Shown one piece after another: positions 1-64,000 of a DNA stretch of 64,000 bases. The notes beneath the pieces are model-generated. The model was not told the origin of the DNA. It searched no databases and saw only the letters and a program-made list of their open reading frames with translations. Numbering within the stretch: the stretch's first letter is position 1; each line of letters starts with the position of its first letter. The position numbers and the translations under genes were made by a program. Source of the DNA: Vezdaea acicularis (Eukaryota); NCBI GenBank assembly GCA_026025075.1, contig JAPEUI010000072.1, forward strand, positions 1-64,000, in the 5' to 3' direction.

Positions 1-235
1 TCCCTCCGCTGAAGAGGCGCTCTGGAATGCTCTTTTGTGATTGGGTGGATGATGCGCAGGCACGATCTAAAGAACAAGGGAGACCGCGAGGCGGAGGCAG
101 AGGCGAGACATCTGCTTATCTCGTGGGGTAATGTAGCCAGCCACGCCGCCACCATGAGCAGCAGGATCGCGTGGCACCCGTATCTGGGGAGCCGAGAGTG
201 AGCAGCGAGGGCGAACCTCGATAAGGGGGGGCACG

Positions 236-276
236 GGAAGGGAAGGGAAGGGAAGGGAAGGGGAGGGGGGGGGGGG
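236..276. repeat. (GGGAA)n microsatellite followed by poly-G tract
   Basis: gggaagggaagggaagggaagggaag followed by a G run, read directly. Confidence 0.8.
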
Positions 277-3200
277 TAAGTTGAAGGCTCATGGGAAACG
301 CGGTCTGTGCGCGATGATATGAGTCTGGGATGAGGCAAGGGCGGGGCCTGCCTGCGAGGATATGGCGAAAGAAGGGGGGAAGGGGGAAAGGCAATTCGAG
401 GCGGGGGTTGCACAAAAGCAAATTGAGGGCAGAGGGAGAGAGAAGACGAAGGAGGAAGGGGGGGTTTCGATCTGATGAAGACGTGCGGCGATTGCAGCCT
501 GCGTCTCTGCTGCAGCAGAGCTGGCGAAGCGAAAGGCGTCGGAGATTCATCGTCGAGGAAAATAGTAGTTGCGTTCTTCGCCCTCTGCGTCTACGGTAGT
601 TTAGCCCGCCGCCTTTTCGCGCACGCGATGGCTCCGTCGTTTTTGGGGCCGATGAGATCATCCCAGGAGGAGAGGTCTGACCAGCCAGCTACTGTACCGT
701 AACAAAGTAAGCCATAGACTCGCGGGATACCAAAAAGACACCTCCAAGCGGCCCCATCGATCCCAGCGGTCGATCCCATCTCGCAGTATCTGTCCCAACA
801 TCCATCCATCCATCTGACGGACCCAAAATCGCTTGTTGCTCCTCCGGATCCTCCGGCGAGCACAAGCCGAGAAGGAGGAGGAGTGGTGTTGGGAGAGGGG
901 GAAAGGTGAGAAGGAAAACGCACTACGGCAGAATACATTTCTTGGTTCGGCTAGCTGGTGCGTGGTGCGAGAAAAGAAGAGCTCGTTCTAGCGTACGTGC
1001 GCGTTCCTGGAGGAAGAGGCGGGGGCGCCTGCGCGGGGGAGCTCTCTTTTCGCGGGAGAATCATGGAAGCACAGGGGGGAGCAGGGCCAGGCCAAGCCCA
1101 AAAACGTGGGGGTTCGTTCGACATGATCTCAAACATGGGCCGAACGCTTGCCATCTCCCCCCCTCCCCCCTGGCGGCGTCCGAGCCAACCAGCGGCGATC
1201 ATGGCCCGCCCGTTGCGCGGCTGGCTTTCGTCCGTCGGATCGCCCAATCAGGTCGTGGGGCGTGCGGGAGGAACGTCTGGTCTGGTGCAGGTATTTGAGT
1301 ACTTGGAACCTTCGTCTTTACGTCGACTGCCCGTCAGCTTCCTCGTGCACGGTACGAATCTTGTCACTTCCACACCCACCCCCCCTGGTCTTGCTGTGAA
1401 GATGATACAAAAGTCCCTAGTGTATTATGTGCGGACACTGGGCTAGGTACAGTCTAGTGGTAATTGAATCGAATTGTCCTGGGTTCAAGGACCTAGATCA
1501 TCTCTGGATGAGGCTACCGAGTCTCGTTGCTTCGGATCGGGTGCCGGCAAAAAAGCTTGAAAGGGGACCCTTACCGCCGAGCGTGATAAGACTCGCGCTA
1601 GAGAAAGAGCCACGCTTCGATGCTGTGGGTGGGGGGGGGGGGCGTGTTGATGTTTGATGCTTCACCATTGCAATGTGAATGCACGCCCCGGTGGGTCCAT
1701 CCACGTTGAGTATTTCCCTAACAGGGGCACCATCGACCGCCGTGATTCGTGAGAAGGAAGGATGCCGATGGCCGAAAAATTAAATGCACTCAATCGCGAA
1801 ACAGTCGAGGCAGCTACCCGGTTGGTTCGCCGCTCAGGAATGAATTGCTCTCGTATTCGAGATTTTTCCCATTGAGAGCTGCGCGAATTCATCCTGCGCC
1901 CTACGAGGCTTGCGACGTCGTACGGAAAAAGTGGAGATGTATTTTGTTCATCTGTGCGCCTGGGTCAGCTTCGAGCCATCCTGAAACGGCGAGAACGACG
2001 CCCGATTCTCATCTTTGCTCAGGTACAGGCGTCAGACGAGGTGGACATGGCGGACGACTCCACGATCCATTGGCCCGCCAAACCACCAAACGGCCGTGCG
2101 GCAGGAACTGGCATCGGTGCTCTTCCATCCATGGTAACGAATAGGGGGCTAGATAATGATTCCAAGCCGGATTGGCGTCATCGAGCACTCCGATGGGGAC
2201 GAGTCATCCCCTAAATCTCTTCCAACGACCCAGCGCTCTCACCGGATTTTTTTTCGTTAGTCTACGCACAGATGGGAGATCATCGACGATGTGGCTTCTC
2301 GTCACTCCTATGAACCCTGATTGCTGGGAAAGGTTGGGTGGGCCCCACTACACTAATGCTGCTGCGGGCCGCCCGCTGAACGTTGAACGCCTCGAATCCA
2401 TGAAGTCTCGCCGATCAACCACCGATTTGAAATCCTCAAGGGCAATCCTGATAGACGCGGGATGTCGATCGTGAAGACGGCGTATCGAAAAATATCCCTC
2501 GCTTCCCGGATAAGCACTTGTCGGATGTGATCTCGACGTGCGGCGACTGTCCCATGCGATCAAAAGTCTCAAGCCGCGCACTCGACGTCATCTGGGCTGG
2601 CTGGTGTGTCTCATGCTCAGCAGGCATCATGTCGACACCAGATACCTCCCACGCGCAGCGCTCAGAGGCCGTGGTCATGCAGGAGTCGAGTCTGGAAGAG
2701 GATGCAGAGAGGGTGTCGTGCTTCGGAATGTACAGGGTTACACCGGTCACTGGGAGCGCGGCTTGGACGTCAGGGACGAGCTCAACCCTCTGGTACTTCC
2801 TCTTTCGTCCTGCGCCCGAGGTTCTTTGGGTATGGTGAGCGGGCGCCCTCGATTGGCTCCCACCGATCGACTGGTGCGCGTCAGGTCAGCTCTCCACACC
2901 AGATCCCCCATCTCACTTGCCTCCCCTTTCGGCATGCGAGATGGAAAAAGCACAAGGCGTTGGGAAAAGTGGAAGATAAAAGCAACGATGCTTCAACGTT
3001 GCGTCGAGCTCGATGCCATCGCCACTGTTTCTCGCCCGGTACCTTGCTGGGCTGGGTAAAGCTGCAATAGTGAGGCGGTCCGTGTCGGACCCGACCAGGG
3101 CCCCCCCTGCACCTGCCGTACGTAGTCAACGGCCGAATGTATCTTTTGGGCCTGGCGTGCACCTATCAATACATTGGGGGGGAGATGCGCATGGCCAGCT

Positions 3201-6200
3201 AGCGACGATTCGGACAAGGCCGGAGATGCCACACGGGTGCCAACGTGGGTGGCTGCGACTGATCTGGCTCGATTGCTCGCTTTTCGACCGGGGGGTGGAG
3301 AGAAGATGACGGAAAGCATGTCTCTGACCCCTCGACGCTGACGGCTGAGTGGTCCCATCGAATTTCCGCGCTCGAGCCAATCAGGAGCGTAGAACCCACC
3401 CTTTTTCGAATTTCGTAAAAACCCTGGCCGCCTTCCCGGAAAAGTCTAGTGATCGAGTGGGCTGCCTTGCCTTGCAACGCCGGTGGGTCTCGCGCCTCGT
3501 GGCTTGGGGATGTCGTGTCGCTGCGTGTTTGGCAAGGGCTGAGACTCGACATCTGAAAGCGGTGCCTTGCTTCGAAGCGACGAGGCCGGCCATGCGAGGG
3601 GCCTAAAACATGAAGCTTAAGCTGGGTACGTGCAGAATGTGCGAAGACCGTACCCACCCCCACCGGCCGCATGGGTACTCGCATTCTCTATTGTTCATCG
3701 AGACAATTCAGATCGGATGGGGAAAGTGCCGCGGTACCCGGTGCTCAGGAAGCGTCGTTGACCGTGCAGGTTAAGGACCCTTCTTGCGGCCCGCAATGTC
3801 ACATTCCTGGATCGTCGTCGAAATCGCGCCGGCTAGACCCCGAATGTCTTCATGCTGCCGCGCTTGGGGATATCCCTCCTACCGGGCGTCGCGGACTTAT
3901 GCCAAGGGGGACTTTGGCGTCCGGATCAATAGCGCTGCGTGCATTTTTTCAAGTAGACTGACCTCACTCGGTACAGCCGCGCAGAATGATGATATTCGTG
4001 CAGAGCGAACGCGGTGAGGCGCTGCGGTCAGCTCGCCGATGGCGCCTTCATTTCTCCATGTCTCCATGTCACCATGACTCTTGGAACGAGCGCTACGTCT
4101 CCATCTGGCGCTGACGAGCAGCCTCGACTGGCGCGGGCAATCCCAACCGCTAGGAGATTGTACAGTAAGTTAGAAGTCAAAGTGCAGGCGTCACACCGCA
4201 TCGGGAATAGTCTGGGGATGCCACCGTTATTCCCTGGCGATTCGAAGGAAAAAGAAGGCAGGACGACGTGTGATTCCGCCAGAATTAAAAGCCGGCCAGC
4301 CAAACAGGGCCTCCCGACGCAGATACTTCCAGTTAGTCTGACGGCGGCGACGGCCTCCATAGGACGCTGGCCATTGAATGGCACGGACCACAGGGAAAAC
4401 AGAATCGACGTTTTCCTGTTCTTTCACGCTGCCTCATCGGCGTGGTGGCGGTCGCTCGGAGCCAGCTGCGCGAGGGGATCGAGACCGAATGCAATCTCTG
4501 CTGCAGGCCCCGCCGTCCGCCCGTCGAGTCGCTCTCGGCCGCCCACGACATTTGGCGCGCCGCGACAGCCGCTGGCTCGACGAGGGGGCGATGGCTCCGA
4601 AGTGCATCGGCTTGTTGGGATGCGAGAAAAGGGGAGGAGAAGGGCAAGGGATCTGGCAGAGTCGTGCGTGAGCAAGGTCATGCCGCACCTGCGCTGCGCT
4701 CTTGGCCCTCTGCCCCAGCGCCCGTCTTTTCTCTCATCTGACAGGCCGGGGTCTTGCGAGATAATGGCTGGGAAGAGTCCGGGGACGGGGCATGCATCTT
4801 GATCTGGTTCCTGCTCCACGCTGCGGCCATGCCATGTTGGAACTCGCCATTTCCTCGTTTCGCACCTCATGAGTCGTGGACGGCCCCCTTCTCTGTGGGA
4901 GAGGGTGTCCAGTCTCAGGCCAGCCCCAACAGAGGCAGGACCTGACTCCGCCGGTGCTCGACCGTCCCTCGTCGTTGCGCCCTCACCCTCACGCTCCCCG
5001 GCCCCCTCGCGCACATGCTCACCCTCACTCGGCGCGCACACCCTCACTGCGCTGCTCCGCCCGCGCGACGGCAATTGCGGGTTTGACGGAGATGCCACCC
5101 CACGCGGAGGATACGGGAAGGGACGACGGCGTCCAGCGTCCAGCATCCAGCGTCAGCTCGTCGGGGTTTTTTTGCGCTCAATGCACGCAGCGATTCAACC
5201 TCTGATTTAGCCAACCTCTGAGAGCGACAACCGAGCGCCGGCCCCCATTCCCGCCGTGTCTGCGCCTGCCTGCCTCGTCGGTCGGCCGTTCGTCGTTGTC
5301 GGGGAAGGGAAAGCGCCAGCGTCGTCGCTGTTTCGAGATGGCAGGCACGGTCCAGGACGGGGCACCGAGCACCTGCAGCAGGCAGTTGCGTTAGACCGAG
5401 GGGGGCAGGACCCCGTCCAAGCGGCAGCGGATGACGGCGAATGGCTGCTGGCCCCGCCGCGTCTTCAGGCGGGAGCGCCCTTGCCCTTTTCGAACGCGGG
5501 TGCATGGCCGCGCTCTCGAACCCTGTTGCGCTAAATGGCGACTGAATCGCTGCGTGGGCGGCCTGACTGGCCTGCCGTACTGGCCTGCTGATCCCCCCGG
5601 CCGAACGAGCGACGAGCAGCCAGGCTCCCTATCACCGAGCACGACTCCGAACGCCCGCCACTTTTGCTCTGCGCGCCAGCACCCGCGGTCCGACTCTTCG
5701 CACCCGTCGATCCGTGGAGCGTGGACGGCGCGATCAGACGTCGCTTTGGCCTTCGCGGTCTTCCTCCTCCCCACGGTCCGACGGGCAGGAATTCGGCAGC
5801 AGTTGCAGCAAAAGCACGACGCACGGCAGCGAGAGAGCGAGCCACGGACGCTCACCCGACAGGCTCTTGCGCGGTGCGCGCGCCCGCCCACGCTCACTCC
5901 GCGCTCGCGCGCACCGACCCTCTGCCCCCCCCCCTCCTGCTCTCGAACCCCCATGGGTCGTGGCGCGAAGGGGACGGAGGGAAAATCTCCAGACGAGCGT
6001 CGCGGCGGCGCTGGATGGAGCGTAGTCATCCTACCCTGGCGCACGCCCACCCCGTCCCCCCCCCCGGTCCAGCCAGCCTGCTGCACACGCAACTAGCGTC
6101 TTCCGTCGCTACAGTAGCTCGCTTTTCTTCGCGCGGCCGCCGTCCGTGGCCGCTCCACCGTCGTGTGAGTGGTCCAGGTGCCATTGGTCGGGGCCGTGTG

Positions 6201-6577
6201 GATATATGGCCGCCGGACTCCCCCATATTTGCTTCATCATTGCTACTGTCCTCCGCTGCTCCGCGAGCCTTCATGACCATCGATGCCCCCGCGACTCGAC
6301 GGTGAATCTACTGTTCACGGCGCTGTCAATGTCAAGCATCCACGGCGGCTCTCATCATCACCATCGTCTTTTCTGCTAGTCCCCCCCACTCGGCTCCCCT
6401 TGGTGCCCTCGTCAACTCCTTCCACCGATTAGCTTCACTTCGAATAACCACCATCTTCCAACGCTCCCTTGCATCGAACACGCCCCACAGCTCAGACCAA
6501 CGCTGTCAAGCCGGACGACGGGCTATTGTCGTCATTTCCTCTGCTCATCAGCACCAATTGCAACACCATCCTTCACC

Positions 6578-7105
6578 ATGACCGAGATGCTTTGGTCACC
6601 AGATTTCTGCTTGGCTTGTGACCGCCAGACCACCGGCGGAGCATATTGCTCTCAAACGTGTCGTCTGGCGGATCTCGAGAGGGCCTCGCATGCTTCGGAA
6701 CCCTCCTCGCCGACCTCGAATGTCGGGCTTGGGCTGTTCATTTCGCCCAGTACCACAAGTTCCCGCAACGGTTTCTACCTCCCACCACCCATCAACTTCG
6801 CTGCCTATCGCTCGAACCAGGCCAGCCGACCCCAGGCTCCGACGATGACCTCGAATTCAGCGCAGACGTATGGAATGCTCTCGATGAACATGTCGAGGAG
6901 TCATAGCCTCACCACCTCGACGTCTGCCGCCTCGTCGAAACCAGGCCTCACACCTTCATCTTCGCAGTCATCCCTCTCGTCCATGGGCAGTGCCGCCGCT
7001 CGAGAGCCAGGCTATCTCTCGGATCAGGCTCGAGCGGAATTGAGAGAATACGCCAGTTCCTTCGACCGATATCGAGACTCGAGGAGACGGTGCTCGTGGT
7101 CCTAG
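6578..7105 (+). CDS. ECL1: Ecl1-family (extender of chronological lifespan) Cys-cluster protein, 175 aa, intronless
   Basis: N-terminal WSPDFCLACDRQTTGGAYCSQTCRLADLE (CxxCD...YCSxxCRxxD), Ser-rich middle, C-terminal LSDQARAELREYASSFD; start context caccATG. Confidence 0.8.
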   Translation: MTEMLWSPDFCLACDRQTTGGAYCSQTCRLADLERASHASEPSSPTSNVGLGLFISPSTTSSRNGFYLPPPINFAAYRSNQASRPQAPTMTSNSAQTYGMLSMNMSRSHSLTTSTSAASSKPGLTPSSSQSSLSSMGSAAAREPGYLSDQARAELREYASSFDRYRDSRRRCSWS

Positions 7106-10100
7106 TGGCCGCGCTGTTTCAACAACTAGAATACCATTCTCATCATGTCTCACGTATCAAACCATCTACGCCTCAACGATCCCTCAGTCTTCTCGGTCTT
7201 GTCGTCTGCCATTTCGCATTATCACAGAGTCATGGAGTTTACACCTGGAGTGGCTGGAGCCTGAGATACCTTTGTCGAATCGTCGGAACTGTCTTCTCAT
7301 CTCACTCGTCTCTGTTCTAGGAACCATCTCCTTACCGCATATCAAACCTATATATCCATCACCAGTTATCTGTCCACAGCCCTTTATCACTAGGGCAAAT
7401 TTCCTTTCCGTTGTATCAAAAGCTGCATCGCAATGGGGGAGGTTCGCACCAGCAACAAAAAGTTTTCTACGTCTAAGCATTGCAGTCGTCGCACGGAGAG
7501 TTGGGGTTTTCATTGATTTTCCCGTGGGAAGGAGTAGTCTGCGCCAGATCAAGCGCCTGGGAGTTGGGAACGCTGCGCTACGAGTTGGGTACCCGGAACA
7601 ACGTTGTCCTGTCTGTCACATCTTTTTTTTTCTCTCTGTCGGCTTGCAGCAAGGATACCCTCGGGATGCAACAGTGGAGAATATTCGGTGTTCATCTGTT
7701 CGTCCTTGTTTCTTCCACACGCCTCCATCATTTTCTTTTGGGGTTATCATTTTTCTTGGCTGGCTCGCTCTCTCTCTCGCGTCATTTCAGGCACCCGAGC
7801 ACTTTTGAGAGGTGGCCCACCTGTACGTATCTAGCAGAAAGACTACAATGTCATACGGGTCTTCGTCGTCACTGCAGCTCCTTAGGGCCGCCGGACGAAC
7901 GAGACTCCTGTTTACAAAGCCAATCACGCCATCTCCATCCTACATGCCTCCCTGCCAGTGCTTTCTATACGTGCCCTTAGTAATATGCTTTTTCCTCCCG
8001 CCATGCAACCCGCCGGGTGCCTTCCCTTTTCCAACCCCCTGTCATCCAAAAAGTCTCCGCAGAGAATAGCGAGGGAACGAACCCACGTACCGGGATATAT
8101 GTTTCTTTTCCGCATGGAGACTTCCAATATGACCACATCCTCCCCCGTCGAGCACGCAAGAATTATAAGCGTGGATCTTTGAAGCACGCGATTTTTCTTT
8201 TCCCGCTTTCTTTTTTTCTGCATGCAACATGCGGATCGGTTGTTCATCCGACGGCCGAAGCCGCTGGGTGTACGCTTCCTATTTTCCTTGTTTACAGCCC
8301 CTCGCTCGCTGCCTTCTTTTACTTTGTGGCCACCTCACTCACCTTGGGCGAGGGGATTGTTGCTCGGGGTCAGGTTCCTGGACGAACGGCCGGTGCTGCT
8401 GGACCTCCCTTCGGATGGGTGGGTGGATAAGCCCACCCCGGTTCGTGTTCATCCTCGTCCGGGGCCGACCCTGCCGAAATGGAGGAGTGGAAGAGCGAGT
8501 GAGTAAGTGGGGTCGTGCACGGCTTTTCCGTTCGGTGGGAAGCCGGGAAGTGGAGGATCCTGCTGTTGTGAGCCCTGCATATGGCCGTTGCTGTATGGCG
8601 CAACCTTTTTTTCCTCGAACTCTCAGGCCCGAAGAAAAAGTGCGCGGAAGAGTATGTGAGACTCTGGCACCACTGCGCAGCGGCGTGTGTGAAAGATGAC
8701 AATGAAGGGGCAGAGTCCTGGACTGCTAGCTCCTGGAGGGGGGAACGCACGTGCCATGATGTTCCGTATTAAGAGGGTTTATGGTGGTTGCTGGCGCTGG
8801 GAGCACGGGCCTGGGGTTCGCACGGACGGAGAGCGGGTGCGGCGGGGTTGTGGGATATTTCTTTGCGGGTGGGGGGTGGTTCGGTGCGTAGCTGGGCGGG
8901 AAAGGAGGGCGACTCGGCGAGGTTTATCTCGGACCTGCACTTGCAGGTTTGAGAACCAAGGGGGAGGGCATTTGAGGGGCATCGCCATTCAACGACGCCT
9001 GCGCAGCCAAGTTACGCTGCACATCTACGTCCACGGCCTACACTTCCCCTATTTCCTCATCGATCCAACTCGTGCGCGCAGACAGAACAACAACTAGAAC
9101 CGTCCCAGCACAGCAGCGGCGAACAAGGGTTCCCCCCAAAAAATCTTACCCCGGATTTCCACGGCGACATTTCCCCTCGAATGAAGTAGGCATAGCCCCT
9201 CATTTCTAGGCGAATTGCGTCTTTCCGCCGATCCGACGTTGCTGAGTGGCTCCGTCGCCCCACCGGCGTGTCCCCCTTCTCCTCTCTGATTGGCCGGAGA
9301 AAAAGTGTGGAGCGAGTGGTATGTGCAGGGACTTCGGTCGTAGGCGAGAAGTAGTCTAGTTACGTGATAGCGGCGTCGCGGAACTTTTTTGGCGGAGAGG
9401 GGAAGGGAAGGAAGGAAGGAAGGGAGGTCCGATTCGCGAGGGGGAGGCGATCGGTCGATTACTACGGTCGGCCGGGAAAACACACTTGGGCAAATTTCTG
9501 CTACCGTTGCTGAAGAGGGAGGAAAAGTGGGGGTTTTGCTTTTTTCTGTGAAACGGGGCGAGAGCGTGTGGTGTGAGGGTCTATTTCTCCTGCGATAAGT
9601 GAGGGACGGAACGGATGGACGGCGAGACGCTCGGGCCCGGCAAGGCCGTTCGTATCAGGGACGGCCACGGCGCGGCGCGGGCAAATTGAGGTTGTTCGTT
9701 CCTTTCGTCCAGGCGGGACGGGTTTTGGGGGGTGGTGGCCGGGAAGGTGGAGGGGGCTTGTTCGGCATGCCGAGGGGGTTATTGATTGGCAATATTGCGG
9801 CCGAGGAGAATGCCGATGGAGGCGGCTTTTCTGTTTCTTTGCTTTTTGTTCCTATGTTCTGCTCCGGGGCAGGGTTCGAGGCCCTTTGGGCTTTTCTGGG
9901 GGGGTTGTTTTTGCTTTTGGGCAGGCACACGTCCGCCCGGGGAAAGAAAAATTGGGGCGGGAGGCGTGCAAGGTACAGGCACGTGCCGCGGTAGACTATT
10001 GGCTGGAGAATGGAACCAGAAAGGGACGCTTGCTTGCTAGGCGCAAATTTTTAGAAAGTGGAGAAAGTGGATGGATCGGGGGTTAGCAGGGCGTCAAGAA

Positions 10101-11607
10101 AACGTAACGAAAAATGATTGTCGGAAAGGGTCCAGTCGTAGCGGCGGCTCTGGCCCGCGGGGTGGAGCCGTCATGGGTTTTCTTCGGTGGCGCGCTTTTT
10201 CGCATTTCGTGCGACCCCCCGGGAGTTGTTCCGGTTCATCCTTCCAGTCAGGACTGCAAAGCAAGCGGCAACAGTTGACGGTGGCATCAGAGCGCGTTCA
10301 GACTCCCTCTCCTTTCCTCCCCGAAGATGCATCAGTGCAGCATCAACAACAACGACAAGAGATCCATTGATGAAACCCCCCCACGCTAGCTTAGCACAGC
10401 AACTCCCCAGGTCCCGAACCCACAGACCATCGAAAATCCTTCGCCCACTCGGTTTCGTAGCCGGCGCGAAGGATCCATAGACTTTCTGTCGCGCAGTTCA
10501 GGGCCAGAGACAGCGGCCGGTAGTGCCGTGCGGCGTCGCGGGAGCGCCCTAGGGAACCACAGAAAACCCAATGGAGCGACGAAATCCTTGCGCACTTCAG
10601 CGAGCTAGGGAGGAAGGATTGGGGTAGGTGGAAGGGGGGGTGGTCGAGGGGGAGGGAGGATTTGGGGCGCAGAGATTTCGCGGGTGCTGAGGGATGTGGG
10701 ATGTGGGATGGGGAATGGTAAGGTGATACCACTGCTGCTGTTGCTAAGGAATGCTGTAGAACGTAATGCATCGCGGGTAATTCAGGATTTGGTGATGACG
10801 CAGGATGGGAGATGAGCTGAAAGAATTTTCCGAGCACGAATCGGACTCCTTGGCTCGTCTTCCTGCAGTCGACGACAAAAAGGCTCCAGGTAACAAATGC
10901 TTGCCCCACAGTCGTTGTCGTGTCTATGCCCCACCCCAACGAAGGAGACCCCACTCGTCACGTCCCTCCTCCAATCCCCACGAAGATCGCACGACCGAAC
11001 CGACGTTACACATCAGCATCCTTTGGGAAGCGCTCCAGCGGCCGCAAGTGGTCGAAGCTCAATACGTATCACTGTTCCTGAGCCCCCAGCCGGCTACCAG
11101 CGGCCGAATGTTTAGGCGTCATGAAACCCGGATGCCGGAGACCAATGGATGCAGTGCTCGTGTGACCGGGTGTACGGAGGATGATGTGTTGGTCGATCAT
11201 TGGATTTCTATGGATTCAAGAACTGGGTCGTGCGGGTAGGGCTGATGGTGGACTAATTAGACATGACGGAGGTTGCGCCATTTTTTCCGTTTTAGGGGGC
11301 TGGACAGGTGTTGGAATTGTCAATGTTTTGAGACGTACTTTGTCTCATGTAAGAGACCTTTCCCTTTTTTGCCTTTTGTTTCGAGGGATTTGAAGGGATG
11401 AATCTACTCTCGTACTTTCTCGTGAAAACTTTTTATTTCTACCTTTTATTTGAAGACATTTCAACGGACATCGTTCTATTCCCCCTTGCCTATCTTGATG
11501 GGTCGTCAAGGCTAGAATGAGATTAGTTCCCCTATTATCTTCTCTTTCAAGGGAATCCGTACGATCCCCTTTTACTTGATGTCCCCTTTACGTAAAAGAA
11601 TTGATCG

Positions 11608-13088
11608 TCATGGCAATAAGATCGTCTGCCTAAGCACCTTGATCTGCTCCTCGACACAAGCCTTGCTTGTACCTCCCTTTGCTGACCTCATCTCTACGCT
11701 CTGCTCGAAGTTGAACGAGTCCTTAATATCTGGTTCAAATCTATCATCTATACTTTTCAGCTGTTCAAAGCTCAGCTTGTCCATCGGAGTTCCTGTCTTC
11801 TCGGCCAGTGCGACGACACGGCCTGAGATGTGATGTGTCTCTCTAAATGGCACGCCCTTGCGCACGAGGTAATCAGCTAAATCTGTGGCCAGCATATCTG
11901 GCGTTAGAGATGCACGCATTTTCTTTGGATCAATGTTCAGCGTTGAGATGACACCGGTTGCTATCTGAATGCTATCCGATACCGTCTTGACACAGTCCAA
12001 CAGCGGTTCAACGGACTCTTGAAGATCCTTGTTATACGTGCTAGGCAGCCCCTTCAGTGTGTACATGAATCCAGCCATTTGGCCGAATACACGCCCGCTC
12101 TTACCCCTGAGCAATTCGAGTGAGTCTGGGTTCTTCTTCTGCGGCATAAGGCTGCTGCCCGTTGAGTAGGCGTCTGCGAGCCGTACGTAACCAAATTCAC
12201 CGCTTGAGTAGATGATCAGATCTTCAGACCAGCGCGATATATGCTGCATAAGCGTGGCTCCCCATTGCATCGTTTCAACGGCGAAATCGCGGTCTGCCAC
12301 GGCATTCATTGAATTCCACATCAGGCCTTCGAATCCTAGCTCCTTAGCAATGGCCTCACGGTCGATCCCAAATGGATTTCCAGCCAATGCTCCCGCACCT
12401 AGAGGACATCTGTTGACTCGCGCGAGGACTTCTCTTAGCCTTTGAAGATCTGTTGCGAATGACATGCCGTAGCTCAGCATCCAGTGAGACCATCGTATCG
12501 GCTGTGCTCGCTGAAGATGTGTATAACCCGGCATGATGTGCTCAATCTCTTTCTCAGCCCTCGAGGCATTGACCTTCAGGAAATCGATGAGAAAGCCTTC
12601 GATTTTTTCCAGCTCTTCCCGTAACCATAAGCGCATGTCCGTCGCAATTTGGTCATTGCGACTTCGCCCCGTATGCAGCTTGCCTGCTACCTGCATGCCA
12701 ATGATCTCCCCCAGCCTACGTTCATTGGCGGTGTGAATGTCTTCGTCAATACCGGGTTTGATCTCGAAAGTCCTCTCTTTCCATTCTTTCTCCACTTGCG
12801 CGAAGCCCTTCTCGATCGTTGCGAACTCTTCTTTAGTCAATATCCCTATCTTCTGGTTCGCACGAGCATACGCAATTGAACCTCGAATATCCTGGGCATA
12901 GAACACACGGTCATAGGGTAATGACTCGTTATATGATACCATGAGAGGGTCTAGACCACCTGCAGTGTAAAGGCATTAGGCATTGCTTCTGTGCGACATC
13001 CCGCCGAGAACCCACCAGTGAAACGACCGCCCCAAAGCATATTCTTGCCGGGCTCGTTAGCCCTCGACTGCGATTGTTTAGCAGCCAT
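11608..13088 (-). CDS. ARG4: Argininosuccinate lyase (intron 12960-13015)
   Basis: Splicing restores [14 protein letters not shown]; motifs [40 protein letters not shown]. Confidence 0.97.
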
Positions 13089-14064
13089 CGCGGCCCTTGA
13101 ATCAATTTGGAGAAGACTATCCAAGAACTGTATATTTATTCAAAAAGTATGGAAGGAGAGTTGTCTGTGGATCGTGACAGCCCTATGAAGGTTCCAAACG
13201 CATGTGACGAAAGAAAAATCTCTATCCAACCCCACATGGTTCCTCAAACCCACGCGGCACGGGCCTGTAAGCGAAATGTCTAACAGAGCGCCTCCGATCA
13301 CCCTGCATTGAGCTCGAAGCTGTGATTGGTCATCGACATGCGATCAGAGTTTGGACCTGCGTGACCTGACCTGCCTCTTCAAGGGAGAGCAAATCTTCTA
13401 GAGGTTGATCTCATATTACTTTTCCACCTCAGCAAATTCTTGAACCCGATTTCTCCCGCCCATGCTGCACGAGGTTCCCGGCGCGATAGCAGCCGAACTC
13501 CGGCAGCCTTTTAGGGCCTAGCTTACCTTTGACTCCAGGTTCGCCTTCACACCCGCGGTGAACACAACGCCATCCCACTCACAGGGGACCTCCATATCCA
13601 AATATTACTTGAAGACTCCTTGTCTCGAATCAATTGCTCGCTTCGTTGCACGTTCTCTTCTTGCTTTTTTCAAAGCATATTTTTGCTTCTGGAAAATATC
13701 TTTTTTCTCCACGAGGCATCCGCAGCATGGCTTTAATACCAGTTCCCGCCATGCACACACGTATGAAGTTCCGTTGATCTCTCTTGGGAGCGTTGGTAAG
13801 CCTAGCCTCTGCATTTCATTCTTGCTCACTATAATCAAGAACTTTCTCTTCTGTGGCACGAGATCACAATATAGTGTTTAGTCTTTTCAATATATACATG
13901 TGCTGACATATTTATCTGAAGCTCATCGCTACTATTCCATCTCCACGTCCTCCATTCACCGATTAACTGTGAATCATCTCCTCGTATACATAGGCCTCCG
14001 GAAGGGAAGGAGCGCCCAAGAGAGTGCTGTCTAGAGAGGCGTCAGTGCTGTTTGGTTCCCCGTA

Positions 14065-15245
<1,181 letters not shown>

Positions 15246-16812
15246 GAGAACGTTCAGGTCACAGGACTTAAATCTCAACGTGTGTCAGCAATAAACATCT
15301 CACTCGACGATTGAGTATTGTCTTATCTACTTTGGGACATCTATTGCAAAGAATTAAAGTCACAACTTATTCAAAAGCATTTGAACAAGCATCAGTACAA
15401 AGCATAAGTGGTTAGGATAAAAAGGGTCGATAGGAAAGCGAGCATTGATGGCGCTTTGATTTAGGTTGTACAGATATTAAGCATGGGTTCTTCAATTACA
15501 GAAGCCAACGTCTATTGGACGTTCTGGGAAACTTGTCTAAAAGTTCACAAAAGTCCACAAAAGTTTGAAAGATTAAGGATATGGAAAGCAAAAAGTTGAT
15601 CGGGGAGTTGTTCTTCTGATGAACGGTATTTGAGAGGGTGGAAGAGACGGCACAGGCTTTTAAACACCCCATTTTATGCTTGATTCTTCTTCCAAGGTAT
15701 GGAAACTTGAGGACAGAGGTGAAGTGCCTCCAAAGTGCCAATATCGATGAAGAAATCATGGAATATAGGTCCATAGCTCAGAGTGAATGAGTGTGATCTT
15801 GATTCCATTCAAGATTGATAGCGTCTTGGTGGACTGCATGAGCCCAGCATGCGAACGACTGGTAAATGCTACAATCCTCCAGATATCGTAGCATCAACCG
15901 CTCTGGATATGTGAACACCTCCCTCCCCTGGAAAAAGTCTGGTCAAGCTTGCCTGGATTCCATGGGTGCCTTTAATATGTGCAGATTATCTATTTCGTAA
16001 GTGCACATAGGTTCCTGCTCTTCTGCTCTATGACATCCCTTCATTTTCTGGCCTCCTTCCAAGAGCGTAGGTTATACCGCCCCCAACGACATTACAAAGC
16101 GCCAATCCCATTGCCGCGCCCCTCACTGCTCCTCGTACCCCGAACTTCTGGCTGAGATGATACTTTCTCCGTCTCGCTAGTATTAAGTAAAGGCCAGACC
16201 AAGCGGCGCTGAAACCTGCTGCATCTTTTTCAAAGCCATTAATGTTGAGGTAAGAGGCGAACAGGAGAGCTGGGGGGATAAGGAGAGGGACTGGTTGAAG
16301 GGGTCGAATTGATAGTGGTAATATGAGAGTTGCAAGGAGAGTAGGAGGTAATGACGATTCTATGAATCTTGTTAGTTGTTGAACCTATGGATTCAAACAA
16401 GACCTAGAAACTTGCCGCCCCATTTCTTTACGTATCCAGCTGTTGTGAGCTTTGCCTGCTCGACTTGTCTCTCCGCGTCTGACATATTCTACAGTTCTTA
16501 AGCACCCCCTTTGTCGGCCCTCACCAATTCCGAGGTAGTTTATATCATCGATTAAGGGGCTATAGGAATCAAAACAGCGTTTAATTCCCTATGTTTCTTT
16601 GAGTGCATGACGCCAAAAAAACACACACGTGATGACAACATATCTTTGGCGTAGCGACGCGCTTAGCCACATTGAGTCGTAACGAAGTGAACACATTCCT
16701 TCCCGTGTTCTAGAAAAACGGACTATCATCAAGGCGGGCTGAAAAACATCAACTCAGATCGCACGCCACTCTGGCGTCCTCGATATCGATCTGAACATAT
16801 CAAGGCACGCCG

Positions 16813-18606
16813 ATGCCTCCAGCGACTTCTTCGGGCGCTTCGACCGCGCCTAATGGTGAGGCAAAGTCCAGAGATCATAACCAAGGAAATCAGGACCGTA
16901 AATACACAGTCGAACAGAAGACTGCGGTGATACGGGTCCGAAGATGCAGCCCTACAGCGTTCTACGATATTCTGGGCTTGGAGTCGGTGCGAACAAGTTG
17001 CTCGGAAGGCGATATCAAGAAAGCATATCGAAAATTGAGCTTGCTCACCCATCCGGATAAGAATGGTTACGAGGGTGCGGACGAAGCTTTTAAGAGTTAG
17101 TCTGATGAACGTTCTTGTTAGCATAGGTGAAGTTGTGAAAACTTTAGCTGATATTAGTTTTATTTTACAGTGGTTTCGAGAGCCTTCCAAATATTGTCAG
17201 ATGTAGATAAGAAGGCCAAATTCGATAAATTCGGCGGTGACCCTGATAGCCGCTTCCAACAAACAGCCGCTTCTTCGCCATTCGGTCAAGGATTCAGTAG
17301 GAGTCAAGGTTTTGCAAGCCCTGGGCCTATGTTTGATGGCGAGATCTCACCAGAAGAAATGTTCAATCGAATGTTCTCCGAAGGCATGGGCATGGGTGGA
17401 GGATTTGGTGGACCATTTGGTAAGGAAACATTTCTTGAAGGCCAGATCTGGGTTCAGTGGAATCATGCCTTTAAAGGCGCCTTAAATCGACAACCAATGA
17501 CTGGACCTTCGGGGAGAGGGATATGGAAACCCGAGGAAATACCCAGCTGCAATTCTTCGAAGAAATGCAAGATGTGGCCCAAGAAAGGATCAATACCCCT
17601 ATCAAGGCACAGCTATGGGGGGATGATTCGGTGGCTCGTGGGCTAGCCGAACCGAGGGCCAAAGAGATGACTCTAGGGAGAGCCAAAGCAGAAATCGCCA
17701 AAACCAACAGGACTAGAGAGTGGAAGGCCTAAGCGGAGCGCTCTGAAACGATGAAGGGACGAAACAATCGAGATGGAAAAGATAGAGACTGAAGCTTAAA
17801 CGGAGAGAGCTGAAAGCAAAACAGACTTAACCGTTGGCGAATATGACCTAACGACGACTGCCGCTGCCCAGACAGCCAGGAAGGACTCGAGCCTCGGCCC
17901 TCGATCTCAAATATCTTGTCTGACTCAGTGAATTAATGTTTCATTGATTTTTCATTCTTGTCCTTATGTCTTCGCAACCATGGATGATATTTCCTTGTAC
18001 GATGGTAAGGACAGAACCAAATCGCTAACGATCGCCATCATAGGCCGAGGGTTCTTTGATACAGGGCCACATTTCGTATTCAACCTCAATGGTGGTGGTC
18101 CTGGTATTCGTGTAAATCAATTTGGTGGTGGTCGCCCGAGAACACGGCCAAACAGACCGGCAGCCACAGAAGATACGCCTCTAACATTACGACAAATATT
18201 ATCAAACTTCCTTCCTTTACTACTTCTTGTCATTCTGCCCGTTCTCTCAACCTTCTTCTCAGCGTCCAGTACCCCCTCGGGTCCTAAAATCCGCTTCGAA
18301 ACCCCATCTCCACCTTATACAATGCATCGAATCACCCCACGACTGAAGGTCGACTACTATATAAACCCCCTCGAAGTTGAGGACTGGAGCAATCGGAAAC
18401 TTCACCAATTAGACCAAAGTGCTGAAGTTGATTTTGTACGGAAATTACGGATAGACTGTGAGATTGAGTCAGAAAACAGGCAGAGACTGGTCCAGGATGC
18501 GCAAGGCTGGTTTATGATTGACCAGGAGAAGATGGCGAAGGCTCGGCGCCTGCCCATGAAGAATTGTAACCGGTTGGATGAACTGAGGATAGGGCGGGGT
18601 GTATGA
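16813..18606 (+). CDS. HLJ1: ER membrane J-domain co-chaperone, DNAJB12/Hlj1 type (J domain, G/F region, TM helix, DUF1977-like lumenal domain); introns 17096-17170 and 17420-18043
   Basis: FYDILGL...IKKAYRKLSLLTHPDKN...ADEAFK-MVSRAFQILSD; TM FLPLLLLVILPVLSTFF; LHQLDQSAEVDFVRKLRIDCEIE. Confidence 0.9.
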
Positions 18607-18959
18607 TACCAATGTATCTTGATTGATTGCATGGCGTTTCAATACCTTGGAGGTTTCTTATAGATGGGGAAGAGCATGTGCGAGCTCGCTCATCAAGCAT
18701 GGGATTGTCTGATAAAAGGCGGTTTCGAACGATATTTTCAACCCGTTGAACTCTCGAAGCATAAGGGAACATGCACACGCACTCTGACTGTAGCCCAGGG
18801 CAACACTACTCGCAGCGCGAGCACCCATCGGTGGGATAATCAGATGGTGTTGGGTTCTTTTGGTCCATTCTTAACTTGTATGGCATCTTGATGGGGCTTA
18901 TCAGCTACATCATTACGACCTGGTATCCTGAATATGCTAAGACGCTTGAACAAAATCCA

Positions 18960-21445
18960 TCAAACCATCATGCTCCGCCTCCGCCCGTCAGCCCTCCCTT
19001 GACTCCCCTTCTCAGCCTGACTTGAGAGCGCAGCTGCGCTTTTCGCACCTCTCAGCTCTCCACCTGCAGCCGTCTCCTCTCTTTTCCCTCTTCCAGCCCC
19101 GCCACCTAGTGTCTGCCGTCTACTCGAGCGCTTTGCCCCCAGTGCATCGGCCTCGGATTCGGACTCCTCTGTTCCCGTTGATTGCACTGATGGTACACTC
19201 GAGAGCCTTCTAGACGCCCTCGAACGAGCCAGTTCCTCTCTGCTTATTTTCGGAGGTCTGCGTGGAGGACTGTTGGCATCAAAGTTGTAGATATCGGGGT
19301 CTTCGTTTCTACGTTCGAGTGGAGCCGCTTCCTTCCGAAGACCGCGTTCTGCGATCCCTTTGCTGCCATTGGCAAGCGTCGAGATTGTGACTGCGGCCGC
19401 AGCAGATGATAGCTTGCCGTCAGGCAGCCGGGGTTCCTCTGAGTAAGTAGACATACGCCGTCGAGATCTATCACTGCCGATATTGGCATCTCCCAAGTTA
19501 TCTAGTTGCTCTACAGCTGCGCTCTTGCCATTGAGTGGGCTTGTAGCACCTGCTCGATACCGTTGTTCCCTACTTGAGGGTGGAGCATTCTTCCAATTTC
19601 CGTCCGGGCCTTCCTCCTTCTTAATCAGTACTGTGCGTATAGAAGGCCTTTCAGTGGCGCTGTTGTCAACTTCCCTGTCATACTGACCATTTTCGAGTTT
19701 GACTCCGCTCACCCTCTGGCCCTTACCCTCGCCTGTCACTGCGTCCACCATTTCCTTGGTTGGGCGTCTCATTTTGTCTCGAAGATTGGGCTCAGCATAG
19801 CTGACGCTGCTTTTCGCTCGCCTGCTGACGCGGCCTGCATGAAGAGCGTCAGCAGTCGACATGGACGGATCTAATTCCAGCGGCGGTGGTGTATCTCTTG
19901 AGTCTTGACGTGCGGTGGAAGGTTTTGATGATGGGGAAGAGAATAAGTCAAATCCTGCTGGAGTTTCTGGTTCTGGCTCTATATTCTCCTGCTTGAGCTC
20001 GACTATAGGCACAGAATCGTTGACTTCGATGAGGGGTGTATCGACAGACTTCGGCCCCCCTTTCTGTTCTTCAGTCCGGATCCTCGAGGATGTAGCATTA
20101 GCCCCTTTTAGAGCATCTTTAGATGAACACGCCGGTTTACCGCCTCTTTTGGTAGGCGAGGCTGGTTCAGTGTTTGTACTCTCTGAAGAGAATTTATCAG
20201 TACCGAAGACCTTCAGAAGATGAGAGATTCTAGAAAAATATTTCGCTTACTCGGAGCGAGCGCCTTTCTACCCTGAGTAGTCTTCGTTTGGGATGTCTCC
20301 CTCGACTTCTCCTGAAGTATGCCGCGCGCATTTGCAAGGTCTTGAATTGCTCTTGAAGAGACACCGTTCTCCCTCTTGGCTGCAGATGGACGGCTGTTCC
20401 TTCCAGTTGTTCCTTTTCGGAGGAAAGATACATCATCAGGTGCTGAAGCAATAGAGATCTGCTGGTTCTCAGCAAAGTCAAACTTTCGTTTAGACCCCGC
20501 TCGAATTAATTTCGTTGAAGGCTCCTCGGGGTGGCGAAGCTCTGGATCAGATTCTTGGAAGATCTCAGGCTTTTGTGCGTGCAGCACGGTGAAGTCCACT
20601 CTACTAGTGCTGTTACGCCTCCTTCTTCGCGTTTCGAGGTTGGTAGGCAATTGAGTCAGATCGCCATCATTCTCTTCAGAGTCTTGCTCGATTCGCGCAA
20701 TAGGAGGGGATCCAATGATGGGGGAGAACGAAGTGTTTGCCTTAACGTCCAGAGAAATCGCATGTATCTCATCCGCACTGTATCAAGTTAGCGTTTATGC
20801 ACGAATCTTCCCTTTATTGCCATACCTTAAAGTCTTTCGTGGATAGTACCTGTCTTCGACTATTGGCGCGAGCTTTTCTTCTTCCTCCCTGACGGTCTCC
20901 GACTGGGCATATGCCTTTCTCTGCTCTTGCATCATGTTCCAACGATCCAGTGCCTTAGTCCTGGGACACGAAATTGTCACCACTGAGGTCCTTCGCCTAG
21001 CTCGATTGTGTGTATCTCCAAGCTCTTTCACTAAATCATTGAGCTCCTGCACCTTTGCTTCCAACCTCCCCTTTACGCTTTCCACTCCGTCCAACACATT
21101 ATCGGCTTTGTTCCTATCCAATTGGCGTTGCAATGAGATAATGGTTCCACGAAGACTCAGGTTATCTGATAGTAATTGTGCGACTTCAGTCTCAAGGTTG
21201 CGGATGCGAACAGACTGCGCCGAATTCGCTCTATGCCATCATTAGCTGGCTCATTTTCTTATAGGAGGAAGAATTGACCCACCTTGCTATTTCGCGATTT
21301 TGCCTTAGAAATCGGCGTTTTACTGATGAATCACTTCGTGTCAGCTCTGAACATCTCAGACTTCTTTGACTGATCGCTTACAAGTATCCGTGGACTCGGT
21401 CGGTGCCAGATCAGAAGCTGCGGCTGGTTCATTCAACCGAGCCAT
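18960..21445 (-). CDS. SGO1: Shugoshin (5 exons; introns include 21323-21381 and 21231-21282)
   Basis: Spliced N-terminus MARLNEP...LKRRFLRQNREIARANSAQSVRIRNLETEVAQLLSDNLSLR (coiled coil); C-terminal SGO motif RVSRRAKSSVSYAEPNLRDKMRRP. Confidence 0.92.
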
Positions 21446-21829
21446 TTGATCATACTATTGAGGCTTGACGTGCCTATTCAGTCGGAACTTTCTGGCCCCA
21501 AGAAGTGCCAAAATCTCTCATGATCGATGAAATGCTACCAAAATGGTGAGTTTTTGAGGTGGGGGACTTCGATGTTGATTTCGCTTTGCCGAGCGAAAAT
21601 CATTGTTTACATTTCGCTTATTGAGGTTAGACAAGGCTAAGGTGCAGGGATTAGTACAGGGATCCTTTCGGACCGCAAACGATTTCCAGATCGCGAAACA
21701 ATCACTGTTGGAGAGCTATAAGCCACCGCAAAATTCATATGCCTATGTACGAAACTAATTAGATAGGCCGGTATACTTCGAATAGTTCGAGTTTCGACTC
21801 CAGCGTCATTAGGTGAAAGACTTCTCCGT

Positions 21830-22380
21830 ATGATGTCTTACGCCACGCGTCCCCTCGCATCCCACCTTCGACATCAGTCAACTTCCGGCGCACAGTCATC
21901 GAGTGGGCAGTCGCCTGCGCTGGTCGCACGTATCAATGAGAAAAAGCTTGAGTTAGAGAATTTGAAGCAATTGCGCAATCTAAGCGCTGGGCTGGCAACT
22001 CAAATGCAGATGCTAGAAGAGAAACTGGGGACTCTTTCGGACGGTACTGAGGGTAATACGAACTCCCCATTTCTTGATCACACCTACAGTAGCAGCTAAA
22101 ACTCCATACTCAGCTGTCGCTGCAGTACTTTCGAACTGGCATAATGTTCTGAGAGCGATAAATATGGCTTCAAGTAAGACAATCCACTCCCCCTAAACAA
22201 TTTTATTCGACTAATCCTATCCTAGTGAAAATACCACTACCTAAAGATCTCGAAGAAACTGCAGACATGGCTCCTGAAAAAGATGAGCAAGTAGTCCCGT
22301 TACCTCAGACACTCGTACGGATACCGACGCAGCATGAACCCTCTGGGGATCCAAGTGGTGGTGATGGAGGAGGCGGCTAA
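21830..22380 (+). CDS. DAD2: DASH/Dam1 complex subunit Dad2 (3 exons)
   Basis: LVARINEKKLELENLKQLRNLSAGLATQMQMLEEKLGTLSDGTE-AVAAVLSNWHNVLRAINMAS...PLPQTLVRIP after removing two ~50-60-nt introns. Confidence 0.92.
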
Positions 22381-22841
22381 TAATTATATCTTCGCATTTT
22401 GGGTCGACAGCTAGGACTGCGCCCTCCTTACTGTTTAAGGGTATGGCGGTGATAACATCAATATGGATATTGGATTTAATTGCCATTTTGGCCGCGATGG
22501 GTGTAATCTGATGTCTTGACAACATGGGTCTCGGCATGCTATCATCTCGCGTTAGGCTCGCGTATCAGAAGCGCGTCTTAGCGCCGTTCGTTACCTGGTG
22601 AACAGGAACATTGCTCGAGCCATCCTCGAGACCGCGCCCTCCACAGAATACTTGTACAACCCTGCATCAACAACCTTTGCCATCGACAGTTATACTCAAC
22701 TCAATTATTTTCCTTTGGTGACACGCCCGGCACTTTTTAGTGGAAGAAGCCGTTGCGCGCAAGAAGCTTCATTTCGTCTACTTAGACAGACAAGGGTCCT
22801 TCAGTGGTAACAAAACTTTTGCCCACCCCAGCACCAGCGCA

Positions 22842-24611
22842 ATGCCTCGCCTCACACGCTCCAAGCGTGTTGCAAACCTCGTCCACGAGGATGAAGTCAG
22901 CGCTGAAGAAATTCCACTCCCACCATCGCCAGACAATCGAACGGACAGTCGGGCACCATTGGGAGAAATTGAGATACTAAACCTCGAGCAACCTGCACCG
23001 TTGGTTGTGGAGATGACCGAAGCAATTGAAGCGGTCAAAAAGTCCAACAGTAAGGAGAAAGCGAAGGGCGGTCGCAAAGGAAAGAAGGGCAAGAAAAATG
23101 CCGTTGAAAAGGACATTGTAGAGGAAAGCCGTTCTATTCCAGAGGTTGAAGCGGTGAAAGCTGCCTGTGAGGACCTAATGAATGGCAATACCAGAGGTGC
23201 GGAAAGCGTGAATATCCATTAGGCACCAAACCCTTAGCTCACAGAAAGTATAGACAGAAGTCGATCCCCAGTCAAAGGAGAACGGGCTATCACACCGCCT
23301 TCGCCGGCTGTCCGAGCTACAAGAAAGCGGCTGGCAGCAAACAAAGTGGACGTACTTCCTAGCAGCACTATCGTTGAAGAGGATGCGGCGCACGTGACTA
23401 CTGGCGTCAGAGAGTCCGAGAAGGTAGAGGACTCTTTCGTCCATAGCATCGTATCTCGTTCTCCTGCCAAGCTTGTGACAAGAAAGGAGGAGCTGAGCGA
23501 ACGCGCGAGTCCTGTAAGAGACTCTAATCAAGTCTCGACCCCATCAGAGAAGAAGGAGGATGACTCTTTCGTTGAGCAAATCATTACTCGCTCCCCTGCA
23601 AAACCCGTCTCACGGATCGAAGACTCGGTCGAAGCAATCGATGCTTTGGAAGATGCCCTTGAACAGGTCGACAAGGCCGTATCAGACCCAGTTCCGCCTA
23701 AGGAGGCCGGCAAGGCCAAGAGAGGAGTTTCGAGAGCGGTCTCGAAACAGGATGCTAAGAAAGCTCCAGCAATGATGAAGGAACTCTCAAAGACAGGCTC
23801 GAATAAGGAAGCAGTATCGGACAAGTCTACTGCGAGAGCGGTTTCAATCGCAGCGAGGAAGCAAACAGTTCCGGTTACGCATAAACGCACAGTCTCGATC
23901 AAGGCGCCAGTGGTCACTCAAACCACCGCGATAGCGAAGAAGAGGCCGGTATCAATGGCGTTCCCTGCTCCACCTCCCCTAGTGAAATCAACGAAACCGC
24001 CAACCCAGCCAAACTTTACTCTTCCAGGTGAGGCCATCAGTCAGAAGCTCAAAGCTGCGCGTGAGGCCCGACAAGCCAAAGAAGCGGAAAACCTTCAAGC
24101 CAAGAAACAGTTTAAGGCTAGGCCTGTGCGACTGAGCGCTACTCCAACGGTTGCAGTGAAGGCAACCGCTGCTAGTAGAGCACGGATGAGTATTGTCACT
24201 GAAGAGGGAGTGAATGTTGTACCCAAGTCACATGTGGGTAATGGAGCCTCGCGTGAGAAGCGTGGCCCTTCGTTGACTGTTACGAAACGGCCCGCAACTA
24301 CCACAACGAATGCGCCTCGTGTTGCTTCTCTGGCCAAGCGTGCTCCATCGACTTCTGTACGTCCAGAGGTCTCCGCAGTGGATGTAGCCATCCAGCGTCA
24401 ACGTGCAAAGGAGATATTTTCACGTGATCGAGTAGAGAAAGGGGAACTCGAGCGTATGCGGAAAGAAAAGGAAGAAGCGGCGAAAAGAGCTAGGGCAGAG
24501 GCAGCGGAGAAGGGAAGATTGGCTAGTAGAGAATGGGCAGAGAAGCAGAGAATGAAGAAGCAGGGGCTCGCCCCTGGGAGCGCGGCTTCGGCATTGAAGG
24601 TCGGATGCTAG
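22842..24611 (+). CDS. Conserved fungal low-complexity/coiled-coil protein with a TPX2-like FKARP motif (intron 23197-23244)
   Basis: Splicing joins ORF 22740-23222 to ORF 23346-24611 in frame; two DSFVxxIxxRSPAK repeats, KSTKPPTQPNFTLPGEAISQKLK, KKQFKARPV, C-terminal AKRARAEAAEKGRLASREWAEKQ. Confidence 0.8.
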
Positions 24612-24951
24612 TTAAAGTGAAGTCGATCACTTTCTGTATGCTGACTCCCGGTACACTGTGCGGCTCCGTATGCAGCTTTCAATTCTTCTCGGTGGCGTTA
24701 CTTCTTCCTCTAAGCAGCGTTTGTAGCGTGTATTCGATGTTGTATATTTATCTTGGCGCGGCAAATATGCTCGTGATCGACTCGCCTAAAGTAATTTTGG
24801 CTTTGCCCCACCGCCTGGTGGCAGCTGCTATCTTCCGTCTTCACGTGGCTGGTTTCCAACCTCATCCACCCTACTGAATGTGCCGATCCTGGCCTCAGGA
24901 CTCGAAGTACGTGGGATCATACATAGATTGCGCGCCTCAGATCGAGGAAAC

Positions 24952-25750
24952 ATGCCTCTGCCAAATGTTTGGCACCTACGCCGCGTGGCTGAGGCGTCGG
25001 CAAAGGCCTGCGACATATGTTACAAGCCAACCACTAGCGTCCTCATCACCGTGGACAACAAGGTGCGTATGCCTTCTATAGCCCTCAGAACATGGCATTG
25101 TTTTGCTTTAAAATATGCGATTCAATGACATTTTGTCATAAGCTAAGTTACGTTCCTTCAGGATTTTTTCTACACATGTCAAGGACACCTTAAAGACCGC
25201 GGGTTTTGTTCACCCATTGTGAGCGATGAGGAGATCGCAGCTCGAAAAAAAGAAGAGTTGGACAGAGAAGTGGCAAAGCTAAAGATGGAGTTCGACGAGA
25301 AGCAAAAGAAAAAGAAGGAAAAGGAAAAGCAGAAGAAGGAAAAAGACAGGAAAGACGGGGAAAAGGACAAAAAGGATGATGCCAGCAAGGAAAGTGAAGA
25401 AGCGAAAGATGCTGAGAAAGCGAGCACCGACAAAGCAGACAAGGTCAGAACAGCTGTGAGTATTTCTAAAAAGTCACCAGAAGGCTTACAACGGTGTTAG
25501 GAGAGTCCAGAGTTAGCAGATGGTATCAAAAGTACATCAAATGTGGAGGAGCCGCGCGTGTACGCTCTTCAAAAGTTTGTAATCACACTAAATGCTGACA
25601 AAGTATGCCGCCTGCTTACAAGAGGTCAACCGCAGAAACTTCTACCAAATGAGACTGGATAGACTACGGAACGCAGAAATGGCAAGGCGTAATCGTGAGC
25701 GATTGAGGAATCCAGCATCATTCCCTCGCGTACCCACAGGAGACCCTTGA
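24952..25750 (+). CDS. VFA1: Vps4-associated protein 1 family (DUF1742-like), 4 exons
   Basis: MPLPNVWHLRRVAEASAKACDICYKPTTSVLITVDNK-DFFYTCQGHLKDRGFCSP, K/E-rich middle, EPRVYALQK-NFYQMRLDR...FPRVP. Confidence 0.85.
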
Positions 25751-27654
25751 TCGGGCTCCAAATTCCGCTCGCAAACCCGGAAGTTCTCTTGGTCCGAATA
25801 CTACCTCACTAAAGGCACCTCGCCTATAGACCTCGCCGGTTGTGGCTGAATGTAGAAGGCGTGACGAAATGAGGTATCGCTTGACTTTTACACAGTTAGC
25901 GCTCGTACTGCTAAGAGGAAAAGATTTTCCGACGATGGTTGCATTGAGCACAGTCCAATGCCTGGTGTCCCACATCTGCAATACTACGGGCACTTTATTT
26001 CGAGGCGGTCCAAGTGGACCCCCACTTTGATCATGAAGTACGCAGTCTAGCGGGAAAAGGGCGGAATGCAGCCGGTGAGCCTAAGGGCTTGCATGGCCGC
26101 ACCATTCTGCATCGCGTAGCTTTATCCCCATCTATTACTGTCACCGACAAACGCAGGGCACAGCTGTGGGGGAGTGATCAGATGACGGAAATGCGGACCA
26201 TACCGATGCCGCGAGGTGGCGTCCGCCACTAGAAAGTGATCAGCGCATGCTAAACAGCGACGTGTGAGCATTCGTTGGACTATCTCACAGCTTTCTAACC
26301 GAGATCGTGAGAGGTTCTTTTCTTCCCACAGGAGATTGGGATGTAAGGATGAAAGGATGGAAAAAGTTCAGCAGCTGAACGTAAAGAAACCACCAAGGTC
26401 TCGGCTCTATTGAGAATATTCCTAGGAGAGAGTTGTGCCAACATCAACTTCGTGGAGGCTTTCAGGCCTAACGAACAAGATGTCATGGTTGCAGAAGGCC
26501 TGAAAACTAAGACTAGACTCACGGAGAATGTCACGAATTGGGTTAGATAGGCATCTGTCACCCCCGCCAAATCCTTCTGAAAGCATTGATCAACTGAGGT
26601 TCTCGAGTTTACTCGGCTTTTGACTATACCAAGTCATCAGCAATCACCTCGACCAGTCCTTGGATACCATGCTTGGGTTTTTGGTTCTCATTGCGTTGCG
26701 CTGCATGTGTTTGCATCAATCGACTCAAAACTCAATGTTTTCATGCAGTATCATTCAGATATAGCGATATACTTCTCTAACTGCTCGTCAATGCTTTGCG
26801 ATTAATTATGAAGCTGCTTAGTTGAGCTTTCTGCCTCATGCAATGCTCCACGAGCCTTGCTTTTGGATGTGTTTGCACGTCTGCACTAAGCTCCTGAGTT
26901 TGTCCGTGTTGCAGCAAAATCGACTCGTACCCTCGATTTGCCGTGTATATGTCTGACGATCAATGCGTGCGGCTTTGCCATGTTCGGCCCCGTCCCGTCT
27001 CATCTACCTCCGCACCTCTCATTTTCGGCTTCACGCAGAAGTTGGGTCATGCACATGCCCCCCCCTCCCCCCTTTGTCTCGAATCCTCCGATCCGAAAGT
27101 GCGCCGCTGACAAAACCACCCGCGCCTGCAGCCACGACGAGAACACTTTCGAACGCTTGGACGATTTGGAACCGAGATCTCCACTTTTTCAAATGTTGCT
27201 TGATCAGCGTCATACTGCTGTCCTCGGCAGCAGTCTTGGTCAGCGGTCTTTTTCTGCCTTAGACCCACACAACGGATCGAGATGCTTCGAGCCCGGAATG
27301 GGCTTGCGGCAGTACCTTCCTAACTCAGTGGGAGCATGGCTGACGAGGTTATGTGGGAGCACTGCTTCTTCGGCAGAATAATAGGGGGTGTCATTAGTGG
27401 GAAAATTTCGAGTCTGGGGTCAGGCTAATGGACGCGAGCTGCGGGTCCTCACAATGGCTTCTTGGACGGTCGACCGTCATGGAGGAGACTCGTCATGACA
27501 GATTTTCTTGCTCTCCCTGCGGGACTACGATGGCGGATGCTTGAGCTGAGCGATTTCTCATGGCTGTACACGACACCCCGTGGGAACGTAGCGCAGCACA
27601 TGGCTTCAGCTTCAGATACGAAGACACCCTGTGGGAATTTAGCGCGGTACACAT

Positions 27655-27681
27655 CTCCAGCTCCAGCTCCAGCTCCAGCTC
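27655..27681. repeat. (CTCCAG)n hexamer microsatellite, about 4.5 copies
   Basis: ctccagctccagctccagctccagctc read directly. Confidence 0.75.
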
Positions 27682-29548
27682 GGAAGATTACTCTAGATCC
27701 CCAACCGAGCAGCTTCAATCCCCCATAGTAGTACATCCTCCACAGCGTCAACACCACATCTGTGTTCGTTGAGAAGCCCTTATGCCCGTATCGACCTCTG
27801 GAACAGGCACACCTTCGTCCTAACTCCGTGATCCTGCCCTAACCAAGCCCTCATCCGTCCGCTCATCACCTCCATCTCCAGACCTTTCCACTTTCCCATT
27901 ATCCCAACTCCCGCCAGGACCCTCTCCGTCACCATCATCAACAACCAAACCCATACACAAGAGCTCGGAAAGAGGGTGTCAATTCAACCAGACCAAAACT
28001 CTGCGTATGGGAGAAAGGGTCAGTGGTGCGAGGAAGCGACTTTCCACCTCCTTTTGGCCTCCAGGAAAAATAAAAGAAGGTAGGGGGAGATAGGCGGGAT
28101 AGGGGGGAATAGCGATGATTGTTCAAGGGGAGAGAGTAGGAAGGGCGTAAGGAAGGGGGCAGGAAAGGGAGGGAAAGGGGTAGGAATAGGTTACAAGACA
28201 GACGTCTTCGCGGTGCACAGCGCGTGTAAGCCGGATATCCAGGGGGGGGAGGGAGGCAAGGCATATGTCCTAGGGACTAGAGCTAGGAATATATAAATAA
28301 TAACTTTTCGAGAATATACAGGTGTGACGATGCTTCCTCCCCCTTTCCCCCCTTCTCAAACCCCCCCCCCCCCCTTTCTCCCGAATGAATGGATAGGACA
28401 AGAATAAGGATAAGAGTAGGATAGGATGGGTAGGTAGGCAGGCAAACAAGCCGCGCTCCAGAAACCCCACCCCCCCGCGCAACCGAGAGAGAGGAAAACA
28501 GACGACTTGAGAAAGATGAGAAAAGGGGAGGAGAAAAGGGGGAGGAGAAAGGCAAGATTCGTGATTCGTTAACGCGTTATTTTTTAATCCCCTTCGCATC
28601 CATCATCCCGTTGTCGAAAAAACAATCCGTACAATCCCAAAGTGGGGATCCAGCCCCCATCTCATCTCACTCGATCCGACTCGATCCAGCTCGATCCGAG
28701 CCAACTCACTCACTCCTCTATCATTCCATTCCTATCCCATTCCCCTCCAATCAGAAAACTCTGCATGTACGACCTCTCCTATCCCATCTCAGTACCACTA
28801 CAAGAACCACCCAACCGCCAACCACCAGCGATCTCCGCTTTGTCTCTCCGCTTTGTCTCTCCGTTTTCTCTCCGTCCTCCTCTCCCTTTTGTCGACATCT
28901 AAATGGTATCACAACAGAGCGCTAAAACGCCCGGACCATCAGCTCTCTATTCTCTTTTTCGAAAGACTCGTCTGCGTCGCTTGTCGGCGACTAGGCGACT
29001 AGCCCTCCCCACCCACACACACAAAGAAAGGTAAGAGGAAAAGGGGGGAAATAGAGAAGAGGACGAAGAGAGGAAGAAGGAAACCTGCCCAATCCCCTGA
29101 ATGAGTGAATGAATGAATGGATAGAACCTCTCCCGGCCTACTCCCGATGTTGCGCTGAAGAGACAGGGTTTCACACGCACACATATTTTTTAGTCCACCC
29201 CCCCCCCCTCTCATTTCCCGACGGGATCCCTCCATTCCGTTGTATTATGAAAAAAACGCGTACCCAAAGGAGAGAAAAAGTGATTGCCTGCCCCCATCCC
29301 TGAAACCCCTACTTTTATGGGCGCAGATAAAAAAGTACTGAAAAGTGCTGAATCGATCGAGGGGGGTGTGTACACAGGATGCGCCCAACAAAATGTACAA
29401 CAGTCCCCCCAATCCCATTTTCCGCTCCTCTGGAGAAGGACGACGACGGTCGATGCGCGTCCGCCGAGTACGATGTCGACGGCACATCCCTACAAAAAAC
29501 CCGTGCCGCGCATATACAGAATCTCGTGAATGTCCCAGCAAACTGCTA

Positions 29549-32106
29549 CTACTCCTCCCCAACCTCTTCCACCTCGCTCAGCCCCCGGCGGCCCATCCCA
29601 GGCGCTGCACCAACCCCGACACTTCCCGCCAGCGCGCCAGTCGCGCCCCCAGACGCAGTATGTACATTCCCGACAAGCACCTCACGCTTCTCCGGTATGG
29701 GCTCGTCCTTCATACACGCGTTCTCGAGCAGATTGGTCCACTTGCCGCTGGTGCCGGCATGCGAGTGTTTGAGGTGCTGGCGGAAGTGGTCGGCGCGGAA
29801 GAACTTCTTCGCCTGGTTGCACTCGCCGAATTTGTGAACGGTGGTCAGGTGTTCGAAGCGCACGTCCCAGTTTGCCGGGAGTGGGAACTCTTCGCCGCAG
29901 TAGCCGCAGATGTCGCAGGCGGGTCGATTGGAGGAGTGGGCGGAGATGGTCGTTGGGAGGGAAGGGGGCGGGGAGAGGGCGGAGGTCGGGGATGTCCCGG
30001 TTGTGGGCGTCGAGGGCTTGGATGACACAGAAGAGTGGTAGGCGGATTTATAGTCGGAGAGGGCGGCGCACGACCACGAGTGGCGGCGGAGGTGCAGGCT
30101 GTTCTGGTGACGCTCGGCCTCGTTCTTGTTCTTGAAGCGGCTGTGGCAGTAGGCGCAGGTGTATTGTTTTTCCATCGCGTGGAGTCTGCGCCAGCCACGA
30201 AGTAACGATTAGTTTCATAGGCCAAGGATGACGTTGGATTTAGGGGAGGGACAGTCACGTGACCGGATGGATGCCTGAAAACTTAAATTATAGGGTAAAA
30301 CTTACTGTAGTTCTTCATGGCTATCGAATTTTTTCGGCTTCTTCGGACAGCACTCGCAGATCAGCATCCCCTGAAGCTTCGACGAGCCGTGCATTTTAGG
30401 ACCGTCACCGGAGAGTTTGCGCGCTGATGGCATGGGTTTGGCTTCCGAAATTGATAGATGGTGCGCGCGTGACAGCGAGCCCCGCGGACTGGGGCCGACG
30501 GACGCGGATGTCACATACGGCGAGTCTTGATCCATCTCTGACGATGGTGAGATGCGGTTCGGCGATGGTTGATCGTAGGAGGAAATGCTCGTCATACTGC
30601 TCGCGGCGAGGCTGATGCCAGAAGTCGAAGCATAAGATCCATTTCTGGGTAGCGAGGAGGTAGACGAGACGGAGCTGTGGTTGGGATGGAAACGATGCGC
30701 GGCAGACGTCCTCTGGTTGAGATGGTGAGCCGATGGACGGCGCTGGAGTTCCCCGGATTGATTCCCAGCCCCACGCGGAGGAGACGAGGCCCTTCTCTTT
30801 AGCGATTGTTTGGATTGTGGAGACCAGTCTACGCCCACGCGCGGCGGAGGTGAGCGTTCTCGGATCGCGAGATTTCTGAAGCTCGTCTCCTCCGCCTGGA
30901 ATTCTGTGTCGTCGTAGCTACCCCTGTTCGAACGACCAGCGACGCTGTATCCGTCATCAAAGAGCGCCCCGCTTTCCGATCTCTTGATGCTTCCCACGCG
31001 ACTGTGTGAATGGTACTCGACGGAGCTTGCAAGTGAAGAGACACTACTCGAGTGGCCCCTCCAATCCATAAAGCTCTCGGAGCCGTGTCTCGATGAAAAT
31101 ATCGGCGATCTCGCGGTATCTGGGCTATCCACCCATCGTGATGGAGAACTGATGCTGTCCGTGAGTGACAGTGGTTTTAAGCGAATGCCGTCTCGTTCGG
31201 GCGAGTTATTCGATGTCGGTGACTGCTCGGCGCTCGTGACCAGCGGCCGAAGACTTGGATGTGGTGAGAGTGCTTTCCGTGAGTTGTCTGCCCGGCTTGG
31301 ATCCAGTTTCGATAGCATGCTCTGGTCATATCGATGGCAGGAGGTGCGGAAGTTGTCATGCTCAAGGTGCTTCTCGCCCTGGAGTCTATACGGGACGAAC
31401 ATTCTCTGTTAGCTTTTTGCAATGGGAGCCAGGCGGTGGATGCTGCCATTTAAGGCTGATCTAGCCGCCGTTGCTGATGGAGGCTGAAGTCCTATCTAGG
31501 TGACTCGGTTCGAGACCGACTACGGCTTACACGCTAGGATCTCGTCCCAGTGCCCGTAGACGCATAAGGTGAGATTGCGTAAAGAAATCTCGAAGCTACT
31601 TACTGAAAGTTCCGAAGGCTGGAGCCGGAGAGGCTCGAGTAGCCCTCGTCCGGCAGACGATACCGATCGACAGGTTTCATGTCGTCGTCCGATGGTCGGA
31701 CGGTTCTCGTGCTGTCCCGTCGTCTCGCGTCAAATTCAGCCTGATGCTCAAACTCGTCACGGCGCGCCCGATCGCCGAAGAGGCTCGACTTGGGGTTGAC
31801 CGATCCATATGCGCTGTTCCCGAACGCACCGTGCTCGCTGTTGCCAAATTGCCAGCCCAGGTCGACCTCGGGCCCTCCGTCGGGACCGAGGCCGTCCAGG
31901 TGTCTTGGAGGTGGCAGCGGTGGCGGAACCGGTTCTCTCGCGCCAGGAATCGACATTCCCCCCGTTGCTATCGAGCGTGGGTCTGATCCATATGGCTGCG
32001 GTCGAGAGCCGAAAGGACGACGATTGGGAGAGTCATCGTCGTAATGGATCGATGGCAGGGAGTTGCCATTTGAGCGCGACCCACGAGACGGTGACGGAAT
32101 GTCCAT
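29549..32106 (-). CDS. C2H2 zinc-finger transcription factor (introns 31386-31603 and 30186-30305)
   Basis: Three ORFs join in frame: ...CECCPKKPKKFDSHEELQ-LHAMEKQYTCAYCHSRFKNKNEAERHQNSLH...CGYCGEEF...HLTTVHKFGECNQAKKFFRADHFRQHLKHSH; long Ser/Pro-rich N-terminus. Confidence 0.9.
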
Positions 32107-35100
32107 GCTGAGGTTTTGTGCTCGCCACGAGCTGAAGGCTGGGACAGAATTGCCGCCAGTGCTGCAACGCCGTTCTTAAGCAAAGCTGGAGGTGGCGACG
32201 ACGAGGTCACGGATGTCGAGAGGCGACGATGTTATTCGTGCCGTGTCGCCAAGCACGCGGCGATGGAAGAAGAGATTGAAGCGGATGCACCAGGACAATT
32301 CGTATCTGGCTCACCAGCTGAACCGCATCGACCGTCCGAAAAGGTCGTCGTGAGGGCGTAAAATGGGGTGGGGCGGGCGTGGGTCGTGTCGTGCTGAAGG
32401 AGAGGAGCGCGCGGTTAGATGCGAGCGCAGGACGCTGAAGTAGGTTGCGGTGGGAGTGGGCCTCTCCGTGTCAGCGGGCGAGTGGGCATCAGTGTCTTAG
32501 TGTGTCGAATGGCCGTCTAGTCGACCCTTAGGGGGTTGGTGGGGTCGAACTACGGCCGCGTTTTGCCTGGGGAGGGGGGGGGCGGCCCTTCCTCGCTCTT
32601 CAGCCCTACCGATGGGGAGCAAAGAGGAAGGGACGGGCGGGCGGGAAGGAAGCACTTGTCGCCGTAATGCGATACGGAGCACAGCCACGACGACGGCTCG
32701 AGAGCGGAAGCGCCAAGGAGCGACGAGCGAGCGAGCGCGCGAGCCGGCGCCGGAACGTCGTCACCTGCTACGGACGAGAGACGAGGGCGACGGGCGGAGG
32801 GAGGTGCGACGGCGACGGCGAGATCGAAAGGCGTGCGAGGGGTGGATGGCGAACGACGTGATACATAAGAGGGATTGGAGGACGGAGAATTGGCCAGCTC
32901 TGAGCGTCGCAGGGCTTGCGCAAAATACACCTCTCTTCCTTCAGACGGTGCATGGGAGGGGGAGGGGCCTACCTATAATTACGTAGGGAACGGCGCAGCT
33001 GGTGCTCTGACGCCTTCCCTGCGGTCAATTGTCGGTGGGTTAAAGAGAAGGGTAGCAATCGGTGTTTAGCCCTAGCATACGAGGGGGGGCGTCTCTCCTT
33101 AGTCCTTACTGGCGTGGTGGTCGACTTATGCAATGAGGGATGCGCCCTCAGGATAGCAACGGCGACAATTCACGAGGGGACAGGCATTCGCTCTAGTTTC
33201 TAAGGGAGCCGGCGGGCTAGTGATGCGCGCGCGCGACCGGCTCTGGCTCCCCCACCCCTCCCTCAACGTGCTCTCCAAAAGAAAAAAAAAATCGCCGGAA
33301 CTAAGAGGGCGGACGGATTGGCGCGCTGCAGGCAATCCGCGCTGGCTCTCCATTCAATACAGTAGGCATTGCGTGACGGCGCGGCGGCCGGCTGACGGCC
33401 GGCAGCGGGCTGCGGGCAGCGTGTCTGGTGCATATGGCGACTGGACACGCTGGCACGGCGACGGGGAGAGGACAGAGGTGCAAGCAGAGGGGCAAAGGGA
33501 GGGGCGCGGTGGGCAAGGACGTGCCGTGCGCTCAACATCAACGGCGACGTCGATCATCAGCCTCTAGCTCGCCCCTTCCCACCGTCGAGACGGTCCCGCA
33601 GCTGGTCAGCAATGATGATGTCCGTCCATGCGAACGGCGAACCTAATCCGTCTGGCCCAGCCCATCCGGTGGTGCTGGAACGCACGGTGGGGCCCGGGTA
33701 TGACGGAGAGGTTGGTCAACGTACGAATGGAGCCCAGGGAGGGGTGGTTCCTCGAGGGCGGAGGAGGGGGGGAAACCGACGGTGAGACGGCTGACGCTTG
33801 GCGGTCCTCGCTCGTCGTATTTGCTTCGGCCGGACGTGAGCATGAGGGCTGGCGATGTGGCCTCCTGGCTTTTATGAGCGCTGGTTCCCCCCCAAAGATG
33901 TCGCCCTCTCCGGATGAGACTCGACGGTGGGGGGGAGACTGGCAAGCGACCGCTTAACGCCGACGTGTCTGCGGCCTCCAAGGAGCTCCAGCGGACCATC
34001 GTCCCTCGATTGGGGTTCCCTGCTTCGGCGGGATGAGAACCATGGGAATCATGCTCATCGCGCGCGTCCCAGGCCATATCGTGCGGTGGACGGGGCCGGA
34101 TGTATCCTGCACTCCTTTACGGCGCTAAGATACTTTCGGCCGCCACCTTCGTCCGTAACGGCGTTCGTCAGAGGGCGGGTGGTGAGGCGAGGCGACCGCC
34201 TGCGCGTCCTCGCAAGGCGTTGGCCCACACGAAAGGAAGATGCCGCGTGCGGGCTTGGCCGAAAAAGCACTACCGTGACGCCCTGGACGGGAGAATGTAA
34301 CGCTTATCGCCGACGGGCCTGCGATCAGCGTCGTATTGGGACGTACCGGATCGCTCGATATGTACTTATCCACCTGCCTTGGCCGCTTTGCGACCGCCGT
34401 CGGTCGCCGTGGTACGGGCGCGCGAGCGCTACGAGGGCGAGAAGGAATCCGCCGCTGCGAGATGATTGACAAGATTTTCGCATGAAGACGTGCGGAGACG
34501 CCCTCGCGCGCATGAAGCCGGAACGGGGGGGAAGGGGGCAAGCGACCAGGGAGAGAAGGGAGAGGAGGCCGCCAGAGACGACTCTTCAAACAGTCATCAC
34601 ATCATTCCCGGTTTCGAGCAGATTCCCACGCTGTGCGCACGCTCCCGATGCAAGCGAGCAAGGGCGGATGAAACACGACGGCCGATCGCCCAGTGCAAGC
34701 TGCCAGTGACATCCGCCCAGGAAGACCCCGCGTCACGGCGACGCCGGTGGAGGTGTACGCGAGATTGGCCCTTCGCCGGATGCAAATGGGCAGCGGAGGG
34801 CGTCAGGCTGGTCTGACGCACTAGGCTGCTTGCGGTGGGTGGTGAAAGGGGACCAATCAGCGGCCGAGGCACGGATTCTGCTACTCGGAGAGGGAGGAGG
34901 CGCACTTCTCGCTGCAACCTTGTTCACCGTGATGGGAGAGAGCGGGGAGGGGATGAAGTGCGTTGCGGGCGTTGCGTTTGCGAGCGAGCGAGCGAGTGAG
35001 CCAGCGGCCATGCTGAGGGGGAGCAAGCGACGATGTGCTTCGGTTAGAACAGAACGTGTGGGGTTGAAGCAGCTTGGCCCGGGTCGGGCGGTCAGCCCTA

Positions 35101-35403
35101 ACGAGCGGACGACACGAGACGCGACGACACGGCCGACTCCCTCCAACAGCGGATGCGTGTGCGACTCTCCGCCCTGTGAGGATGAGGACATGGGACATGT
35201 GCGCGACTGGTGATGCCGTGAAGAGGCTTGCCGCTCGCTTGGCACGTTCGATGCCGCGTCCACGGACATCCCGTCTCCTCGACCTCCCCCCTCGCCGCAG
35301 CCGTGTCTCCCGTCGCCGTCTGCTGTCTGGTTGGTCCGCCCTTCGACTGCGCGCCGGCTATGGAGAGAGGGACAGAGCGAGAGAGGTGGAGAGACCGCAC
35401 GAA

Positions 35404-35436
35404 AGCGAGAGCCAGAGCGAGAGCCAGAGCGAGAGC
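35404..35436. repeat. 12-bp tandem repeat (AGCGAGAGCCAG), about 2.7 copies
   Basis: agcgagagccagagcgagagccagagcgagagc read directly. Confidence 0.7.
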
Positions 35437-36427
35437 AAGAAGAGGGGCCCGCTGCTCCCTGTCACCACGGCCGATGATCGGGGCCCGTGATGACGGCGAT
35501 TCCGATGTGGCCGCTCGCTCTTGCCCCCTCGTTCATGGCCATCTCCATCGCTCTTGCCCGTCAAACACCACGGCCATGCTCTGCGGAACTCAAAGTCAGA
35601 AAGAGTGAGGGAGAAAAGAGGGAGAGCGGAAGGAACGTCGACCACGGGTCGGACGTCACCCTTCCTGCCCGCCTTGTCGCGGGATGCTCATGCCTCTTGC
35701 TGCGCCCTCAACACCCCCAACGGCAATCATCCGTTCTCTAGGTACATACCCCCTCGGATCCTGCTTAGATCCTATCCTCTCTGTGCTTCCGTGCGACCGT
35801 GGTCTAGGACAAGATACGCGTGCGAGCTGCAAGTTACATTGGCCGAGGCTTGGTCATTGCATCGTCAGCAGTCCACCCGGCTCCTCCTCGACGTTTCTGC
35901 CCCCAAATATTCCGCTCTCGGCTCGTCCTCAACGCACCGCACGCGATCTGGTACGGGGGCGCGGGATCGGACGGCTTGACGATGCCTTGAGAGGGGAGGT
36001 TTTTGGAATTGTAGAACCGCCATGGGGGAGGAGCCAAGGTCGGGTCTAGGTGCGCCTTACACTAGACGGGGAGAGAGTCGGTGTTACGAGCTGCAGCCGT
36101 CATCAAATGGAGCGACATGCAGGTGAGATGCATGGCCGCCGGCGAGTAACTCACCTTTCCACAAACTATCGTCAACCTCGCTCGAACGCGCTCGTCGATG
36201 GCCGTGCTCGCGGTGATTGGCTGCTTTTCGAGCTCTGGCCTCCAGAGGGTTGGCGAAGGGAAGAAAGCAACGCGGGCCCCACCGCGGCATCCTAAGCGCC
36301 GGATTCTCGGTCCACGCCAGCGAGCGTCCGAGCAATGGAACCACATGCTGTCATCTGATGGTACGACGTTGGCCGCCCTCGTCTGTCGCAACCGCACAAG
36401 GTATCCTTGCCCTCTCGCTCCGTGCTT

Positions 36428-36496
36428 TGCTCCGTGCTCCGTGCTCCGTGCTCCGTGCTCCGTGCTCCGTGCTCCGTGCTCCGTGCTGCGTGCTCC
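36428..36496. repeat. (TGCTCCG)n heptamer minisatellite, 8 perfect plus degenerate copies
   Basis: Perfect copies at 36428-36483, then tgctgcg tgctcc. Confidence 0.9.
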
Positions 36497-37505
36497 AAGC
36501 TCCGTGCCCAGAGGTGGCCGAGCGCGGTTTGAGGCGTTCGTGATCCATCGCGATCAGTCACCCGGGCGAGGAGAGACACGGAGGTGAGACCTGGCGAATG
36601 GCACCGTCCCCTTCACTAATTCCGAGAAGGCTGGTGGCTTGCCCGAGTGGAGCGGCCGGAAGGGTGATGGTTAGGGCTGTGGACGAAAGCAGAGTGCGTA
36701 ATCTAGATCGACGTCGAGCAAGCTGCCGACGCTCGATGGCTTCGAGCCAGAGCAGCCGCTAACTCGGCCGTGATTGGGCGCGTCCGTGACCTTCCAGACG
36801 CCATAAGGCTGCCGTGACGCCTTCGAAACATCGCCGCGCGCCCCGGCCCAAGTTGGTCATCGATCCAAGTCCGGTCATGCCGCCTTCATCCGCCGTTGAT
36901 TCGCCGGATCAACATCGCGAGGCTCTCCGGATGGCGCTCTCGTGTTGATCTGGGGACGACCCTCCCTCCGCTTGGGACCCAGTCTTGAGTGCATCCATTC
37001 GTCCACACCGTGCCGCAGGCCCTGAAAGGAGCATGGTGATTCGAATGCATCAAGTCACGACCGGAAACGGCAATCACCGTGCACGCAACGTGGACGCCAC
37101 ATCGAGTGCACCCAGCCACAGGAACCTTAAGCCCGTTAACGACTCTATCGGGGTCAAGCGGCCTCCCTCCAAAGCCATCTGCGTACCTGTATGCGAGGGT
37201 GAAGTCGCGTGCACCTGGTTTGGGTAGGGCAGAACCCTCCAGCAAGCTCGGCTGTTCAACTTGCCGGCTTCGTGACCAGTCCAGAAGGCGCCTGCATAAA
37301 AGCGGAGGCCGCTTTGACCGAGAGGGCTGATGCTAGTTGTCCTCGAACCCATACGCTTTTCACACCCGACTCCTCCTGCCGCAACGATCGGTGTGTCCGT
37401 GCTCCCATGACAGAATCCAGTAATGGGCCGAGATCCGACCATCTTAAACACCGAGCTCTGATGACCGAAATCTCCCGCGCCGGCCGACCCACTCCACTCG
37501 TCCAC

Positions 37506-39522
37506 ATGAGCCTGTCCAGAGTGCCGGGCGACGAGAAATTGTATATCGGAGGGTGAGTACCCAAAATGGCACGCCTTGCGCCCGTCCCAACGCTAGCACG
37601 TGAGGAGGCATGTTGTCTCAAAAGAATCTTGACTGACAGCAGCCAATCATGGCGGCGCATCGCAGATTCATCAACCTTCGTCGCAAGCAAGCCCTTGCCG
37701 ATGCGGACATCACCCATGTGCTCTCCGTCGTGCGTGGGCCCGTCGCCAGCGATTTAATTGCAGACTTCACGCAGCTGCAGATCGAGGTGGATGATGTCGA
37801 GCATGAAAACTTGCTCGGACATTTCGCCACCGCCAATCGCTTCATTCGCGACGGACTGGATGGCGGAGGCGGTGTGCTGGTGCACTGGTGGGTCTCCATC
37901 TTTTTTTACTTCACCTGAGGCTTGAGAATCTCCACCAACGACACGCGTCCCCATGAGCGTCGCTAGAGGCCTTACAGCCCTGCGTTGCTGCACTGGTTGT
38001 CGCCTTGCATTTTCGTGCGTGTTTTGTTTACCGTGGTTAGGGCAGCCGCCCTCTCGCTACCGCCGTTACCTCTTCCCGATAACCTTTTTTTCTTCTCAAA
38101 ATCGTGCTTTACTATCGACGATTTACCATAACCTGGCTTAGATTCCCATGTTTGAGCACGTTCCTTCTAAACAGAACTTTGAAAATTTTTATAATCAAGA
38201 CCTCCACTCGTTTAGACTTTCTTTCCTGTTCAGATCTTCATTCCCTCTGGCGGCAGCCCCACTACTTAGCCGTCACCGTTTGCGTCTGATGCGTCAAACA
38301 TGTCTTTCCTCCTTCCTTGATAATTGAACTTCAAATCGCTGACGAAGCACGAACGACTCCTTCATCATTATCTTCCCTGCTTCCTCGGATGACACCCGTC
38401 GGGTGGCATCCGGAAAGGCCCTTTTTACGAGCCTTGATTCCAGTCTCAGATCCTTTTCGTATTCATTTCTTACTTCCATCCGACAATAACCGGACCGGAA
38501 TTTTCCTTCCCTACCCCTGCTTCGATCCCTCTCGCCACGTTTTTCCCCTTTGCACTCCCCACGATCCATTCCGCTTCTCTTCTTCCGAATGGTTCAAGCT
38601 GACATGTGAATGCAGCGCAATGGGCAAATCCCGCTCGGCCACGATGATTCTCGCGTACCTCCTGTCTCCATTCTCCCCGTCTCACTCACCAGCCCTCACA
38701 CCCGAGACCGCCCTCTCTATCCTCCGCAGCGTCCGTCCGATGGCCGAGCCAAACCCAGGCTTCATGTCTCAACTCGCCCTGTACCACACTATGGGCTATC
38801 CTCCGGACCCGGCCTTGCACCCACTCTACCAGCGCTGGCTCTTTGCGCGCGATGTCGAGGAGAGCATCGCAAGCGGCCGAGTCCCAGAGGAGATCCGCTT
38901 TGAAGACGAGCTAAGCACCGAGCATGACCAGCGGTACGGTGTCGAGGGCGACGGTCAAGACTCTCCAGTGACAAGCAGCGAACCCGGTGCTGTTGCAGCG
39001 TATGAGACGGATGCAATGGCGGCAAGCGCGGAGCTTACAGAATACCGCTGCCGCCACTGCCGCACCCTTTTGACATCAACCCCCTATCTCGTCTCCCACA
39101 CCTCTCACCCCTCCACCTCAGACCCGAACGAAGCAGAAACCATAGACCCCTCCTGGCCGCCAACTCATCCCTCCTACAAACCCTCTTTTCCAGCAAGTCC
39201 CCCGAGCCTGGAAGGGTGCGCACATGTGCACACTCATCCCCTTTCCTGGATGCGACCGGAGCTCACAGAGGGAAAGCTGGAAGGGCGACTCGATTGTCCA
39301 GGACGGAGGTGTGGAAGGAACGTGGGCAAGTACGCGTGGCAGGGCTTGAAGTGCTCGTGTGGAATATGGGTCACCCCGGGCTTTGCGGTCGCGAAGGGCA
39401 GGGTCGATGCTGTTGTCAAAAATGGGAAGGGGGTCGAGGAGGTGGGGATTAGGTTGCCGCCGGGTATGAGGGGGGAGGGGGGTAGCGAAAATTGTCGGGT
39501 GAAGCTGAAGATGGAAGAATAG
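37506..39522 (+). CDS. YVH1: Dual-specificity phosphatase Yvh1/DUSP12 with C-terminal zinc-binding domain (introns 37553-37665 and 37888-38615)
   Basis: KLYIGG...ITHVLSV...VDDVEHENLLGHF...GGGVLVHC-AMGKSRSAT; AEPNPGFMSQL; YRCRHCR...CAH...GRLDCP..CGRNVGKYAWQGLKCSCGIWVTP. Confidence 0.93.
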
Positions 39523-39927
39523 GTTAGGGGGTTGAGGAAGAGTAGTAGAGAAAGTCTGAATGTAATGCTATCCTCTTTATGCGACTCAGGACAAGGAATT
39601 CGTCTCGTGCGGTGATTTATGCTCAGGCGGTGGGATGTCATTCCTGGTACTATGGCTAGCGGGCTGAATTACGCGCAATAGAAGTGCGGGATGCGACTGG
39701 AGCTCCGGAGAGTAGCTGCGCGAAGGTTGGTGGAGCACGGTGTGAGAGCGTAGAGAAAGGGCTGAGGTGCTTAATTTCTAAGCAATAGAAGCCTGCGGAG
39801 AGGCTATACGACTGCGGGCGGAATCGGCGTTGGAACGGCAAGCATTGCATGGCGAGATGCCGCCTGACTGGGAGAAAGAGGTATATTCTATATGATTCCG
39901 AGCCTAGACCGAGCGAGAAGATCTAAT

Positions 39928-42073
39928 CTACGCCGCGACCGCCTCTCTCGCCTTCCTCATCTCCGCCTCACTGACCCTCAACTCGCGAGCAAACCCGCCA
40001 AATGCCGTGACTAAACTGCCTAGTGCGTATTTCAGACACTGCTCGACCTGATTGATACCCTCCCACTTACCCCTTTCCTCCTCCACAAACTCCACATCCG
40101 TCCAGTGCACTTTGACGTATTGCCGAAAGGCTTGCACGGCTCCCAAGATGCGGCGGAGATCGGTCATTAAGGTGCCGACGCTGCCTTGTACCTTCCCATA
40201 CGGATCCTCGTCAAGCGAGCAGACGGCGAGGCGGGCAGCGGAGTCGATGGCTGCGCAGAGGACGCCAGCGTCGCCGTATGGGGTGCCTAGTATGACAGAG
40301 TGAGCGGCCCGTGAAGTGGTCCGTCGGAAGAAAGAGCCCGGCCAAGATTGGAGAAAGGCGAGAAGCCAAGGGCTGGTTTTGTCGCGAAGGTGTTGAGGGG
40401 AGAGCGCCTGCTTTTGAGATGGGGAGAGGGTACGATCGACGCCCCATTGGAGCGCGCCCTTGATTTTGGGGCTTAGGTGCGGCTGCGGAGAAGAACCTGG
40501 ACTGCTGATACTTTTCGCTACTGCGCCGACTTTCGCGGTGGTCGTTTGAGGAGGAGGGGGGTTGGTTGTGATAGGGTCCTGGTGGATGGGTTTGGCGATG
40601 CGAGGAAGCGGCTGTGGGTTGCCGGAATACTTTGGCGGGGGAGCCGGGGGAGGTGAGAGGGATATTTGGTAGGCCTTAATGCGAGATTCTATGCCGTTAA
40701 TCTGGTCATAGGCAGCGCCTAGGATTTGAGAATACGTAGAGGAGCCATTGCGGTCTAATTCCTCGTATATGGTTTTGCGCCGCGACGGAAAACGATACGC
40801 AATGTACATTAATTCCCAAAAGGCAAATGCCTGATAAGTTTAGCTGGCACTTCATGACATTTCTAGTCGGGGCTAAGGAGGAAGCTCACCCTTGGAACTG
40901 ATTTCTTAGATTTCAAGCCATTGATGAGAGCACCATTGGGGTCCTTTGAGTCCGATGAGAGCGGTTGTCCCTTTTTCAATGGCTCCAACGTTACGTAGGA
41001 CCCAAAGAAAAGATTTGCAAGTTTCCAAAGCGCCAATAGCAACATACCCGTCCAGAGAGATTGTCCAAGAATTGTGATGTGGAATGGAAGTGTATTGGGA
41101 GGTTGCGTTTCAGACCTAAGACTCCAGATATGCTGGGCGAAGAAAAGGTGCCATTTCCACAATGTCTTTCGGAGGAAGAAGTAGTATATGAAAGGCCCAG
41201 CCAACATGGTCGCGAGTGCAGTCGTAACAGCTTCGATTGCAATAGGAAGAAGTCGACCTTTTATTCTCTCGAGTGGAGGTGTTGCAGCAGCAGGGTGATC
41301 TTCTAGGTTTTGATCGGGCCTAAATTTAGGTACCGGTATTACGATTCGATCGTAGTCTCGGTACAGATGGACGAAGCTCTGTGTGATCGCGAGCATAAAG
41401 AAAAAACTCTTCAGATAAATAGGTCGCTCATTGAGCCGATCCCGTTCGTAAAGTCTGTTGTAGTCTGTTAGCCATAAGCTATAGCCACAGGTTATATTAC
41501 ATCATCCTACTTGACCACTTTTAGCCACCCAAGATCAGCGCTTGTATCTGTGGACCATACGTATATTTCCCCAAAGAACCAAGCGGAAAATAGGTATATA
41601 ATTAGAGTTGCTAGGGTGCCTTTTCGGAAGGTGTATTTTTGAAGTGTCTGAGATGGAGAGGCCGTATTCCTGATTCCAACTGTAGTGGTTCTAGTCAGTC
41701 TTATATACATATATGAGGGGCAACGAAAGTCCTTACCGTGTAGTTGAGCAACCCGAAGGATGAATATGACGAACACGGAGACAAAGAGGAGAAGAGTACG
41801 AATGCCAGTATACCCTAGTGGAAACCAGAACCATAGTACTAGACATTGATCAAATCAGCTATCTACATATGGTATGCGCATGGTCCCCTCGAAATCCCTA
41901 AGACAACGATTTCAGATTTACTAACAGGAAGTCTTGTCGCTAAGGAGAACAGCTTCAGCATAACAGGCTGCTAAAGATAACACCGCTGCTTTTGTGAATC
42001 TCCGATGTAAGGACGGCGTCAGGAAATCTTTATAGAACCGCCTTGGCCCAGCAACTTTTGGTGGAACCGCCAT
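39928..42073 (-). CDS. NDC1: Nucleoporin / spindle-pole-body membrane protein Ndc1 (multi-exon)
   Basis: YKDFLTPSLHRRFTKAA, GIRTLLLF...LRVAQLH, DRLNERPIYL, PLKKGQPLSSDSKDPNGALINGL, AFWEL...RRKTIYEELDR, SLDEDPYGKVQ. Confidence 0.9.
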
Positions 42074-42484
42074 ATTGCCCTTCGTGGTTCGAGATTTTCA
42101 AATGACTCTTTCAATTCCTCGCTGCGCTATAAGGATATCCCCATCGGAGGCGACACATGCCTCAAGGACGTGTCAAGAGGTTTAGAACAAAGGGTTGCCC
42201 TCTGAATACTTTGGATAAGTCGCTTCCAAAAATCGAGCTCACAGTCGCGTGTTTACCGCGATTTACGCAGCGGGCAATTTCAAGGCCAAAACATTCGCCA
42301 AGAGTTTATGGTCGCCTTATCCAGGCTACTTTCGCTAGTTCATCACTAAACGCATCACCACATGCGATTACGAATTCTCGCACTCCTTCCATAGCAAGGC
42401 AGTATTGTTCAACGAATTCTCACATGATCTGAAAGCAAGTCCACTAGTCAAAATTCGAATACCTTATAGCTTGGTAACATCTTA

Positions 42485-43360
42485 ATGTCGTTCGATCGAC
42501 TGCCAGCGCTAGAGTCGCAGCCAACGACCCTACGTCGCGGCGAAGACCCGCAGTATGCCGATGATCCAGAGTTTCAAAGCCTTACAACGAAGCTCTCTGC
42601 TCAGCTGTTTCAACTCACATCCAACATCTCAAGACTCTCGAATCAAGTAGCTCTGCTGGGAACGAAGCGCGACACGGAGCGAGTTCGGGAGCGAGTACAT
42701 GACCTATTGGAAGAGACGAAGGATGGCTTCAAAGACGTTGGTGAGGGTATAAAGAGGGTTCAAGCGTGGGAAGATGTCAGCGTATGTACCAATCCGGATC
42801 GTGAAGATTGTCCAAGCTTAACATACATTTGCCAGCCCACCCAGAAATATACGCAGCAAAAGCTTTCGCGGGAATTCCAGGCATCTCTAAGAGAGTTTCA
42901 AACAGTGCAACGTTCGGCGCTAGAGAAGCAACGTGCCTCCGCTAGTGCTGCTCGAAGTGCCCTCGATGAGGGCTCCTCTACCGGCCTGTCACAAGGCCCT
43001 GATGGATCACAACAGCAATTCCAGCAGCAAGAACAACCTCAGCTTGCCTCCCAGGACGAAGTTAACTTCCAGGAATCCCTTATCATTGAACGCGAGTCTG
43101 AGATCAGAAATATTGAGCAATCAGTCGGTGAATTGAATGAGCTCTTCAGAGATGTGGCTCATATAGTCAGTGAGCAAGGGCAGCAATTGGACATCATCTC
43201 AGAGAATGTCGAGAATACTCGTACGGATACGAGAGGTGCGGACGTCGAGCTAAGATCCGCGAGCCGATATCAAAAGAACGCGCGTAACAAATCTTGCTGT
43301 CTATTATTGGTATTAGCAGTTATCCTCACCATTATCATACTGGCTGTTACCATACCTTGA
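42485..43360 (+). CDS. PEP12: Endosomal/vacuolar syntaxin (Pep12/Vam3-like Qa-SNARE); probable in-frame 54-nt intron 42782-42835
   Basis: Habc region LLGTKRDTERVRERVH; SNARE motif IIERESEIRNIEQSVGELNELFRDVAHIVSEQGQQLDII; C-terminal TM helix. Confidence 0.88.
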   Translation: MSFDRLPALESQPTTLRRGEDPQYADDPEFQSLTTKLSAQLFQLTSNISRLSNQVALLGTKRDTERVRERVHDLLEETKDGFKDVGEGIKRVQAWEDVSVCTNPDREDCPSLTYICQPTQKYTQQKLSREFQASLREFQTVQRSALEKQRASASAARSALDEGSSTGLSQGPDGSQQQFQQQEQPQLASQDEVNFQESLIIERESEIRNIEQSVGELNELFRDVAHIVSEQGQQLDIISENVENTRTDTRGADVELRSASRYQKNARNKSCCLLLVLAVILTIIILAVTIP

Positions 43361-43576
43361 ATTGTAGCTGTACAAGTTTTTGTAAGGGAGTGGGGTTTGG
43401 TGATTGGTCTCTATGGAGTTCACGGGAATTCTTCAGACTTGAGCTAGATTTGAGGATGCCATTAATTCACAATGGGGCTAGCTCTATATCTATGATACAG
43501 ATACTTCGTCCGAAAGCCAATCCCCGATGCTAATTGATGCACTTCAAAGATCCTAAACGCCGCCGATGCTACGTGT

Positions 43577-44397
43577 CTAAACTAAACCAACAAGCCGTGA
43601 CGCTCTCATCTTCCAGCCTTCCCAGGTATCCAACTTTGGTCGAACGTCTAGATAGAAGTTGAGGCTCTTGCCAGCTTTCCCTTCGTCTTTTCCAGAATAA
43701 AAGTCTATGACATAGCCCACTTTGGTACCACATCGGTCAACGACCCAGTCATGGCGGTCGAACGGAGCATGATATCCAAGTAAAGTATTAAATCGTGCTT
43801 TAGGAGTCATTGCTAATGCTGTTCCACTGAAAGAGTCAAGGCGAGGTCCCCCACACCTTCACGGCGGTCAGCAGCTGCTCACTAGATCAATCAAGCGCAG
43901 AGGGTGCACCTGTCAGCTCCCCACCCTTTCTCCCATCTGCGGATCTCCATCCATACCCTTTCATTGACCGCATTGTGAATTGGAATGATTGTCTTCATGT
44001 CTTCTGCCTTTGGATCATAGTTCTTCCTTTTCATCGCGTTGAAAAACATCTGCTCGCTTGGGTATATCCAGTTACCGGTCCTAGCATCTTTCCCACTCTC
44101 ATGCTCGTTGTTCGCAGGGCTTCTGGTTGACGTTCCAGTACCAACATTTCCGCGAGGAATCGACGAGATAGCGCGCTCCGAATCAAGTACATCTTTGAAA
44201 GCCCCTCTCGACTTCGGAAGTGACAGTGCTTTCGCGGGTTCACCCTGGTCGATTTTGGAGGAGTCGCAGCTGTCACCCACGAGGGGGTTTGAAGTTGAGG
44301 ATTTGGAAGGCGCATCACGAGTCTTTTCAAGCCAGGCAGCGCGCGCAGCTGGATCAACTGGGCAGGCTGCTGGCGCATCCTCAGATGTTTTCGTCAT
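43577..44397 (-). CDS. CYT2: Holocytochrome c1 synthase (cytochrome c1 heme lyase); intron 43857-43909; an upstream in-frame ATG lies at 44427
   Basis: CPV heme-regulatory motif, NWIYPSEQMFFNAMKRK, IHNAVNERVW, TPKARF, PFDRHDWVVDRCG, YVIDFY, YLDVRP. Confidence 0.85.
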
Positions 44398-44767
44398 ATT
44401 GACAGCGGCTTTATGTCGCATATCCAAGTCATCGATTCCTAGAGCTTTCGGTAACTCCGAGTGCTAGCGCGGAACATCCTGATTGGTTCATTTCTCATTG
44501 CGGACTTGCGGACTTCCGAGATGCACACCAAAGCGGGTTTGAAGGAGGCGGTTCACCCTCGGACAACATTTGTTGTCCGTCCGCCTGTGAAGCGGAGAAC
44601 CTTGATATTGCTGGTATCGTCCAACAATGAGACGAATCCCACAGTAATTGTAAACCTTCGAGCAGGGAGAATCCGCAATCACTAGCACTTCTGAAAGCTC
44701 TATCGGTCTCCCGAGATTTTTAAGATCGCGCAGTCAATAGCTAAGCCAAGGTTAAGCAAACACCGTC

Positions 44768-46004
44768 ATGGCTGAAGGGAGGGTCTATCAATCGAGTACG
44801 ACCGCTCCGGTGAACATTGCTGTCATAAAGTGAGCCTTGTTCTTGTTCATTGGAAGGTGTTCAGCTAAGCCCAATGTCTAGATATTGGGGCAAAAGAGAT
44901 CCAACACTCAATCTTCCCACAAATTCCTCTCTATCCGTCACACTTGCACAATCCGATCTCCGGACGCATACCACGGCTTCTTGTTCAGCGAAGTTCTCCC
45001 CGCCGGATACGCTACTCCTTAATGGGTCGCCGCAGGACATAAGCTCACATCGACCTGTAGCTTGTATTCGCGAGCTACGTACGCTCCGAACGAGCTTAGA
45101 AGCAGCTAATCCAGACCTTCCAAAGCTCTCCACCTTGCCTCTTCGTTTAGTTTCCGAGAATAACTTCCCTACAGCGGCTGGACTGGCTAGCTCTGCTGCA
45201 GGTTTTGCAGCCTTCGTTCGTGCTATTGCGGACCTTTACGAGCTACCAGTGACCCCGACAGAGCTCTCCAGAATTGCGAGGCAAGGCTCTGGATCTGCAT
45301 GTCGCTCTTTATTTGGGGGTTACGTCGCGTGGAGGCACGGGGAGCTACCGGATGGCACCGATTCCATGGCAGTCCAGGTTGCCCCAGCTTCACATTGGCC
45401 TGAAATGCGAGCACTTATATTAGTCGTCTCAGCATCCAAAAAAGATGTCAGTAGTACTACTGGAATGCAGACTACAGTGAAGACAAGCACTCTTTTTCCG
45501 ACACGGGCGAACACGGTAGTACCACAGCGTATGTCAGAAATGGAGCTCGCAATCCAGGAGAAGAATTTTGGTGTATTTGGGATGGTAACAATGCGGGAGA
45601 GCAACAGCTTCCATGCTACATGCCTAGACACAGATCCGCCGATATTCTACCTGAACGACGTATCCCGTGCGGCTATCAGAGTGGTCGAGCAGGTCAACCT
45701 TGCCGCTGGACGGATCATTGCTGCGTACACCTTCGATGCCGGTCCCAACGCAGTCATATACTTTCTTGAAGAACACAAGAACGAAGTAGCTGGGATCTTC
45801 AAGGAAGCCTTAGGCTCTTTAGAAGGCTGGGAAGGAAAGGGTGAGACGATCAAGGCTACAAAGACCACAGGAGTCGATGAGAAGTACCTCGCCGTTCTGA
45901 AGGACGGCGTGAGTAGAGTCATCCTTACCAGTGTAGGGGAAGGTCCTATCAAAGTTGATCAGCATCTCACAGTTGAAGACGATAGCACCACCAAGGAAGG
46001 ATGA
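44768..46004 (+). CDS. MVD1: Diphosphomevalonate decarboxylase (intron 44830-44881)
   Basis: TTAPVNIAVIK-YWGKRD, NNFPTAAGLASSAAGFAA, ARQGSGSACRS, AYTFDAGPNAV. Confidence 0.97.
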
Positions 46005-46695
46005 TCCAGCCGACAGCAGCGGTCTTCTAAAGCATCCGATTACTCATACTATCAACGCATGAAGGATAAGATATCACCTAAATATTCCATTATAATTGTG
46101 GGATGTAGATCTGTCTAGTTAAATGAAGGCCATGGTTGCGTTGATTTCCAATAAATATCTTTCGGTAGTGCGGACTAGTAGGGCTTCACCATAGTTCTTG
46201 GAAAACGAGCTCACGTGAATATGGCAATAGCCTCAAGCTATTCGAGTGCCTGGGTGCGCGTACTACGAAGGATACAGTCCGGATTCTCTAATCTGGCAAT
46301 CTCTGGTACAACAACCCTCAAAGATGTAGCAACTCGCGTTGATAAAGTGAGATTTATCCTAGGCACTGCCAAGTCGTGAACATAACGAGAGAGCATTCAT
46401 TTAGGAGGTGATCATTCGAATAATAAAATGCTTTAAATATATTGAATGGACACTATCAAAGTGATAGCTTGCAAACAAAAACAGTTTGAATTGCCTCAGG
46501 CCCCATCGTCGAAGACTACTCCGCCAAAGCTGTTTGCTAGGGAGGGGTACTTGTACGCCTCGGCAAACCATCAAGCTCGCAGCTCGAGACTCGCGCCCTT
46601 TCTACCCACCTCCCTCCCGACTTGCGCCAAGAATGTCCAATTGAGCTTACCTGTTGTCGGTATAAGCTGTGTTTTCTCTAGAGCAGTTGTTGAAC

Positions 46696-48512
46696 ATGTT
46701 GCTACCAAGTCAACGACTTTACATCGCCGCGTTCCACAGATTACGACCAAGATTTACATTAACTTGCTCAGCGCAAGCTTTACATCCCTCCACACATGAT
46801 AAACGACCAAACATACTGGCAACAACCCTACCCGCTCCACGTCTAGCAAGGTTCTCTACAATGCCTATACTGCACTCATCGATAGAGCCTAACCTGCGGC
46901 CACGAGACTATGATCCCGAAATCAAGGACATTGCTAGCTACATTCATCACTATAAAATCGATTCAAACTTGGCGGTATAACCATGGCTTCTAGCATGAGA
47001 TCCGTTGTAGTTGAGCTAATGTGAAATTTCAGTTTGACACAGCGCGCTTCGTATTTCTTGACACAATTGGCTGCGGTCTCGAGAGCCTGCGGTTCAAGGA
47101 ATGTGCAAAATTACTAGGGCCAGTCGTAGAAGGCACCGTGGTGCCTAACGGTACTCGTGTTCCTGGCACAACATATCAGTTAGACCCGGTCAATGGGGCA
47201 TTCAACATTGGTACTATGATTCGATGGCTCGACTACAACGACTGCTGGCTAGCGGCCGAATGGGGGCATCCGTCAGATAACCTTGGTGGTATCCTGGCCG
47301 TTGCGGACTGGATATCACGCACAAACCGGGCTGGTGGAAGTCTGGGTAATGGCAAAATTCTGAAGGTCAAGGATATCTTGGAAAGCATGATAAAAGCGCA
47401 CGAGATACAGGGGTGTCTTGCGTTGGAGAATTCGTACAATATGGTCGGATTAGATCACGTTGTACTCGTAAAAGTCGCAACTGCGGCTGTCGTTTCGAAA
47501 ATGCTTGGTTTGACTGAACAGCAGACAGCAGATGCGGTCACACAAGCGTGGGTCGATGGACAGAGTTTGAGGACATACAGACATTCTCCGAATACAATGT
47601 CGAGAAAATCTTGGGCAGCGGGTGACGCATGTCAAAGAGCCGTTAACCTTGTCCTGAAAGTGCAAAAGGGGGAGGGTGGCTTACCAACCGTGCTCTCCGC
47701 ACCTGTGTGGGGCTTTTATGATGTGTCATTTAGGGGTAAAAGTTTTAAATTTCAAAGACCATACGGGAACTATGTCATGGAGAACGTGCTGTTCAAAGTT
47801 TCTTATCCGGGTATTTTACCATCGGCCCTTAGAGTGTAACGCAGCTAACATTGGGAAGCCGAATTTCACTCACAGACCGCAATCGAAGCTGCGAAGCGTA
47901 TCCACGAACAACTCAAGCTAGGCGGCAAGTCCGCCGCAGATATCAAGGATATTACGATTCGCACTCATGAAGCTTGCATTCGCATTATTGATAAACAGTT
48001 CAAACCAATGGACAACTTCGCCGACAGGGATCATTGCATCCAGGTACCCAATCTTCGCTGCTCTTGCGCTAGAATATATCATTGACTTCACCCGATAGTA
48101 CATGGTAGCCACTATGCTAGTCTTCAACCGCCTTGAAGCAACTGACTACACCGATGGTGGTGAAGCTGCAACTTCGGCCCTTGTGGAATCGCTAAGAACG
48201 CGCATTTCATGTGTAGAAGACCCTCAATTTACGAAAGACTATCACGATGCTACACTTCGGAATATTCCAAACGCTTTGACGGTCACTTTAGACGATGGCA
48301 CTAAGTTGGAAGAGGTGGTGGTCGAGGCGCCTCTTGGCCATAAATTAAGAAGAGATGAAGCAAAGCCAGAGATACTAGCAAAGTATAAACGTCACCTAAG
48401 CCCTCATTTCTCACATAATAGAGTTAGAGAGCTTGTAGACCTAGGGAATGACGAAAAGAAGCTCTTGGAAATGGATATTGATAAATACATTGATTTGTAT
48501 GTTAAAAATTAG
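46696..48512 (+). CDS. PDH1: 2-methylcitrate dehydratase (PrpD family), mitochondrial precursor; 3 introns
   Basis: [77 protein letters not shown]. Confidence 0.95.
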
Positions 48513-48733
48513 ACTAGGCGCTCTTCAGAGACAAAGAGGCTTCGACTTGTATTCACCACTATTGCTACTCTATGCGCTCAAATCTTTATGCGGATATTGA
48601 AGCACTGCGAACTTGCGTCTCCAAAACGTGCATCGCTATCCGCTGGATCCAATCAGCAATTAAGGCAAAAAGTTTCTAAGCCGTATGCACATCGTATATC
48701 TATAACAATAAGGACTTAATATTATATTCAGCT

Positions 48734-48817
48734 GCTCCGGTGGCACAATTGGTTAGCGCGTGGGGCTTTTAATGCTAAGAGACCTCAAGGTTGCGAGTTC
48801 GAGCCTCGCCCGGAGCT
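48734..48817 (+). tRNA. tRNA-Lys(UUU) with a ~10-nt intron (48772-48781)
   Basis: Acceptor stem GCTCCGG/CCGGAGC, anticodon stem TGGGG/CCTCA, loop CT-TTT-A, T arm GCGAG-TTCGAGC-CTCGC, downstream T runs; the D stem has one A-C mismatch. Confidence 0.9.
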
Positions 48818-49036
48818 ATGAATTTTCTTTTGAATTTTCAATCCTAATTATTTTCAAATCGAGATCCAAGTTACACAAATATAAGGTGCCACAACAGATG
48901 AGATTTTTGCGCCAAGCGCTGATTCTTAGTTGGTGCCTACAAAGTAAAGTACTGCACATCGCGTCTACCGATTCGCGTGGCGCGTCGATGGAAAGTGGGA
49001 ATAGGCACAACGCTTCAAAGGCGAAGTTTCTGCTGA

Positions 49037-52746
<3,710 letters not shown>

Positions 52747-53219
52747 GTTGTCAATATTAAGCGAAGCTATGTTGAATGAGATACTATTATCCTGTTAGAT
52801 CATTGGTGGAGTCAATCATTGCTCAATTGGCTATGTAATCTTTGATCAGCAGATTTTGCCTCATCTAAGAGCAGGTATCACGTAGTGTAGGGTTTCGCCG
52901 GAGTCAAGAGATTAGTCAGCTCGCTAAACGACCGTCACAACATTCTCTACTACAAATCCAGGCGCTCAAGCTTTATTGGGTGGGTAGGTACACTTTGTGT
53001 CAATTTGTCAAGTTCAGTTGGTTAGTGAAATTCTCTCCTCTCTCCATTTCTCCATGCTACAGAAAATCAAAAGTGGCCCGCAGACTCTAGAGCTACTTCA
53101 TGCTCATGACTATCTCCAGCCAACGACTTTCATAACCCTCCGTGCCATGTCCACAAGGCACGCTTGCTACAGATTGCTTCGATACTAACTGACTTCAGAC
53201 CCATAGTGCACCGGTAATA

Positions 53220-54005
53220 ATGGCGAACCCTCGTATCGAAGAGCTTCCAGATGATCCTCCTACGAAGAAGGGCGCTGAAGTTGAGGATGCGTCCGACAGT
53301 TCAGATTCCGAGGTAGAGGCAGCTGGCGGAGACGAAGAATCTACAATTCCCACGGGTGCTTCTGTCACTGTACACTCACGAAATGAGAAAAAGGCTCGCA
53401 AATCAATCGCCAAGCTTGGATTAAAGCATGTCCCAGGCATCACAAGAGTCACGCTAAGAAGACCAAAGAACGTACGTGTGAAGAAACTTTCAATCCTATT
53501 CTTTACACCGCAGTGCGCTCAAATACATCAATGCTCGCCCTATGTGCTAAGTTGAGATGTCATAGATTCTGTTCGTCATTAGCCAGCCCGACGTATACAA
53601 GTCACCCTCGAGCAACACCTGGATGTGAGAATCTCTCCTCGATTTTTAACACATATCACTAATAGGTGTAGAATATTTGGCGAAGCTAAGATTGAAGATC
53701 TTAACTCACAGGCCCAGGCCAACGCAGCTCAATCGATGGTTGGTGGAGACCACGCTGGCCACGATCATGATCACGCAGGTCACGACCATCCGCATGACCA
53801 TGGCAAAGGAAAGGCGATCGATACTAATGAGACAAAGAAGGACGAGGATGAGGATGATGGAGAGGAAATTGACGATGAGGGAGTGGAAGATAAGGATATA
53901 GAGCTGGTCATGAGCCAAGCCAACGTTTCACGGAAGAAGGCTATTAAAGCACTCAAGGAAAACGACAACGATATTGTTAATTCCATTATGGCACTCAGCA
54001 TTTAG
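53220..54005 (+). CDS. EGD2: Nascent polypeptide-associated complex alpha subunit (introns 53472-53565 and 53625-53671)
   Basis: [57 protein letters not shown]-like [32 protein letters not shown]. Confidence 0.96.
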
Positions 54006-54700
54006 TCAGGTCTCCACAAGGGTTTTCAGGGCCTTTTCATGCTTCCTTTTATCCAGAAGGCTTCTTTGCTACTTTGAACATGCTCTCTGGGTCTGTGAAT
54101 TCAACCTCTATAAGAAAAGCGTTCGAGAGCGCCATACTATAGCCCAGGAATAGAAACGCAAATCTCCTCGAAAACACTATGGAAATGCATGCCTTGTGAT
54201 ATTGATTTGAAACTATCCACCGTTGGAATAGTAGTCGAATAGGCCGTTTACAGAGGTACAAGTCTTAAAGATTGTTAGCTCGGGCAGAGTGGCAACCCCA
54301 GCACCGACGAAATAGTGCGGGAGACGATTTGTCGGTGCAGTGGTTTCCCCCTGCCCGTGTTAACAGTCATTAAGGCCTGTACCTCCATAGACGATCTCAG
54401 GGGACGCGAGAGAGGAGTCGCTGAAGCTCGTGCGAGTGCAGAAGACTGATGGCTTCGATGAGAAACTATGCAACAATGTTTTCATGGCTAGGAAAAAATA
54501 GCATCTAATAGTCATAGTCAACTACCGATGTAAAATGAAATGTAGAAAATATGTACAGATTGCTCGGAGGTTTCTTTCGACAGCGGCTAGCTTGACTACA
54601 CGTGACTGAGAGCTTAACCTTCTTTACAAGCGGCCTTAACACAAAACATCTCTCAACCAAGGACTAGCCCCTCCTTCATTCTGCGTCCAACATCATCACA

Positions 54701-55424
54701 ATGGCAGCCGGAGTAAGTTTAAATCATCAATGTGACAATCATGAACAAAGTCATAGAGTGAAGACCTAACAATCGCTCCCCTACAGCGCAGCGCAGCACT
54801 GAAGATCGACTGGTCGAAGCTCAGCACCTCCCTCGGATTGAAGGGCCAAACCGCCGCATCCCTCCAAGCCTTCAAAAAGCGTAATGATGACGCACGGCGA
54901 AAAATACAAGCTCTTTCTACCCAGGCCGACTCCGTCGACTTCGCGTATTATCGTGCCAATCTAAAGAACCAGGCCGTGGTTAACGAGATCGAGAACCACG
55001 TCAAGAACTTTAAGCCAAAGACATATGATGTCAACAAACAGATAAAAGCAATCGAGCAGTTTGAGGCACAAGCTTTGAAAAATGCAGAGGAGACGAAAGG
55101 GATGGTCGACAAAGAGTTGGCGGATCTGGACAAGACCTTGAAGAATATTGAGCAGGCAAGGCCGTTTGAGGATCTTACAGTCGTATGTGTTCTTTGCGAT
55201 GGATTACAGTATTCGAGGTCTCAAGGATCAACTAATTGCAATTGAATTTTAGGACGAAGTTGTCGCCGCTCGACCAGATATCGACGAGCGAACGTCCCAG
55301 CTTGTTTCAAAGGGACGATGGTCTGTACCAGGTTACAAGGTTTGCATCCGTTATCTCATACATTCGTCCTCTTATTATGCTAATAGCTTGGTAGGAGAAA
55401 TTTGGCGATCTTTCGGTCCTATAG
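54701..55424 (+). CDS. ATP7: Mitochondrial ATP synthase subunit d (4 exons)
   Basis: [16 protein letters not shown]...[13 protein letters not shown]...[16 protein letters not shown]...[24 protein letters not shown]...[18 protein letters not shown]. Confidence 0.95.
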
Positions 55425-56317
55425 AATCTGTTGGGAGGCAGAGGGATCCGCTATCGAGCAAATGCCACGTATATATCTCAATGGCGACTGCAGGGAGCTA
55501 TCTCTAGGGCCGTGGATCCTTTGGATTCTTTGTATTCTAAAATAATAGCGCATTCAAAAGGTCGAATGATTCGAAGGCTATCGAGCTTCTCCCTGAGTTA
55601 GCGTGATATGCTATGCATGACAGGATCAAGTGCACGGGAAATAGCTATATCACATCTCGTACCCTTTACTACCCTTCAATTACTCATGTTAGCATCCAGA
55701 ACCATCTCCAAATCGTAACAGAATGTAATTGGAGTTACCGAGCTCCAGGAGAGGGCATAAGCAAAAGCTAGCAAATATAGTAACATCACAAGCTTTCTAT
55801 CAATGTGTAAGCTTATGTAAGCATGAGGGCCCCTTCATAAAATTTAACAGGTGACCTAGATATCCTGAAATCACAAGGAGCAGGGGTGCTGGAAGATAAT
55901 CGTAGAAAACTTGGTATTGGCGTCATTTAGCCTTCAATCCAGTATGGGGTTGCACTGTAAACATATTCGCGCCATAGAGTTTTCGTCAAGGGTAATATCT
56001 ATCTGAAAGGATAGAGCAATGACAGACGAGGCGCCTCTGCGGCTGAGGAATACTACGCAGATTACTGGTAGATATACATATGAAGGTATGGAATACGTTC
56101 TTCCGGAAGACATTGGGCCGTAGCTATAGGGACATACTAGGCGCAGAGAAACGATTTCAATCCAGGCATATCCGGGTACAAACTCACTGTTGACGACAGA
56201 AATTATGTAGATGTTCCCAATACGCTGAAGACATGATGATTTTGGTTGAGCTATGCTAGGTACCGAAGAATACCGGCGAGAAGTTCATCATTCCTTTCCC
56301 ATTATATCTTCAATGAC

Positions 56318-56972
56318 CTAAGCTTTTGCCGAAGCCCGCACCTTGGCAAGAGATTTTCGTATTTCGAATCGAGACTATCGACATAACATTAGCTATTGTA
56401 CATCAAGGATCAGATAGCACATATATCCAAGTATCTCGTATTAGGTTGTGGCCTAAACCCCTTTAGGTTTCTAACCCAGCCCTGCACTTCGCTCACCCAA
56501 CAAGACAAAATCCTAAACATACCTGTTTCTTCAATCTCAGAACCTTGAACCTCTCGAAGTCTGTGAGCGCTTTCCTGCGATCCTGCTGTTTTCGCTTCTT
56601 TGCCCAGGAATTCTCTTCCCACTTCTTGTCCACGCCGGCTTCTTCCCACTTCGTCTTCAACGGGCCAGTGCCAACTGATCGTGGTAGCTTCTCGATTACG
56701 ATAGGTGTAAGGATGATATGGGCAAGGGGTGCGGCATGTCGAGGTACGACCCTTTTAGGATCTTTGGATGGGCCATCAACGAGAACCTAGGGCCAAATGT
56801 GTCAGTCATGGTGGGGTCGAGGGAAGTTGAATAGTACAAAACGTACACGCTTGTGGTCTATAATCTCGACTATTGTAGCCAGCTTGGTGTGATGAGCACC
56901 GCTCGTGAAGAGGACGACACGGCCGACTTCAACGTGCCTCCATTGTGAAGCTTTGACCTCAGCGTCACCCAT
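56318..56972 (-). CDS. RPL14: 60S ribosomal protein eL14 (introns 56787-56846 and 56375-56522)
   Basis: Manual splicing gives [22 protein letters not shown]...[18 protein letters not shown]...[46 protein letters not shown]; the true frame is not in the ORF track. Confidence 0.96.
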
Positions 56973-57249
56973 GTCGATGATTGCCTTTGTTCAAATTCAA
57001 CGTGAGGTCAGGCACCAAGACACCAGTGAGGGTACTGAGGAAAGAAACTTGAGAAAGTGACCGTTTCGATAGATCGTTGGGTAGAAATGTTCGACTCCGT
57101 TTACATGTATCCGCAGTCGCGCTAACCGCTTCGAGTCGAATTTCGTAGTGGGAGGACTGCTATTTTCTTGCCGAAGGTAGGGTTTCTGCGAAACGACGCT
57201 AATAGTCGGGCCACGTGATACAAGAAATACTCGCGTGTAGCTCCGGAAT

Positions 57250-57790
57250 TCGCCCTTCAAACTCAGCAGACTTTACAAACTAACCGCTTCAGCAGGTGGC
57301 TGTTCACCTGGTATGTAATTATCTCTTCCCTGTCCTTTCGTGCCTTCGATGTCTGCCTTTACGATGATGCTATAATTTGCGATTGACCTTCGACTCCGGA
57401 AACTCACGCCTGGGTTTCTCAACGGAGCGAGGGAAGTGAAATTCAATATCTTACATATTCTGATGTCCCCTTCGAAGTTCCAGTCGTAGATTTATTGTAA
57501 TTAATATCTAGGGTACTTTGCTAACACCGAAATGATTTCACAGGCCTAACACTTAAGGGATCAAATGATATTGGATTAACGGGCAACCAATGACGGTATT
57601 GTATATGCGGCTTGCGTCCACATTCGAAGAGAGTTGCAGCATGGGTACATCAACTTTGTAGTAGAGGATCTATATATGGTGGCTAGGAGGTAACTATGCC
57701 AGCTTGCTCAAAATGGCTGTCTCTTACTGTAAGCTTCTTTTCTAAAACTTCGTTTGCACCCCCTCCGTCCAATGATTATAAACACAAGCA
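57250..57790 (+). ncRNA. Putative spliced non-coding snoRNA host transcript (ends approximate)
   Basis: Donor GTATGT at 57311, branch GCTAAC at 57520, acceptor CAG at 57543; flanking exons contain no meaningful ORF. Confidence 0.65.
57361..57466 (+). ncRNA. Intronic box C/D snoRNA, U16(SNORD16)/snR87-like, with two guides
   Basis: C box ATGATGC 57364-57370; guide TAATTTGCG 57373-57381; D' TTGA 57383-57386; long internal hairpin; guide TCTTACATATT 57449-57459; D box CTGA 57460-57463; lies inside GT-AG intron 57311-57543. Confidence 0.85.
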
Positions 57791-58199
57791 CTAGATAGTA
57801 AGTGATCTCTCTACGAGAATGAGCATATCTGTACACCAAGATCACTGAGGACAATTCATAAACACCCCTTTGAAATATCGAATCAAGTCATCGATTGATA
57901 CTGACTCTTGCAGGTTTTAGGTCTCTCTCGTAGCTTCAAATTATCTCTACTATCATGAAGCAAGCATTTACCCGTGCCATACATTCCACTGTACGAGTAT
58001 ATGCTTATTTGCTCGCTCAAACAGCTGTGTGAAGGTGCTGTTCAAACTTGCAAATTCAACGCCGAGACCTACCATGCTGCCCAAACCTTGCGATGCTAAG
58101 AAGTATCGAAAGACCTCTACGCATATCTTATGCCAAGCCCCCGACCAGAGCAATTCTGCACTAGAATCTCCTCGTAGGAGCCCATGGTATCTCAGTATG

Positions 58200-59561
58200 T
58201 CAATTTGCGTTGTAATTCTGATCTTCTGCCAACGGATACTCTTTCCCAGCGTGCTCTGAAAACCAGAAGTTCCCAGAGTTGTTTCGAGTTGTAAACGGGG
58301 AAGTTAGGTTCATCTTTTCATCTACTATGCCAATCTTCCTTAGATCAAAGAGCTGTGGCACTCCGCAAATATCGTGGTGCCTATTCTCTAGGATAGCGCG
58401 AACTTTGATTGCCTTACGCTCCTCCATTGGTGCCGAATGCCTTTCCTCCCAATCACTACGCTGCTGAACCCATTGCCATAAACGTGGGTCTAGCCAATCT
58501 TGATCGTTTGGGAACCGCCTTGTGAGCCGCGCGCCAGAGAAATCTGTCTCAATAGGACGAGAGCTTGGGGAGCCTACAATCCATAGTGTCTCTTGGAGTC
58601 TGTAGGCCGTTGCTCGGCGAGCCAACACGCACAGGACATCCAGATTACAACCACCTTCCGTAAGCGCAAGCAAGATGTGGTCGATAGTGCAGCTTAGGCC
58701 AAAGTAATGAAAACTATCCAGCAAGTAAGCCACTATTTCCCCCTTGCCCTCTATGATTGCATCCTTCAACCCCTGCTCAACAATTTCTCCGTTCGTAGAT
58801 GATTCGCCGAACGGCTTGAAGATCTTCCCGTCTTTAGGTACTTGCTTTTCGAATCCTTGGGTAACATAGTGAAGCATCCAGGCCTTCTCGCGTGTCCATG
58901 AACCGTGAAGAAGGCGACTAGGAAATAGCGTGCCGCCAGCGAATTGGATGAAGTCTCTACCGCTCAATTTACATATCTCATCTCTGAGTTTGTGATATCT
59001 AGCTTGGGTAAGATAACGTCGACTGAGGACGGCAGATTGCTCCACAGAATCTCCATGGATCTCATCCCGGAACGCGTTAATACAAAAAGAGAATCTGATG
59101 TGGTCATTCGAGAGGTTTTGAAGCACCCTCTTAGATACGAAGGGAAGGTCCGCATTCATAGATTCGAGAAAGATCTTCTGTAAGATCTCAATCGGCAGCC
59201 GCTCCAGATGTGAGAGCTCCCTTTCCTCCATTTTCTCAGCTCGTCTTGCCTTCTCTGCTGATCTAGAGGGTTTTATCTTCTTCGTCGAACTTCTGCAAGA
59301 GCTATATGACGCGCTGCTCGATCGAGATGATGAAGCAAGAGGTTTCCGAGGTCGCCCCGGTCGTCGCTTGATGCTTTGCTTGTTCTCTGCGGTAACCGCA
59401 GCCAGGCCAGCAATCGACTGATCTCGATTGGTCTTGCCGCTAACTTTGATGGGCGTCAACATACTGAAAACCGTCTTCTCTCGCCCGTCTTCTCTCGCAT
59501 GACAAGGGTATGAGCCTAGTAAGAGTCTTGGTACTCGAGCGGACCTGGAGCTCCGATGCAT
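58200..59561 (-). CDS. Hypothetical protein with an AT-hook-like motif and an F-box-like motif (start may be the ATG near 59462)
   Basis: Uninterrupted ~450-codon ORF; KRRPGRPRKP; LSHLERLPIEILQKIFLESMNADLPFVSKRVLQNLS. Confidence 0.7.
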   Translation of the reverse strand: MHRSSRSARVPRLLLGSYPCHAREDGREKTVFSMLTPIKVSGKTNRDQSIAGLAAVTAENKQSIKRRPGRPRKPLASSSRSSSASYSSCRSSTKKIKPSRSAEKARRAEKMEERELSHLERLPIEILQKIFLESMNADLPFVSKRVLQNLSNDHIRFSFCINAFRDEIHGDSVEQSAVLSRRYLTQARYHKLRDEICKLSGRDFIQFAGGTLFPSRLLHGSWTREKAWMLHYVTQGFEKQVPKDGKIFKPFGESSTNGEIVEQGLKDAIIEGKGEIVAYLLDSFHYFGLSCTIDHILLALTEGGCNLDVLCVLARRATAYRLQETLWIVGSPSSRPIETDFSGARLTRRFPNDQDWLDPRLWQWVQQRSDWEERHSAPMEERKAIKVRAILENRHHDICGVPQLFDLRKIGIVDEKMNLTSPFTTRNNSGNFWFSEHAGKEYPLAEDQNYNAN

Positions 59562-60397
59562 CAAAGTCCAAAAAATATCTAAGCGAGGGCGGTGGTAGAC
59601 GGCAGAATTCTATTTTGCCAAATCGTGTCTAGCGCGAATGCCGGATGTGTAGTATTTAGATTAGAAAAAACGCCGTCACCCGGAGTAGCCTGAACTACTC
59701 GCTACGGACATCATCCGCACCTTACTGGGCCAATACGAAGGTGAGCCAGTGGTCATTGCTCGGCTGTGATTTGAAGGATTTTCGGTGCGACGTCAATTTC
59801 ATTCCATTGGCGGGGACTTACCGCGCTATACTCCTAGCGCGTGTCGCTCCGCAGCTCAAACCTTGCATTCAGTGGCTGGTGCGCTTGATTTGCGCCACAA
59901 CGCCACCGCGATCGGCCATTCGGCGTTGCGCATGACGTAGAAATCCTGATTTCCTGCGATTTCCTGCGTTTCACTGATGCCACACCCATGCCGTTCTCTC
60001 CGTTGCGGGCCCCTCCCAAGACACCTTTCGGGCGGCTGTTACGTCAGAGTTAGACAGGGAAGGGTGAAGCAAGTAGATGCGCATATAGATCCGGCATGGA
60101 TGGGGAGATTGAAGGCGCGTCGATGACGTCGAGGTAAAACGATAGCCACAGTATAAGTTAAGCGAACGTCCGCCGCTGTAAATCGCAACATTCTCACATA
60201 GTATTCAACTCGCTATCACCAGTCTACAATTGTTACTTCTCCAAGTTGAGTGAGCTGAAACGTAAAACTCTCAAATAACACTCATCGACCTGTAATCTCC
60301 TCCTCGGTTTGCAGTCCACGATACGTTGCAAGTGCAGCCTCCTCCAAATTTCAAAACATACAAACAACCATAATTTTCACCTCTTAAATCAATAGAT

Positions 60398-60654
60398 ATG
60401 GGTGCCGTTGTCTCTTGCGTAAGCTACATCTTAAACCGATGCTTCACGATCTGAACTGACCATCCCCATAGCTCGAAGGCATCTGCCGCACTATTGGCAG
60501 CGTTTTAATGGCCATCGTCAACGGAATCGGCGCGATCCTCCAAGCTATCATCTCTGGAATCGTTTCTTTCTTCGATATAATCATCTCCTGCCTCACCTGT
60601 GGCCGCGGTGGTGGTCGTTCCAGACGGGCAAGAGGTACGAGAAGTGGGATTTAG
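60398..60654 (+). CDS. 67-aa hydrophobic microprotein (exons 60398-60418 and 60472-60654)
   Basis: Canonical intron GTAAGC...ACTGAC...TAG (60419-60471); spliced product MGAVVSCLEGICRTIGSVLMAIVNGIGAILQAIISGIVSFFDIIISCLTCGRGGGRSRRARGTRSGI. Confidence 0.85.
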
Positions 60655-61172
60655 TGCGACATACACATGAATGGAGCGGCCATGTGAAGGGCAGTGTTGG
60701 TGCACCGGAATGAATGATGTTGGGACTTTTAGGGAAAACTCATATCTGGGATCGTTGTGAAGGATCTGAGCTTTGTGGTGCCTTTCTCACTTGCATTAGC
60801 ATGATAATGAAATACCCCATTTGACTTTTCTCGAATCTCACGTTGCCCGCTGGGTGACTATCGAAACAATATGCTCATTGAACGTCAATTTGAGGGATGA
60901 ACCCTTTCTTGTGTTCTGTGATGCTAAGAATCTATCTATTTAATACTCGTTCTTAGAATCATATATGTCATAGAGGACATGATGGAGAGTTTTTGCGCGA
61001 CTGGCAGGTTCTTTACCCCCATCGCTATAATGAACGTCTTGAGCCATCGTCTACGGATCCAGCCAGAGACTATTTCTCAACTCAAGGAATTATTATACAA
61101 TAAGTTTGATAGACATGAAAAAGGGAACCCCGCAACGATAAATTTTGGACACTAAGAAATGAATGTGACGAA

Positions 61173-62318
61173 CTACTGTCCAGCAGCAGTGGGTGGATAC
61201 TCCCAATGTCTTAACATTTGATTGAGTGCTCGAGTCCACTCGGAAGCCAAAGTGTGTGCTAGTTGGGACACGGCAGGAGCCGTAGGCGTACGGTTTCCCC
61301 ACATCTCGGGCTTATTTGCCATCCAACTGGCGTACTTTGAGATCAGCCCCCTGCAGGTACGGTCAGATCTACAGCCCCGAGATTGGGAGAGAAGGGGAAA
61401 GGTTCCAACGGCTTACTCTTGCTGTATTTTCACTAATACCAACCAACAGTAGTTCCAGCTCCGGGAGCTTGCAGAGTCTTCTATCACTTTCCACTTAGAC
61501 TCATCTAGGCACTCCGAACTAAATGGGTAGCTTTTTGTTAGAGCGCGTAGCTCGTTCAGAAGATTGTTCGAATTGACGTAGTGCGCCCAGGCAGTGGTCA
61601 GCGCCTCATTAACTGTTCGATCATTGGCGTACGAGAAGGCTTTCTCAATACGGCGAAGCTCTGTAAGGGTGTTGATGCGGTGTGTCTTTAGTGAATTGAT
61701 AAGCTGCTCTCTCTCGGTCTACGACACGTAAGCGTTAGTAATCATAAGTCACTTGCCGAAGCGAGAAAGAGAAAATCATCAAGAATGTGGATTTTTGAAA
61801 GCGGAAGTGCCTCAAAATTCATATCTCAAAGTAGAAAGATATCAATTGATAAGGTATGGACTCACTTGAGACATGGTTTGAGGATTACTCATAGTGGCTG
61901 GTATACCAACTGGATAGGCTCTTGGGCCTGGAAAATCAAAGTTTTGGAATTCTCTCTCTCTTGACAAAGAACCTTGCTGTGACGGTCTTGTCGAGCCGTG
62001 CCTACTTCGCCTACCCGTAGTACGCTTCGGTTCCTGGAAAATGACTTCAACGGGTGGTTGCTGGGATAGCTGCTGCCCGAGCTGGAGATCTGAGAAGAGA
62101 TCAGGCGTGTAAAAGGTGGACTGCGATATCCCTGCGATGCTAGTTGCGTCTGTGAAGGATACTGTTACGGGCGTTACTGGGCTCGAACTAGAGCCGCTTG
62201 AAGGTGTTGTGGGTACTGATAGATATTGAGATATAGCTTGAGTGTTTCTCTGTCTATTTGCCTGGTTTTGTTGACTGCTTGAGCTGTAGTCTGAAGGGTT
62301 GTAGTACTGGTAGGACAT
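61173..62318 (-). CDS. Hypothetical protein, 3 exons (introns 61719-61865 and 61351-61416)
   Basis: Splicing extends ORF 61842-62318 into a helical, Trp-rich domain: TEREQLINSLKTHRINTLTELRRIEK...AWAHYVNSNNLLNELRALTKSYPFSSECLDE...SRSWNYCWLVL...PEMWG...EWTRALNQMLRHWEYPP. Confidence 0.85.
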
Positions 62319-64000
62319 TTTGAACTAGGGGGACCCTGCAGCATACTAAATAGTATTGCGACAACCGTGACTTCCGGGTAAGGCCTGTAGTGCTTACACG
62401 CACGTCCAGGGGGTGGTGGAGTTCTAGAAGCAAGAAAGAGGCAATGGAGAAGATCAGTGTGATAGAGAGTTCGTATTGCATGAACGGATGCAACTTGATG
62501 AACGAGCAGATTTGAAATGCAAGAAATAGTCGTTGCTTTTGCCTTCCAAAACGAAAGGCATGATGGTGCAGCGAGATTTAACAGTCTTTAAGGATCATCT
62601 GAGTCTGGCTGTGAAGCAATTTCTCTTCACCAACACAAGCCCTGATGATGGTTCTCACAATAAGCTCCAGGATCAATCGGCCTTCCTTCGACGTAGAGAG
62701 CCTGCTATGCCTCTTACGATCACGTCCCCGTGGCGCGTAGAAGCTGGAACGAGGGTGTGGCTGAAGTAAGATGAGGCAGAGGCACGGGCTTGGACCCAGA
62801 AGGAGATCATGATTGGCGAATTTGGGAGTGAAGTTGAAGCTCTATGAATCCGGAAGATTTTGAGTCCGGGAGAGCAGCCGTTTGGTAGTAAGAACTCAGC
62901 TGTGAGAGGACAACGTAAGGCTCCCCAAACATCAGCGCGAGGTTGATTCCACCCAGGTCGGAGGGAAGCCTTAGGACAGCTGTAGCAATAGTGCAAGTCA
63001 GACGGCGGCTACAAAGGCCCGGAACGGCACGTAGATGACGGACGAGAGCCTGGAGAAAGGGATCCTTTGGTACTCCAGTGAACCGACCAAATTGGCTCAG
63101 CCGCATGCAGAAAGGTGCGCCTGTGTTAGGAAAGCGGGCTGGACAGTAACAAGGTCACACCATGTGCGATTATGCGATAGATGTTCAAGCGAGTGTGGAA
63201 CAGAGGAAGTGTTGACAGTCGCAGAGTATGATTTTTGCATGTTGAAGTTCAAATGGGTAATAGGTGCAAGGCGCAGGGCTGCAGGAGTCGCTTAGCGCTT
63301 ACGCGAACCGTTATTTTGGGCCATCGCTTAATCGCCCGAGGCAAAAGGAGGCATTGCTTCGCTGAGTCGGATCTCAGCAAATGCACCGAAGCAAGCATCG
63401 AAATCAGACTCACTTCGTCATGAATGGCAGCAAAAGATGCTTATCCGGTGCCGGGTCATCGGAAGTCGTGGGCAGTGGGTAACCAAAAGGGGGACTATCG
63501 ACTGAAGTGATGCGATCGCCTGGCCGGTGTCTTCACTTGGCGTTGCAAACAAACTATCTTGATGCTGTCATCAAATGTAATCTTGCGAACATTCAATGAT
63601 CCGCAGCTATCCCCATTTGGAAAGCCCCATGGTCAACCAGCCCGGATGATAAGCGCGGGAACGGGGAGAGGGCAGCGGGCAGCGGGCAGCGGGGTCTTCC
63701 GCCACTCCCTCCGTCGCATCGCGCAAAGACTGCAACTCTAACTGTGCGGTAACGGGGGGCGCGCAAGAGAAGGGATTTGCGGGTTGTTCGTCGGACGTCA
63801 GACCCAAGTAGCAGAACCGCGAGGGATCGACGTAGGTGCCAGCGGTAGGGCTGAGTCAATGTATAGCAGGGTTTACATGTGCCCAGCACATTGAACATGC
63901 ACCTCTTGCTTCCTCGTGGCGTTTAGAAATATTACGGATCGCTGCGCTGAGTGGGGAGGCTCCCTTTGCCTTGCACCGTGGTTTTGATCAGTGGAACGCA

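What the first reader, a model, noticed from the sequence alone, without database searches (positions are those of the whole stretch)
57361..57466. Hidden U16/snR87-like box C/D snoRNA
Seen: C box, then guide TAATTTGCG and D' box TTGA; a well-paired hairpin (CCTTCG/CGAGGG, CTCCG/CGGAG, GAAACTCA/TGGGTTTC); D box CTGA; and an external intronic stem CTTCGA(57344)/TCGAAG(57472). Known: the guide is complementary to the conserved 18S sequence CGCAAAUUA. The D+5 rule targets the first A, the site guided by yeast snR87 (Am436) and human SNORD16, whose 5' end (ATGATGTCGTAATTTGCG, recalled) has the same layout. The ORF track cannot show it.
Basis: partly seen in the sequence, partly recalled or inferred. 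Interest (0 to 1): 0.8.

Follow-up and report, generated by a model that had tools for sequence, protein, structure and literature searches.

The report
Known snR87/U16-family intronic box C/D snoRNA
This is a real but ordinary small nucleolar RNA gene, the filamentous-fungus version of yeast snR87 and human U16, which guides methylation of ribosomal RNA and is already catalogued.

Summary
Window 57360-57465 (+) matches Rfam RF01515 (Afu_514, a cloned A. fumigatus box C/D snoRNA) over its full length at 64.4 bits, against a gathering score of 39.

The guide is complementary to CGCAAAUUA in six real eukaryotic 18S sequences, and the fifth-nucleotide rule lands on the first A. Canzler et al. 2018 already place this family (CD_10 = snR87) in nearly all fungi. 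They assign it the D' target 18S-436 and a Pezizomycotina-only D-guide target in 25S.

A metagenome scan gave 114 loci, and 87 of them carry the same D guide. All 17 hairpin pairs covary. The hairpin loop, with its invariant GCC, pairs with 18S directly 5' of the guide site.

The gene lies in a 233-nt intron of an apparently non-coding host gene. That host is divergent from RPL14 and has a U24-like snoRNA in the next intron. This layout is widely conserved.

Expression and methylation could not be tested. Verdict: genuine, already known, low interest.

The parts
57360..57465 (+). Box C/D snoRNA, 106 nt (Rfam Afu_514; snR87/U16 family)
   Evidence: cmscan gives 64.4 bits against a gathering score of 39, over model positions 1-106 of 106. 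My own model R1 gives 109.1 bits.
57364..57370 (+). C box AUGAUGC (6 of 7 positions of RUGAUGA)
   Evidence: Sequence; pattern match. ATGATG is invariant in alignment A2, but only because the scan pattern required it.
57373..57381 (+). D' guide UAAUUUGCG. U57378 is the fifth nucleotide upstream of D' and faces the first A of 18S CGCAAAUUA.
   Evidence: The exact complement is present in 6 eukaryotic 18S loci, at 18S position 437-445 where computed (L012 and L043). Duplex energy -10.3 kcal/mol.
57383..57386 (+). D' box UUGA (non-consensus)
   Evidence: Sequence. van Nues 2011 lists snR87 among snoRNAs with a conserved non-consensus D'.
57387..57433 (+). Three-tier internal hairpin between D' and C'
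   Evidence: MFE -24.8 kcal/mol, z = -4.8. All 54 of 54 family members fold to one hairpin. All 17 of 17 modelled pairs show changes on both sides; 86.6% of cells are paired against 59.3% in shuffles.
57407..57412 (+). Hairpin tip CGCCUG (loop CGCC plus the first 2 nt of the 3' arm). Complementary to 18S CAGGCG, which abuts the guide site on its 5' side (extra base-pairing element).
   Evidence: GCC is invariant in A2 and was not required by any selection step. The 18S context is ggcagcaggcgCGCAAATTAccc in 6 of 6 loci, and the tip-to-18S duplex is -13.0 kcal/mol. The concept comes from van Nues 2011.
57437..57443 (+). C' box UGAAAUU (family consensus UGAUAUU, degenerate)
   Evidence: TGA at snoRNA positions 78-80 is at least 90% conserved in A2.
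57449..57459 (+). D guide UCUUACAUAUU. A57455, five nucleotides upstream of D, faces the U of LSU AAUAU*GUAAGA.
   Evidence: Matches the Rfam consensus letter for letter over CUUACAUAUUCUGA. 87 of 114 metagenome loci carry it. The 11-mer complement was found once, in the LSU of L013; duplex -11.4 kcal/mol. Literature: N. crassa CD10 26S-Um1039 and 25S-1042.
57460..57463 (+). D box CUGA
   Evidence: Sequence; alignment A2.
57311..57543 (+). Predicted host intron 1. 5' splice site GUAUGU at 57311, branch GCUAAC at 57520-57525, 3' splice site CAG ending at 57543.
   Evidence: Sequence. The same signals lie at the same distances in homologues: a 5' splice-site-like motif in 57 of 68 distinct contexts, and a branch plus 3' splice site in 62 of 68. 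The branch sits 41-64 nt after the D box in 61 of those 62. No RNA evidence.
57344..57349 (+).
   Evidence: Present in the MFE fold, but not conserved in homologues. Probably fortuitous.
57472..57477 (+). 3' arm of the external stem, UCGAAG
   Evidence: As for the 5' arm.
57767..57852 (+). Second box C/D snoRNA candidate (U24-like D guide CACCAAGAUC + ACUGA; terminal stem GUCC/GGAC). It lies in predicted intron 2 (57729-57913) of the same host gene.
   Evidence: SNORD24 scores 24.2 bits, below its gathering score of 41, E = 1.1. The motif CACCAAGATC.CTGA lies 304-541 nt downstream on the same strand in 52 loci, out of 76 that hold at least 550 nt from the C box onward.
56493..56972 (-). Divergently oriented ribosomal protein L14e gene (first and a later coding piece). 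Its start codon is 339 nt from the 5' splice site at 57311.
   Evidence: Pfam Ribosomal_L14e 61.1 bits (cut-off 30.5) on 56493-56660; KOW 20.2 bits (below its cut-off of 22.3) on 56802-56972. The same exon lies upstream on the opposite strand in 52 loci, out of 67 with at least 500 nt upstream.

Best explanation
[quoted passage not shown] It is the Pezizomycotina form (Rfam Afu_514, N. crassa CD10, snoStrip family CD_10) of yeast snR87 and human U16.

Inferred biogenesis. The RNA is made from intron 1 (57311-57543) of a short, apparently non-coding host transcript that starts head-to-head with the ribosomal protein L14e gene. After splicing and debranching, exonucleases trim the intron back to the snoRNP.

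Inferred action. The C/D and C'/D' motifs bind the core proteins, including the methyltransferase Nop1/fibrillarin (established knowledge of the class, not tested here).
- The 9-nt D' guide pairs with 18S 5'-CGCAAAUUA-3' and places the first A (yeast A436 equivalent) at the fifth position from D', for 2'-O-methylation.
- The conserved hairpin between D' and C' holds the two half-sites together. It also presents its CGCC(UG) tip to 18S GGCG/CAGGCG directly 5' of the guide duplex, which compensates for the short guide.
- The D guide (11 bp here, 12 bp in most relatives) pairs with 25S 5'-AAUAUGUAAGA-3' to direct a Pezizomycotina-specific Um (N. crassa 26S-1039/1042).

Shown here: motifs, family membership, conservation, covariation, complementarity to real rRNA sequences, and conserved intron and synteny context. 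Inferred: transcription, processing, snoRNP assembly and both methylations in this organism.
For: 1. Family match. Full-length hit to Afu_514 at 64.4 bits (gathering score 39), E = 2e-09 over 64 kb. Afu-514 was cloned 74 times as a 105-nt RNA in A. fumigatus (table row seen).

2. Targets. The D' guide complement CGCAAATTA is present in 6 of the 58 loci fetched by then (1 viral, 57 from the rDNA primer scan), all six scored as full-length eukaryotic 18S by Rfam. All 6 have the context ggcagcaggcg|CGCAAATTA|ccc. Duplex energies are -10.3 kcal/mol (D' guide), -13.0 (hairpin tip) and -11.4 (D guide with the L013 LSU).

3. Literature.
- Canzler 2018, section 27: snR87 (CD_10), D' target 18S-436, found in all fungal lineages except Microsporidia; extra D target N. 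crassa 25S-1042 in Pezizomycotina.
- Liu 2009, table: Nc CD10, 104 nt, intronic, 26S-Um1039 with 12/0 pairing through the D guide.
- van Nues 2011: snR87/U16 are orthologues with a non-consensus D' and conserved extra base-pairing.

4. Conservation. 114 metagenome loci match the C box/guide/D' pattern. 87 of the 114 also carry CTTACATAT.CTGA at the right distance, giving 53 distinct sequences. GCC in the loop and TGA of C' are conserved without having been selected for.

5. Structure. 54 of 54 sequences fold the spacer into one hairpin, 53 of 54 with at least 12 bp. On the model-fitted alignment of 69 sequences, 17 of 17 pairs show double changes. The covariation score is 0.730 against 0.250 in shuffles (0 of 500 reach it) and at most 0.150 for slid partners.

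6. Context. Splice signals sit at conserved distances: 51 of 68 distinct contexts have both, and the median distance from D box to branch is 50.5 nt. An RPL14e exon lies upstream in 52 loci and a U24-like snoRNA downstream in 52.

7. Link to the snR87/SNORD16 clan. Among 12 non-Pezizomycotina-type loci from the same scan, L087 passes SNORD16 (47.7 bits, gathering score 45), and L139 and L170 pass snR87 RF01216 (47.4 and 39.0 bits, gathering score 37). L139, L135 and L069 are hit by Afu_514 as well.
Against: - No expression evidence for this organism. No RNA run was listed and no reads could be laid.
- No genome is held for the window, so its own 18S and 25S could not be checked.
- The window sequence itself fails the Rfam SNORD16 model (14.2 bits against 45), and no snR87 row is shown.
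- D' (UUGA), C' (UGAAAUU) and the last C-box position deviate from consensus.
- There is no conserved terminal or external stem; only about 3 bp flank the boxes here.
- The 25S complement was found in only 1 of 8 aligned eukaryotic LSU sequences, in a locus of unknown taxon. The 25S target therefore rests mainly on the two papers, which are predictions; no passage I read reports an experimental mapping of that site.
- Liu 2009 assigned the D' guide of CD10 to 26S-Am3264 rather than 18S. I could not examine that site.
- The alignment used for covariation was fitted to the structure, which favours it.
Confidence: 0.93

Rival explanations
1. It is an independently transcribed snoRNA gene with its own promoter, not intron-encoded. 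The GU...CUAAC...AG signals around it are not used.
For: Jochl 2008 lists Afu-514 as 'intergenic' between Afu6g03830 and Afu6g03840, a singleton. Liu 2009 lists N. crassa U24 (CD50) as lying in an intergenic region. No RNA data here show the splice junction. 11 of 68 distinct contexts lack a 5' splice-site-like motif within 150 nt.
Against: 5' splice-site-like motifs cluster 29-53 nt upstream in 51 of the 57 contexts that have one. A branch site lies 41-64 nt downstream in 61 of 62. Chance motifs would be spread over the 150- and 200-nt search windows. Liu 2009 lists CD10 as intronic. 'Intergenic' in 2008 only means that no annotated gene was there, which is expected for a non-coding host.
Confidence: 0.07
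2. It is a decaying or silent copy (snoRNA pseudogene), and the working copy lies elsewhere in the genome.
For: The genome could not be searched for further copies. There are no expression data. This copy's D guide pairs over 11 bp rather than the 12 bp of most relatives.
Against: All four boxes, both guides, the invariant GCC loop and a fully paired hairpin are intact. The copy sits in the conserved syntenic slot between RPL14e and the U24-like snoRNA, with intact splice signals. It scores 109.1 bits on the family model, in the upper third of the 69 matches.
Confidence: 0.03
3. It is a chance constellation of short motifs inside an ordinary intron.
For: The boxes are short and partly degenerate. 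The 141-nt region is not unusually stable (z = -0.99).
Against: Covariance-model E = 2e-09. 0 of 100 shuffles contain the pattern. There are dozens of homologues with compensatory changes.
Confidence: 0.005

Closest known systems
Rfam RF01515 Afu_514 (A. fumigatus Afu-514; Jochl et al. 2008, PMC2377427)
   Same: Full-length covariance-model match, same length (105-106 nt). The C box, D' guide, D' box, D guide and D box are identical, and the hairpin is similar.
   Different: The internal hairpin stems differ in sequence, with compensating changes. Afu-514 was published as an orphan with no target and as 'intergenic'. Rfam lists it in no clan.
Neurospora crassa CD10 (Liu et al. 2009, PMC2780460) = snoStrip family CD_10 'snR87' (Canzler et al. 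2018, PMC5824354)
   Same: About 104 nt and intronic. The D guide targets a U near 26S position 1040 with 12/0 pairing, and the D' guide targets 18S-436 according to Canzler.
   Different: That CD10 equals this family is my inference, from the family number, length, location and D target; I did not see the CD10 sequence. Liu 2009 gave the D' target as 26S-Am3264. The window copy pairs over 11 bp with the LSU site, not 12.
Yeast snR87 (Rfam RF01216)
   Same: Same D' guide function (18S Am436), a non-consensus D', and short extra pairing next to the target. Same Rfam clan as SNORD16. Intermediate metagenome sequences are hit by both the snR87 and Afu_514 models.
   Different: No snR87 row appears for the window sequence at E up to 10. 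According to Canzler, the D guide and its 25S target are absent outside Pezizomycotina.
Human SNORD16 / U16 (Rfam RF00138)
   Same: Same 5' layout in the Rfam consensus: AUGAUG, 3 nt, UAAUUUGCG. Both have an internal hairpin with a GCCUG-containing tip. Named the orthologue of snR87, with 11 bp of extra pairing.
   Different: The covariance-model score is only 14.2 bits against a gathering score of 45. The host gene differs. The human target number A484 is recalled, not checked.

Membership tests
Box C/D snoRNA (class) | C box RUGAUGA near the 5' end and D box CUGA near the 3' end | tested here: met
   AUGAUGC (6 of 7) at 57364-57370; CUGA at 57460-57463.
Box C/D snoRNA (class) | Internal D' and C' boxes, each with a guide upstream of D'/D | tested here: met
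   UUGA at 57383-57386 and UGAAAUU at 57437-57443. Both are degenerate but conserved in the family.
Box C/D snoRNA (class) | Short terminal stem bringing C and D together | tested here: inconclusive
   Only about 3 bp (ACG/UGU) flank the boxes. The 6-bp external stem is present in the window, but flank pairing in 55 homologous contexts equals the mismatched control.
Box C/D snoRNA (class) | Stable RNA bound by Snu13, Nop56, Nop58 and Nop1 | not testable with these tools
   No RNA run listed. The homologue Afu-514 was cloned 74 times from A. fumigatus small RNA.
Rfam RF01515 Afu_514 | Covariance-model score at or above the gathering score (39 bits) | tested here: met
   64.4 bits, model positions 1-106 of 106.
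snoStrip CD_10 / Pezizomycotina snR87 type | D guide complementary to the 25S site (N. crassa 1039/1042) | tested here: inconclusive
   The D guide is the same as in the Rfam consensus and in 87 of 114 loci. Its 11-mer complement is found in one LSU (L013) at about the right region, and in only 1 of 8 aligned LSUs. The organism's own 25S and a named Pezizomycotina 25S were not available.
snR87 / SNORD16 clan (CL00046) | Guide upstream of D' pairing with 18S CGCAAAUUA, with the first A at the fifth position | tested here: met
   The complement is found in 6 eukaryotic 18S sequences, and U57378 faces the first A. Yeast numbering 436 is taken from Canzler 2018.
snR87 / SNORD16 clan (CL00046) | Extra base-pairing element complementary to 18S next to the target | tested here: met
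   CGCCUG (57407-57412) against 18S CAGGCG, which abuts the guide site. GCC is invariant. The concept is from van Nues 2011.
snR87 / SNORD16 clan (CL00046) | Covariance-model score at or above the gathering score of SNORD16 (45) or snR87 (37) | tested here: not met
   SNORD16 14.2 bits, E = 4.5. One lower-scoring same-clan match was left out and no snR87 row is shown. Related loci from the same scan do pass: L087 (SNORD16, 47.7), L139 and L170 (snR87, 47.4 and 39.0).
snR87 / SNORD16 clan (CL00046) | 18S A436-equivalent methylation depends on the RNA | not testable with these tools
   Needs RiboMeth-seq or primer extension in a deletion strain.

The most novel reading that the evidence does not exclude
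The most novel reading has three parts.

1. The snoRNA recognises rRNA through three elements: the D' guide, the hairpin-loop GCC element, and a lineage-specific D guide. The D guide really does install a Pezizomycotina-only 2'-O-methyl U near 25S position 1040, a site for which I saw only predictions.

2. The head-to-head unit of RPL14e with a non-coding host gene carrying the snR87-type and U24-type snoRNAs in successive introns is a conserved co-regulation module of filamentous ascomycetes. One search of the paper library found no description of it.

3. A curation point follows: Rfam Afu_514 belongs in the SNORD16/snR87 clan.
Probability: 0.5. Interest if true: 0.3.

Novelty: already known. 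Interest (0 to 1): 0.15.

Why it matters
It matters little beyond annotation. It adds one correctly placed snoRNA gene, plus a neighbouring U24-like one that Rfam misses at its threshold, to an unannotated fungal locus.

Three small points may be useful.
- The Rfam family Afu_514 is still described only as an A. fumigatus snoRNA and sits in no clan. It is the same family as snR87/SNORD16, and intermediate sequences are hit by both sets of models.
- The hairpin between D' and C' is strongly supported by covariation and displays an invariant GCC that can extend pairing to 18S. This supports the extra-base-pairing idea of van Nues et al. across many uncultured fungi.
- The RPL14e / snR87-type / U24-type arrangement and the distance of about 50 nt from D box to branch point are conserved. 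That makes this a clean example of splicing-coupled snoRNA production from a host gene that shares a promoter region with a ribosomal protein gene.

Tried and rejected
- Own genome: none is held for this window, so there was no snoscan-type test against the organism's own rRNA and no search for paralogues.
- Expression: no RNA holder was listed for 57150-58250, so read laying could not be used. This is no evidence either way.
- The genome search through a locus handle, hoping for eukaryotic control genomes. It failed once. The invited retry searched one prokaryotic assembly and 14 controls, and nothing matched. This was uninformative.
- rDNA from viral contigs with the ITS1 primer: one locus (L001), whose SSU match is only 912 nt and lacks the 9-mer target. 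Not useful.
- RNAalifold on the plain MAFFT alignment A2 recovered only the 6-pair apical stem, because the outer stems were misaligned. I replaced it with per-sequence folding and a model-fitted alignment.
- Conservation of the external or terminal stem: tested and rejected.
- A protein-coding host: the spliced exons as I joined them (57200-57310, 57544-57729, 57914-58400) give no ORF longer than 61 aa. That one lies in the arbitrarily extended last exon. Exon 2 was taken 1 nt too long in that script; the corrected intron 2 start is 57729.
- My first guess, from memory, that the D guide targets the yeast Um898 site was wrong. The complement lies further 3' in the LSU, in line with N. crassa 1039/1042.
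- PMC3596301 and PMC4138321 (passages) say nothing about snR87 or this cluster.
- Earlier findings of this scan: nothing was held.
Two were re-sent with plain words. One search was not re-sent; the paper it sought turned up through.
Full report
**Observation**

The stretch reads, from 57360: UACG-AUGAUGC-UA-UAAUUUGCG-A-UUGA, then a 47-nt hairpin, then AAG-UGAAAUU-CAAUA-UCUUACAUAUU-CUGA-UG.

The combined pattern of C box, guide and D' occurs once in the window and in 0 of 100 dinucleotide-preserving shuffles. The D'-to-C' spacer alone folds at -24.8 kcal/mol, z = -4.8. The whole 141 nt is not exceptional: z = -0.99, and 30 of 200 shuffles fold as well.

**Identity**

A gathering-threshold Rfam scan of the whole window returns two matches. 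One is a tRNA. The other is RF01515 Afu_514 at 57360-57465 (+): 64.4 bits against a gathering score of 39, E = 2e-09, model positions 1-106 of 106.

Restricting the search to 57340-57480 with permissive filters adds SNORD16 at only 14.2 bits (gathering score 45, E = 4.5). One further lower-scoring match to a family of the same clan was left out, and no snR87 row is shown.

**What is in print**

- Jochl et al. 2008 (PMC2377427; passages and table rows seen) cloned Afu-514 74 times as a 105-nt RNA. They listed it as an orphan C/D snoRNA, intergenic between Afu6g03830 and Afu6g03840.
- Liu et al. 2009 (PMC2780460; table rows seen) list N. crassa CD10. It is 104 nt and intronic, with D guide to 26S-Um1039 (12/0) and D' guide to 26S-Am3264 (13/0), and no homologue was recognised.
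- Canzler et al. 2018 (PMC5824354; section 27 read in full) define family snR87 (CD_10), with the verified D' target 18S-436. It is present in all fungal lineages except Microsporidia. In Pezizomycotina it has an added D-guide target, N. crassa 25S-1042 (ICI 1.21, mean -13.19 kcal/mol).
- van Nues et al. 2011 (PMC3116282; passages) treat snR87 and human U16 as orthologues. They note a conserved non-consensus D' box and describe conserved extra base-pairing next to the methylation site: 4 bp in yeast and 11 bp in human.

That Nc CD10 is this family is my inference from the family number, length, intron location and D target.

**Targets tested on real rRNA**

No genome is held for the window. 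I therefore fetched rDNA with the ITS1 primer (recalled) from genome contigs, which gave 57 loci, many of them eukaryotic rDNA contigs inside prokaryote assemblies.

18S. The complement of the D' guide occurs in 6 of the 58 loci fetched by then (L001 from the viral scan plus these 57): L012, L021, L036, L043, L047 and L051. Each of the six is scored by Rfam as a full-length eukaryotic 18S. In L012 and L043 the 9-mer starts at 18S position 437. The context in all six is ggcagcaggcg-CGCAAATTA-ccc.

Hairpin tip. The tip CGCCUG (57407-57412) is complementary to CAGGCG, which directly abuts the guide site. The tip-to-18S duplex is -13.0 kcal/mol and the guide duplex is -10.3 kcal/mol.

25S. The 11-mer complement of the D guide was found once, in the LSU of L013. 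It lies about 119 nt before the locus end, which Rfam maps to LSU model position 1189. That is near model position 1070, the same neighbourhood as N. crassa 1039/1042.

Only 1 of 8 aligned eukaryotic LSUs has this exact site; the others read AAATAGGTAGGA, AAATGGGTAAGA and similar. The site varies among eukaryotes, and I could not test a named Pezizomycotina 25S. The fifth-nucleotide rule gives the U of AAUAU*GUAAGA, in agreement with 'Um1039'.

**Conservation**

- 87 of the 114 also have CTTACATAT-N-CTGA at the right distance. Of the rest, 26 do not and 1 is truncated. The 87 collapse to 53 distinct sequences of 102-107 nt.
- In the alignment of these 53 with the window (A2), the C box, D' guide, D' box, D guide and D box are invariant by construction.
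- The loop GCC is invariant without having been selected for. The TGA of C' and the T before the D guide are at least 90% conserved.
- All 8 Pezizomycotina-type loci that I put through Rfam pass Afu_514 (40.6-104.5 bits).
- Among 12 loci of the other types, L087 passes SNORD16 (47.7 bits), and L139 and L170 pass snR87 RF01216 (47.4 and 39.0 bits). L139, L135 and L069 are hit by Afu_514 as well as by a clan member.

Afu_514 is therefore the same family as snR87/SNORD16, although Rfam lists it in no clan.

**Structure**

RNAalifold on the plain alignment found only the apical stem. Folding each of the 54 sequences separately gives a single hairpin in 54 of 54, with at least 12 bp in 53 of 54. 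The GCC sits in or at the loop. The median z is -2.5, and 33 of 54 fall below -2.

I built a model (R1) from 11 sequences with a 17-pair structure and searched the window plus 73 loci. That gave 69 matches at E up to 0.01; L077, L082, L100, L164 and L166 did not match. On the resulting alignment:

- 86.6% of cells are paired, against 59.3% in shuffles and at most 52.3% with slid partners.
- 17 of 17 pairs have changes on both sides.
- The covariation score is 0.730 against 0.250 (0 of 500 shuffles reach it).

The alignment was fitted to the structure, which favours it. The slid controls and the per-sequence folds point the same way.

The external stem is different. Flank pairing in 55 distinct contexts equals that of mismatched partners (p = 0.49), and 174 of 2970 mismatched pairs reach the window's -7.4 kcal/mol. 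It is probably fortuitous.

**Context**

Upstream, on the minus strand, lies a ribosomal protein L14e gene (Pfam PF01929, 61.1 bits on 56493-56660). Its first exon starts at 56972.

The snoRNA sits between a GUAUGU at 57311 and a GCUAAC branch at 57520 with CAG ending at 57543. A second predicted intron (57729-57913) holds a U24-like box C/D candidate at 57767-57852. That candidate scores 24.2 bits on SNORD24, below its gathering score of 41.

The joined exons give no ORF above 61 aa, so the host looks non-coding. This resembles the UHG-like hosts that Liu 2009 describes.

The arrangement is conserved:

- The RPL14e exon lies upstream on the opposite strand in 52 loci, out of 67 with at least 500 nt upstream. 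The U24-like motif lies 304-541 nt downstream on the same strand in 52, out of 76 with enough sequence. Duplicate loci are included in both counts.
- In 68 distinct contexts, a 5' splice-site-like motif is present in 57, at 29-53 nt in 51 of them. A branch plus 3' splice site is present in 62, with the branch 41-64 nt after the D box in 61 of them (median 50.5). Both signals are present in 51.
- This spacing matches the roughly 50-nt rule for splicing-coupled box C/D assembly. That rule is recalled from mammalian work, not checked here.

**Mechanism and confidence**

Best reading (0.93): a working, intron-encoded, double-guide box C/D snoRNA.

- Its D' guide, together with the hairpin-loop element, directs 2'-O-methylation of the 18S A equivalent to yeast A436.
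- Its D guide directs a Pezizomycotina-specific 25S Um.

What is shown here is sequence, family membership, conservation, covariation and complementarity. Transcription, processing, protein binding and both methylations are inferred.

The rivals are weak: independent transcription (0.07), a silent copy (0.03) and chance (under 0.01).

**Novelty**

Already known. The family is in Rfam, it was cloned in two fungi, and it was placed as snR87 with both targets in 2018.

The modest additions are the covariation support for the hairpin, the invariant loop GCC across many uncultured fungi, the conserved RPL14e/snR87-type/U24-type unit, and the missing Rfam clan link. One search of the paper library found no description of that unit.

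Noticed in passing
window 57767-57852 (+), in predicted intron 57729-57913: A second box C/D snoRNA candidate. It has a U24-type D guide (CACCAAGAUC + ACUGA), a 4-bp terminal stem GUCC/GGAC and a conserved upstream element CUAGAUAGUAA before an NUGA box. SNORD24 scores only 24.2 bits (gathering score 41), so a routine Rfam scan misses it. Its D-guide motif lies downstream of the snR87-type snoRNA in 52 metagenome loci. The target of its D' guide was not worked out.
   Followed up: partly
window 56493-56972 (-): A ribosomal protein L14e gene is divergent from the snoRNA host gene, with 339 nt between its start codon and the host's first 5' splice site. The same head-to-head arrangement is seen in 52 metagenome loci. 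A shared promoter region is possible.
   Followed up: partly
Rfam families RF01515, RF01216, RF00138; loci L139, L135, L069: Rfam lists Afu_514 in no clan, yet the same loci are hit by Afu_514 and by snR87 or SNORD16 (clan CL00046). Afu_514 looks like it belongs in that clan.
   Followed up: partly
window 48734-48817 (+): tRNA-Lys (anticodon UUU) with an 11-nt insertion after the anticodon loop region, that is, an intron-containing eukaryotic tRNA gene.
   Followed up: no
window 58200-59564 (-): A 454-aa ORF immediately downstream of the snoRNA host gene, on the opposite strand, has no Pfam match at E up to 0.01.
   Followed up: no
alignment A1 (L013, L051, L043, L056, L019, L045, L030, L010): The LSU site complementary to the D guide varies among eukaryotes (AAATATGTAAGA, AAATAGGTAGGA, AAATGGGTAAGA and others), while its flanks are invariant. 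This fits a lineage-specific guide.
   Followed up: partly
L002-L058 (genome contigs); L001 (viral contigs): Several prokaryote assemblies and MAGs hold full eukaryotic rDNA contigs, for example L012, L036, L043, L047 and L051, with 18S scores of 1771-1793 bits. This looks like contamination. One 'viral' contig (L001) carries a 912-nt SSU that spans the whole eukaryotic SSU model.
   Followed up: no
L069, L079, L082, L090, L095, L097, L100, L102, L159, L161, L163, L172: A distinct group of snR87/U16-type loci has a clear terminal stem (AGCU...AGCU), loop AUGCCUGCG and a different D-side sequence (…ACUAUUACUGA). It is nearer to SNORD16 than to Afu_514 in L069, the only member of the group scanned against Rfam (34.5 against 33.1 bits). 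Its lineage is unknown.
   Followed up: no
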